Shown here: positions 1 to 64,000 of the stretch, piece by piece
How positions within the stretch are numbered: position 1 is the first letter of the stretch
Layout of the letters: every line of letters starts with the position of its first letter
Assembly: GCA_003693705.1 (NCBI GenBank)
Contig: RBZT01000667.1
Location: 1-64,000, forward strand
Source: Polymyxa betae A26-41
Lineage: Eukaryota; Protista; Endomyxa: Phytomyxea
Direction: 5' to 3'
DNA length: 64,000 bases
Program-made: the position numbers and the translations under genes
Notes under the pieces: generated by a model
The model's database searches: none
Seen by the model: the letters and a program-made list of their open reading frames with translations, nothing else
What the model was told of the DNA's origin: nothing

Positions 1-820
1 ATTGGTATGCCGCCGTCTGGCGGAGCCTAGCCGTCTGTTTACTGTCGCAAACGAGTTCGGTAGGTCTCCCTGGGCATGTTCAAGAGTCATCGATGCTACC
101 GTCAACATTTTATACGAAACGCATCGCGATCTCCTATTCTTCAATGAGTATTTAGCGACGCAAAGGATTGATGAGTACTGCAATGCCATTTTCAGGCAGG
201 GCGCTCCACTCCGCAGTTGCTGGGCTTTCATAGACGGTACCAAGCAGAATATCGCACGGCCTTCAGCGAGACGATATTCAGGACCTTATGAAAATCTCCA
301 GCGATCAGTTTTCAGTGGGCACACTCGCCGACACTGTTTAAACTGGCAGGGTATCACCACCCCCGATGGCATCATCATCAGTATGTTCGGTCCCATCGAG
401 GGCAGACGGCATGATTCGACGCTGTTAGCGAAGAGTAGCATTGTCCCGAAGTTACGGAGTCATCCTTCCGCAATTTTCGACGGCAAGCTAATCTATGGAG
501 ATCCTGCCTATAGCTGTTCGGACTACATATGCTGTCCATTTACGATGGCTGAGCCTGGATCACCCGAGGCATCATTTAACTCTGCCATGAGCTCAGTTCG
601 TGAGAGCGTTGAGTGGAGTTTTGGACGTTTGAAAAATTTATGGTCGTTCTTGCAATTTGACAAGCGTCAGAAAGTGCGCCAAATTCCAGTTGCTAAGATG
701 TGGCTGGTGGCGACATTATTGACAAACTGTCATTGCTGCCTACAGCCACAGGGCAATCAGATTAGCATGTATTTCCAAACCCCTCCACCAAGTTTGAGCC
801 AATACCTTAATCTTGAGTAG
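1..820 (+). mobile_element. PIF/Harbinger DDE transposase (DDE_Tnp_4/HARBI1-like), 5' end outside window
   Basis: Open frame to the stop at 820 with WAFIDGT, NWQGITTPDG...GPIEGRRHDS, IYGDPAY and FNSAMSSVRESVEWSFGRLK; the D-D-E triad is intact. Confidence 0.93.
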
Positions 821-896
821 TAATTTACAAAAATTTATTAAACCAATCTGATGGTTTGTGGTTGGTTAGCAGATTTCTCTGACTATTATTAATTAT

Positions 897-1250
897 TTAT
901 AAGTCACGTCCCAATAAACGTTCCAGTAACAACTGGAACTGAGAATCGCGACGTTGCGATTCCTCATCACGTCAAGCTGCCTGCTTTTCTTCAAACGCTA
1001 GCCGGCGTTCCATCAAAGCCATCTTATTCTTTTCGGATTCTGACTTCTGGCTGATGCCGTCCTTAATTGCTGACAGCAAACCATCCAGCTTGTCTTTGCT
1101 GGTGAGTTTGCGTTTTCGTCTTGATTTGGTTGATACTAGTGTCTTTTTGCCAGCAGCACGCATGTTTTTTTTATTGATCAACGACTGCGCATTTTCTTCA
1201 TCAGAATCTGAGTTACTGTTATTAGACGATTCTGTCGCATTGTCCTGTTT
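897..1250 (-). pseudogene. C-terminal remnant of the convergent second ORF of the Harbinger element
   Basis: Frame reads ...SKDKLDGLLSAIKDGISQK...RRLAFEEKQAA*RDEESQRRDSQFQLLLERLLGRDL*. It has an internal TGA at 972-974, sits tail-to-tail with the transposase, and is cut off near 1250 by a second element. Confidence 0.65.
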
Positions 1251-1267
1251 GGAATTCCAAAATCTCG

Positions 1268-1320
1268 TTTTATAAATCCAGATTTTGCAGATTTTGCGTG
1301 CAAAATCTGGATTTATAAAA
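1268..1320. repeat. Perfect 22-bp inverted repeat with 9-nt spacer
   Basis: TTTTATAAATCCAGATTTTGCA (1268-1289) and TGCAAAATCTGGATTTATAAAA (1299-1320). Confidence 0.95.
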
Positions 1321-1383
1321 TCCTATTCGGACCTGGATTTTGCATGGTAAATCCGGATTCGCGTGTTAATCTTTCTCAGCTCG

Positions 1384-1575
1384 ATGAAGAAATCGGCAAC
1401 TAGCAAGGCGCCACGAGGGGTGTGGGACCTGGACAAGGACGCAAACCTTGTGTCCTTGCTTCAGATGCAGGTCGGCGAAGGCAAGTGTGCCGACTCTGGG
1501 TTTTGAAAAGGAGGCCTGAACCGCTGTGACCCTGCATTTCAACAATAACTTTGTATTAGACTACGATCGTGATTC
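1384..1575 (+). pseudogene. Myb/SANT-like DNA-binding domain fragment (Harbinger ORF type)
   Basis: MKKSATSKAPRGVWDLDKDANLVSLLQMQVGEGKCADSGF/KKEA*TAVTLHFNNNF, with a frameshift near 1505 and TGA (1517-1519) at the conserved Trp of GFKKEAW. Confidence 0.7.
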
Positions 1576-1726
1576 CAAGATTCTTCATACTCAGACGAGC
1601 TCATGTTCGCTTGGTGCCCGCAAATACTCAAAATCCAGATTTTGCGAAAACCGGTTTCCTCTGGAGAGAAATCCAGTTTCCGCAAAATCCGATTCTGAAA
1701 TTGAGTGGTATCCAAACGCGCTCTAA

Positions 1727-2075
1727 AGGTTTTGCGGTCTTCTGGGCTGTAGAGGATTGTTTCTTGTATCGACTGCATCTTCTTTAATGGTTTGCGAATA
1801 AGTGCTAGGTGCAGCTTTCGATCAGCGATCGGAGCACTCGCGCTCGTTAAAGCAGAGCGGATTTGTCGGACGTTGTTCAGAAATTCGCGAACGTCATCGT
1901 TGTCGCCGAGCCGTAGTTGTTCGAGCTGTGCCTCACCAGCATGGCATCGGCTGCAGCCTTGTTTTCGAAATGACTTTGGAGCATGAGCCACGTTGATGGT
2001 AGATCCATGCAATAGAAGGTCAACTCTTTGTAGGCCTCGGGAGGGATAGTTGAAGTGAACGATAGGTGTGATCAT
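1727..2075 (-). mobile_element. Degenerate Ty1/Copia gag (UBN2/Retrotran_gag_2-like) fragment
   Basis: LEQLRLGDNDDVREFLNNVRQIRSALTSASAPIADRKLHLALIRK..KKMQSIQETILYS fits the Copia gag helical pattern. No pol or LTR is visible. Confidence 0.55.
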
Positions 2076-2180
2076 GACATCGATCGCAATCGGCTGTCTC
2101 TTTGGAAGCGGATACCGGCTTTCAATCAGCGGTTTTATAATTCATGAGTTGGTCGCAGCATGTAAATACGGGCGATCCCG

Positions 2181-3413
2181 TCATGCTGTATCATGGGCGT
2201 TCGAGCGGGCAAAGTTCATAGCTGAACGGATCGTATTATCCATGAGCATAACAACGGTCATTGGACCAACGCCGCCAGGGACTGGACTGATAGCAGACAC
2301 ATATGGTAGCACACTCTCGAAGTCGACATCTCCTACGAGTCGATATCCAGATTCTCTTGAATCATCTAAACCGAGAAAAGTGACCTTCGGAACTCAAACG
2401 GAAGATGGCTATTTCAACCTGGAATGGAGTTGATACCGACGTCGATGACGACGGCGCTTTTTTTGAGCCAAGACCCTTTCACGAACTTCGGTACACCGAT
2501 GGCTACAATGACGACGTCGCCGGTTCTGACAGCATCCGCCAGATTTGACGTCTTTGAATGACAAACAGTAACCGTGGCATCATATGAAATTAAAAGGTTC
2601 GCCAACGGCATGCCGACCGTATTGCTTCTGCCAATAACGACGACCGTCTTCCCACATAGATTGACGCCTGATTGCATCAGATGATTTATATGTGCCGATA
2701 CAAAGACCAACCAATATGTGATAGAAGCTCGATGCATGCTTTCGGTGTGCATGGGATGAATAACGGGTTGGAACCTCGCGTGATCAGGCGCCCTCTGTTT
2801 AATGGATGAAAGCTAAACATTCTGAATCAGGTGGATCGCAGGAATGTCAAAAGGCATTACCCGTCGACATCTTTGGCAGGATCGACTAATTCAATAATGG
2901 AGGGCTCGAATCCCGCTGGTAGAGGAAGCTGGATTATAATCCCATGGACCTCGCGATCTTCATTGAGTTTCGTTATTAAAGCACGCAGCTGACATTCGGT
3001 CATGACGTTGTACAATAGAATGAAAGGTGTATTTACTTCCGCTTGGCTGATTGAAGATTCCAATCGATGCAGAGTGAATCGAATTCCGATCTAAACAAGG
3101 CGAAACGTCATTCCAGGTTTCGACAATTTTGTGAAACCCATCACCTGAGCTGCAGCTTCCTTCTTCTTTTGTATATAAACATTCGAGGATTTGTCATTCC
3201 CGACTTGAATAGCCACCAAATGTGGACAAACCTCTGACCCCAAAGCCTCTCGTTGCTGCTTTAATCGAGCACATATACGCCTGGAATCGATTGGTCGCGA
3301 TCACTACGAGCGAATATGATCACTGACTCAGCGATCGACTTGCCATCGATAATGATTGGAGCCGCGTCCTTATCGGCAGACCCATTGCACCTATCATCGT
3401 CTCCAGCTGACAT
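2181..3413 (-). CDS. folD: Bifunctional methylenetetrahydrofolate dehydrogenase/cyclohydrolase (multi-exon)
   Basis: Exons read [19 protein letters not shown]...[27 protein letters not shown] and [15 protein letters not shown] at 3413, stop at 2181-2183. Confidence 0.95.
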
Positions 3414-3661
3414 TCCGCAATCGAACGGAAAAATGTTTCATCGCATCAGAGTCGTCTGTTATACACCGCTGAAGCTCGGTTTCCAGCTTTAACATCAATT
3501 ACGACAGACAAATGTCCAGAAAATCAAACTGCATTTGATAAACGATTTATTTGCAGATTTTTGAATATTCGTTTTCGACAGTGTTTGGGGATTAGAACTG
3601 CTTGATTCGATGAAGGGACATTTCCCGTATCAGCACTCTATCTCTCTCTCTCTGATGGACG

Positions 3662-5035
3662 ATGGGCTCGGCTGATGAACTCGTCAATGATGTCCTGGTT
3701 ACTGAATTCGATGCTGAACAGATCAGGACATCTGCTGATGTGGCAGTTTGGGTTCTGCATCGATGTCTGATCTATAACGACGATATCACATCTCTGGATC
3801 TTGGGATCAGATTGCCTTCAAATCCTGGGCGATCTTCATCCCAGTATTGCCTGAACAGTCTCGATCTGGATTTTGAGATCAGCTTTGTATGTTTAGGGCG
3901 ATTCCTACTTGCCCATACCCATATTATAGGCGATCGAAATGTTTACATTGAGCGAATCGATCTATATGGAATCACAGCCGATGCTGCTGGGCTTCAAGCA
4001 TTCATTCGTCGATATTCACCGAATCAGCTGGTTGAAGATGTTATTCTAAAGCCGGTTATTCAAAGAGCAGGTCGTGTTCGTCAGCTTTCTGTTCAAGAAG
4101 CAGCTCTAATCCATACGATCGATCAGATTGTCGCCACGATTTCAATTCAGGACCCCTATGAATTATTATGCATCGCTATTCATAGCATGCTTGTTAACGA
4201 AAATTTGCAGTTAGTCTGGATTGGCAATCCGTCAAACCTTTGCTCATCATTCGAGCTTCCTCAAAACTGGAATGAACGAAAACATTTCTACAAGTTCAGC
4301 TATCGTTGCCCAGGGCGTTCTTTGGAAACCGGCAGACATTCGGAAGGCGATATCGTCATGACCTGCCTTCCGTTCCATTCCGCAAGCAAGTTGATCGTCC
4401 GAGTCCAATCCAACATTCCCAGCAGCGATTTCTGCTCGTCAACCAACAACTCAACTGTGAAGCTGTCGGTGAAGAGATTCGTAGACAGCTCAATGAAATT
4501 GAAGAATTTGCCCGGTAGGAATGTCTGATGTTTTGATTGACTGGAATCTCTGTTTGCCATTATCGATAGTTTCGTTTTTTCGATCAGGTATATCTTGTGT
4601 CTTCTCCTTATGTTATTGCTACCGCCTTGTAATTGCGTTGCTGTTTCGTAATGATTTGGTTTCCTGATTCTGTTTGTTAGTATTAATATCCATGTTGTAC
4701 AACTCAATATCGAAGATTTTCTGGATGCCAATTGCTGATAACGACAGCCTTCATTTACCTCCATGGATTCTGCTGTTATGTCTTTCTTTCTTGACTCATC
4801 CAGAATTATCTCTGATGCGGTCTGTGAATCCGTACTTTCGCCACATTTGTTTGCATCCGTTTTTGTGGAAGGTAAAGGCCGATTTAGCCATCGAACTAAC
4901 TTTTATAAAATACTGAATGTTATGTAGTCGTTGTACATGAATCATTTTGGATGGGATAAGGCAAGTCGTCAAGCGGAACCGAGTGATTGGCGGCTCGCCT
5001 TCATAACGAAATGGAGAAAAGGAAGGCGTCTGTAG
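3662..5035 (+). CDS. F-box protein with PI31/FP-like domain(s), FBXO7-like
   Basis: FP-like DPYELLCIAIHSMLVNE...ELPQNWN..YKFSY; F-box LHLPPWILLLCLSFLTHPELSLMRSVNPYFRHICLHPFLWK; last exon SDWRLAFITKW...* ending at 5035. Confidence 0.75.
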
Positions 5036-5417
5036 GACCGATCAATTTCGTCTGCAACGTCTAATAAGTTCGTGCAAAGCTAGCTCGATGGACTGCTTGT
5101 ATATGAATCTATGTCATCAGTAAAGTAAAATAACTAATTTATGGAAATATCAATTTGGATGGGCTTCTGATCCACTCTTAATCAAATCATAATGGACCCA
5201 GAGATGTTTACCTACTGCTCTGAGTTTTTACAATAATGCGATCATCATAATTTTAACTCCATATTAGTAGTTTCGTCATCGCGAAGGACGTTGTCAATTC
5301 TAAGAAATCAGAATACCCGAGCGATGAGCTTCAAATTCGGTAGTGAATTCGGACTTTAGTGGTGAAGGGAAGCTACTTAGTTATAGCCATTCCTGTTCTT
5401 CTAGTGCATAAGCAATC

Positions 5418-5730
5418 ATGGCTGGTTCTGATGTTAAACAGAGCAACGAGTCGTTTCGTTGGAACTCATGGGGAGGCCTGGGCATGCTAACCATCGCCCT
5501 AATGGTCGCTGGTGGCGTCCTTGGGTCCCGATATCGCAGTCGGTTTTTCGCCCCGGGTGACGTTTCCAGGTTTCGACGAAGACGATATGATTCGTTGGTG
5601 TCTGATTTGTTTCAGGGGGGCGATGCCACAAGCTCGGGATCTGTTTGCACCGATCCAGTCGGCGAAATCGTCCTCAGGCGTTCGATCTAAATGGGGACGT
5701 GAATCCAAGCAATCTCCTCCTCAGGCTTGA
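5418..5730 (+). CDS. Small hypothetical single-pass membrane protein (probable intron about 5570-5614)
   Basis: Hydrophobic stretch GGLGMLTIALMVAGGVLG. A GT..AG intron of typical size joins the two overlapping ORFs in frame. Confidence 0.45.
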
Positions 5731-5966
5731 GTATCGCTTCATGATCAGTAATAATAACGAGAAGAGTTTCGGAATTATAAACGTTTAGCATTTAGCAGAT
5801 GTCGGTTAGACAAATGTTATAGTGCAAAGACAACTCACCTTTAGGGTTAGGGCTTTTGGGGTTTAGAAACATAAAAGCGAGCGTCACATAATATTTGCTT
5901 TGCCTTCATCATCCATTCATTAGAGAGGCTAACGACGCTTTCGAACGGTCTTGAGGCGTCCTGCTC

Positions 5967-7657
5967 ATGCCGGATGGCGCCTCTCAGAAATCGGATCAGA
6001 AAGTTGAGCTACGCAAGCAGGAGATGGTGGCTTTAATCGAGCGGCATTCGATCTATTGGTAGACGCGGCCGTTATATGGATATGAAATGTACTGAAACAC
6101 GATAGGCTCGCCCATCGTTCAATGAAAGAGATGGTTATGACGCGGCCGCTTAATGAAATCGAGCAGTCATTGGATTCGCTTTTATCGTCATGGCCTGTGG
6201 CGCCTCGTCTTCGCTCGCTTATTCATGTTCTTAATCGAAAGTATAACGATGAGAGAATATATAAGCCAGCTGGAAGTCGTGATGCTTACGACCCTCTAGA
6301 TTATGTTGAAGCTGCCCGAATCCAATGGGATAAGCGGATGAGAGACCAATTGAAAGCTGTAGCCGCCCACCAGAAAAGGCCTCTGGTTATGCCGCGAACA
6401 AAAGGTGACGATTCTCGAGATCAGGAGTCGGAAGTGCCTGCTCATCTTCTATTTTCTTGGGCCGACCTTCTCAATGAACTTGAGAAATTGGTGAATCCGA
6501 ATTCAGCCAGCACCATTTCCAACATGAAAGAATTGCATTCGATCAAGATTCTCCTCAAAACGCCGCCGATCTCATCGCTTAGACAAACCTATCAACAACT
6601 GAGCCCAAGTGTTCGCCAGTTCGGACTGGACGACGAGCTCTCAGGCTTGGAATGGTTCTGCAATCAGCGCGTTGCAGAAGGTGAAAGGCTACTGAGTAGC
6701 TTTGCTGCTCCTGTTCGGGATTTGATTAATTATTCGAAAACTGGAATACCGCCATCGTTAAGGCCACGCTTCTGGATGCGACTTCTAGGACTGTGGCCCT
6801 CGGAACGAGACCTGACGTACTATGAGAGGCTTATTAGTCAAGTTCGACTCTGGGATATGGTCACTGACGACTTGTATCGCTTAGAGGTCCAAGAGACTGC
6901 TGATAATGCTGCATACTTCGTTTTTGAAGATATGCTCGATGAGATTATGCTGGCCTTCAGTCGCGATGTTGGGATCCCTCGAAATAGCATAATTCCTGTT
7001 TCGGTTGCACCATTGATGGGCAATGCTTGTGGAGAGATTGCGAGCGGTTCTGATGAGAAATTCGTCTCACCGATGCAGAACGATCGTCCAGTCGATGGAT
7101 GTCTTGATAATTCGGGATTGAAATTTAATGAGGAAGGAATGACAGCTGTACCTCCTTGTCATGTTGTCCCATTTCGTCAACAAGTTATTCTTGCTGCTCC
7201 GTTATGTTATTTGTTCCAAAGACCAGAACAGACTTACTTTCTGTATCGCGAGCTGTATGCTAGATATTTCTGTCGTTTGCATATTATAAGTTCAAGAAAA
7301 GATACGATGCTTTTTCTAAGCAAAATGTTTGAAGATCTGGTGCAAAGCGAGTGTCCTCAAATGTTTTATCATGCCGTTGAGTTAGGCGTTCCTCCTATCA
7401 GGATCGCATTTCCATGGATTTTCACTGCTTTTGCAGGATATCTTTCAGTCGAACAAGTGTTGATTTTGTGGGATAGGGTCGTTGCGTACGATTCGTTGGA
7501 ACTTCTGGCAGTTCTGTCTGCTGCAATCTTCGTTTTTCGTTCGAAATCGGTATTAAATGCGATTTCTGGAGATGAGGTTCGGGACATTTTTGAAGATGGC
7601 TCGCATTTTAGGGTGCTGCCGTTATTGCAGCATTTCCTATTTGATTCAGCGAAATAG
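5967..7657 (+). CDS. TBC1D19: TBC1 domain family member 19-like Rab-GAP
   Basis: DPLDYVEAARIQWDKR, GIPPSLRPRFW, YFVFED, FPWIFTAFAGYL..EQVLILWDRV. A short first exon from ATG 5967 splices into the 511-aa ORF. Confidence 0.88.
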
Positions 7658-7772
7658 TACAAGCTTAAAGAGGAATTTTATCTATACAATCATTTAAAAT
7701 GGACAATTAATTTACCTGTCAGCTCCTTAAATCTGCAATCATCCGCCATCACACACTAATATTGAAACCCGC

Positions 7773-9034
7773 TATAAAGCATTGAATGTTCCAATCCCCA
7801 TCTCCATCATCTCCATTTTGATTATAGCTAATATACTTCAGGGCGACAGAATATCGTCAGCAGCGACGCCGTCCTCGGACCAGCCCGGAACGTTTCATCG
7901 TCTCCTTCGATGAGATTAACAGACTGGAACATCGCGTAGCTGGAAAAGTATATAAAAAATTACTCATATCGTCACTGTTTTGAAGTCAGGTTTTATATCA
8001 AAACCTTAACGGGCAGAATATTTGTTCCAATGCTGTTTTATTCTGTGGCCACAAATGGGGTGGCTGGGAGGATCTGGCGCTAAACTGACAGTATTGTTTG
8101 TTAAATTGCGGCCATAAGCATTTAATCACTGATATTGTTTATAAACAAACGATTTGCAAACTTTAGCATCACATAAGATATCAAAACCATGATCAAACAG
8201 TTTATCATTTGATAGCTGACAACCGCGATCTCGCCCCCCTTCAGCGCCACCGAAATGTCTTTTAAGCGAGATTTTCGGATTGTTTTCTGAATCCGTCGAT
8301 GATCACAAACTTCAGCAGTAATGGCCTTGATGAAATCCTGGGCATTATTTCTAGAGAAATGTAACAGCTCGGCGCCATAACGCTAGAAAAATAAATGGAT
8401 ATACAAAACATTGTGAATTTCGGCAAACCATTGCTAGCTGCTCGCCAAAAGCAGTTTGAGAGAGTTTGCCAACTTGAACGATAATCAGAGGCGTTGTTAA
8501 TAATAAGGTTTCGCCAACTTCGCGCTCTAAAAAACCTCTGATGACATCCCATGAAACAGCATCCAAGCCCAAATAAGCGACAATATAGCCATCGGCAGGT
8601 TCTTTCGTAATGCATGTCTACAAAAGTAAGTTCCTGACATTAGGTTCGGGATACCCTTACTTCTGCATCAACATCAACATATCGAAACTGAATCCGATAT
8701 CTAACGAATTGATGCTGAACTAGGAAGCCATCTATTCCATGAATAAGCTCAACACAAACGCACGGCAAGGACGAAATACCATAATCAGCAAGATACTCCT
8801 GAAACCGGGTACTCGCCTTCTGGAAGACAACCTGCAATGAGGTTAATGCTCGCTCAGTAGTACGATGGCGTCCCTACAAAGGAGATAGAATGCCCTTGCC
8901 TAGAATATGCTCCCATTAGCAGATGACTTTTGAGACAGTGAGATCATAGTCATGGGGTATTTCGGTGTCGTTGGGTCGCGCCTCTCATTAGAATTGCTCT
9001 CTCTCTTTCTCTCTCTCTCTGTCTTGCTCGTCAT
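7773..9034 (-). CDS. Hypothetical multi-exon protein
   Basis: Several protein-like minus-strand segments (8640-8837, 8351-8615, 7850-7940) separated by GT..AG gaps of about 50 nt. No recognised domain; ends uncertain. Confidence 0.4.
8997..9020. repeat. (CT)n microsatellite in a divergent intergenic region
   Basis: ctctctctctttctctctctctct; a shorter CT run also precedes the gene at 3662 (about 3637-3652). Confidence 0.85.
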
Positions 9035-9156
9035 GGTCGGCTAATTATATTTATCATTTAGAAACCATAATGCGTTAATAGGGACAACTCATTTTTGTTC
9101 TGTTTTTTATTGTAAATGTGAGGTAGAAGCACCGCTTCCTTATGCAAATCGCCTCC

Positions 9157-11760
9157 ATGCGAACATCAGTCTTTAGTCGTCTAAAGCCTCGTTCCACGGG
9201 TTCGAATTCGATCCATCGCGGCGCCCGGTGATAATCTTTTTTTAAAATGAAGCATTTTTCTATGTCTAGATTTTCCAAAAAAGGACTGTGATGAGGAGCC
9301 GCCAGCAAGTCTCCTATGATGGCAAGCATGCTTTGCACAAACTTTAATTTCCGTGCATTTGGCAAGAATTTGTCAGAAAATTGAGGAATTCTTACATAGA
9401 ACAGCTGCTGGGTTCCGAATGTTTGTAACAGCAGAGCATGCAACATTATATCATTGATAATGAACGGCCGTTGAGATCTTTGGAAAATTCAGACAGAACC
9501 CGGCGGCTTGTATGTCAAATTTCTAAGCTCGATTTTGTTTCATTATTCGTATACAGAGCGGATCTGCATCCACATCACGAATAACAAATTCTTCATCAAA
9601 TAGCCGAATCATTCCTGTGATATCTCGAACAGAATCAGAAAGGCGCGAACAGCCAGATCGATTGTCGCTTGGTGGGCGTGACCTATTGGTAAAACTTGCA
9701 TGAAATTATGAGGTTATGTTTACCTTTGCCAGGTCTGCCCTGTTTTGGAAAAGGAAGACCTTTTAAAAATACTCAGCTTTGAGAACAACTTCATTCGTTC
9801 CATAGAGCGCCTTTCATTGCAGAATCTGGTTTTTCTTGACTTCTACAACAATAATGTGCAGGTCGAAAATGTGCTGAATAGGGCTTGTTTCGATTTCATA
9901 AAATTATTCGTAGACCATAACGGGGCTGGATGCCGTTCCAAATCTAAGGGTCCTGCTGTTAGGAAAGAATAACGTTCGCACGATCCAGAATCTGTATAAT
10001 TTACCTCAATTGAACGTCCTTGATCTGCATTCAAACAGCATCAACAGAATCGGTCCAAACTTGTTCGCGCTTGTCGTATGACACTGAACGTCCCTGTAGA
10101 AAACATCCAGCAACTCAAAGCGCTGCGGGTTTTGAACCTTGAGCACAATCGCATCGAACGTGTATCGAGGATTTCTGGGCTGACTGCCCTCGTGGAACTG
10201 AATCTATCGCACAATCAGGTAATGGCTAAATCTGAATGGAAGCGGGAGTATTGATAACGATTGCAGATTTCGCATATCTCACCGTTAAAGAACCTACCCA
10301 GCCTGCAAAGGTTGTTCTTATCACATAATCGTATCGACAGTGTTTCGGCAGTTGAAGAACTCTGTTCTGTCAGTTCATTAATCGGTAATGAATGGCAATT
10401 TGCTGTCGCGAATACGCTGATCTCAGTATTCGATAGAACTTACTCTGAAATGGAACCCAATCACAGGCGATTTACATTTGATGGAGAACTTTATTAAGCC
10501 ACTTACCAATCTGTTAGTAAGCTAGTTTGTCGGCGTTCTTATATATGAAATGGATCTCTTAGTGCTGCGTTCGATCTCTGGAAAGAAGGGGGGCGCCCAT
10601 TTGGAGCACATTCCGATGTTTGGCCTGATGTGCAGTCTGACGACCATCCGAATGCAAAAAGCTCGGAATTGGATGGAAATGAGCGGAAAGACGTCGCGCC
10701 ACCAGAAGGCCTGACTTTCGGTTCACAGTTGGATTCGAAATTAGCTCCATGGTAAGAAGTTACATCAGCGAGTTCAGTAAATGAATTTTTGTGCTTAACA
10801 GGTCAACAACTTTGCAGAAAATCCAGCAGTGGTGGGACCGTATTCAAGGCCGTCTAGGTACAAAGAGATGCCGTTTTGCAAGCTATATCATTGATGACGA
10901 ATAGATTATTCGGATAGTCGAGATGTGCCTTCATACTATAAATTTGAGGATAACAAGTCCAAACTAATCATTTTCGGATTCGGATTTCAAGCTCTGGAGC
11001 TTGATCAGGCGGCCCATTCGGAATGTGTCAGTTTCAACTACGTTCCTTTCAATAGCATTGTTCCGTTCTTTAATAAGTTGATAACATGGCCACGTCTAAA
11101 ACGCCTCGAGTTCTCCAACAATGCCATATCTTCGTTCCGACAGTTCGATTCGCTTTCGGTAAGCTATACCATAGAATACATGCTATTTCTGATGATGTTC
11201 TCAGATTTTTATGCGAGTCGTTGAGCTTTCGATTACCTCGAATCCGATCCTTAGCATCGATCTGCATAAGCAATACTTACTGTTCAGCATGAAAAATTTG
11301 AAGAAATATAACGAGGATATTGTCACAGATGACGACGTTGCCACGGCATATATGCGATTCAGCAAACGCTGGCCAAAGTGCAGTCGGAACGCGTTACGAA
11401 CAAAGAAGTTTGTCTCGACATCCGCGCTGGTAAATCACACCGAAACCCGCCCAGCTCAAGCGTTCGACTCAGTCCTCACATTCGTATCGACAAATCTTTC
11501 GACCAGGAAATATCACGTTATCAATGGTACAATTTCATCGCATTCTATTATACTATGTCTTAACTCATATCTTCAGCGTGCCGAGCTATGTGTAAACAGG
11601 CCTGTTCGGACGTGACCACGAAATTCCGCGTCTTCTACCAAGTTTGGCCAGATTGTCTTGCCAATTTCGTTCAGTCCTGCTTATCAGGTACGCAAACCAC
11701 CTTAATCGTTTACTTTTCCGGATTGTTACATTTTTCCATGGATTGTGCAGTTACTTTGTA
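9157..11760 (+). CDS. LRRC49: Leucine-rich repeat protein 49-like (tubulin polyglutamylase complex subunit), multi-exon
   Basis: RTESERREQPDRLSLGGRDLL|VCPVLEKEDLLKILSFENNFIRSIE...LVFLDFYNN followed by SDS22-type LRRs, matching the LRRC49 N-terminal signature. Start and end approximate. Confidence 0.8.
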
Positions 11761-11909
11761 ACGTCTCTAAGTACTAATTTGTATGAAGATCACTGATTAT
11801 CCTGACTCGGGTCACTACATTATCGTACCGCGGCCTTGACCGTCTCATTTCCGTCGAAGCCATCCTGCGGCGTTATCACTCAAGCTGTATCAACCCATAG
11901 CCGAACTCC

Positions 11910-13436
11910 ATGGCGATGATTGCAGCGGCGGCCGCACTGGGCGCCTGCGCCATGCTTAGTCGCCTACGGTATCGCCGCTCAATGACCTGTCATTTCTGTA
12001 ACCGATATGCCGGAGATCGTCTGCCTTCGGCACTGCCTGGATCGTGGTATTGCCCATTCGACGATTGTGGTCAGTACAACGGATTCACGGCCAATGGCGA
12101 TTATGATCGCCCTCTGCCTGAGTTGTCTGACCCCGCCTATAATTTCCAGTTTTCTCGCTGTCAACCGGGGTCGTTTCTGTCGAGCCCTCCAGTTCTGTGC
12201 TCGCAATGCCAATGTGAGCAGGGGCTGAAGATACGCGCCTTAGCCAGGTCTGAGACTTTGAGTGAGGCGACAGCTATCGAGAAGCGGTTCAAAATATGCT
12301 CGAACTGCAAGAGCGCCGTTAGCAACCGGCTGAAGACGGTCAATCAGCGGATCCGATGTTCGTATACGCCGCTTCAAATCAGCAACACAATGAAAGAACC
12401 GGTTAAATGGTTCGTCCCTCGAATTCTATATTTGGCCATCGACTTGATTTTGATCTGGCAAGCAATAGTGCCATTATGTGCAATGTTGGGACTGCCGATC
12501 GCGGTTCCCTTTAGCTCAGTACCACTGATGGCATCCGTTTCGAACCATGAATATTTCATTACAATCGTGAAGTTGCTGATGAGTGCGGTTGAATATCGCT
12601 ATCTCTTTCCGTATTTTATTGTGTCAGCATTTGACGTGCTGCTAACACTATCGCTTCACGGATTTCTAACGAATGTAATGTCTATCCAATTGCCAACTTT
12701 TGCCTGTCACCGATCCGATTTAATCTGTGTTTATCGCCTTTGGACGGTGGTCGCCAGATTCTCTGGAATCCTGATTATACTGGCAAATTCTATCCACAGC
12801 AGAAGGGTAGTACGCTCTGTCATCAGGAATCCTTCTCAGGCTTGTCCTTTCGACGCTCATCTTGGAGAGACAATTCTCAAGAACGAACCGGTTTCCGACT
12901 CTAAACCCAAACAGACGATGCTATCGGAATCTGGTTTTAATTTCTCACAAGACAAGTTGCAAAATGATCTTCTCGCATTCGAAGGTTCCAGATCGTGTGC
13001 TGTTGAGGATTTGTTTGCTGGAATTTCTATATCTCGTGCTAACGAGGTTTTGGGGTCTGGTCCGGAAAGGGTCAATCAGGACCGTCCAACAACAGTTTCA
13101 TATCTCAACGTTTCATTCGTGTTCGTTGCCGCCATCATCTGCTTCATTCTGAATGCGAAATGGTCGCATTGGTTAATTAGCTGGTTATATACAAGCTCAC
13201 TTCTATTGCTATTAGCGGTTGGTAGAAGAAGGCCTTTGACTCTTCCGTTTACCATGCTGCTTTTATTAAGACAATGCAGATCGCTTTCTGTTATCGGCTC
13301 AGTGATTTACGATTTCCTGGTGCAGTTCGGATTTGATATCGCTGGTTTGTGCCTTTTAGGCTTCATTTTCTTCTTGGACTGGACCTCCATAATTGAGAAG
13401 TTTACAAGAAGTCATGCCTCGACACAAGAGGCCTAG
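11910..13436 (+). CDS. TMEM201: Ima1/Samp1 inner nuclear membrane protein (Ima1_N domain), intronless
   Basis: CHFC...WYCPFDDCGQYNGFTANGDY...LCSQCQ..QGLKIRALA...ICSNC, followed by several TM helices. Confidence 0.85.
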   Translation: MAMIAAAAALGACAMLSRLRYRRSMTCHFCNRYAGDRLPSALPGSWYCPFDDCGQYNGFTANGDYDRPLPELSDPAYNFQFSRCQPGSFLSSPPVLCSQCQCEQGLKIRALARSETLSEATAIEKRFKICSNCKSAVSNRLKTVNQRIRCSYTPLQISNTMKEPVKWFVPRILYLAIDLILIWQAIVPLCAMLGLPIAVPFSSVPLMASVSNHEYFITIVKLLMSAVEYRYLFPYFIVSAFDVLLTLSLHGFLTNVMSIQLPTFACHRSDLICVYRLWTVVARFSGILIILANSIHSRRVVRSVIRNPSQACPFDAHLGETILKNEPVSDSKPKQTMLSESGFNFSQDKLQNDLLAFEGSRSCAVEDLFAGISISRANEVLGSGPERVNQDRPTTVSYLNVSFVFVAAIICFILNAKWSHWLISWLYTSSLLLLLAVGRRRPLTLPFTMLLLLRQCRSLSVIGSVIYDFLVQFGFDIAGLCLLGFIFFLDWTSIIEKFTRSHASTQEA

Positions 13437-13816
13437 TGTAAATATAGTATATTAATGTACTATATACATTTGCAGAATTCTGATTTCGTTATTTATCCGT
13501 GCATTCAGCAATTTTTTTTGTTGCATTTCAGCGCCTTGTTTTAAAAGTGACTTCGTCATGGAAAGGTTTGTTGTAGGATTGAGACCCGAGGACGACAGGA
13601 CAGGTTGCCCAATTGGTCGCTTTTGGAGCTCATACAGTACTGAACCGATGATATACTAACAGATACCATCTTGGTAGGTTATGACTGGTTTCCAAAATCA
13701 GTAATGAAGAACGTCCAGAGTTTTGCACCAAAGGCGAAATGGTTATGGTCAGGGGATTTTTCCGACAATACTAGCGAGAGATTGTTTCTGGGCTCAAAGA
13801 GAACGAAGTCGTCCGA

Positions 13817-15480
13817 TCATCGAGCAGAAGATCGGTTTTTAGGAATAATCGGTTGACGATTGAAATCCCATACGAATGGTATCTGATTTGCGATTGTATT
13901 ACAATTAGCTACGACATTCGAGTATCAGAAACCCCTGTGGGTCCTTCATCGTCATCGCTTTCGTCTTCCACAGCAGGAGGCGTTATCACGAGTTCTTCAT
14001 GGGCGATCGCTCGAATCAGAACGCCCGCATTACCAACCCGGCCTCTCTTATCTAATAATCGGACAACTTCTTCTTCAATAACCGCTAAAGACTCATTGAT
14101 GGTGAGATCAGTGACTTCTTCCATCCCCAATCTCGACGCCTTCACACCCAATTTCGGGAATAATTGCGCGACTCTTTGGCACATTGAGGTTAAGGTTGTC
14201 TGGGCATTACTTGCTATAACTTGATACTCATCGGCGTCTTGAGCACGAGCTCGTTCCTTTCTCGATAGATCACGAATCAATTTCTCAGTTCCAGTTTCTG
14301 GTTGATGCTCTTCCGCCGATCGTTCAGTGAACGCAGCGATCTCTCCCTCGATGTCGCAGATCTCATCTTCAGCCGACTCGATATTCTGCTGCAACGTCGA
14401 CATCCATTTATACAGATTGAAATTCTCCTCCTCGACTTTTAGAAAGCTTGCCACCAATGTATCAATGCTGTCCATATTGGTTGCTTGACAAACCTGTACT
14501 GCATGATTCTCGAACTGATGGATCTGATTTCTTGCATCACGAATAGCGTCCTTTAAGACCTGAATCTGATACTCGGCTTTCTCAGTTCGTTGTGATAGCT
14601 CGATCTCTTTATCTGCTTGATTCAACTGAAGTCGAGCTGTCACCTGCATATCCTTCGTATGTTTCGCCTCGATATCATCCAGATCTTCACTTTCATCCAT
14701 CATCTGAGAAGCGATCTCATGCCAGCCGCGCTCTAGCTGCTTGAACTCCTGATCTACACCATCCTTCATCTGTCGCATCTGGTTCTGATACTCATCGGTC
14801 TCACGTCCATACGCATCACCTTTCGCCAACATCGCTTTCGTAGCGCTGGATTTCTCCCGAATCTCTCTCAGCATCTTATCCTGAACGCTATCAAACACCT
14901 GACGTTCTCGTCGAAGAAAATCGATCGTCTCTTTGAGCTGTTTGGTGCTATTGGATGCCTCATTAAATTTAACTAATGCCTTATCTAATAGATTCTCATG
15001 ATTCCTCGTCCGTCTTTCTGCATCACGACTCTTCTTAAGTTCAGCATCCTTCCCACCACATTGACGACGACATTGTACTAATAGTTCTTCAGCATGTTTG
15101 ATACCTTTCTCTATATCATTCAATCGTGATGATTCTTGCTTCACAGCAACGCTGTATTTCTCAGCCTGTTCTCTTAAACGTTGAATCTGTTCAATACTCG
15201 TTGTTTGTGTCATTTTCTTCATTGTTTCCGTCTCCAGGAACAACTCCCAACGTTTACGTTCGGAGACCTTACTGAGCTTGGTGATCTGTTGATCGTGTAG
15301 ACGAGGGATCAGGCCTCTCATCTCACGACGTAAGCGACGTGTCATCTCAAATTGACGAAACTTTTTATAGAGTTCATATCGGCCAGTGAGTTCTTGCTCA
15401 ACGGTTGTAACAATGGTTTCGTTCTGATTAGAATTATTGCCAGCAATCGCTGCAGGCAGCGGGTCTGCAAGCTCTGCCAT
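13817..15480 (-). CDS. ODAD1: Outer dynein arm docking complex subunit (ODA-DC2/CCDC114/CCDC63 family)
   Basis: Coiled coil with ENLLDKALVKFNEA...LKETIDFLRRERQVFD and FLKVEEENFNLY. A short last exon probably follows a 50-nt intron. Confidence 0.8.
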
Positions 15481-15856
15481 TTTCCCCCTGATTTTGAAGA
15501 TTGCTGTGAAATTCAGGAGATACGTTGGTACGATCGGGGGGCAAACACCAGCGAAAAATCTTCATTTGCGGGGTCGTACGCTTTTGGCTCGTTTTGATAC
15601 GATTTGAGCAAATTTGAACATTCCAGATAACTATTTGTTCCTGCTTTTTGAAAGTGGTCTTGTCTCAAAACCTCTACGCACACTTTTCAAAGTACCGGTA
15701 AAGGTGCGCGACTGCAGTCGGTCATTTTGAAAAACAGCTTGCCGCAGAAACATTTGCGCGACTGGAGCGCGGGTTTAACCTTTCGCAATTTTCATTTTGC
15801 TGACTGTATGGTTTGAATACAGTATTGAGTGTTCTTTAGTTGGATCTTATTGTTGC

Positions 15857-16351
15857 ATGGAGAGTGACATCCAAGGCGACAACCATGCCGTTAAGATCGA
15901 GACATGGACCTGCCAATCTTGTGGCGTCGAACTGGATATCAGCCAACGCGTGGCTCACCTGACGTCGATTTCGCACCAGGTGCAGGCCGGCGTCGCCTTG
16001 GAACCTAATCATATCTTGATTCCACCGAATAATCTGGGTTATCAACTGCTAGTTGGACTTGGTTGGAATGAAGGTACCGGCCTGGGAAAGTTCGAGCAAG
16101 GACGTCGTGATCCGATTGCCACCTCGCTTTGTGACAGATCTGGTCTTGGTGCTAAACCTGTTTCTGTTCGTATTACACATTTCCCATCACATACAACATC
16201 AGGAGCTCTATCTCAAGCTGCTTTAGCCGCCATAGATCCGCGACAACGTGTTGGAAAAAGGCTGACCAAACCGCAGCGAAAACAAATGAAAAGGCGTCTG
16301 AGATCGCTGGAGCAACAACTGGACCAATGCATTCGGGAAGCTCTCAGATAG
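15857..16351 (+). CDS. Zinc-finger + G-patch protein (GPANK1-like, no ankyrins)
   Basis: CQSC...HLTSISH zinc finger, then G-patch NNLGYQLLVGLGWNEGTGLGKFEQGRRDPI. Confidence 0.85.
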   Translation: MESDIQGDNHAVKIETWTCQSCGVELDISQRVAHLTSISHQVQAGVALEPNHILIPPNNLGYQLLVGLGWNEGTGLGKFEQGRRDPIATSLCDRSGLGAKPVSVRITHFPSHTTSGALSQAALAAIDPRQRVGKRLTKPQRKQMKRRLRSLEQQLDQCIREALR

Positions 16352-16706
16352 CTTTTCTTACAAAGTTTTGTGGCAGATTGATCAAGCTGGGTTTTCGCTC
16401 GCCTGTCAGCACCTTTAAGCTGGCTATCTAAGGCATCTAGCTGTGATTGCTGGATATGCTGCACTATTGCTCGACCTTTCAGCGCTTTGATTTCGTGAAT
16501 TCATCGCAAATTGCCAATCAGGTTCCTAAGTAATAACAAAAAACTCATCCTTAGTAAACTCTTACATTTGCAAATTTGCATATAGCGTTCTCGTTTAGCA
16601 ATTGCTCTCGAATTTACATTGTTTGTAAATATGGAGTTGCAATCGTCTACTACTAAGTTAGTTATTGAATTTAATAAGCGATCATATTGCGATTAAGGTG
16701 GGCTGT

Positions 16707-18143
16707 ATGTCGTCATTATATTGGATTCTGCGTCATCAGATTATAGACAGCAGCAAGGCATCCTATCTTGATGGATATCATGATCGTCGTCGCCGAGTCT
16801 ATCGTATGCTTCGTACCTGGGCCTCGCTCGAACCTCTCATTGTTTTCGGGACGCTGATCTGCGCCGACCTGATCTTGACAGTTTTAGTTCAAATCCCAGC
16901 TCGATGTCTATTATGTATTGGTCGGTGTGTAAAGCGAAGGACGTGGCCAGATCCATTGGAATACAGAAATTTTGGTGAGTCGAAGCCGAATAATAGGTGA
17001 TATTTCTGATATGGAAGATTAGCTATGATATGGCTGATTTCTTTAGTTTTAATCTGTCTTCGGTTATCGAATTATATCTGTGATTTATCATACTCACAAT
17101 ATTATCATCTAATCAGAAGACAAAGCTATTTTACAGTTAGTTCAGCAACACAGGTTGGCAGAATTCGCTTCTCACGACATCTGCAGGTTTATTTTCTGTT
17201 TAACGTGATTATTGTTCTGGATCGACTCGGTTCGATGTTCGGTGCCGATCTCGTTGGGCGAGCTCTAAACCCGAGGAGAGATTTCGCTGCTTTTATTCTG
17301 GATACGATTGCATGTGTTGCCTATGCAATTGTTCACATCGCCATACTCTATCTGCAGATCATCACAATCAATGTCGCTGTTAATAGCAATCGAGGAGAGC
17401 TCATCATCGTCCTAACCAGCAACAATTTCTCGGAAATCAAAGGTGGTGTTCTGAAGAAGTTCTCAGTGATCAACCTGTTCCAGATTTCAATGGGTGATGT
17501 CGTGGAGCGTTTCCAGACGATGTTCACGATCATGGCGCTGGTTGTTCATCAGCTGATTGCCATGGATGGAAGCGATGTGTTGGAATTCGGTCAACGAATC
17601 ACGCTTGTAGCATTGTGGATGATGTGTACTGAATCGATGGTCGATTGGATTAAGCATGGATTCATCAATCGTTTCAATAATATATCTCCACGAGTCTATC
17701 ACGATTTCGCTGTCGTTCTGTCCTATGACTATATCAACAATCGCTCCAACATTGCAAGGCGTATCGGTCTGATTCCTCTACCGATCGTAACAATCGTAAC
17801 TTCTGACAATCCCCTCTGCGAAGTTGCTCTGAGATCTGCTCTCTAGATTTTGTCTGGATTGATCCAGGTTTGCCAACGTTCCTATCCGGCCATTATCGAG
17901 CACATCAGCGCTCTAAATATCATCGTATTAGTCGTATTGTTGATTTTAACCATCACAGCGATAAAGGTTGAGTTGGAGCTCTATTTATCTGGTCGAAGTT
18001 TGTATATGATTGAGAGACAACCTCCGACATTCGTTCCCGAGGTCGCCCTTATTCTCATGCGTTTTTTTTGCTGATTTTCATTTCAGATGTGGCGTGGCGT
18101 TGAACGATATAAACTTAGCAATAAATCCCTACCCGTTATTTAG
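16707..18143 (+). CDS. TAPT1: TAPT1/Emp65 (DUF747) membrane protein, multi-exon
   Basis: SNNFSEIKGGVLKKF...NLFQISMGDVVERFQ, ESMVDWIKHGFINRFN, ARRIGLIPLP and C-terminal VERY. Confidence 0.9.
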
Positions 18144-18246
18144 CCAACACTCATCTTCAATTGTGCATCTCCTTGTTATCAGAGGGTTTTAGGGTTTCAG
18201 TTTCCTTTCGCAATAAGTCCGACGGCTGTTTATCATTGCTATCGAC

Positions 18247-19363
18247 ATGACGTTTGAGGTCGGCAATCGTTTGCCATCGGCTCATAGCGACTCAATCTGG
18301 GCTGTTCGATGGTGTCACAATGCTATTATCACGGCCGGATTGGACGCTCAAGTTAAATGCTGGCTGCCTGCGAGTCTGTTAGATTCAGCGGCGGATGCAA
18401 CTCTGGCTCCTATATCAGTGTTCGAAGGCCATAGCCTGGCTGTCGTATCTATCGGTGTTAATCCTTCTGGAACAATGGCTGCATCCAGGTTAGCGTATCT
18501 GCATGATTGTTACCTACCGTTGTTTTATGAAGCTGTAGCGCAATGGATGGCTCCATTATAGTTTACGATATTAAAGAATCGAAACAAGTGAAAAAGATTG
18601 ATATTGGACCCACGAAGAACTGGTCGGTTTCGTTGGTAGACCAATTACTAGCTACCGGTGGTCATGAGGGCCTGGTACATTTGTATAATTACCATTCTGG
18701 AGACAATGTCTCCAGCGCTATCAAAGTCAGCAATCCTTTTGTCCTCTCAGTCCAGTTTAACGCTTCCGGTGACAGATTAGCTGTTGGAGGTAGTAAAGGC
18801 GAAGGCAAGTTATTTTGTAGGTTGTTGCTTGCTATTTACATTATCTTAGCTGGTCTATTTGATCCAGCTACAGGGCGGCTTGTTGAAAATCTCGAAAGCC
18901 ATTCGAAAGGCATTCGGTATGTTGGCATCCTTAGCAAGCAGGCAACAATTATATTTTGGCATTAGTTGCATCGAATTTGCAGCCAGTGATAATAATGTCC
19001 TCTTGACTGGCAGCGAGGATAATTCTATTGGAATCTTCGATGTTCGGACTGGTCATCACATCGCCTCAGTTTCCGACCATAATAATTGGGTCATGGGCTT
19101 AACGTCTCACAGGACGCCATCTGGTAACTTTCTCGTTGTTCTCGTATTGCTAGATGAACAAAAAATTAGGCGTTGAACGATTCGCATCTTGTTCCTCCGA
19201 TAAGACAGTGAAATTATGGGACTTAAGATCACACCATCCTCTTCACACATTCGATAAATGCCATGTCGATCAGATTACCAGTGTTGCCTTTAGTCCCAGC
19301 GGCGATGAACTCGTTTCAGTCTCTGACGATGCTTCCATACAACTCTATCATGTGCCACGTTAA
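18247..19363 (+). CDS. WDR61: WD40 protein Ski8/WDR61 (PAF1 and SKI complexes), multi-exon
   Basis: AHSDSIWAVRW, FEGHSLAVVSI...AASS, SCSSDKTVKLWD, VSVSDDASIQLY. Confidence 0.85.
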
Positions 19364-19402
19364 TAAATAATTACTCATTGTACAATATCGTTCGCAATTT
19401 CA

Positions 19403-22400
19403 TTAGACGTATGGTCTCCATCCCTCATAAGTTAATGCTAAGATAAGTTCATCGGAACTATGATCCAGCAAACATTGGACCTGGTCTTCAATGGAAAGGA
19501 CCAGATCGCCATATTTCGCTCTCCGATTGCCTTGCACGATCTCTGACAGTTTCTCTTTGTTGGGATTTGCTGTCAACAGAAGTTCTTCGGACATAATCCA
19601 AACTGATGAGAACCCTTGCAATTTCATGCCAGCAAACTCCATCTTTCTCTTCCCATCAAACATCATCATGGCATTTCGACCTGTCTCATCTGATGCCTTG
19701 GACTTTTTCTGCCAGTCCACATGAGGCTCGCGAATGAACACTTCCATCACAGTCAGCAAAGTCTGCCGATTGGAACGCAGAGCCCGCATTGTATGGACCA
19801 TAGTCTGGTATACAAGAGTAGATGGTGGTAGCGGGAACAGTGCATTCTGAAACATTGGAGTATATCGTATTGGCACCAATTCTGGAATTGGCAATTGCAG
19901 ACCTTGGTCAAACGCTACACCAAAATCGATCTGTAGCAGGTTTCCTGTAGCCTAAACTGCTATCAGAATTCAAACAAGAAGGGGAATGGTTGCCAGGACC
20001 TGATCAATGAGAAGGTTGTCAAGATGGCGATCACCAATGCCAAGAATGTATGCAGCAATTGCAGCAACAGCATACGATTGCGTCATTCTCGATCGAATAT
20101 CCATAAGGGACGCTTCACTATTGCAGAAACTACGTGCAATCAAAGCGAATAATCCAGCAGGCAATTGACTGCATGTGGATCGGTACGCCGATGTCAATGA
20201 CGAATGGGAATTCGAACGTGAAACCATGGTGTTATACGCTGCCAGAAGTGATGTCTGGGACCTAATGCGAACTGCCTTCATAAGCGATTCGCGAAAGGAG
20301 GCATGCAGGTCGGATAGAAACTGTTCGCCCACTTGAAGCTCGACGCACGATGTTAATCCCACCTCAAATATCATTCAGCAATGCAGAGCAAACATGGAAT
20401 AGATCGACTACCGTGTTCTGAACCCATTCAATGATACCCAGATTAGGTGTCATTGGTATGACAGCGTACGTCGCGATTGAGAGACGCCGTTGCGAACACG
20501 ATGCGTCTCCATTGAAGACGGCGTTCATAACAGTGAACATCGATTGAATTCGTTCATCGAGTCGCAGATCTAAATCGTCATTAACAGCTGTAGATTCAAT
20601 AAGCAAATCCCATCGACCTTCGCCGCCTTTCACAAGCCATGAGTACTCGCGCTCATCGCTACCATGTATGACCACCTTTTTCGGGCGACGGACCGATCTG
20701 ATTTCATCAGTAATGATTTCAGACCGATCCATTTAGCCTACCGAATGCAGTGCACGACTGGATCGAAACTGACGATTCTCGAGTGCGACGCCGGATTTGG
20801 ACGATTCCATCCTCCATATTGACCCGGTGCTTCAATATACCTATACGAGATCGTGATAAGATATGAGATATTTAACAAAAGGAAAACGCATACTCGGTCT
20901 CCGAATATTCGAATGCAGATAAGAAAGGGCTGAAATCTGAAAGCGACATAACTCCATGAGGTAGCTGAGATATTCTTTGACGAACGATTCGCGAGCATTC
21001 CTTCTCGATTGCATCTGGTTGCAATGATTCCAGTTTGCGACCATCCGGGCCGAATGTTGAATCGATTTCGTTTTGGAATTCGTTGCGGAACGCGGCCATG
21101 GTCTTGGTGGTGACATCCTGCGGTAGACAATCGCGGCGAAATTCCAGGTACGACTCTCGCGCTTCATCAACACGCCCCTGTGCTAACAAGGTCGAGCATA
21201 ACGCCGCCCAAGATCGGAACTGTACGACAGTCAGCAACTCAACGATCCCCGAGACGCAATTGATGGACCTGATGCTCAGGAAAAATGAGACGATTCAACT
21301 CCGAGATGAGACGACGGGTTTGTGGCAGATTACATTGATGTAGTAGTTGTTCGAGAGCCTGTACGGCCTGTTTGTTAGGCTGAGCGCGATCCTGCCAAAC
21401 GTGTTAGTGCCGTTCAACGACGGTAGCAGAATGATTAGAAAACGACTTTGAGCGAGACTACTAAAGGATAGATAAGAGCATGCGGATAGTCTTGAGCAAT
21501 TCGTTCCAAGATTGGTAAGATAATCTGCAAGGAACTTGACAGATAGGCGATAATCTGAGCTACCCATCGTAACAGCATCCACGATGGAACAGCCCGTGCC
21601 AGATCAGTAAACGTCGCCAGTAATCGCGCCTATGTATCCATCCCATTACCATTGCTGATAAAGTTAGACGAGGTTTTGTTACCGAATCACTGTTGATAAC
21701 ACGATCGAGTATATATGGAAACATCTCCGTGGATTCTGTGGAATGTGCCATTGCAATGAGCACGTTACTGACCAGATGATGGGTTAATGATACATCCGAC
21801 TCTGATGTGGTTAACTGCATCTGACAGTAACGTGCACAACGCATCAGACAACGCGCAATGTGTTCTGTTTGGTCAGACGTAGCAGAATCCGCCAGACGTC
21901 CCAGCAGCCGTTGTGCATCGGAGCTGCATTGTTCCACAAGAACGTCGGGTTGGCCTTTGACGAACAGCAGCAGATACGCATCGAGACGTTGCAGATCGGG
22001 AAGGGACTCGAGCGGGAAGCGGCTCAGAACCTGGTCCGGATCCTGATTCTGTTGCAGGGCAAGAGCGAATTCGTAGAAGCGAAGATCTGTGTGCCGTGGA
22101 TGTAACGAATTAGAAACGTTAAGGAACAGGGATGCCTGATAAGTGTTGCCCTGATCAAGATAGATCTGAGCTGTTTCTAAACCAACCCGGAATGCGATTG
22201 ATTGCAGCTGTGGTTTCCAATCCGGATGCAGTCGTTCGAGACGTGCTAGGCTCCTATATCAAACATCAGCAGACAAATCCCATCGTACTGGACGTCGGCA
22301 TACGATAATCTCGACCGAGTCAGATCGTCTACGAAAACGCTCTCCGATAGATGAAGAGATTCGGGACGTCGCCGGATCCAGATTCGGCATTGATCGGGCT

Positions 22401-25400
22401 CGGTAATATGGAACGATTCGTGAAATTCGGTGAGAATGTGCAGTTGCCGTACTAAACTGTGCGTCTTCTGAATGCCCGATACAGATACACGCTGGAGCTC
22501 GTGTAGGACCAGGTTCAGAGACCGATCAAGAAAGGTTCGAGCCCTCAGATCGTCGCCCAGCTATCCGCTATTCATTCAAATGGATGAAAGACCAAGGGCA
22601 GTATTACCTCAGCTATGTTCATGCACAGGTCGAATGCGATCCCCGGATGACGATCCAGATGGGACTCGGCAACAGTGGCAAACTCAGCAATCCGATCGCG
22701 TTGACCATCCAATTTACGAATTGATTTTTGATAGTAATTGATATATTTCAGACGCAGATGTGGATGTCCAGTGAATAGATCTACATCATCCGACCAGAGA
22801 CGGCGCCACGACTCGTCCCTAAATCAACGTCAGCCACCAGCCGTCGCGTTTCAGTGAACAAAACCAGGATCGTTCACGTTCTATACGTACGAGACGGGAT
22901 CGTCGATAGAGCTCAAAACGCTATCTAGTACAGGTTGCCATTGTCCAAGATAGGCCAAGGCCTGAATTCGCCCTTCCTCCCAGAGCTCTATCTCAAAATC
23001 ATCGACATCGGCGGTGTCGTCCTTGGTCAGCAGCGATTCGAACTGGCGAAATGCATCATGGAATGTGCCGGCGAACATGTTGGCTACAGCCTGGGATGTT
23101 TCCGGTTCATGAGCAAGTCGAAGTGACAAGGCAGCAATCATATCCGCATCATATAATGATTCATAGAGCTCATACAAACTACAGAGAGACTCTCGGTCCC
23201 AATGCTGCTTCTCAACATCGCTATCGGCACCTCGTTTTTTCGACGTCCGAACCGTCCCGTCCCGTTCTCTACAAAATGGAATGTCAGCCTGCGAAATTTC
23301 GGAACGAGTAGACATTGAACCGAGATAATGGCGCAATCTGGTGTTCCAGGAGCAGTACGCCAGATTCCAGACAGGAATTGAGCTGGGCCATGCGAATAAT
23401 GGACGCGGCCGGGATGTCGATGCGCTGGCATTGGCGGCACGCGAGAAGTACGACCGAGGCCAGAGCAGGGGACGCGACCGGCCCCGGATTCGAAACAATC
23501 TGGGCCAGGTGCAGACGGATCAGTTCGCCGTCTCGGTCCGAAACCTTGTCCATGAGCGCCGCGAACACGGTCAGAAACACAAGATCAGTTACGGATCTGT
23601 CCCGATACAGCATTCGTAATGGAGCGATAAGATCACGTTGTGGTCTATAGATCGGTTCAGCCGAACTCAGCAAAACGAACAAGCTTGAAGCAAAATGTAA
23701 AAACAGCAACGAGTCAAAAGAACGATAGAAAACGATTCCGTGCAGACATCTGAACATCGGGCAGTTCTCCGTCGCGATAGGTTCGATACAGCTGGACCGA
23801 GCGCTCACGACGTTCGCGTTGCTCACCCAGGTTGCGGGCGGCGTCGCGCTTGTCGCGATCCATGCGGCGAATAGCGGCGGCGCGGGCCTGTATGATGGGG
23901 CGCGCCCCGAACCTTTTGGGCAACCGACCCGGCAATGTCGTTGCAGCTGTTGGTCTGGCCTCCGGCTCATACGATGGCATCAGAGCATCGATGGCCGGAT
24001 TCGATGGGTCCAGCGACGAGATTGTCTACGAAATTTGATCGTGGCAGCTGTGTAGCAATCGTTATCAAACCTGACTGAGGGAAAATTCGGGATCGGGTGT
24101 GGCCGGGATGAAAGCGGGCTCCGGGGTCGACGCCACCGATGAATAGAGCGGCGTTTGGGTCGGATCGGAATACGGTCGCCACGTTCCATCGACGTTGAGT
24201 GGAACGAAATTCACCGAATCGCTGAGCGGGAACGGTGATAGCGGTTCGGACATAGCGGCGTGCTGTTCAGAGACGGACAGCCAGAGGAATGTGGCCAAAC
24301 CGATGAAATCGCATCCGATCGGCAACGCATTGAGTAACCAGATCAGTAAAGAGGACGGCGAGGTGCTGTGGGCGGCGGCGGACGATGACCAGAAATCGCC
24401 GGACAACGAACGGATATCGCGATGTTCGTCGTGGAATGCTGCCAGGAGCTGAGCGCGAACACTTCGAATGAGATCGTCGGTGAGGTCGGCGAACTTGGTG
24501 GCAATGGCGATCATAATTTTGCAGAGTGTTAGTCGAACCAGGAGGTCCGAATCGGTAGCATGTCTAAAACTGGAAATTAGCGTGATAACAATTAGTTAAG
24601 AGAGGTAAACCGAGTGAGAGCGGGCCAGATTACGTCTTTAATCTGGACTAGAGACAAGCGCGGCACAACGAGTAGCACCAAAAGCAGGATCGCCCGATCG
24701 ATCTCGGGCAGCTTCTGACCCATTGCTTGGTTTAGGACCGGAACCACGACGTTCAGAGGATTCTGTCAGCTTCGTTCACGTTCCATAGTAACATTCAACT
24801 CGCATAAAAACGAAATCGCCATGAAATTTCGAACTTCAGGCAAAAGCGGAGAAATGGCAGTTGAAATAGAATGAAAGCAAACCTGAGCAGTTGTGGCAGT
24901 TGGCATCAAGGCCTGAATAGCATTAAGCTGGAGGTCGCCCCGTCCCCGGACCGCCAGCGGCACGACCTGGCCGGCGATGCCCTCATCGACAAAAGCTGGG
25001 CAATGACGTCCGATTCGCATGACGATTGTGACAAATCGGCCACTCTGTCCCTGGTTCGCTAACGCAATGACGATGGAACGGACGCGCAAACGCCGCTGTT
25101 CGCGCTCCGAATCAGATCGGCTGCTGACACGTTCATATTCGAACAGACGCCCGAACAGCGACGCTGCACGGTTCGACACGATACGAGATTCATGCGAAAG
25201 ACAGCGCAATAGCGCGATACTGAGTTGATCGAATCCGATTTCCGACGACGGTTCGTGCTCGGGGCGCCCAATCAGGAGAGGCACCTCGATCAATGAAAGA
25301 CCAACATAGATCGATCGATTCGAAGTCGTATTACTGCAGAGACGTGGTTAGTTTCAGATCTGTGTTACATGCCCAACAGACTAACAGAATTTGGAGCCCG

Positions 25401-28400
25401 ATGCCGGCATTGAAGCGCAACGCACACGACGCCCATTTCTGTACCAGGCCACGGATTAAGGTCAGGTGGTACTGGATCTTGGATTCGGGCTGAGTTTGAT
25501 CGCCGATATCATCCGCAACCGACATCAGATGCTGGGTGAACCGCGACGCCGATTCCGTATCCGACGGGACGAAAGTCCAGTCGTGTAGGAACATGCTGGC
25601 CAAATCGGCCCTGTCCAGCGTCAGTACGATTCGCGACAAAAGTTGGGTATGGTAAGTTACAGGAGGTAATGAAATCCGACACCACCAATACTATCCGAGG
25701 TAATAACAGCGACGATGTCGGCGAACAGGAACTCGGCGTAAGGCGCGAACTCCGCCGGGCAGTTCAAAACAAGTTTGAGAACCAGAAGGCGGACCTGGAC
25801 GACGACACTGGACGACCTCATCATATCGCGTATCTGATGCACCCATAACGGCGTCGACGTCTGGGGATCGGCACCGAATCGTCGGCTCAGTTCGCGAATG
25901 AGATTGATCAGAGCCGGCATGGCCCCCAATGCGTTTAACGGATCCAGTTCCATTTGCTGAGCTGGCCCCGGAGCGGGTTCATCAGCCGCTATCACGGCAC
26001 CCAAATATGCCTCCTCACGCAGCATGAGTAGGTCTTGGCTTAGCGAGGTCGAAGAGAGCCGTACACGGGTCGCACGGCGTCGTACTGGTGGCGGTGGTTC
26101 CGAATCGGCCGCCGCCGCCATTGTTACGGCTGAGATCGGGAAAGTCATATCAATGGTGAAGCTCGGTGCCCAGAAACGATCGACCAATTGCGACCAGGTC
26201 GGGTCCGATCTGGTCTCGTTCAAGCACAGACCGACTATGAGTTTCTCGGGAGTTGACTGCGCGTCCGGAGAGGGGCGTGATAGAAGGAGAGCGCACAGAC
26301 AGCTGTAGGCGGCGGTGTGATATAAACGATCCAATTCAGGATCGTCCGGTGTCATCGCGGTCTTCAAATGGTCGGCGCATTTCTTGCAAGCCGACTTCAG
26401 GTCGGTCTGCAGCGCTGCCAACACCAGTTGACGCTCGTCTTGGAAACGCTCAAGCAGGGCGCGGATGATGTCGAAGGCACCGCGGGATGAGACCACATCG
26501 CCGGAGTCTGTCAGCTGCCAGATCGATCGGGCGTGCTGCGATACGAAGACGCCAACGACCCCGCGAACCGATCGCATAACGAACGGGACCAGGAAAGTAT
26601 CGGCGATGAAGGCGCGAGCGTTATCGTGCCGAGATCGATCGATGTTCGGGTTGGAGAAGAGGCGAATGGCCCAATGAGCCCAATAGAGGCCGTCGCTGCG
26701 GCCCAATGACGATGACGACAGCACCGAGACCAGGCTCTGCATGCACGAATCGATCGCCGCCTGCTGACGATGATGACGTTCGCGGACGATGCCAAGTAGC
26801 GATTCAAGGAGTTCCGGTCGGCGACAGAACACAAGAATGTCAAGGATTTTGGTGAGGAGCGCAGCGCAGCGCAGGTTGACGGGCGTACCGGCCTCGATGT
26901 CGATCGATTTCTGCGGCCACGGCGCCGATGTGGTTAGGCGACGAATCGAGTCAGAGAGCGTTTGATCGATGGCGTCCGACGAACTGCCGACCGTGAATAT
27001 ATGTCGGACGACGTCGAGAACATCATCGACAACTGGATCATGCTCCGATGCGAGACATTGGTCGCAGAACTTTACGATCAACTGAAGTCGTGGCTGGTGA
27101 CGATCGGCAACCAGTGACGGATCCCAGACGCAAATGCGGTGCAGAAAACGAGTCTGCGCGCGAACGTCTTCCACGTTACTAGACAGCTGATCCGGCAGAA
27201 ATTTGCAGAACGAGTCCAATGCAGCGATGATACGTTGCCTGTCGTCGGGTTCGTAAGGGCGCAGTTTCAACAAGACCTGCTCAAATCCATCAAACATGAT
27301 CGAGCGCAGATCGGAATGGGAATCGAAATTGCTGAACAGCGAACGAACCAAATCCGAGATGAGACTCAGGGAGCGATGCCGGAATAAATGAACGGAGACT
27401 GCGGTCGAGCATGAAACGCGAAACGGTTCGCTGGCGCGGATCAACTGGAACAGTTTCTGCTCTGATAGGCCGATTTCCAAGGTCAGGCCCAATATAGCAC
27501 AAGCTTGTTCATATTGTGTTGGCTCGATAGATAGGTTAGATAGCTGCGCAGCTAAACGTTCGGCAACGGTCGCTATATGCAATACCAGTGTGCCGTTCGA
27601 GCAGAGAACGAGCAGTGCGTGAACTAGATGGATACGATCAAGGAGATCGGCGGCCGAGACCTTCTCCAGATCGAATCTGCAGCAGCGCCGGATGCGACCG
27701 GCATCGATCCGGATACCACCCAGAGCACGGCGGACAGCTGTGGTGAGGTCGTGGCCGTCATGGTGCTTGCAGAATAGCACCCGAATAGCGAAGTCGACGA
27801 CGATGTCGCCGTTCAGATCGATCGCATCGACGACCTCAAATAACGATTGTAAAGAGGCGGGTTCGATCGGCGCTGGATCTTCACATGAGCCCAGAAACTG
27901 TAACAGACGCTGTTTGAACTCGTTGTTGACGACCGGCAAGGAATGAGATATGCCCCAACGGACCAGCTGCAGAGTACAAACAAAATCGAGATCATCTTTC
28001 AACGAACGGGAGATGACGGCGCGGAACTGCTCTAGATCAATCAAATCGGGGGCAGAGCCGTGGCCGGGCAAGATGGAATCGAACGCCTTTATAAACACAG
28101 CCTGGTGCTTGCAATGGTTGCGAACGATCTGCGACGCAATCCAGCGAAGAAGATCAGATAGGCTGTAGCATGTGGACATCCCCGACCGAGAGAGATCTCG
28201 ATCTTGCAGGAGATGGGCCTTACCGTGGTTCGGATCGGCAATGATACGAAGAAAATAGCCCAGAGTCCGTTCTGAGATCCGGGCCAATAGTGATCGGGTC
28301 TCGTTAAGTTCCAGCTCCATCAGCGTCATGCTGGCCAGCAGGTCATGTACGATACGTAACGTGAATTCGGCTACGAGATCGTTACGCTCACGGAAGGCGC

Positions 28401-31400
28401 GATAGATCCGGGATAGGATGCCATACGCTCCTAGACGTTTGCCACGTTCCTGGCGACGACATAAGGCGCAAACCCGCCTGAGCAAAGTTCGGACGGTGTC
28501 GAGGCGCGAAAACTTGAGCTGCCATTTGAAGCATTCGGCGATGGATTTTGACCCGATATCCCGTAACGCTGCATTACTGGAATCGCAAGCGGCATTCATG
28601 AGAGCGCTCAGCAGACCCTGGTCGTTATCACTCTGTGAGTACCAATGACATAGCTGTAGGGTCAGGGTTCGGAATGGGGTCGCCACCGAGACATCCACAT
28701 CCACCGATAAGCGCAGCGCGATCGGGAACAGATTTGAATAGATTTTCTGGAGCGGAGAAACGCGCCGTTTCCGCGGGTCGCGAGCATCGTCACAAACGCA
28801 TTTAATAATGATCGCGTGGAGATATTCGGCCGCCGAGATCTTCAGCTGACGGTCGGATGAACGTACGGCGATGTCGCAGGCGGCTGACAGGAACCGATCG
28901 AAAGTGATTGGAAGCGAGGCGCTTCTACTGAATGGCAGATCGAAATGGAGATGTAGAAGGGTATCCCAGGCATGACTGACAGACGCTTGATGCCACGATT
29001 GCGAGATGGTCTCTGGAGTGAGACCAAGCTGACCAATTAGCAGAAAAATTCGTGTTTGTAACGTCGAACTCCTGAATCATACAGGGTGAAACGTGGGTTC
29101 AGTGGGTGGTGAACGTTACGTACGTTGCATTCGATCGAATATATGAAAGGAGATAGTCGAGGATCGGCATCAAATCAGATCGCACTCGATTCGGGTCGGT
29201 CGTCCAGCTGCTTAATGTATGGACAGCAAGTTCGGCAAATTTCTCATGTAGCAGACCGATTTCGAGACTGCGCTTGATTGCAGGCAGAAGGCTGAGTCGT
29301 GAGACTATCGTGAACTATTGAGCACCATTATGATGCTTGTTATAATCCTACCGATGTTTTCAGGTACATTCAGAATGAATTCCAAATACACGAAGAGCAG
29401 CTCGTTTTCCAGATTCCCAATGCGAGCTAAGGCAATAGAGGCGACATCGCGAAGAGCATATGGTTGAGCATACCCTGTAAGCAGACTGAGAATCCATGCC
29501 AACAAGGGAACATTTTTGGAACGAATACCGTGTTCTCGACAGATAGTAACAATGCAGCCTAATAGCTTCAAACTACCAGATATATTCGGAGACGTATTCA
29601 GAAGCGGAACAACATGGTTGAAGAACTCGACACTATAGGGCCCGAACCATCGTGGCTGAACCAACGGCAGAAACGATAGACAGAAATCGACCTGGAACGG
29701 GTCACACAAGACCGCCATACTGCAGACGTATGTAATACCAAATTCAGAAAGACGGTGAAATCGTTGGGATTGGAGGGGATCGCCGAATCGCCGCCACCTT
29801 CTGATATGCTGATATCCAGTCGTGATAGAATCTGAGGAACGCGAATCATCAGAGGCAAGTGCTGCGTAAACGACCGGAAAATGTACCTTTAGAAGAGACC
29901 CGATCACCATGGAATAGATATACTTACGAGCTGGTTCAAGTAATGGCCAAACTTCAGATCGAAGTCCTCGCTGCCAATTTTCCATATCTGATACAAGCCA
30001 TTTCATCCAGAGATCGACATAATCCTCATACTCTTGACGCCCTGTTGGTTTACGGACAGCATTAAGCGACAAAACTAACGCTTGAAACACCGTCTGACGA
30101 CAACAATGAGCATACAAAAATTGGAGTGTTGCGGTAATGAATCGAACCGAGGAGAAGATCCGGTTGATAAGCGTGACTGATTGAGAAGAGACTACAGTCA
30201 ACCGGAGTAACGCTAGACAGTTCTCATCACGTCGTTTCGCATACATGGATGGAAACGAAGCAAATAGCCGAACTGATCATTAATGAGCTGATGAGAGCCT
30301 GTATTCATCCGTCGTCTACCGAGCATGGCTTGAAGAGAAACAATCGACGAACTGTCGGGATCGTTGACGTACTGGACCATCATTGCGATTGACGAAACGA
30401 ACGAGGAGAAATTGGCGGTCCGTAAATCGAGGTCTTGATTGTCAGAGGCAATATAGACGCGCTGCCACCACTCCAAGATCTCTCCAATGTACTTACGCAG
30501 CTCGCCATCCTGTTTGTACGAGTAGATAGCTCCTGCAAACAGACCTAGATGCGGAAATCAGATGATGCTTCGACATCGGACACATCCATCATTGGTGAAT
30601 ACCAATGCCGCGAACTGCTGCGGTGATCCCCGAAGTATCTGATGAGAAACGTGGCATCATTGTAATCAGCTTGCGAATGACAAACTGGTGTCCAAATCCA
30701 ATCAGGCATAATGAAAACGAACAAATTGACAAATGTTTACAGAGTATAGCGAACCCATCTCTTCGCCCTCAGAACTATCACCAACTGCAACCGAGATCTG
30801 GGCCAGGCTTTCAATAAGTGTGTTGACGTACAGAAAGACTGTTGATGACCTCATAGATGACGCTGTCGAATGCCTGTGATCCATGATGGGAAATGTCTCG
30901 GTTACGATGATAAACACAGCTCTGCAGCAGCGAAATGATCGTGGTCACACACGTCACGAACAGTGGACGAAAAAGCGTAGCTTGCTCGCTGAGCAGATCC
31001 AGCGCTGCCAATGGCACTCCATAACGTGTGTGCTCAGTAGATAAGATCGCACAAATTACCTGAATGAAAGCGACTCAGTGGCGGAAATACTAATCAGATA
31101 GATGAGCGACTTTAAAGACTGTGTCAAGCGAAGTGAAGTGCTCCGAGAACGAAGACAGGAATCCAGATAGGCCACGAAGGACGCCTTCCACGACCAAATT
31201 CGACGGCGATGTCAAATGTTTCGTGAAAATCATGTTCAGGAACTTTACTTGATCGGCTGTGACTTTGTCTGAATAGCGAGCCGAGATGACGCCAAATGCT
31301 TCTAGGACAAGTTTTCGAACTAATAAAAAAGAAATGTTGAAAACAGCATACACTCGACATTAAATTTGTATCAACCTGAATCGCTTTTCAACTTCGCCCA

Positions 31401-32003
31401 GGCTCTGGCCTCATCTATTAAAGTTGCTATAATGGCTGTCAAAGATTGCCGAGTAGAATCCGCTAGCTCATCGTCCTTGATGAGCAGAATAATAAGCTGA
31501 AGAGCAGACACGCGAACTCTATAAGAGCGATCGCTTCGAAACAGGATTAAACAAATTCCCTGCATGGCATTATCAATGAACAATTAACCCCACCCACAGG
31601 TAGGCTAGACGACTCACAATAAGAGGGTCAGCATATGCAGAGAATGCAGAACTAGAATAGGTTTCGTAGACTTTAGCGACTAAGTCAATGATAGATGCCC
31701 GAACAATGTCGAAAGGATTCGGGAGTAATTTAATTGCATCCAGGATTTTCAGTAGAGAATCATCACGATCCTGATTTAATAGAAGATCCTTTCCAGTTTC
31801 TGTCCAGTCGTATTATATTTTCAATAAACCACAAGTCCAAAATCCGCCCGACCAATCTCGGTCTTGTCAAGGTGTAGAGCTCGCTCCTGAACTGCATTGA
31901 ATCCGGCGTCAACCCGGTCGAGGTCTTGAGCCAGGCAGGCAGCGGCCAGCTCCGCCAGGTCAGCTGCCAGGATTGTGGCGGCAGGCACCACGAATCGCGA
32001 CAT
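19403..32003 (-). CDS. PRKDC: DNA-dependent protein kinase catalytic subunit, multi-exon
   Basis: PIKK kinase motifs WLVKGGE/DLRLDERI and ILGIGDRHLDN; FATC LSIEDQVQCLLDHSSDELILALTYEGWRPYV; YRPD motif YRTYRDGELPDVQ (about 23750-23788); long HEAT exons; ATG at 32003. Confidence 0.93.
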
Positions 32004-32671
32004 TGATACGTGATCGCAGCGAACGCCGGCCCGCTCGGAAACCGACTGCGTCAAAGTTTAAATGAATGTCATTCGGCCGCTCAATTTCTCGCTCATTCGT
32101 TAACTTTCGTCGAGCCTGATGAAACGTATTCATGTGCGATCTGGTGTAGCTAATGTTAACCTGGGAGGTATTTCCACTGTGAGTGGACCCCATGGGGTAA
32201 TTACCCCCTCATCTCGATACAAAGCGCCTGTCGCACCATTCGGGTCATTGTTCGACATCGCCTAGAGCAATAATATTAACCTGCAGTAACGCTCTTAGCG
32301 AAGGCGACTCGCTGATCAATCGTCTTCGATAACATAGCCATTCTTTGCTGAGTATTTGCAATTTTTTTACGCTAAATTGCCTCACTTATTGACTTTCGCC
32401 GATTTCGCTCTTTGAACGCGATTTCGCTGCACTTCGCTTTGGCCTAGTTGTCACTCTGGATTTAGCCCTGCTAATAAGGTCGGACCATGCATAACTGCCA
32501 TCGACTCTACATGGTTTGTACTGTTTTGTTACAAAGCTTGCTCAACGGGGGACGCCTCCATTATCCCACTTCTCTTCCGTTTGGAAAGTGTCCGAATGAG
32601 CGGCCTCGTCTTCATTATTCTGAGGCCATCTGTGCTTAAAATCTGTTCACTGATAGACATATCTGCTTATA

Positions 32672-34250
32672 ATGAAGGCGACAACGTCGGTCGTCCCTGA
32701 ACTCGGCATGACAGTGGATGAGTTTCGTCTTCGTGGTAAACTGATCGTCGATCGAATCGCCGACTATTATGAGTGAGGGGGATCATGTGTGGAAAAAGGA
32801 TGGTGAACCGATTCAAGGTCAATTGAATCCTATCGAGTCCGGCCCGAAACTATGCCTGGCGATTTACGGTCGCGATTACCAACAACGGCACCAAATGATC
32901 CCGAATCGTGGGATTCGATCGTGTCCGATTTCGATCAACTCATTATGCCTGGGGTGACCCATTGGCAATCGCCCCATTTTCATGCATACTTTCCAGCGCA
33001 GGTTTCCTTCCCAGCTTTGATCGGCGATATGCTCTCTGGCATGATCAATGCTATCGGATTTAGGTATTCCAGCGGCTATTAATTCTTCTCTTGGTCACGA
33101 GACATTTTAGTTGGATTGGGTGTCCTGCTATGACAGAATTAGAGATTGTTGTTATGGATTGGCTGTCTAACGCCATCGGCCTTCCAGAATCCTTCAGGTC
33201 AAAGTCGGGTGGCGGTGGCGTAATTCAAGGAACAGCAAGCGAGGCGGTGTTGGTCGCTGTGCTAACCGCTCGGGACGTTGCATTGCTTCGTGGCGTTGAT
33301 CCTGCAAAATTGACCGCATATCTGACGTCGCATCGACATGCTAGCTGTGATAAAGCATTGCATCTAGCGGGCATTTTGAATGTTCGTCTTGTGAATGACT
33401 CTGACCATCTTAAATCAGCTATTGACACCGACATCTCTCAGGTCAGTAAAGAATTTGTTGATTGAGGGAATCCTGAATCGCATTGTAGGGATTCCAACCG
33501 ATGTTTGTCGGTGTCACTCTTGGCTATACTTCCACAGCAGCATATGATGACCTTTCAGCAATAGCTGCTGTCTGCTCGAAGTATCCTGCTCTGCATCTTC
33601 ATGTAGATGCGGCATATGCAGGATCTGCACTTTTATGTCCTGAATATCGTTACATGATCAAGGGTGTCGAGCATGCGAGCAGCTTCAACTTCAATCCCCA
33701 TAAATGGATGCTGACGAATTTCGATTGTTCAGCATACTTTGTGACAGATCAGGTGGCGTTGCAGAACGCGATGTCCTCGGACATGTCTATTTACCATAAT
33801 CAATTTCGTGATCTTGATTTAAGAAACTGGACAATTCCGTTAGGACGGCGCTTTCGAGCTTTGAAGATTTGGTTCGTAATGCGCTCGTTTGGTATTAGCG
33901 GACTTCAAGCAAACATCAGACGCCAATGCTCTCAAGCCAAAAGGTTCGAAAAATTTGTGCTTGAAGACGAAAGATTCGAACTGTTCTGTCCATGCCACCT
34001 TGGGTTAGTCTGTTTTCGGTTTAGACCAATCGAAGGCCAGCTGCCGCAATCAACTAATCATCTCAATCTGGCTCTGATCGGTCTTCTTAACAATGACGGA
34101 CGAATCTTCCTCGTTCATTCTGCCATTAACGAAGTCAATTTTATCCGGTTTTGCATCTGTTCTGCATTAACCAGAGATGAACATGTCGACTTCGCCTGGG
34201 AGCAAATCTGCGAAGCTGCTAATCGTATTTTAAAAACCACATTTAGCTGA
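32672..34250 (+). CDS. DDC: PLP-dependent aromatic L-amino acid decarboxylase (group II), multi-exon
   Basis: IMPGVTHWQSPHFHAYFP, GGGGVIQGTASEA, HVDAAYAG, NFNPHKW (PLP Lys) and WTIPLGRRFRALKIW. Confidence 0.95.
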
Positions 34251-34259
34251 TTTCTTCCA

Positions 34260-36058
34260 TCAATCAATAGTTTTAGTGATTTCCGTGAGTAATCTTCCAA
34301 ATCGAATTGACATTTCTTGGTATATTTTGGCAGCTTCGGGATCCGGGTTTCTTGACAGCATTAACTGAGTCGTCGGTAGAAGTTCTGTGAATCCAGAGGT
34401 GCAAGCACAACCATGCTGGGCGCGTAATGCTGATCCCAAGCCCGCACTGTTTAGGCAACACTTAGTTGTATAAACTGGTGCATTGAACACGTTGGAGCAA
34501 ACGGTCAGTAACTCATGATTCACAGAAGCACCTCCTGTAACAACAATTCTCTCTGGTTTCACTCCAACCAGATTTGCATGCAGAAGCATTGATAAGAATT
34601 GACTTTCAACTAGAGCTCGCACCTGAGTTGCTGGCGAAATATCTTCTAGTTTAACAGAAGTATCATTCTTGTCGAATAAGAAAACACCGGTTCGTTGAAC
34701 ATCGGGAACAATTTCAGGTTTGAAATAAAAGAATCCAACAAAACCAGAATTCCCAGGCTCAGTGGATTGCAAACACGTTGAGAACGTATCCCAGCATCTG
34801 TTGGCTGCTCGATTACGGATTTCCTAAACGAACTGTCAGTGATAGAGCTTTTGAAAGACGGATTTTCCGACTTCTCTTGCTAAGGATCCGTTTTTTATGC
34901 AGAGAATTAACATATTTATGTCCGGATCCACAGGATTGGCAAGAATGCTGCCAGTAAAATCTAATCGGGCGTCTTTAGGGACAACAGCAAACACAGTATC
35001 TGACGTTCCGAGGGAAATTGCAACATCGCCAAGCTTGGAGATCCCTAATCCTGCCAGTGTGGAAGGATTATCACCTGTGAATGCAACAATCTGGCAATCT
35101 TTGGAAAATCCATATCGCTGGGCAAAGTAATTTGAAATAGTCCCCAATACTGCGAATGTCGGCACAGGATCCTCGCCTAATAGTTTTGAGAGTCGGGTAG
35201 AAGCATCAGGCCCAGCTGCTGCAGTGATCAGTGGTTGTGACCAACATCTCGTTTCCAAATTCATCAAGTTCATGCCGGATGCATCACTCTGATCTATAGA
35301 CGCAAATTTTCCTAAAAACAATGATGCCAACATCGAGGATAAAATAGATATTCTTCCACAGTTTTCAAAGACCTCTTTCGATTCTGCTACAATCTTCGAA
35401 ATTTGAATGCCGGTAAACCTTTCATAAGCTCGGGAACCACTAATCTGCGCTACGACCTACATACACTGACTGAGTTCGAGACGCATTGGCTGAATTGCCA
35501 TACCTTCGGGCCTCCCATACGCTCCTCAAAGCGCCGGCAGTAATTAGTGGTTGATGAGTCCATCCAAATTGGTGGATGGGTAATTGCAAAGCAGTCTTTG
35601 AGTTGATAATGCAAAGAGAAGCAAGGATCTAAGCATTCAAGACGTTGCTCCGCAGAAGTGTTCCAGAATGCAGCACCATGCTGCTGAGCACAACCGCTAA
35701 TCGCTACAATCCGTTTAACATTAACGAACATTCGCAATTCGTCAAGAATGTTATCAAGGGCTTCGATGAACATCAGAGTTGGCGCCACAACTGTGTTACC
35801 CGGTCCATGAATGACGCCAGCAACAGTTCCATAATGCGATAAAGCATCCTGATAATTTATCGATCTCTCGCAGATAACCGCTTGGTTCTCATCGATGACC
35901 ACAACTGTTAAACTCTGTGTTGAGCAATCAATGCCAAGATAGAGCCTTGACTGAGCTACAGATTGTTGCTTGGATGCAGAACGACGACGCCTGAGAATCC
36001 AGACTCCTAACCCGAGCAAGGCGACGGATGCATAGACGGTAGATCGTGCATATTGCAT
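34260..36058 (-). CDS. XYLB: Xylulokinase (FGGY family, eukaryotic XYLB/Xks1 type), multi-exon
   Basis: LYLGIDCSTQS, ISGCAQQHG, PIWMDSST, FTGDNPSTLAG, ISLGTSDT, VTGGASVN. Confidence 0.93.
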
Positions 36059-36168
36059 AACCCTCTGCGGTCTGTTGATACTTTACCACTGAAAGTGACT
36101 GTTCAGTCTATCTAGGGGGATTTATGTTACAATTCAATCCCGCAACGTTTCAAAGCGAAGAGAGGACA

Positions 36169-37830
36169 TGTCGGATGATAGAATCATATCTATTCCAGAT
36201 AGCACACATTCATCATTGCCTGATGAAGTTCGCTATAGGAGCTTCTCTAAGAACTGAGTTTGACAGGCGATGGGATGTCGCCCCAAATCAGGGGATTTGC
36301 TGCTAAGGCAATCTCGGCTCGATTTGGTATGAAGTAAGTGAAAAGAATTATTAATGAGTATGCTTATTAAACAATGATCAAGAGTACATCTCAGTTTGAA
36401 CAATGGTTGCATCTGTCAACATCTACAATGGGCGAATGCAGGTACATACATTATCCGCATTTGTTCGAGTCGTTTGCGAGCTTGAAAACTACAGCTATAA
36501 GCTCTCGAACAAAGCTAGAGCTAAAGTCGCCCGATGGGTAATGTCAATGATGATTTTGAATTAAAGTTTTAAGGTTTGCGATATGTCAGACAGAAAGGAT
36601 TGTTCAGTCGTTGTATGAAGGTGGCGAAAACAGAAGCCTCGCTATGGCGTATTTACGACTTTTGCTTGATCAAGTACAGAAAAGACACTTCAGAATCCCA
36701 TTCGATAAACAACCTTGTTTCCAGCGTCCCTTATGTCCACTGCCTTCTAGTTTGGTCAGTGAGACATCTTTGGATCTTGGCCAGTTTTGTTCTCAAAATC
36801 ATTTGGTAGTTACTGCATTCAATTGATTCACTCAACAACATGGACAGGCAGCGATTTCAATTCCATATTAAATGGAATAGGATTCTAAAGCAGCTGCTCG
36901 ATACCCCAAGGTTATTGACTGCTATGTCGAGCGTAAAATTCCAGCCAGGCATTGCTAACAAAAGCGACGAGAAAGAAATGAATGTCACTGATTCCGAACT
37001 GGGCTCTATAATGGCTAATATCGAGAAACTCCCTATATCGTTTCTCAGTAGATCTGCAAACGGTCTTCAAGAGGGAAGAAACCAGCAGTTTATTTTTCAT
37101 TCGGAAGTTACTAAGGAACCTAGTGTGTTGCACAACGCCAAAGCCAAAAATTATCTCAATGTTACACGAAGCGATTTAGAGGTCGCCAATAGAAATGTGA
37201 ACCATCTCTATCATAATGACAAAGTGGTACCACCATACAGCGAAGAACATGGAATTTCTACCAATAATCCTGCTATTGCGGCACAGCACAATCAGTATTC
37301 CAAGACTGCTTATTTTCAAGAGGGAGGAGAAATTTCGCAAATCAAACTGAGCTCAAGCTCTTGCTGTCACTGTTCGCATAAAGCAATCCCCATAGATATA
37401 GCTGAGGACAGTTTTCATTACGATCGAATTGCCAACATCTATCGCGAATCCAGTTCAAAGAAAGTCGCAATAGAACGTCGAGTTATGCACATTTTCCAGA
37501 ATAGCTTTAACAATGCATGAATACAGGCCTGGGATTCAGGCATCAGAAAAGAGGTTTATTACGGCTTGGTCAAAGCATCACGATTTGTCTGAAATTGCAA
37601 TTGCGGAGAGCATTATCTGATCTCGTTGTCACTGTCCTTCTGGCATTTCACAGTTAATAACGGCTAAAAACACACAGACGAATGCGCTCATAATAATGCA
37701 TATCAAGCCTTCATCGATGCTATTGTTGAGACACTGCTACAGCTCAGGCAAAAAGCAAGGCATCATGGTGGTCTCAATCTCATGAGAATAGTCAAACTTT
37801 GTAAAGAACATGCAGCATTGCAAACGTAAA
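36169..37830 (+). CDS. Hypothetical multi-exon protein
   Basis: A 226-aa open segment (36840-37520) flanked by short GT..AG-bounded segments. No recognised domain. Confidence 0.45.
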
Positions 37831-38280
37831 GCGGACGATGACCTGCTTTACGACCACTGACCGCTGAATAGCACCTTTAGCACGGATTATTACATTCAGC
37901 TCTTGTCATATCAGATTGGATCTGATTTGACTAGTTTAATGATATGAACGGGCGTTGCTGTGTCCATAACCACAAGGGCTGATGTACTCAGGCATGTCAC
38001 CTTGTGGTCGTCAGAAGCTCAATTTCGTTTTTAGACCTAAAAGTATTTCACCATCTGTAAGCAACTGTTTTGCAATTATTCTTTCCAAATTGCCAGCAAC
38101 TTGAAGCGCATACAGATCAACGCTGCCGCTAACAGATTTCATGAAGTTAGAGATGGCCAGATTGGCCTCCAGTCATTCTGTGAAGTACCTGAAATCTGCA
38201 ATTTCTACCATCTGGTCATCATATCATGATTGACCAGCTGCATTGAGCTTTGCCGCGACCTCGGAACGACCTGGACAACG

Positions 38281-39243
38281 ATGAGCATCAAACCATCGTA
38301 TAAAATCGTCAAGGACCTGGCTGTTGGCAATACGGTCGCTGCCATGCGAAGCCGCCAGCTAGCGATGGGTTCAGACCAGAAACGATGGATCATCATCACA
38401 TTTGATTTAAGCCACCCGCCCATGTTCCATCATTTGATTGGATTTATCGAGAAAATATCAGATTTGCAACATCCGCATATTTGCCCGATTCGCGAGATTG
38501 AAGCCGATGGCAATCAGCTTCGTGTGGTCTTCCCAGCTGCAGACAACACCCTGGCAGAACGTATGACTCCTGCCAAAGAAGAAACCGTTTTAAAATGGAT
38601 CTATCAGATCGCCAGCGCTTTCCGATTCGTCATGCAAGAAGCGAAACCGGTTTTCGACTATCTGGGTCCATTGGATTCAGCTTGCTGTGTGATCTGCGAC
38701 GATAACATTTGTGTGAATGTCCTCGAGCTGTGGTTAAGGAGCGGTATCGACCCAACACAGACTGTGGACTTGACGACGGCCGTCAGCTGGGCACCAGAAT
38801 ACCTTCAGGAAGGTGCCGAAGTGGGATCAACTGGGGCCGTCGATGAGAAGGGCCAGATCTGGGCGCTCGGTATCGTCGCCTATGAGGCCGCTATGATGTC
38901 GTCGCCGTTTGTATCCGAGGCGCCATTGATTCTGATGGAGAAAATCATGCAAGAAAATCCAGTGATTTCTGGAGAATTCTCGGAATCATTCCGGGACCTG
39001 TTGTCAAAGCGACTGCTGGCAAAGCGCCCCTTCGATCGTATCTCTGTTTACGAATTGCTGAAAGACAAATTGTTTATGAAGATGTCCTGTTGTCAGTCTC
39101 TACTTCGAGTCAATTCAGTTCGAGCCATGGTTGCTGAACAGCGAGAATTCTCACAGCCTGAATTTGGGGAAGCTATTGAAGTATTCCAGCCATCAACGGG
39201 CCCGAATTCATCGGAATCACCATCTTCTTGCAGATTATTTTAA
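38281..39243 (+). CDS. Protein-kinase-fold protein, probable pseudokinase (NEK-like C-lobe)
   Basis: Retains LQHPHI, WAPE and IWALGIVAYE..SPF..LMEKI, but lacks GxGxxG, the VAIK Lys, HRD and DFG. Confidence 0.8.
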   Translation: MSIKPSYKIVKDLAVGNTVAAMRSRQLAMGSDQKRWIIITFDLSHPPMFHHLIGFIEKISDLQHPHICPIREIEADGNQLRVVFPAADNTLAERMTPAKEETVLKWIYQIASAFRFVMQEAKPVFDYLGPLDSACCVICDDNICVNVLELWLRSGIDPTQTVDLTTAVSWAPEYLQEGAEVGSTGAVDEKGQIWALGIVAYEAAMMSSPFVSEAPLILMEKIMQENPVISGEFSESFRDLLSKRLLAKRPFDRISVYELLKDKLFMKMSCCQSLLRVNSVRAMVAEQREFSQPEFGEAIEVFQPSTGPNSSESPSSCRLF

Positions 39244-39366
39244 AAGTAGATTCTATCAAATGATAAAGCGACATAATAGATGCTAAAAACAATATTTAGA
39301 AGATTTTAAATTGTAGAATCAACCGACGTGATAACATCCAAAGAGAAAGCAGCTCGCATAACGAAA

Positions 39367-40156
39367 ATGTCGCGAATAGACCATGGCGCTGTCCGAGAAA
39401 TCGGCAACGAAGCCGTCTGGACGCTGTCGTCGGCGAAGCCTGGCAATGGCGTCGACCAACTCAGAGACGGAACTGTCGACTCGTTCTGGCAGTACGTTGG
39501 CAGATTCGAACTGTTTGCAAAGTGCCCGAGTGATCGCGACCTTTAGATCGGATGGCCAACAACCACACTTGGTTAACATTCAGTTTTACAAAAAAATGAA
39601 AGTCAAGGTAATCCAGCTTCCAGGATCGGTGATATTTGGTAATTTTGTTGGTTTTGTAGGAAATTCAGCTTTATGTCGACGAGAAGCTAGATGAAAGCTA
39701 TACACCGGTTGCTTTTATTCGAACAAAATCTTGAAATGGTTTCACGAACGTTTTTGCTGTCAGGCTAAGATCTCGGTCCGATCCGGGACCAGCTTCCACG
39801 ATTTACGAGAAGTGTACATAATGGAGTTGGAGCATCCATCAGGTTGGGTTTCGATCCCATTAGGCGACCAATCGTATGCAGTCGAGATGTTTGAGGACCT
39901 GGCTGATAAATTCTCAGATGTGATGGGTTCCTGAGAACACATATGCTGCAAATTGCTGTGTTGGCGTCGTTACAAAGCGGTCGTGATACTCACATTCGTC
40001 AAATCAAGATATTCGGCGTCCGACCGTAAGCGATCTGAAATATCCATGACGGAAACTGATTAGAACATAATCTTTAGGCCGGAGACAACAGGGTTTGGGA
40101 CGCCCCTAACCACGTTCACAAGCCCAGAGTTCGAGCAGTTTGCCACGATTCGATAG
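39367..40156 (+). CDS. ANAPC10: Anaphase-promoting complex subunit 10 (DOC1), multi-exon
   Basis: [26 protein letters not shown]...FWQ|[29 protein letters not shown]. Confidence 0.96.
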
Positions 40157-40492
40157 CGATAGTCGGATCCATAATAAAGAACCCATTGCTTTTCCATCAC
40201 CTCGGTTCTGACGAATAGCTTCAACTTTGAATCAAGACCCAGCGCTGTCTCATCGAAACCAATGTTCTATCGATTCGTACAACATTCATATGTTGATTTT
40301 CCGAGGATCCATGTCTACGCTCACCGAATGAGAGTGAAAGTTATGAGATTGTTTGAAAGAGTGGAGAAGGAGCGCGGGCGCGCATTTCATACTGTCGCTG
40401 AAACGTAGTCGCTGTCATGAACTGTTCTGGGTGATAAACAGACAGGAAGAGAGACCCCCTCATTGAATGACAACATTGCCATAGACGTCATT

Positions 40493-42763
40493 ATGCAAAA
40501 CCATCGCCTTAATGCTGCTGTCGAGGCTCTCTATCAGGAGCTGAAATGCACCGTCTGCTTCTCCATGATGGTCGAGCCGCATTCCCTGCCCTGCCTCCAT
40601 ATCTTTTGCAAAGTGGATCGCTAGGATGGCGGCTTGGCTAAGGCTGACTTCTATGCAGGCTTGTATCGATCGCTGTTTGACGGTCCGGCCCAACTGTCCT
40701 TTGTGTAATGCGAGCTTCCATCGTCGGCAAGTGGATCCCTCAAGGGTGGTATCATCGGTTATTGATGTTTATAAAAAGGTAGTCCTGTTATGTCTGCAAC
40801 CATTCTTAACTTCCAAGTAGTTGTATAAAGCTCTAAGTGCTGTCGCTGACGTTCCTTGTTTATCTCAAGCTCTGACACAGCTACCTCCTCCGGGCAGCGC
40901 TTCGTTTAAATCAGAGGAGGTGCGATTTAACAAATCGATGCCTGACTTACCAAATGAAGATGTTGGTAAACTCATTACTCTGGCTTGCACGTTCTTAGTG
41001 TTTTGTAGAGCTCTGGCCGCTCCACAACGTCACCTTTTGAACAGTCATCGATTGAGCAGTACTTCCCTAAAGCGGATCAAACCCCAAACAAGAATCAAGT
41101 TAATCCTCAGATTGAGGGCGATACTCAACATAGAGTGAATTCAGTAGAATTTCGAACAGTAATTACTCCAGCTCGTACGAAGCCGCAAATTGCTTCTCGA
41201 GCTTCAGCTGATAATGCTTATACTGAACCATGGTACATAGCCTCTTTCCTAAGTGGCTTTTTTGATATTGTTTATCTAGGTCACCTTTTCAGAGCTCTGC
41301 ATTAGAGGCCAACGTCGCAAGGTGTAGCATCTGCTATGAGCCTAAAACTGACCTCAGGCCACTTCTGTCTTGTTCGAAATGTTCGGTTTCAGTTCATCGT
41401 GAATGCTATGGGATTTCTCCAGATCTCGCTGAAGATGAAAGATGGTCATGTATTCCATGCGAGTTCGGTGTTGACTCTACGCCCACCTGCGTCTTGTGCC
41501 CGAACACCGAAGATCGGGCATTTCGATCGTGTTCTGGAAGTTCAAACCAATGGGTTCATGTTTCTTGCGCCCTTTGGGCTCCACAACCAAAGTTCTCAGA
41601 TACATCGTTTGGCAATGGCGGTACTGTAGAAAACGTTGGCAATGTGCCAATGGTATCCAAAAGACTGGTACGGATAATTGTTTAGGAGTATTTACGCTAT
41701 CCTAAGCTCGGCTAGCGTTGTTCGGTTTGTCGGAATCGCGGATTCTGCCTTCAATGCGAATATGGTCGCTGTACAACTGCATTTCACGTCCCGTGTGCAG
41801 CACGTTCAAAAGTTAAATTGGAACTTCGCGAACTTGATGAAAAAGTGTATTTTCATCAGTTCTGTCCAGCTCATGCACACCTGTCCAAAACGGTCCCAAC
41901 TGATAATACAGCTGGGTCTACGTTCTCGCGGCGAACTGAACGTCGAAAATCAGTTTCACCGTCCCCGGCACCAAAGCGTAGACTCTCTATGTCAGGTGCT
42001 CGTTCCAGGTCAAGGCATCAAGGTCAATTCGTGTTACTACTAACAGGTATAATTCGTCAATGATTTGTTAGTTCTGATTTGGTTCAGGGATAAAGCTTGA
42101 TGATCACATTAGCAGGCTGGTAGCGAATTCGAAGGATGTAGATGTGACATTGAATCTCTCTGATTCTGTTACGCACGTGATTACAAAATGTTTTACTACT
42201 GGAGCACAAGCTGGAAAGGCCAAAGCCAGGACGGTTAAATACATGTTTGGAGTCGCCAGAGGGATCTGGTGTGTCTCACAGATATGGATCCAGGATTGGA
42301 TCAAGTTCGGCTATGCACCAGATGAGCTTAAATATGAGGTTCTGGGAGACTATGCTGCTATCGGAGCACCTCGGCGTTCCAGAGTTAATAGGCAACAAGG
42401 AAGGGCGCCGCTTCTCAATGGTGTCGCGTTTATTATTACTGTAGGCCATTGCAACTGTCATCTTTTTTATCCACCAGTGACCAAGAGTGTTAGGGTCCAT
42501 TTGCGAAGCATCTTGGTTTAGATATAGAATTAGCCGAGATTATCAGAGCTGCTGGAGGCCTAGTCTCCCATGAGATACCTGATAACCCGCCATGTAAGCC
42601 CACAGTCTTGATCAAAGAGGCAGTTGATCCCGAGGAAGATGAAGCTGAGAAAAGGGAAGATGCATCGATCCGCCAGCAATGTTTGTCGATTGGTATTCCT
42701 GCTTACGATGTTCAGTGGTTATTTGGATTATTAAGTTACTACACATCTCCTATCATAAGTTAA
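40493..42763 (+). CDS. BRCA1/BARD1-like protein: RING, PZP (PHD-Zn knuckle-PHD), tandem BRCT
   Basis: ELKCTVC..PHSLPCLHIFCK..CPLC RING; PHD CSIC...VHRECYG..WSCIPC; CVLCP..WVHVSCA..FHVPCA..FCPAH; BRCT VTHVI..ARTVKYMFGVARGIW..W and GAPRRSR. Confidence 0.88.
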
Positions 42764-42822
42764 TGATTAATTAAACTATCATAATTATTCGAAAACATCT
42801 GCACGACAGAATTAAATTCTGC

Positions 42823-42978
42823 CTTTTCAAATGCATTTTGTGGAANNNNNNNNNNNNNNNNNNNNNNNNNNNNNNNNNNNNNNNNNNNNNNNNNNNNNNN
42901 NNNNNNNNNNNNNNNNNNNNNNNNNNNNNNNNNNNNNNNNNNNNNNNNNNNNNNNTTCCACAAAATGCATTTGAAAAG
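42823..42978. repeat. 23-bp perfect inverted repeat flanking a 110-N assembly gap
   Basis: CTTTTCAAATGCATTTTGTGGAA (42823-42845), Ns at 42846-42955, TTCCACAAAATGCATTTGAAAAG (42956-42978). Confidence 0.95.
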
Positions 42979-42999
42979 CGACAGTTCTTGATCAAATTG

Positions 43000-45130
43000 A
43001 TGCGGTAGCATCTCCAATTCATGGCCGAATTTGACCTATTGTCTACTTTGCATGCTCGATAAAACTATTAAGCACATAAGGCGAATCAGACGAGTTATGC
43101 CAAAAAGAGCTTTTTATTGAATTGAATGAGACGAATCCCATAGAAAGAAAGTGGCCAATTCGTTACGAACCGAATACGGGAACGGTTCACAAATCTGAAC
43201 ACAGTATCAATACACCAGCCAGATAATATATAAAGGAATTTTTCAAAGGATGGATAATCAGATTTAAAAAGCTCGTTTTTGTTAGTCAGCAACGAAAATT
43301 AGGTATTGGACTTGCTTTTTCATCATGAAAAAAAAATTCGAAAGTAACGACTTACCAAACTTTCAACTTTGATGTTAATGATGCTAGATTTTATCCGCCG
43401 TTTCAACCAGGCACACCAGTAACAGATCACCTAAAGGGAAAACGTCAGAAAATGCACAAGCTTCGAGAAAGAAACCCGCAAAGGGAAAAATCAGAAGGAA
43501 GGCAACATTTGTTTGATCAACACATTGGAATAAATTTAGACTTAGACACATTAAAATGATTCATCACATGGAAGCCAACATGAAAACGTTCCAGTTCATA
43601 CCATGATGGAGAGGACCACCAAGCGAAAATGTTGATGCAACAGAAAAGACCCTAGATTAAAATTTCAATTGAAAAGTCTTATACAGAAAAAGCAAAACTC
43701 AGATGTGGAAACTCAGAGATCTTGGTGGAATCGTGTCATCAAATAGATTCAAGAGTAGCAAATATATAGAATACATCATCAAAATATCGGAAAAGGAAAG
43801 TCATAACATACCGACAGAATATCTAGCCAGATCTCAGAATACGTACATCTCGCTGTTAGCGAATCTAAGAGCCAATAAGTGAAACTGAAAAAGGGACAAT
43901 AAATCCAAAATGATCAAGAAAAGACTCAGAAACGAGGAATTCACGTCTGTCCACATTCATATCTCTCGGAACAGGTCTGTGTCTAGGAACTCATCACCGC
44001 CAACAACCAAAAACAATAAAAACACTGACAACGCACCTTCATTGGTTGATCAATGAAATTCGAGTGGCACTTCGCAGACACCAGGGTGCCAGAACTCTAA
44101 GACAAACTGTTACTGGACCAGCATCACGATGTCATGATTGCAAAATAAAACTTGAAATCAGAGTATAAAACATCGACAGAATATCGGGTTTGTAAGATCC
44201 GATTCCGACCGCCCGTCTAAGACGAGAATCATCCCGATAAAAAGAGAAACGTGATTCCCAGTACCTATAAACACCACATTAGTCGATTGCAACCAAAAAT
44301 AGGTGCATTGAAATTAAGAAAAAGAATCAGAAAGTTTTGGTATATGGTTTGTCTCCAAAATGATTGCAGAAGCAGAACTGAATTGACATCATGTAAATCA
44401 GAAAGCGGAATATGAAAGCACTACCTTGAAAGAGAGCGTGTGGACCGACAAGAGTATTAATATCGTATGCCATAATAAATGCCTAGAGTGACGTCAGAAA
44501 GAATAACCACATGCGAATGCTGGAAAATGAAAGAAAATGTTCAATCATAGCGCAATGGTTCCTGCTGGCTGCAGGCATTGCAACTCCAAATGTTCATGTA
44601 TCGAAAATCACTTGGGGAAAGAATATAATCATATTGAAACTTAACAATTTTAAACAAGTTTACCTTTACATGGATTGAAATTGGCGGGAATGTGCCGGAA
44701 TAGTAGAGATTTCCATGGTTAGATTGCAGCGATTAGGAAGTCAGAAGACAGACTATCTGTAATGATGTTAACATATGGCATGATCATACAGCGTAACAGT
44801 GAAACAAGTTCAATCATAGCGCAATAGATCCTGCTGGCTGCAGGTATTGCTGTTCCAAATGTTCATGTATCGAAAATCACTTGGGGAAAGAAATGTAATC
44901 ATATTGAGTAAATGTAACAAACAAAGAGAAGAGTACCTGATAGATATAGATTCCATCGACACATTCATGGCGTCAATAACGACAGTATGAACAAACATGT
45001 GTCGAATGAACGACCAGATTGGAGAATGAAGAAGAAGCCATTTGGTAGCCCTGGATATGGAGCAGATCCCCAAAGGTCCGTCACGGACTCCGCTGATGAG
45101 GACCTTAGAGCAATGCGCATATAGCTGATT
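43000..45130 (+). pseudogene. A-rich decayed coding-like region with tandem Cys-rich unit
   Basis: Protein-like plus-strand stretches broken by frequent stops, lower GC than the neighbours, and an internal imperfect direct repeat. Confidence 0.4.
44539..44907 (+). repeat. Imperfect direct repeat of about 100 bp, spacing about 270 bp
   Basis: 44539-44637 and 44808-44907 share TTCAATCATAGCGCAAT..TCCTGCTGGCTGCAGG..TCCAAATGTTCATGTATCGAAAATCACTTGGGGAAAGAA..TAATCATATTGA. Confidence 0.93.
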
Positions 45131-45165
45131 CGCAACCAATAAATCAAAAACGTTGAATTTTTTTT

Positions 45166-46341
45166 TTATTTGTGAATTTTTAAGGTGTCTTTAGGATCGC
45201 GAGCATAGTCAGCTTTGTGACGATTGAACAGATTCTCTAACTCATTGACATAAATATCAAAATATTTATCAACTTCCGCTGCAGTTGGATTCGGAATCTT
45301 TGGAAACTGAATCGGCTTTCCTACAACCGACACCAAATCGACATTCCAATCTGGGAGAACCAGGTATTTGGACCAGAACAGAACTGTCATATAAAATTAT
45401 ACACCCTTATGTTTAACTGCAATTTTGCTTTTACCTGCAGGCAATCTCCATTTGTTTAGCCATAAACGGAAATCAAGCAATCCTTCGAATGACTTATATG
45501 TAAGTTCCTCTCCAAACGTATACACTGGGCTAACTTGATATCCATAACGGAGAGCGTAAACAATAAACCCCTTGCGGTTTTTCAAATATACCTAATAAAT
45601 CCTAAGTTATGTTTCCGGTGCAATTCATAATTCCTACTTGGTGCTGTCCATATCGGTAGACAGTGGCTTCTTCAAACCCGCCAGGGATCAATGCGACGTT
45701 CTCTCCGTTTCTCATCAGTTTTTGAGTGTGATGTTTGCTAACTTCACCGCCTCTCTGCCATTTGACAAGCTCTGACAGTACTATGACAAGTTAGAGCATT
45801 CATGACGAATATGCGATTGTGCTCAAACCTGGCAGGTTATTCATCCACCAAGCTCCCAACCAGTTATATGGACCACGTTGCTCTAAATCCCAACTGACAT
45901 TACCATTAACAGTCCATCCAATACATAGCAACCCGTGTGGATGCCATGACAGAAGATGATTGGTCATCTGATCGCATTCGTTGTCCTCAAAAACCAGTTT
46001 CTCAGTTCGAAAATATTGGTATTTCTTTGCAAGCTGTAACGATTTTAAATGTCACGTCGCCAGCTAATAGCATTGAGGCATACTTTCATACTGGTTTTTC
46101 GAAATCTTTCCCAAGGCTTTCTTGGGAAGAAATGACGATAAATTCTATATAAAAGCATGGCTATGTGGAGACGATAATCGCCCCAGAGAACGATACTGAG
46201 GACAAGCCAAGCAGGCAACGACGCGACGCAAAGCCAGATGAGGATAAAGCCGCCGAGATGCAGCACGCTGATCACTTTCGGCGTCATGACCCACGACCAG
46301 ACCATTTGTAAAATCGATGAATCCGATCCAAGGAGGGCCAT
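45166..46341 (-). CDS. DGAT2: DGAT2/MOGAT family acyltransferase, multi-exon
   Basis: WHPHG motif (about 45932-45946), ALIPGGFEEA, KNRKGFIVYALRYG..PVYTFGE, VVGKPI. Confidence 0.9.
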
Positions 46342-46604
46342 GGTGCGATCAGAACTGATCGGATAGCAGAGTAAAGGGTTCCTGTAAAGGAATGTCACAA
46401 GTAAGTCCACTCAACTTGATTAGGGTTTATCTGACTGTGTTCTAAGGGCGACACGATTCACGCGTTGTTCTCACAGACATAGGCCACGCATGGCTAGACA
46501 AACGACTGTATCAATGTGCAAGATAGAAGGCCCAACGATGTTCGAGCATTCGTCAATGTCCATGCTGGACACTATTTCTGTCTCGACGGGAAGTCTCTTT
46601 CCGG

Positions 46605-47850
46605 TTAAGAAGAAACGTTGTGATTTTCAGAGATCGTGACTAAAGGTTGCTCTGTTTGTTCTGACTTCTGAGAACAGCAGCCTTGCCTGTGTTGCCTAAT
46701 AGGGATAAATAAATAATAATTAATGTTTTTTATTGTTGTTGTAATGTGCTTGCAAGTGCTAGTCATCGCTTCATTCGTGCTCGTTCTTTCAGCAGCTGCC
46801 ATTGCGTCTGGTACTTCTCGATCATTTTGCGCTGCTCCTCTATTGTGATCTTCTGCGAATCAATGAGAGATAGAGCGTCGTCTAATGCTGCTTTACACTG
46901 AAAAGGCCAGCTTATCGATAGATCCTAAATAAACATCCGACTAACCTTAGTGAGATTCGCTTCCGAGGCTAGTAACTTCTCTTGAGCACTGTGATAATCT
47001 GCTCTCGTAATGCTGTCAGCTGCTATTATATTACTTCTTTTCGCTTTGATAATCTGATATTGGCTCAACTCTCAGACACTTGCGACACTACTTTGATACA
47101 AAACTTACTTCGCATTCAAATAGCTCCCGAAATTGATCCACTCGTTTTAGACAATCAGATCTTTGGCCTTGTGAAAGAGCAGATGATTCTGTTTCCGATC
47201 TCCCAGCTAAAGGATCGGCAGGCCCACCGTCTAAAATCTACTTTGATATTAAGGCACCATAATGAAGTAAACGAGCCTGTTACCTTATGCATGATTCGAG
47301 TGAAATCCTCCACATATCTTGTAAGAAGATCGAGCAGGTTCTGGTTGGTCATAGTCATTGGTCTAAATGTCTGTCGGCACTGCATAAAGACCTTAATGAG
47401 AGAGCATTTGACCTAACATCTCTGTACCTGGCTTCTATAAAGCAGACCTTTCTCAATATACGATTGAACGTAATCAGCGTTTCGTTGAACAGCAGCAATC
47501 AAAAGCTGTAAGATTTCTATGCACTAAATCCAATAAGGTTTATGCATAAAATTCTCCAACCATACTGACCTTTGGATGTTGTTTGGTCTTACAAGCTTGG
47601 CGATATTTGGCGACAGCTCGCGTGTATTTGTCCAGCGCCTGACGATAATGTCCTTTACGTTCAGCTTCCTGGGCCTGTCGATTCAGCCTGCTAGCCTTAG
47701 ATATCGATCAGCTATGACAGGTGACGCCGAGCCAGCAGAACTACCTCCCAGAGCAGGTTCGGAGGGTCCAAGTCCATGTGATCATATGAGCCTAATGTTA
47801 ACCAGATCTCTTGCGTATTACCTCTTATTACCGCTCATTCGCCGAGATGC
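46605..47850 (-). CDS. Hypothetical multi-exon protein
   Basis: Minus-strand segments can be joined by short introns (e.g. QSYIEK|VKCSLIKVFMQCRQTF...IMHK|ILDGGPAD). No domain recognised; ends uncertain. Confidence 0.35.
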
Positions 47851-48240
47851 CTTAATTCTCTTGGGGGAAAACCCTATTTCAAATCTGACAGCATTCTATC
47901 ACGTGCACATGCGATTTACGAAACTTTATAGCGGCTTCGGTATAAAATTTGAAATAAGACAATCCATTTGAATAAAAATTGTTGACGGCATCGCAGCAGC
48001 AGAACGCGTCTCTCTCCCTAAAGCAATTCCACATATCTAATTGAAGCTGGACATTGTGCATTGTAAATGAGAGCCCTTTGAAAAGAAGCATTTGCAATAG
48101 AACTGAGGATTCCGGTCCTGTAATGTTACCTTCTTACATATGCCGTTGATCTGATTATTGTCTTGAAAGTATGTAGAATGTAAAGTTTCCCTTTTGTACT
48201 GCGCATGGGCATTCCTGATTAATGAGGTCGGAGGGCGGCC

Positions 48241-50345
48241 ATGTCCCTGGCTGACGATGTCCTCCAGGCCATTCATCAGGGGCGTGCCGATGACCGCCTC
48301 GCCGCCCAGCTCACCGGCACCCTGCTCGACTCGTTCGCCGACCAGATCGACTACCAGCAGGCGTCGCCGGCCTCGCTCGCTGCCTTATTCTTTTATCTGC
48401 ATCGATCCCTCATGGCATTCGGCCATAGGACGCTTCAGGCCTGGAACCCGGTGTGTATCTGGGTCCTTGATAATCGCCACGATGTCGTCCCTGCCGCTTT
48501 CGATTATGCCACGAATCTTGTCTTACGAGATGGCGAATTCCTCAATCGTTTGATGATGCATTTCTTCTCGAATCCCGTTGCCGAGTCCATATTCCAGCTG
48601 TTGAAGCATCAATGCAGCGCCGCCCCAAACCGATTCCTTGAGCAGATTCGACCGTTTCTCGTCAGTCCATTTACGTTGGTTGATTCTTGCTGGATTCCAA
48701 CATGTTGCTTTATAGAGTTCGTCAACAAAACGAGAGGCGCTTCAGTTGATGTTTCTAATGGTTCAAAACAAGGTTGAAATCGTCTCGATATTCTGGCTTT
48801 TTGTTGCTCATTGTTTCTCTACAGCTGGTCGGTTACTGTCATATGCAAGGGACGTCGCTGTTCTCAGAGATTATAAGAAGCATTGTCTCTGCTCATGATA
48901 TGCAAGTTGCAGCTCAGGGCTGTCTCATGTTGACAATTCTCTTGTCGTCGGAGACAGTCTTAAGCCCCGGTGATGTCACTGCTCTCTTTCCGTTTATAAA
49001 GTCGTTGCTGATCTGGCAGGAACCGAACGGAATGACATTGCCGAATCAATCACGAAGCAATTCCGTGCCTGCTCAATCATCGTCGTCCCGCGTTTCCAAG
49101 CGTCCTGAGCGACTCTCAGTTAATGCGACCTCAGATGGTCCATCGACAGTTCTTACGGCTGATGCTGCTTATGCTGTCTCAGTTTTGTTTCGACACGTTT
49201 ACGATTTATGGCCCTGGGAATCAATTTGTTTTCTTCGCAAAGAATCATCGAAATCGGCGCTATTTCGGAATGCTTGTTTCTTTCTCGTCGAAGACTTACC
49301 TGTTCTGCCTGCTATCATTGGCGTTAGTACTCAAAGGCCACCGGATTCTCCATGTCCTTCGCCGTTGATTTCCAGCTTTTCAGCAAATCTGTTTTCTCTG
49401 TCTTCTCCTCCAGTTGCACCTCGTTCTGTGGATGGTCCGAAAAGTTTTGCTGACGATTCGTTATGGGAATGCAAACAAGGCGGAATGACGCTTCCTTCAG
49501 ATCATAAGTCTCTAAAAACAGCTGCTCAATTATTACAAAACGAACTAATTTATGAGCGGTTTCAGCGGCGTACTCTCCAACACAAGCTGAACTCGTTACA
49601 ATTTCGACCTCGCTCAGATTCCTCTCAGAACAAATTTGATAAGGAACGCGCCCACTTTCTGGGATTGATCCAGCACGGCCGAGATGAATTACGGCAATGG
49701 AAACAGCAGCAACGCAAATGGGAGACAGATGTTCTGCGTCGGGTTGATAAACTGAAAACAGAACGATCGGCCGTCACTGAGCGTTGCTTGTTAATCGAAA
49801 GATCGAATGGACAGCTGCAGAGCCAAGTTACTTCACTGCAGTCAGAACTTACGACCCTCCGACTTCAAATATCAAAAGCCAGAGAAGATGTTCTCGTTGC
49901 CGAACATAACCTTTCTGTGCAGGCGAAAATACTGCAATCCACGCAGTCTAAAGTATCATCGCTGAACGATGAACTATCGAAGAGACGGACACTGTCCTCC
50001 GATACACCTTCTATTGGAGAAAGAGTGAACAAAGACAACAGCTCTCAAATAGAGGAGCACCTCGCACAGGCTTTAAAACGAGAAGGACAGGCTAGTTTTG
50101 AAATCCAGCAGCTGAAAAAAGAAGTTGAAGAATTGAAACATGCAAACCAGCAACATGAAGGCGCTCGATCTGAACGACAGAATATGTTCAATATGCAGCG
50201 GGAGTTTACAAAAATCCAGCTGCAAAAGTTGGGCGAAAGATGTGAATCACTGAAGAAGATTAACCGTCTATTGCAGACTCGGCTCATTTGCACAGGAAAA
50301 TTATCTATGGATTGCAATCAACAAGAAAATAAACAGCCAATATAA
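48241..50345 (+). CDS. TSC1: Hamartin (TSC1)-like protein, probably one intron near 48730-48770
   Basis: VSVLFRHVYDLWPWESICFLR resembles hamartin LFHRLYGMYPCNFVSFLR; QLLQNELIYERFQR resembles LLHNQLLYERFKR; a long C-terminal coiled coil follows. Confidence 0.8.
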
Positions 50346-50379
50346 TATTTATTACAATAACGGCGATCTGAACTGATAC

Positions 50380-53107
50380 TCACTGAAGAGGTAAATCGGC
50401 AAGCGCGGTCACTATCCTTTTCTCCTTCAAGCCCTTTAATCTTGATTGTGTAAAAAGTGACTGCACATTCCGGAAATGTTCCAGGCACTCTGAAACCATT
50501 TTCGGTTCCATGACGCTCTCAACAGCCAATGGATTAATCTTCGACCTAGGACTGACTTGCAACATTCCAACCGAGGAAACCGTTTGTAGGCTGCATTGCG
50601 AAATAAGCATTGCCCTCATGATGCTTCCATGATTCTTACCGTGTAGAAAGCGATTTAAATGACGCTCCCTGTGAAGGTAAAACCATGAGAATTCCATGTA
50701 AAGCACGGATTAAAGAAGGAAAGCTCTGGGGATCCAAAAGTTGAAGGCGGAGGCGTATGAATACTGGACTCTCGATCAACATTATGAGCCGGTCGATCTC
50801 AATCAGGAATCCGACAGTCACCTGGGAATCGGCACTGCGATAGAAAGTGTTGATTGAATAATTGCAGATTCAAAACCAAAGGTCTTACAAACAGCAAACA
50901 ACTGCATTTGCTAGATCATATGCTTGGGACAGAAGGCAAAGACTGAGTGTTGCCACAGGGTTGTAAACCCAAGCTTGGAGCAATGTTTTGAGCAGATCAA
51001 CCCCATCTTTTGATTGCAGACAGTTCTGAACCTCGCGTCGAAATTCATACAGACTCGGTGAGGTAAGCAAAAGGTCGCTCAAGATCTGGATTACTGTGCT
51101 TAGAGACTCTAATAATTGCAAATGAACGAGAAGCAAGAGTCGTACTAATGGCAAATACCAAGTTGGTAATCTTGAGACGATGGGAATAAACGGGATATGG
51201 CACAAAAAACAACTCGTGGAGTTAGTAATGCACACAATTCTCGAACAATCAAACTGCTTCTTGATTTCAACAGTAGGGAATCAACACAAAGCGCTCTCAA
51301 TAAATGAGAGAAAAAAGAATCGAAGTAAGCGGGATTCCGAGAGATTTCGGCAAGAAGGGTAAGATCAACCTAGAAGCAACTGAATTAAACGAAGAGATGA
51401 AATTAGCTGTTACCTGAACAACGTGATCAGAAGGATCTGATAATGTTTGAATAAGTGCAGGAAATAGTTGATCAATGGCTTTAAATAATTCGTCTGGATG
51501 CTTTTCCAGAACCATTTGTATCCAATCCAAAACTGCAGACAGAAACTGAACATCTAGATTGCATTGATTACTAGATTGCTTACTGGGAAGCTTTGTGCAT
51601 GCCCTGTTCAGGTTCAGATTATCAGTCAACTGGTGAAGAAGACCTTCTAACGCTGAGAGTGGCTCATTGGAGCTTCCAACCTGCAATCAGTTAAGTGAAT
51701 ATTTGTAACAGTTTAGAGACAACTAGCCTGATGCATCATGGATTTGCTAATGGACTCAGCTTGAGATCGAATATTGTCATGGTCAGTTTCGCTCATGCAG
51801 GTCAACAAGCCATTAATGAGAACTGGATAACGAGGTAGTAGTCTACCCTTAAAAAGGACCACGAACGATTCAAGCCATTTCAATGCCATCAGTTTGCATA
51901 CAGCAGGGCAAGATCCTGAACTTTGTTGAACTAAAACAGGGATCTAACAATTCATTAATATTGGGGCAACCAGAGGCAACAAACTACCATGTCTTCAATG
52001 GTATCAGGCTGAGTCGATGTGATTTCATTCAAAAACTCTGACAGACATTCGTCAGCGGCTGTGACAATAGAAGGGTTTGGATCCGCCAGCATATTGAACA
52101 AACCGGACAGAATTCCAGGAAGAAATCGTAATAAATCGATATCAGGTACTGAGTCAAGAACCTGAAAAGCATTGAACAAAGGTATTGTAGTGTTAAGAAT
52201 ATTCAACCTGAATCCAGCCAACATTCAATTCTCTTATGGCACTATCTTTGATCAAAATGCGTTCTTGCAGTAATGGCATGAAGTTTGCGATGTTGAATCT
52301 AGTCGCTGGACTTAGCATTTCGCTCAAAGCAACAGTCAGTTATCATTACTGGTCTGATTCTGTAACTACGTCTTTCATGAGCCTATCCAGCAGCGATGCA
52401 GCATTGCGAACGTCAGGATCTGGGTCTGCATGCAATGTGCATAAACCATCATAGATGGCATTGAAATGCTTCAGGACATGGCTTCGGCCGATCTTCGTGA
52501 TGTTGTATAGAGACTCGCAAGCGTAATATCGGCATCTGCTCTCCTGGTCTTGCATCAGCAAAAGAACTGGCGGAAGCAAGCCTAAATTTTTTGAAAAAGG
52601 AAGTCAACAACAACATGTGCGATTTACTGTCAAGATATTGGTTGCAAGACTGGCCTAAACCGATTGCAACAGCTATAAGACCGTTAGAGCAAATCTGAAA
52701 ACAGAAAAAAAATGTACCAGCCAGGGCTATTAATCCTCCCTTGCGACAGTTCGATTGGGTGCTTGCAATGAAATCAGAATTCAGCATGGCGACTAATTGG
52801 GTTAGTCAATAGATTGCCTAACAACATTCATATAAAGTTACTGATAGAATTCACATTAGCAGGTGATGGATCCTGTTTGACTAGATGCTCGACATCCAAA
52901 GCGGCAGTTTTCCTTTTCTCATACGATCTATCGCTGAGACCCTTAATCACAGAAGCTGGCACCAGGTTGCTGACGCTCCTGAGCTGGAATTAAGCTTGCC
53001 ATACCGAATCTGCTAATATCTGACATTGCCGGAGAAGGAGACGGGCTCTTCGAAGCTGAGTTCGTCGGGAGCACCAAGGCCGCGGCCGACCAGACTGCTT
53101 CTGACAT
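50380..53107 (-). CDS. VAC14: VAC14 scaffold of the PIKfyve/Fab1 complex, multi-exon
   Basis: [65 protein letters not shown]. Confidence 0.95.
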
Positions 53108-53572
53108 GATTCAAACTAAGTTTCAGCACTTGATTGTGACGATATGTAGTACGTATCGTAGCTGCCCCGTTCCGATTTCCGTATCTTAAATTAGCTTTTT
53201 TCAACTCATTTTAGTTTACCCTTCTTATAAGATGGCATTGAGCTTGGCTTAACGAAAACTGTTTTTTCTACAAACATTTCAAAGAATGCGATGGTATGCC
53301 TTAGGTGGCTGTTTATTTGTGTCAAATACATACAATGGTCGCACCGCGTTCAAAAAATACAGATGCTCTTGTCGTTCCAAGTTATTATGAAATGTCCACG
53401 AATCGACACTTTCTAACTCAGAATTGTATGGTCTTGGATTTCAGCACCATCAGAATATATGGTAAATATTGAGACCTTCACCGACGCCATAAACAACTGG
53501 ACACCCGGGACCCTTCATAATTGGACGTGTTGCAAAGGAATATTTTACTACTTAAGTATTTGAACAAGCTCG

Positions 53573-54037
53573 ATGCCAATGGACGGGAGACTGTTATGCT
53601 TGCTGATCTTCGCCAGGCTGGCCACTTGGTCAAATGGGCAGGTCATCACAGATAACACGAAAATGGGTGTTCGCTTAAATATCGATATGAACGTTCAAGC
53701 ACATTTAAGAGCTCTACAGCAGCAGATTGCTAACATTGGAATGAGTACATTCAAATCAAGCTGGCTAGGGGATGCCGGCTTTGCCCGTCAAGCAGATTTG
53801 TTGGGATCTTCCGAAGCAGGATTAGATGCCTCAGTCAGCGACTCTTTCAGAGGCGAAGCAGTGCTCAACCATCAGGGCGCTGCTATGGCTCTCCCTGGTG
53901 CCACGCTTATAGACACAAGAAACACAGGAGGATTATATCAGAAGCGCTCCCAGAACTCGGATATCAATCGATGGCTGAAATCAGGGCTTCGTTCTACGAC
54001 CAATGGGAAAATGGCCAATTCATTATATATGTCATAA
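53573..54037 (+). CDS. Small intronless predicted secreted protein (154 aa), effector candidate
   Basis: N-terminal MDGRLLCLLIFARLATWSNG-Q resembles a signal peptide. No TM helix or known domain follows. Confidence 0.55.
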   Translation: MPMDGRLLCLLIFARLATWSNGQVITDNTKMGVRLNIDMNVQAHLRALQQQIANIGMSTFKSSWLGDAGFARQADLLGSSEAGLDASVSDSFRGEAVLNHQGAAMALPGATLIDTRNTGGLYQKRSQNSDINRWLKSGLRSTTNGKMANSLYMS

Positions 54038-54158
54038 AAGACCGCTTTATTAAAACTGAAATTTATATAACAAGCAGCTGCTATCTACCGCTATAGTAAG
54101 GTGGTCGTCTCCATCTGACACGCGGACTACCCATAGAAACTTTATCACATCCGTCATC

Positions 54159-54481
54159 ATGTTTGCCATTGCTAGACGTTTCATAGCTCATTGCACATCG
54201 CAAGCAACAGCCGTCTCTGCTGCCTTTTTCGCAACCACTACGAAACTGAAGACCCATAAGGGAGTTGCCAAGCGGGTTAAGCTAACCAAAAACGGCAAAG
54301 TTAAATGGTATTTTACCTCTGTATTATGAATGAAATTTGCAATTAATTGGGTCCCAGCGGACACATAGGACGCCGACATCGGGCACAGTCTAATTCAGGA
54401 GATAAGACGCGAGCCATGCGCCGGCCTAGGTTCATTCTTGGAGCTGAGGCTACCACCCTGACCAAGATGCTGAGAAGCTAA
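54159..54481 (+). CDS. MRPL35: Mitochondrial ribosomal protein bL35 (two exons; not in ORF track)
   Basis: Presequence-like MFAIARRFIAH..., then KLKTHKGVAKRVKLTKNGKVK, an intron at about 54309-54358, and GHIGRRH...RAMRRPRFI...KMLRS*. Confidence 0.9.
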
Positions 54482-54617
54482 GTTATGCCTCATTATAAAC
54501 AAGACCAGTTGCGCAAACCTTTTGCTTTAATAACGGCGGCAAGCCGAACAGCATGCGAAAGAAGTTATATTTATTCAAGAACAGTTTCCAGATTGCAAAC
54601 CACGCTGCAACTAAAAT

Positions 54618-56390
54618 TCAGTGATTGTCAAAAAGGGGTTCAGCATCAACACCTGCTAATATCAGCACCACATACAGCAATACGATGAAGGCTATTAAGC
54701 CAAAATTTAGAATAGTTGCTGTCAAGGAGGGAGGGATCGAATCAGCCATGTGTATTTCCATATGATTTTCATTGGTAACAGCAGCCGAGCAATTAATATA
54801 GAAAGTCGCGTAGCTGTCCGTACATATGTGATGTGCATCAGTTTTGGCTGTTGCCACATGTTTCTCCCCGTAATGGCGTAATCCCGAAATCTCTATCAAA
54901 GAATACAAGATTCTACATCCGTTCTTATATAAAAGCTGGCAAGCCACGAAGTCGTTTGCTCTTAACTGATAAAAACACCCAGAAGTATATGGACCAAAAC
55001 CCGGTCCCCTGCCATTTTGGGACCGAGCTTTTATAAATTCCAATGTGTAAAAATTTTTTAAAATTCCGGCCATTTGTGAGCCACAATGTGGCTGGAGGAG
55101 GGAGTGCTGATGTTTGAGTCGTAAGTGTCTGGATAGATTGCTTTGCTATCTGAATTATCGCTTGCACACTTCGCAGGCGAACGGTTTCTCGCCGGTATGT
55201 ACTCTCTTGAGCTGTGTCAGATTGGCAAGCGACCTGAATTGACGTTTGCACACATCGCAGGCGAACGGTTTCTGGACGATAGATGTTCTTTGTGCTCTGT
55301 TAGCATGCCTTTCTGCCTTTGGCGTTGACTCCATTCGGAGCATGTATAGGCGCCGGACACATAGCAAGGAGCCAGTCCTTTATTTCAATGACGTGCCAGT
55401 TTGATGTATGAAAAACGTTTACTGCCATTTGCGATCACCGATGTTTTTTTTCGCCCATATCAATGTCGGCATGTTCAGCAATTCTTCTTTGCAGCTGAAA
55501 GTCTTTCAGGCGTCCAGAAATTGGTTAAAGAATGGCGGTCATTCATTCGACATCGTTGCCAGGGATCACGTTTCTGTAACAGAGTTCATGGAACGATGTC
55601 TTTTGAAGATGCCGAGTGTGAGTTTGGCGTAATCACCAGTTTGATCCTGGTGATTGCACAACGGTTGCCGAATCCCGCCATGTGGCTGAGCATGCCTTAG
55701 ATCCGGCGCCCTCGGGAATACTTGTAGAAAAAATTGCTCCAATAAACGAATCGGCGCCAGCTGTCCCCTCTGTTACAATCCCCATCGACCGCGCTTCGTC
55801 GTTTGTCATAAGGCCAGTAGAACAGCGCACCACAGCTTCAGCCATCGCGTCATCGTATTCATTGATTAGATCGCGCGTTGGTTTTGCTTCCCGTTGGAGG
55901 AGCAAAAGAAGCATGAACTGATCGTCACTTGTATGGCATCGTTATAGGGCAATGGCTTGCCATCCTTAAAGATTGTTCGGTTGCATCTGAAATGGATAAG
56001 CCGAAATTCTGAACTGAATGCAAGCTCGACTCCACAATAATGGCAGACGAATGGACCGTTTCGAAGCCGGCTGAAACATTTAGAGCGCTCTTCAATGCGT
56101 CTTGTTTTAAAGCTATTGCTCGAAGCGACGCCTGCTAAAGCAACTTTAATTAGGAAAGCAGTCGTCCATGATTCGGTCGTTTTGGTCGTGCTTCTGACGT
56201 TATTGGCAATTTGTTCAACCATAGTTTGGGATGTCCGATATGCAATTGCTTCGTCCCGTAAAGGTATCTCCCGGTGGACAAGGGCTTGGCCCCACTCATC
56301 TGTTAGTTCAGAAATCTAGGCTGCAAGATCGAGTATAAGCGAGACAAGGATTGCAAGCAATAGATGTTTGGAAGATGACGATCCCTCCAT
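54618..56390 (-). pseudogene. Decayed gene: signal peptide, HNH-like Zn motif, tandem C2H2 fingers, C-terminal TM helix
   Basis: ATG 56390 MEGSSSSKHLLLAILVSLILDLAA* is in frame with ORF 55866-56222 (CHYCG...CFFC). [12 protein letters not shown]...[24 protein letters not shown] is in frame with ORF 54618-55073, which ends in a TM helix. About 7 stops and 2 frameshifts. Confidence 0.7.
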
Positions 56391-57235
56391 GACTAAGGAT
56401 AGCGTTACATCCCCTGAGTCATGGAATGCGACCCGATGGGGCCATCAACCGCCCCAGTTCGCGCTACATTCTTTCAAATGGCCGCTGTTCTGCTTATAGA
56501 CATGGGCTTCTGGGTATCTCAAGTTACCTACGTCAACAAAGCTATGCCAATACTCACTGCAACAAATTCGGCATTATCTTTTATGATCTGCGGCTATCTC
56601 TGGCCCGTCTTCATGGCATCGAGCCCGATTCTGATGACGTAGGTTTCAAAAGCAAATGCCAACTTGCTGAGCAACTGCATCGATTACAGGTGCTTTGTCT
56701 GTATGTTCACAGGGCTGTTATTCTTTTGATAATCTTTCCGCAGATCACTACGTTTCCTGATACCATAGCTACTGTTATGACAACGAAACTATGGGATGAG
56801 GTTGATGTCGCGGTCGCAGAATGGAACAAGATGTAGACGACAATATGATGGTCTGCTGTGGTTCAGGGTTCATAATAAAGCCTCATTTTACATATTAATC
56901 AATGCTTCGCCAAATCATGCACGTCCCATCATTAATGTATTGTTCAAAATTATGATCAGTTTCTACATAATCAGCAACAGTAATTGGGCATTTGACTCGT
57001 TGAGTCCCAAATCCAACCAATATATCAATTACAGATATAGGTAAACAGCTCAATGATGAGCTGCAGCAGGCCTGCTCGACTTTGATGCCGTACTCGACCA
57101 TGCTGCAAAGACTGTGCGGGAGCTCAAGGTCGTTTGTTATGCTGAATTTTAACACGTGATGCAGGATAGAAAGTCGTGAGAAGATCTTGGAAAAACATCA
57201 GATGAAAGACAGAAACATGATAATGATCTAATCTA
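56389..57235 (+). CDS. Hypothetical short multi-exon protein
   Basis: Protein-like segments bounded by GT..AG (ITTFPDTIATVMTTKLWDEVDVAVAEWNK; IGKQLNDELQQACSTLM). Structure uncertain. Confidence 0.3.
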
Positions 57236-57565
57236 GCGACAGACACGAATTTGGGCTCGTGTTTGGCAACAATCAAGAATTTAAGAAACACAAACATTTC
57301 TTTTCGACTGCATTATGCATATTTTGGCTGCGTTTCAGCAAAGCTTGCCGGATTGAAGAAATCATCGCGTCTGTATCGCGTTTATGGGTTAACGAGATCT
57401 CTTGATAGGTTTAATAACTGCCTTCCTCAGTTTATGAGAAAGACAAAGAAGTCGATAATACAATGTCGTGGGGGACGCCGTTCCGCACTGCAAAACTGAA
57501 ACTAATTTAGCCTTTCTGCTTTGTGCGGCCGATATCGGTCTGATGACCGAATCCATTTCTTTTAA

Positions 57566-60500
57566 ATGATTGAACACCAGGAAATCCACCATGGAGCAGA
57601 GACCCAGCGAAACTGCCCAGATTGCCAGGAAAAATTACGAAAATCAGCGCCGCTGGATTCCTGCAGCTTGTTTTCAGTACTGATAATGAGATTTATGTCG
57701 CCATTGATGTCCTTGGGTTATAAAAACCCACTTACAATGGATGACATTCCCCTGCTTCCGACAGAAGACGATCTTGCTAATGCTCGTGACCGTTTTCTTC
57801 GCAATTTAGCGGTTCGTATTGTGACTTTGAAAAGATGAAGTTTATGTTTTTACAGGCGGCTCGCGCTAAGGGAGACGAATCCACTGTGTTCTGCTTAATC
57901 AAAACTTTTTGGCCCCGATGGCTCCGAGCTGCAATTGTACTCTTTTTTTCTGGTTTTGCAAGCTTGGCGAATCCTTTCATCATCACAGACTTTGTCAGAA
58001 GTATAAAAGAGAACTGCCACAACCTGACGCACGGCTTGCTAGACGCCTTAGGTCTTTTTCTCGCCGGCACTGTTTCATCGCTATTAGTGGTAAATCGCGT
58101 CTTATGCTTTGTTGTACCATGTTAACATTATCAGAATAATGCATATTACAACAATGTTCGCGTTGCTGGGGTGGTTCGCGAAGCTTTGATGGCAGCAATC
58201 TACAGTAAAAGTCTCCTACTAAGCTCATCAGCTAAAACTCCCACAACGACTGGGGAGACTGTTAACTTGATGGTAATGTGACATTCCTAGTTTGTTTGAT
58301 TTCAGTGCTTATTATCATAGTCGGCTGATACACAGCGTGTCTATGAATCCGTCCTGTATGTTCATTACATATGGCTGTCGCCTCTGATTGTCATCACCGG
58401 TCGGCGCTGGAGATTTCAAACCCCAGGTGTCGCTGATACGTGGTTGCAGTATGCGGAGTGCTGGTGTATGAAGTCGGCTTAGCAGCGCTGTATGGAATTG
58501 TTGTTTTGCTGGCACTTGTTCCTCTGCAATGGCTTGGAACTGTATTAGCTACCCGGTATCGACGAGCTATGCTTCGTCATACTGATCACAGGATTATGTT
58601 CACTTCCGAAATGCTGACTGGAATTCGGATAATCAAACAGTTCGTTTTTCGTCTGATGATCTTTTGGAAGCTTAAAATTGGAACAGATATGCTTGGGAGA
58701 AACCAGTTAGTGAAAAGGTGTCTCAAATTCGGGGTTGGTCGTTTTCTGTTGTCGCTGCAGATTATTGATTCTCGATCCTTAGCTCAAGAGATTGCTGATC
58801 TGTGGAAATTGCTGATTGTTAACAATATCTCGGTTGCCCTGTTCAACGTAAGTGATGTATTATCTGTACCGGTAGTAATTGAATGTAACAAGGTCTGGCC
58901 GGGAATTGTTACTGCTGTAATCTTTATTGGTTATGTTCTTGAGGGTCATACTCTGACGCCGTCTATTGTATCAATCCTGCAATTTTACTGGCATCAAACT
59001 GAAATTTTGTATTGTTTGCAGGTTTTTATGATTATGGCGTTACTAGTGGCAATAAGGTTTCCTATAAGCATGATACAGAAAGCCTTTCAGGTCGGCACTG
59101 ATGCCCTTGTGTCATTGCGAAGGTTTGCTGATGGCCTGATCGTCAACATTTTTTGTAAGAGTCAGTTCCTCAGAATTGGTGTATTTCTGGCTCTTCCAGA
59201 GATGGATTATACTGGTCGTACCACAGATACCGATGCGCCTGGGACGATTATCATTCGTAATGCTTCATTCAGGTATATGCGTGCATTTTCCGGTCCAAGA
59301 TAATGACATTGTTAGCTACGATCCATCGTCTCAGGCTCCTGTTCTACGAAATATCAATTTAAATGTCCAGCCTGGCACCTCTGTTGCAGTGATTGGCCCT
59401 GTTGCCTCGGGAAAATCTTCTTTATTATCGGCCATTCTGGGTGAGATCCAAACTGTTAGCGGAAGCATATCAGTATCAGGATCCACCGCATATACCAGTC
59501 AACATCACTGGATCAGAAACAAGTATGGCATTATCTGAGTTTTACGATTATCAAACGCTAATGTGGTAGTGACTAGGACAGTACGAGAGAATATTATTTT
59601 TGGGAAGGAATTCGAAGAGAACAAATACAATGCAGTGTTGGCAGCGTCAGCATTAATCCAAGACCTCAATATCTTACCTGCTGGCGATTTGACCGAGATT
59701 GGAGAACAGGTCAAAAGCGTTGATTAAAATTGCACTGCAAATAACATTCTAACAGGGAATAAATCTGAGTGGTGGTCAGAAAGCACGAATCATGTTTGCT
59801 CGTGGTAATTTTTCCCTTGTGAAGCATTATGTCGATGCGATCTGAACGTACCTTTAGCGTGCTACGCTGATGCCGACATTGCTTTGCTTGATGATCCATT
59901 CTCTGCTGTTGATGTGAACACTGGTAACATTATGTTTCAGTATGGCATCAGAGGTACGTACGAGTTCAACCAGCATCTATTTCACTTTTCGGATCTTACC
60001 TAGGCCTTCTGTCTCGCACGACCCGTGTCATTACATTAAACTCTCATCTGCATTTTCTTAACAACGTTGATCTCATTGTCTATTTTAGACTGCCTGAAGG
60101 TTTGCTTAGCGCTGAGCTTCGTATTTTTTGTGTCTTCTTGAGTGATTCAGTTATCAGGTGAAGGAGACACTATTGTTGAAATATACGATTGCTATCAGAA
60201 CTTTACTGAATGTCATCCTAATTTTGAATTTGCTGAAGGCAAGCCCGCTGAAGAAGCGAACATAACGGTTGCAATGAAGCAGTCGATAGTAAAGGAAATC
60301 CTGGTTGAGAAGGAAATGGAACAGGTCTTCTTATCTCTGCAGCACAGCTCTCACTGCAACTGAAATGGATTCAGATAGGAACCGTTCGGCCCCGTGTTTA
60401 TCTGGACTATTTAAAGCAATGTTCAGTTTTTGGTGCTGTATTTTCTGGACTGATAATCCTCTTATCATTCCTGATTGGCCAGCTTATTCGTGTTGGCTCC

Positions 60501-62908
60501 GATTTAGTGTCTGGGTTCTGGTCGCAAATGCTGCATCCAGGTTAGCATTAGTTCAGTTCCCAACGCTTTTCCAGAATCGGTTTCTCTAGATCAGAATTGG
60601 TGGATTCTGCTTCAGAGCACAATAACGGCAGCGGCTCTTGTCACTTTTGTAATTCGTTCGTTTATTTTCAACAATATGACTGTTCGCGCTGGTCGGCTTT
60701 TACATGATACTCTGTTCGAGCGGATTGTGAGAGCACCTGTACCGATATTCTATGGTCAGCAGTCAAGAGCATTGGTGTGTTCTCTTTCCCCTAATGCGAA
60801 CAGATATCACTCCAATTGGGCGCGTTGTGAATCGGTTTAGCAAAGATATGGACCAAATTGATGTTTCAATTTCAGACTTTTTAGGTTCGTCGATTTAATC
60901 GCAAATTTTGCCAACATCATCTGATTATGTACTTGACAGGGCAGCTGTTATTATATGGGTTGACTTTAGGTCTGATATGATATTCGTGCACTCTACGTAC
61001 TCTAACGCTGGGACTCAGTGATTTCGGTTCTACTTAGTTGCTACGCACTCCCATGGTTCATCCTTCCGCTTGTGCCAATAATGGCTTTCTTTTATTGGAT
61101 CCAGCGATACTTCCGTTATAGCAGTAGGCAACTTAAGCGTATCGAAGGGACCTCACGCTCACCAATTTTCTCAAAATTTGAAGAAACGTTGACAGGTAAC
61201 TATGTTAGAATGTTAGAACTTTCTGGGCGGCAGTGTCATTGCTGTATACAGGTTTGGCCACGATTCGTGCCCATCGGAAACAGCTCGAATTTACCCATGA
61301 GGCTGAGCACACTATTGAACGAAATAGCCAGGCTCTACTGGCCAATGTAAAGTTGGCGATCTATTTGTGATAGAATGACAAACACATTCTAGCAACTAGC
61401 TGGAAGATGGTTGGCACTGCGACTTGACCTGGTTTCGAACTTGGTCATTGCTGGAGTTGCAGTTGCGATCGCATCGATTAGCTGCTCTGTTGATTTAGCA
61501 ATCGCCATTGTTGCTCTGGTTCAAGTGTGATCTTGCCGAAACCTTTCATTTTCAACGAACGTCATTGCCGACTTAGGTCACGCAACTAACAGGGATGCTG
61601 CAGTGGACTGTTCGTGTGTCGACTGAAGTTGAGAACAATGTTATTATGTATTTACAGTTAAAGTGGCTTCCTGATTTCTTCCAGATGACTGCAGTTGAGC
61701 GCGTTTTAGAATATACAGATGTGGCTCCAGAAGCCCCGTCAACGACACCAAACGACCCTGATGAATCTTGGCCGAACAAGGGAGAAATCGTACTTCGAAA
61801 TCTTGTATGGCAATTCTTCACTGTCTAGCTACTGCCTTTAATTTACCCGAACAGCGAGCTCGATATCGACCAGAATTACCTTTGGTTTTGAAAGGAATTA
61901 ACGCTCATATCAAGTCGATGGAAAAGGTTGGCATTTGTGGCCGAACTGGTATCATTTCTGAAATTGATCTGTGATATGCGATAATCTGTTTCTCAAGGAT
62001 CCGGAAAATCGTCCTTGCTGTTGTGCTTACTAAGAATGATTGAACGAGACCCTTCCGGGGGACCAATCATTATCGACGATGTTCCTACCGATACTATTGG
62101 ATTACATTGTTTGCGATCGCGGATCAGTGTTATCCCTCAAGACGCTGTGCTATTTTCTGGTACGATTAGACAAAATCTTGATGTCTGTAAAGGTTGCTCT
62201 ATTTTTTGTGTTCTTTACTGATATGTATAGCCGTTTAATGAGCGAACTGATGAAGAAATAACCGAATCGTTGCGACATGTATATTTCATTTCAGATCGAA
62301 GCAGTGTGTCATTAGATGATATGGTTGCTGAAAGAGGCTCAAATTTTAGCTTCGGGCAACGTCAGTTGATTGTCAGCCACGTTAACTTCTTGGTAGTCGA
62401 TATATTTTACTAATATGCATTGTAGTGCATCGCCAGGGCATTTTTACGACGCTCGAAGATTATTATCTGCGATGGTAATAATAGTGTAATTGCTGCAGCT
62501 TAATTTACATTATTTTTTAGAGGCTACATCGGGAATTGATTCCAAGACGGATGAATTGATTCAAGCAGCAATACGATCACTGTTCAGTAAGTCAATCGTA
62601 CTCAGACTGCAAAGAAATCAAAATGGATTCAAAGAGAGACAAACCGTAATCACAGTTGCTCATCGTCTTGAAACAATTGCGGATTCTGACCGAATTATGG
62701 TTATTCGGGAAGGCATTGTTGAAGAATTTGATACACCACAGAATCTCATTGGTATTCGTAACTATTTGTGCAAACATAACGACTATAACCGCTTACAGAC
62801 AATCCTAATGGATACTTCCGACAGATGGTGGAAAGTGTGGGAGAATCTGCAGTTGAGCGGTTCAAGGCCATCACCAAAAAGAATATATTTACTAATCATG
62901 CTGATTAA
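57566..62908 (+). CDS. ABCC/MRP-type full ABC transporter, highly intron-rich
   Basis: Walker [59 protein letters not shown]|[23 protein letters not shown]. Confidence 0.95.
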
Positions 62909-63505
62909 AAATGTACAATCTCGTGCATTACTTGATAGCGATGCAGAACGGCTTTGAAAAAATTTCGTCTTTTCCGAATTTGTTCCAAGAATATTGCTCT
63001 AACAGGATTATAAGCAATCTGAAGCGTTACTCGCATCTTCTAGTAACGGGTATCAACATTCGAATATTCAGCCTTTAAGCGTTTTGAACCCGTTTGATTG
63101 CCATGGAGATAATTTAGCAGGCAACGAAACTGATTCTACAGCCCAGTAGATTAAAACTCATTTATCAATAATTGCAAACTAAGTAAACACATTCTTAATC
63201 CTGTGAATGCGTATAATAGCCCAATGCTCATACCACAGACGCTTTTGATGTCTCTGTACGATGGCTAGTCGTCTAATGGAGGCTAACGTACAGTATATCG
63301 CGTGCAGAATTAAATAGCTGTACTTGTTAATAAATTAAAACTGTTCCATCAGTGGGCTGCGCCATACAAAGTTGACCCCCTGTCCTTACAAAGTTCATCC
63401 TGCGCAGCCCCTCTTTGGTACACTGGCGGGTGTTCCGTATGCCGTGGCGGTGTGTTCCAGGTCGTGCCGGGACCTTCGTGGTACGAACGCGCCAAATTTC
63501 AAACG

Positions 63506-64000
63506 ATGCGCTTTCTCGATGATGAGGCCGATGAGGTTGAAGTCGATCGTGAGGCCGTGGAGGCTGGTGATGAGGGCGATTTGACTACGACGAAGGCGCG
63601 GTCAATGGTGTTTACTTTCCATGTGAATCAAGAAATTTGGCTGGATGGTGTTAACATGGGCCCGGCTCCGGTTGATGGCGTTCCTGATCCGGAGGTTTTG
63701 CTGCGGTCGTTGCCGGCGAAGTATCTCGTGTGGGGCCGCGAGGTCGCCCCCGAGACCGGCGCTTTTCATCTCCAGGGTTATGTCCAATGGCGGAGCCCGA
63801 TGTCGTTTAAGTCCGTACATAATAAGTTAAAGCCCTACAAGGTTTGGCTGAAAAGGGCTTACGGCAATGCCGCGGCGAACCGCGAGTATTGCACGAAGTC
63901 CGGCGATTTCGTGGAGGTGGGCAAGCGTCCTCCCGACGGGTCCGTCGAAGGCGGTACCCGTTGGGAGGAGGCGGTTGAGCTTGCCCGCTGCGGTCGAATC
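63506..64000 (+). mobile_element. rep: CRESS-DNA-virus-type replication initiator (HUH Rep), putative endogenous viral element; runs off window
   Basis: 165 open codons: MRFLDDEADEVE..., motif I VFTFH (63608-63622), KYLVWGREVAPETG, motif II HLQGY (63767-63781), motif III NREYCTK (Y at 63887), then GTRWEEAVELARCGRI. Confidence 0.92.

Follow-up and report, generated by a model that had tools for sequence, protein, structure and literature searches.

An apparently intact CRESSV2-type Rep gene joined to chromosomal DNA of the plasmodiophorid Polymyxa betae

To our knowledge, most lineages of CRESS-DNA viruses are without a known host, and the DNA viruses of plasmodiophorids themselves are barely known. 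Plasmodiophorids are not culturable, and they are vectors of soil-borne plant viruses. In other groups, integrated copies have been used as evidence of the host. Endogenous elements of Kirkoviridae and CRESSV1 revealed protist hosts (PMC9615429), and oomycete EVEs have been cited likewise as host evidence (PMC13499601). Kinsella and van der Hoek (2023) reported draupnirvirus-like EVEs for Polymyxa betae, which their supplementary table lists as one rep row of 168 bp and one cap row of 551 bp (PMC10193959). Given that plasmodiophorids are thus already in print as CRESS hosts, the broad host link is not new.

Here, we describe a further locus, found in P. betae A26-41 at the end of what we call the window, that is, the whole analysed stretch of 64,000 nt (contig RBZT01000667.1, positions 1 to 64,000). 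The logic is the same as in PMC9615429 and PMC13499601, where an orphan virus lineage is assigned a host through an integrated Rep, but those cases differ from ours, in which the host is a rhizarian root parasite and the element is apparently intact and transcribed. Like the elements of Kinsella and van der Hoek, the locus represents CRESS-derived DNA in a plasmodiophorid assembly; however, their Rep piece covers 56 codons and belongs to the Draupnirviridae (CRESSV3), whereas the Rep in the window has at least 165 intact codons and a CRESSV2-type helix. An overlap between the two is conceivable, as they are set apart by description, length and group only. An earlier reading of the window, made from the sequence alone (hereafter, the sequence-only reading), had raised the possibility of a link between a CRESS lineage and this host. 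This stands insofar as the lineage differs from the published one, but Rep and Cap pieces from P. betae had already appeared (PMC10193959). What seems to be new is the presence of a CRESSV2-type lineage in this host, its intact state and its apparent expression. The literature that we searched, mostly open-access, contained no CRESSV2-type element in plasmodiophorids or Rhizaria, and the 2021 survey by Zhao, Lavington and Duffy may cover the locus.

The window ends at 64000 within the Rep gene, of which only the 5′ part is read here. A stop-free frame on the + strand extends from 63314 to the window end, with an ATG at 63506 followed by 165 codons to 64000, and the computed chance of a stop-free run of 164 codons is about 0.002 at this composition. 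The sequence-only reading had described an unbroken frame from this ATG that carried FTFH, GREVAPETGAFHLQGY, YCTK and the RWEEAVELARCG helix, and all of these are present. The features of the locus and of its host flank are as follows.

60000..62908, + strand: 3′ part of an ABCC/MRP-type transporter gene (family assigned from the translation), with 15 listed introns of 46–58 nt
63179..63233, − strand: host intron of 55 nt, GT-AG, in a minus-strand transcript overlapping the 3′ end of the ABC transporter gene
63336..63354, no strand: host–element junction zone, with the change point at 63345, divergence of run X13 after 63342 and an acceptor-like AG at 63341–63342
63354..63410, no strand: left-end hairpin, with perfect 9-bp arms (63354–63362 and 63402–63410)
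63489..63503, no strand: motif just 5′ of the ATG, with the same placement in the relative L001 (49–63); a lead only
63506..64000, + strand: 5′ part of the Rep gene, 165 codons, encoding an acidic leader, the HUH endonuclease and the first part of the oligomerisation helix
63611..63622, + strand: rolling-circle motif I, FTFH
63632..63682, + strand: insertion of about 17 residues after motif I, a low-confidence loop in the AlphaFold model
63767..63775, + strand: motif II, HLQ (HUQ), within GREVAPETGAFHLQGY, with Glu79 upstream
63887..63898, + strand: motif III, YCTK, with a single catalytic Tyr
63959..63994, + strand: RWEEAVELARCG helix, CRESSV2-type

In Pfam, Viral_Rep was the only family that Rep matched, with a score of 35.8 bits against a cut-off of 26 and an E of 1e-8, and its sequence matches in the PDB were circovirus and nanovirus Reps (best circovirus E 2.4e-5). 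In the ESM Atlas, the neighbours of the window Rep were Viral_Rep clusters (0.93), and an AlphaFold model built from a 21-row alignment (pLDDT 79.8) matched the Rep of PCV2 at E 1.5e-7. Thus, Pfam, PDB, ESM Atlas and fold comparison all return Viral_Rep/HUH, as had been anticipated, and, judged by its motifs, the predicted protein is a CRESS-DNA-virus Rep endonuclease in which HUH motifs I–III are all present. The gene had also been read as intronless, and RNA-like contigs are indeed colinear with it wherever they reach, namely over 63349–63815 and 63929–64000. Its GC3 is 0.65, compared with 0.42–0.54 in nine of the ten other long frames of the window; the one host frame with a value near that of Rep is DNA-PKcs (0.62). 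The absence of stops had been contrasted with the rest of the accessory DNA in the window. This is correct for Rep itself, but the contrast was overstated, since a DDE_Tnp_4 (Harbinger/IS5-like transposase) frame at 2–820 (+; 87.8 bits) likewise runs for 272 codons without a stop.

With regard to the named groups, in the part of the alignments of Kazlauskas et al. (2019, PMC6668415) that we compared, a W-x-A-x-G helix follows motif III in 8 of the 9 complete CRESSV2 rows shown (33 in the file), while the CRESSV3 rows read (22 in the file) have a G-R-x-D pattern in 8 of 9 cases and the W-A-G helix in 0 of 9. Comparison of the alignments by eye places the CRESSV2 helix in the window Rep. With CRESSV2/Adamaviridae (order Rohanvirales), it has in common this helix and the HUQ form of motif II, and the helicase patterns W-x-D-x-Y-P and I-R-P are seen in its relatives; it differs from that group in its position in a long-branch subclade and its 17-residue insertion, and its relatives have a Cys-rich C-terminal extension. 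Our tree comprised 129 proteins (matches of at least 250 aa, six named references, the window Rep and the metagenomic relative L001, with shorter matches excluded), and its alignment had 276 columns, 117 of them for the window Rep, with one classified adamavirus and no draupnirvirus. The window Rep, L001 and P0036 form a group (SH 0.969 / aLRT 97.3) that P0115 joins at 0.957 / 85.6, and the enclosing clades of 75 and 84 taxa (0.939 / 94.9 and 0.991 / 98.5) include Lake Sarah-associated circular virus-7 (Adamaviridae). In a tree of the N-terminal 117 columns only, support for the three-member clade drops to 0.896 and P0115 falls outside. By motif and tree, then, the window Rep is classed as CRESSV2-type, in a small unnamed clade.

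The Draupnirviridae (CRESSV3) were rejected by motif: G-x-R-x-D-hydrophobic is absent from both the window Rep and L001, and, in place of the helicase motif L-L-x-x-L-D-R-Y-P of that family, L001 shows another pattern. Replitrons, as characterised in Craig 2023 (PMC10288648), have SUTU as motif I, GYxxK as motif III and no helicase domain, and they form a multi-copy family with short direct terminal repeats. They resemble the window in combining a Y1 Rep with HUQ, a eukaryotic chromosome, and a hairpin with short direct repeats near the end; however, they are without the helicase, and relatives of the window Rep have one of the SF3 type. Replitrons were rejected by motif as well, with SUTU and GYxxK absent and VFTF and EYCTK in their place. 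Helitrons (Y2 Rep with an SF1B helicase) were also rejected, as the YCTK of the window has a single Tyr and the relatives have SF3. The sequence-only reading had allowed for either an endogenised virus or a Rep transposon; the evidence supports an endogenised CRESS Rep, and the transposon half has lost ground as far as Replitrons and Helitrons are concerned.

A phmmer search of 1.84 billion representatives gave 2535 matches at E ≤ 1e-3 and none at 1e-30. Among the best 25, 22 score for Viral_Rep and 21 also for the SF3 helicase family PF00910, and, among the best 20, identity is at most 49% to any match of 250 aa or more. The closest relatives (P0035, P0037, P0083 and P0084) are metagenomic records, and they share the insertion of about 17 residues after motif I. 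The spacing after motif I is 37 in the window and 37–38 in this insertion clade, against a mode of 20 among 150 matches; outside the clade, two of the 150 have a similar spacing (38 and 41). A metagenome scan recovered L001 (1954 nt; 64% in its best segment), which encodes P0037. Its Rep is interrupted in motif II by a 54-nt GT-AG intron, which is no proof of a plasmodiophorid host because short introns occur in other hosts too. Further on, the protein contains Walker A, Walker B and motif C, and it has a Cys-rich tail in common with P0036 and P0115. The Rep gene is followed by a polyadenylation-like signal and by a small frame that bears an intron and has no Pfam match, and no capsid is recognisable in the 1954 nt. 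By analogy with L001 and P0036, the closest full-length relatives, which carry an SF3 helicase, the full window Rep would continue into such a helicase and, if it had the length of the L001 protein, would stop near 64900. The introns or intron-like stretches L001:320-373 and L001:1623-1672 share 35 nt at 77% identity, which hints at a common origin.

Some of the other matches differ in their state. P0064 is without the catalytic Tyr, and P0083 appears to shift frame after GRE (a weak test, E 0.12); these seemingly decayed proteins may represent endogenous copies in other soil protists. The set P0195–P0230 includes many CRESSV2-type Reps of 280 aa on contigs of 1.0–1.3 kb, as expected of Rep-only circles or multipartite segments. 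As for a free circular genome of the clade, scans of viral contigs with the window Rep, P0036 and clade alignments yielded no close member: the clade alignments retrieved distant Reps only (best segments at most 51% identical), and the single match to the insertion motif, 17 residues long and located in an 88.9-kb contig, was due to chance. The second exon of L001 had no tblastn match in a phage collection, and a word-index search of the longer proteins was empty, although this is weak evidence.

The flank of Rep is host DNA. A TBC-domain protein of the window is 62% identical to that of Spongospora subterranea and 61% to that of Plasmodiophora brassicae, and the next full-length matches reach at most 40%, as expected of a plasmodiophorid that belongs to neither of these two species. 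Public runs containing part of 61000–64000 numbered 16 of the 24 listed, and eight runs were compared with the window. In two DNA runs from two studies, X1 (depth 190) and X2 (14.5), positions 60000–64000 lie inside a single 8087-nt contig each, which extends 1049 nt beyond the window end and would include the stop expected near 64900; the two contigs differ at a single base, 62857. In a third study (run X8), a spliced contig spans the junction unbroken over 63234–63406, with 109 and 64 letters on either side. The host–Rep junction, at about 63343–63354, is real, and Rep is joined to plasmodiophorid chromosomal DNA. The best change point in GC content is 63345 (interval 63336–63402). The abrupt rise that had been reported near 63350 was counted exactly (39/60 at 63721–63780 against 20/60 at 63121–63180), but a GC content of about 58% also occurs elsewhere in the window: at 23–29 kb, around the DNA-PKcs gene, nine bins of 500 nt reach 53–59%, and GC alone is therefore weak proof of foreign origin. 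This DNA-PKcs region (23000–29100, −) holds a stop-free frame of 1139 codons, and its surroundings have 45% GC and are intron-dense.

Host introns measure 46–58 nt (n = 16), and the neighbouring gene has about one per 180 nt. The GT-AG borders of the intron at 63179–63233 lie on the minus strand, which means that the 3′ end of the transporter gene is overlapped by a leftward host transcript. In X13, a strain with a few base differences, the sequence follows this transcript to 63342 and continues with 393 nt of different sequence. The departure could be an empty-site allele or a splice, and a splice is more likely because on the minus strand the AG at 63341–63342 is accompanied, 12 nt from the end of the intron, by a CTRAY motif, a combination present at 0.47% of window positions. 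CTRAY-type motifs also occur in 4 of 15 plus-strand host introns. If X13 departs by a splice, the element would lie in an intron of the minus-strand host gene, as it probably does. The loose-end motif of X13 was not found in the window. The minus-strand transcript at 63109–63342 joins other sequence in X13, and among the joins listed for four other spliced runs there is none of this kind; the insertion may disturb the host gene in this interval.

At the left end of the element, the hairpin encloses two 17-nt direct repeats, at 63362 and 63384. It has a z of −3.1 (1 of 200 shuffles), for a stretch that was picked after the fact. Hairpin and repeats (63354–63410) are together a candidate origin or set of iterons. 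The consensus nonanucleotide of CRESS stem-loop origins is NANTATTAC, and nothing resembling it occurs on either strand of 62501–64000, the right end of the element lying outside the window. The motif at 63489–63503 resembles what we take to be an E2F site, and the window shows no enrichment of the E2F-like octamer (2 observed, 2.45 expected). There is no capsid gene in 58000–64000 and no second Rep copy within the 64 kb.

Runs X3, X4, X5, X8, X12 and X13 were taken as RNA solely because host introns are skipped in them, none being recorded as such. Rep-region contigs occur in four of these six (X3, X4, X5 and X8, from three studies) at depths of 3–7. They cover 63349–63705 in X4, 63373–63815 in X3, 63452–63782 and 63939 onwards in X5, and 63658–63813 and 63929 onwards in X8. 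X12 and X13 have no Rep-region contig, and both are of low depth and were not counted as evidence. These RNA-like contigs, which show neither strand nor expression level, suggest that Rep is likely transcribed. For the window copy, no base differences are listed across X1, X2, X3, X4, X5 and X8, and a second Rep contig has 9 differences in the 65 bases around motif III. This contig is 958 nt long in X1, where its depth is 170 against 190 for the window contig, and its depth in X2 is 17.8 against 14.5; it also appears in X3, X5 and X8 (1581 nt, depth 36.4). The near-equal depth in two DNA libraries favours a second chromosomal locus over a free virus, and we infer that a second, diverged Rep sits at chromosome-like depth elsewhere in the genome.

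The intact motifs, the real junction, the RNA-like cover and the second, diverged Rep lead us to consider it probable that the locus is a recently integrated CRESS-DNA virus (or its capsid-less replicon) from an unnamed clade of CRESSV2 type, for which this protist is a likely host. The Rep of the free virus would bind the repeats at the hairpin origin, use Tyr128 to nick the DNA and drive rolling-circle replication in the nucleus of the host. A replicative form probably became part of the chromosome, joined either by Rep or by repair, directly behind the ABC transporter gene and probably in an intron of the minus-strand host gene. The element probably brought its own promoter, which would account for Rep transcripts, and the insertion is likely of recent date.

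It is also possible, though unlikely, that we are dealing with a Rep element that has a helicase but no capsid and spreads by copying to new sites in the chromosomes, that is, a transposon-like integrating replicon of CRESS origin. Such an element would fit the presence, at chromosome-like depth, of at least two diverged Rep loci, both of which turn up in spliced runs. It would also fit the position of the hairpin and direct repeats exactly at the left end, the lack of a recognisable capsid in L001, the possible lack of the insertion in X13 and decayed relatives such as P0064, which has lost the catalytic Tyr. However, the window copy is found in a unique 8087-nt contig, which makes near-identical Rep copies unlikely, its paralog differs at 9 of 65 bases, no second copy occurs in the 64-kb window, and the signatures of Replitrons and Helitrons are missing. 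Domestication of an old viral Rep by the host, with selection keeping it intact, strikes us as very improbable. The frame is intact and apparently transcribed across three studies, and the contig of the paralog reaches a high depth (36.4) in X8, but 495 nt pass without an intron beside a gene that has about one per 180 nt, the GC step is sharp, there is no plasmodiophorid-named orthologue among the best matches looked up, and the catalytic residues are all kept, unlike those of the domesticated poxvirus Reps described in PMC10193959.

Still less credible, in our judgement, is an accidental capture from a virus of another root or soil organism for which the plasmodiophorid is not a normal host. 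The relatives are metagenomic records, and the data here tie no exogenous member of the clade to any host; nevertheless, two separate Rep loci suggest that the nucleus was exposed repeatedly, and the relative L001 has an intron of host size. As to an assembly chimera or a contaminant fused to a host contig, X1 and X2 were both flagged as possible assembly sources, and contigs carry one depth figure each, hence no per-base depth across the junction. Yet the same contig, with one base difference, appears in two libraries that differ in year, study and depth, and the junction claimed by the sequence-only reading is bridged by contigs of X1 and X2 and, in a third study, by a spliced host contig of X8, so that we regard such an artefact as barely conceivable.

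If the integrated virus is the correct reading, an intact integrated Rep would give a host to one more CRESS clade, and plasmodiophorids would have a second CRESS lineage besides the published draupnirvirus-like pieces. An insertion that is intact, apparently expressed and possibly confined to certain isolates could act as a strain marker, or it could open the way to a virus that naturally infects a crop parasite. A more far-reaching and rather doubtful possibility is an active DNA virus or self-integrating Rep replicon of plasmodiophorids from this CRESSV2-type clade, with intron-bearing Reps, insertion into host genes, variation among isolates, expressed in root infection and able to form circles. 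If this were true, it would represent the first active DNA parasite that our searches found in a protist vector of plant viruses, and a candidate new family.
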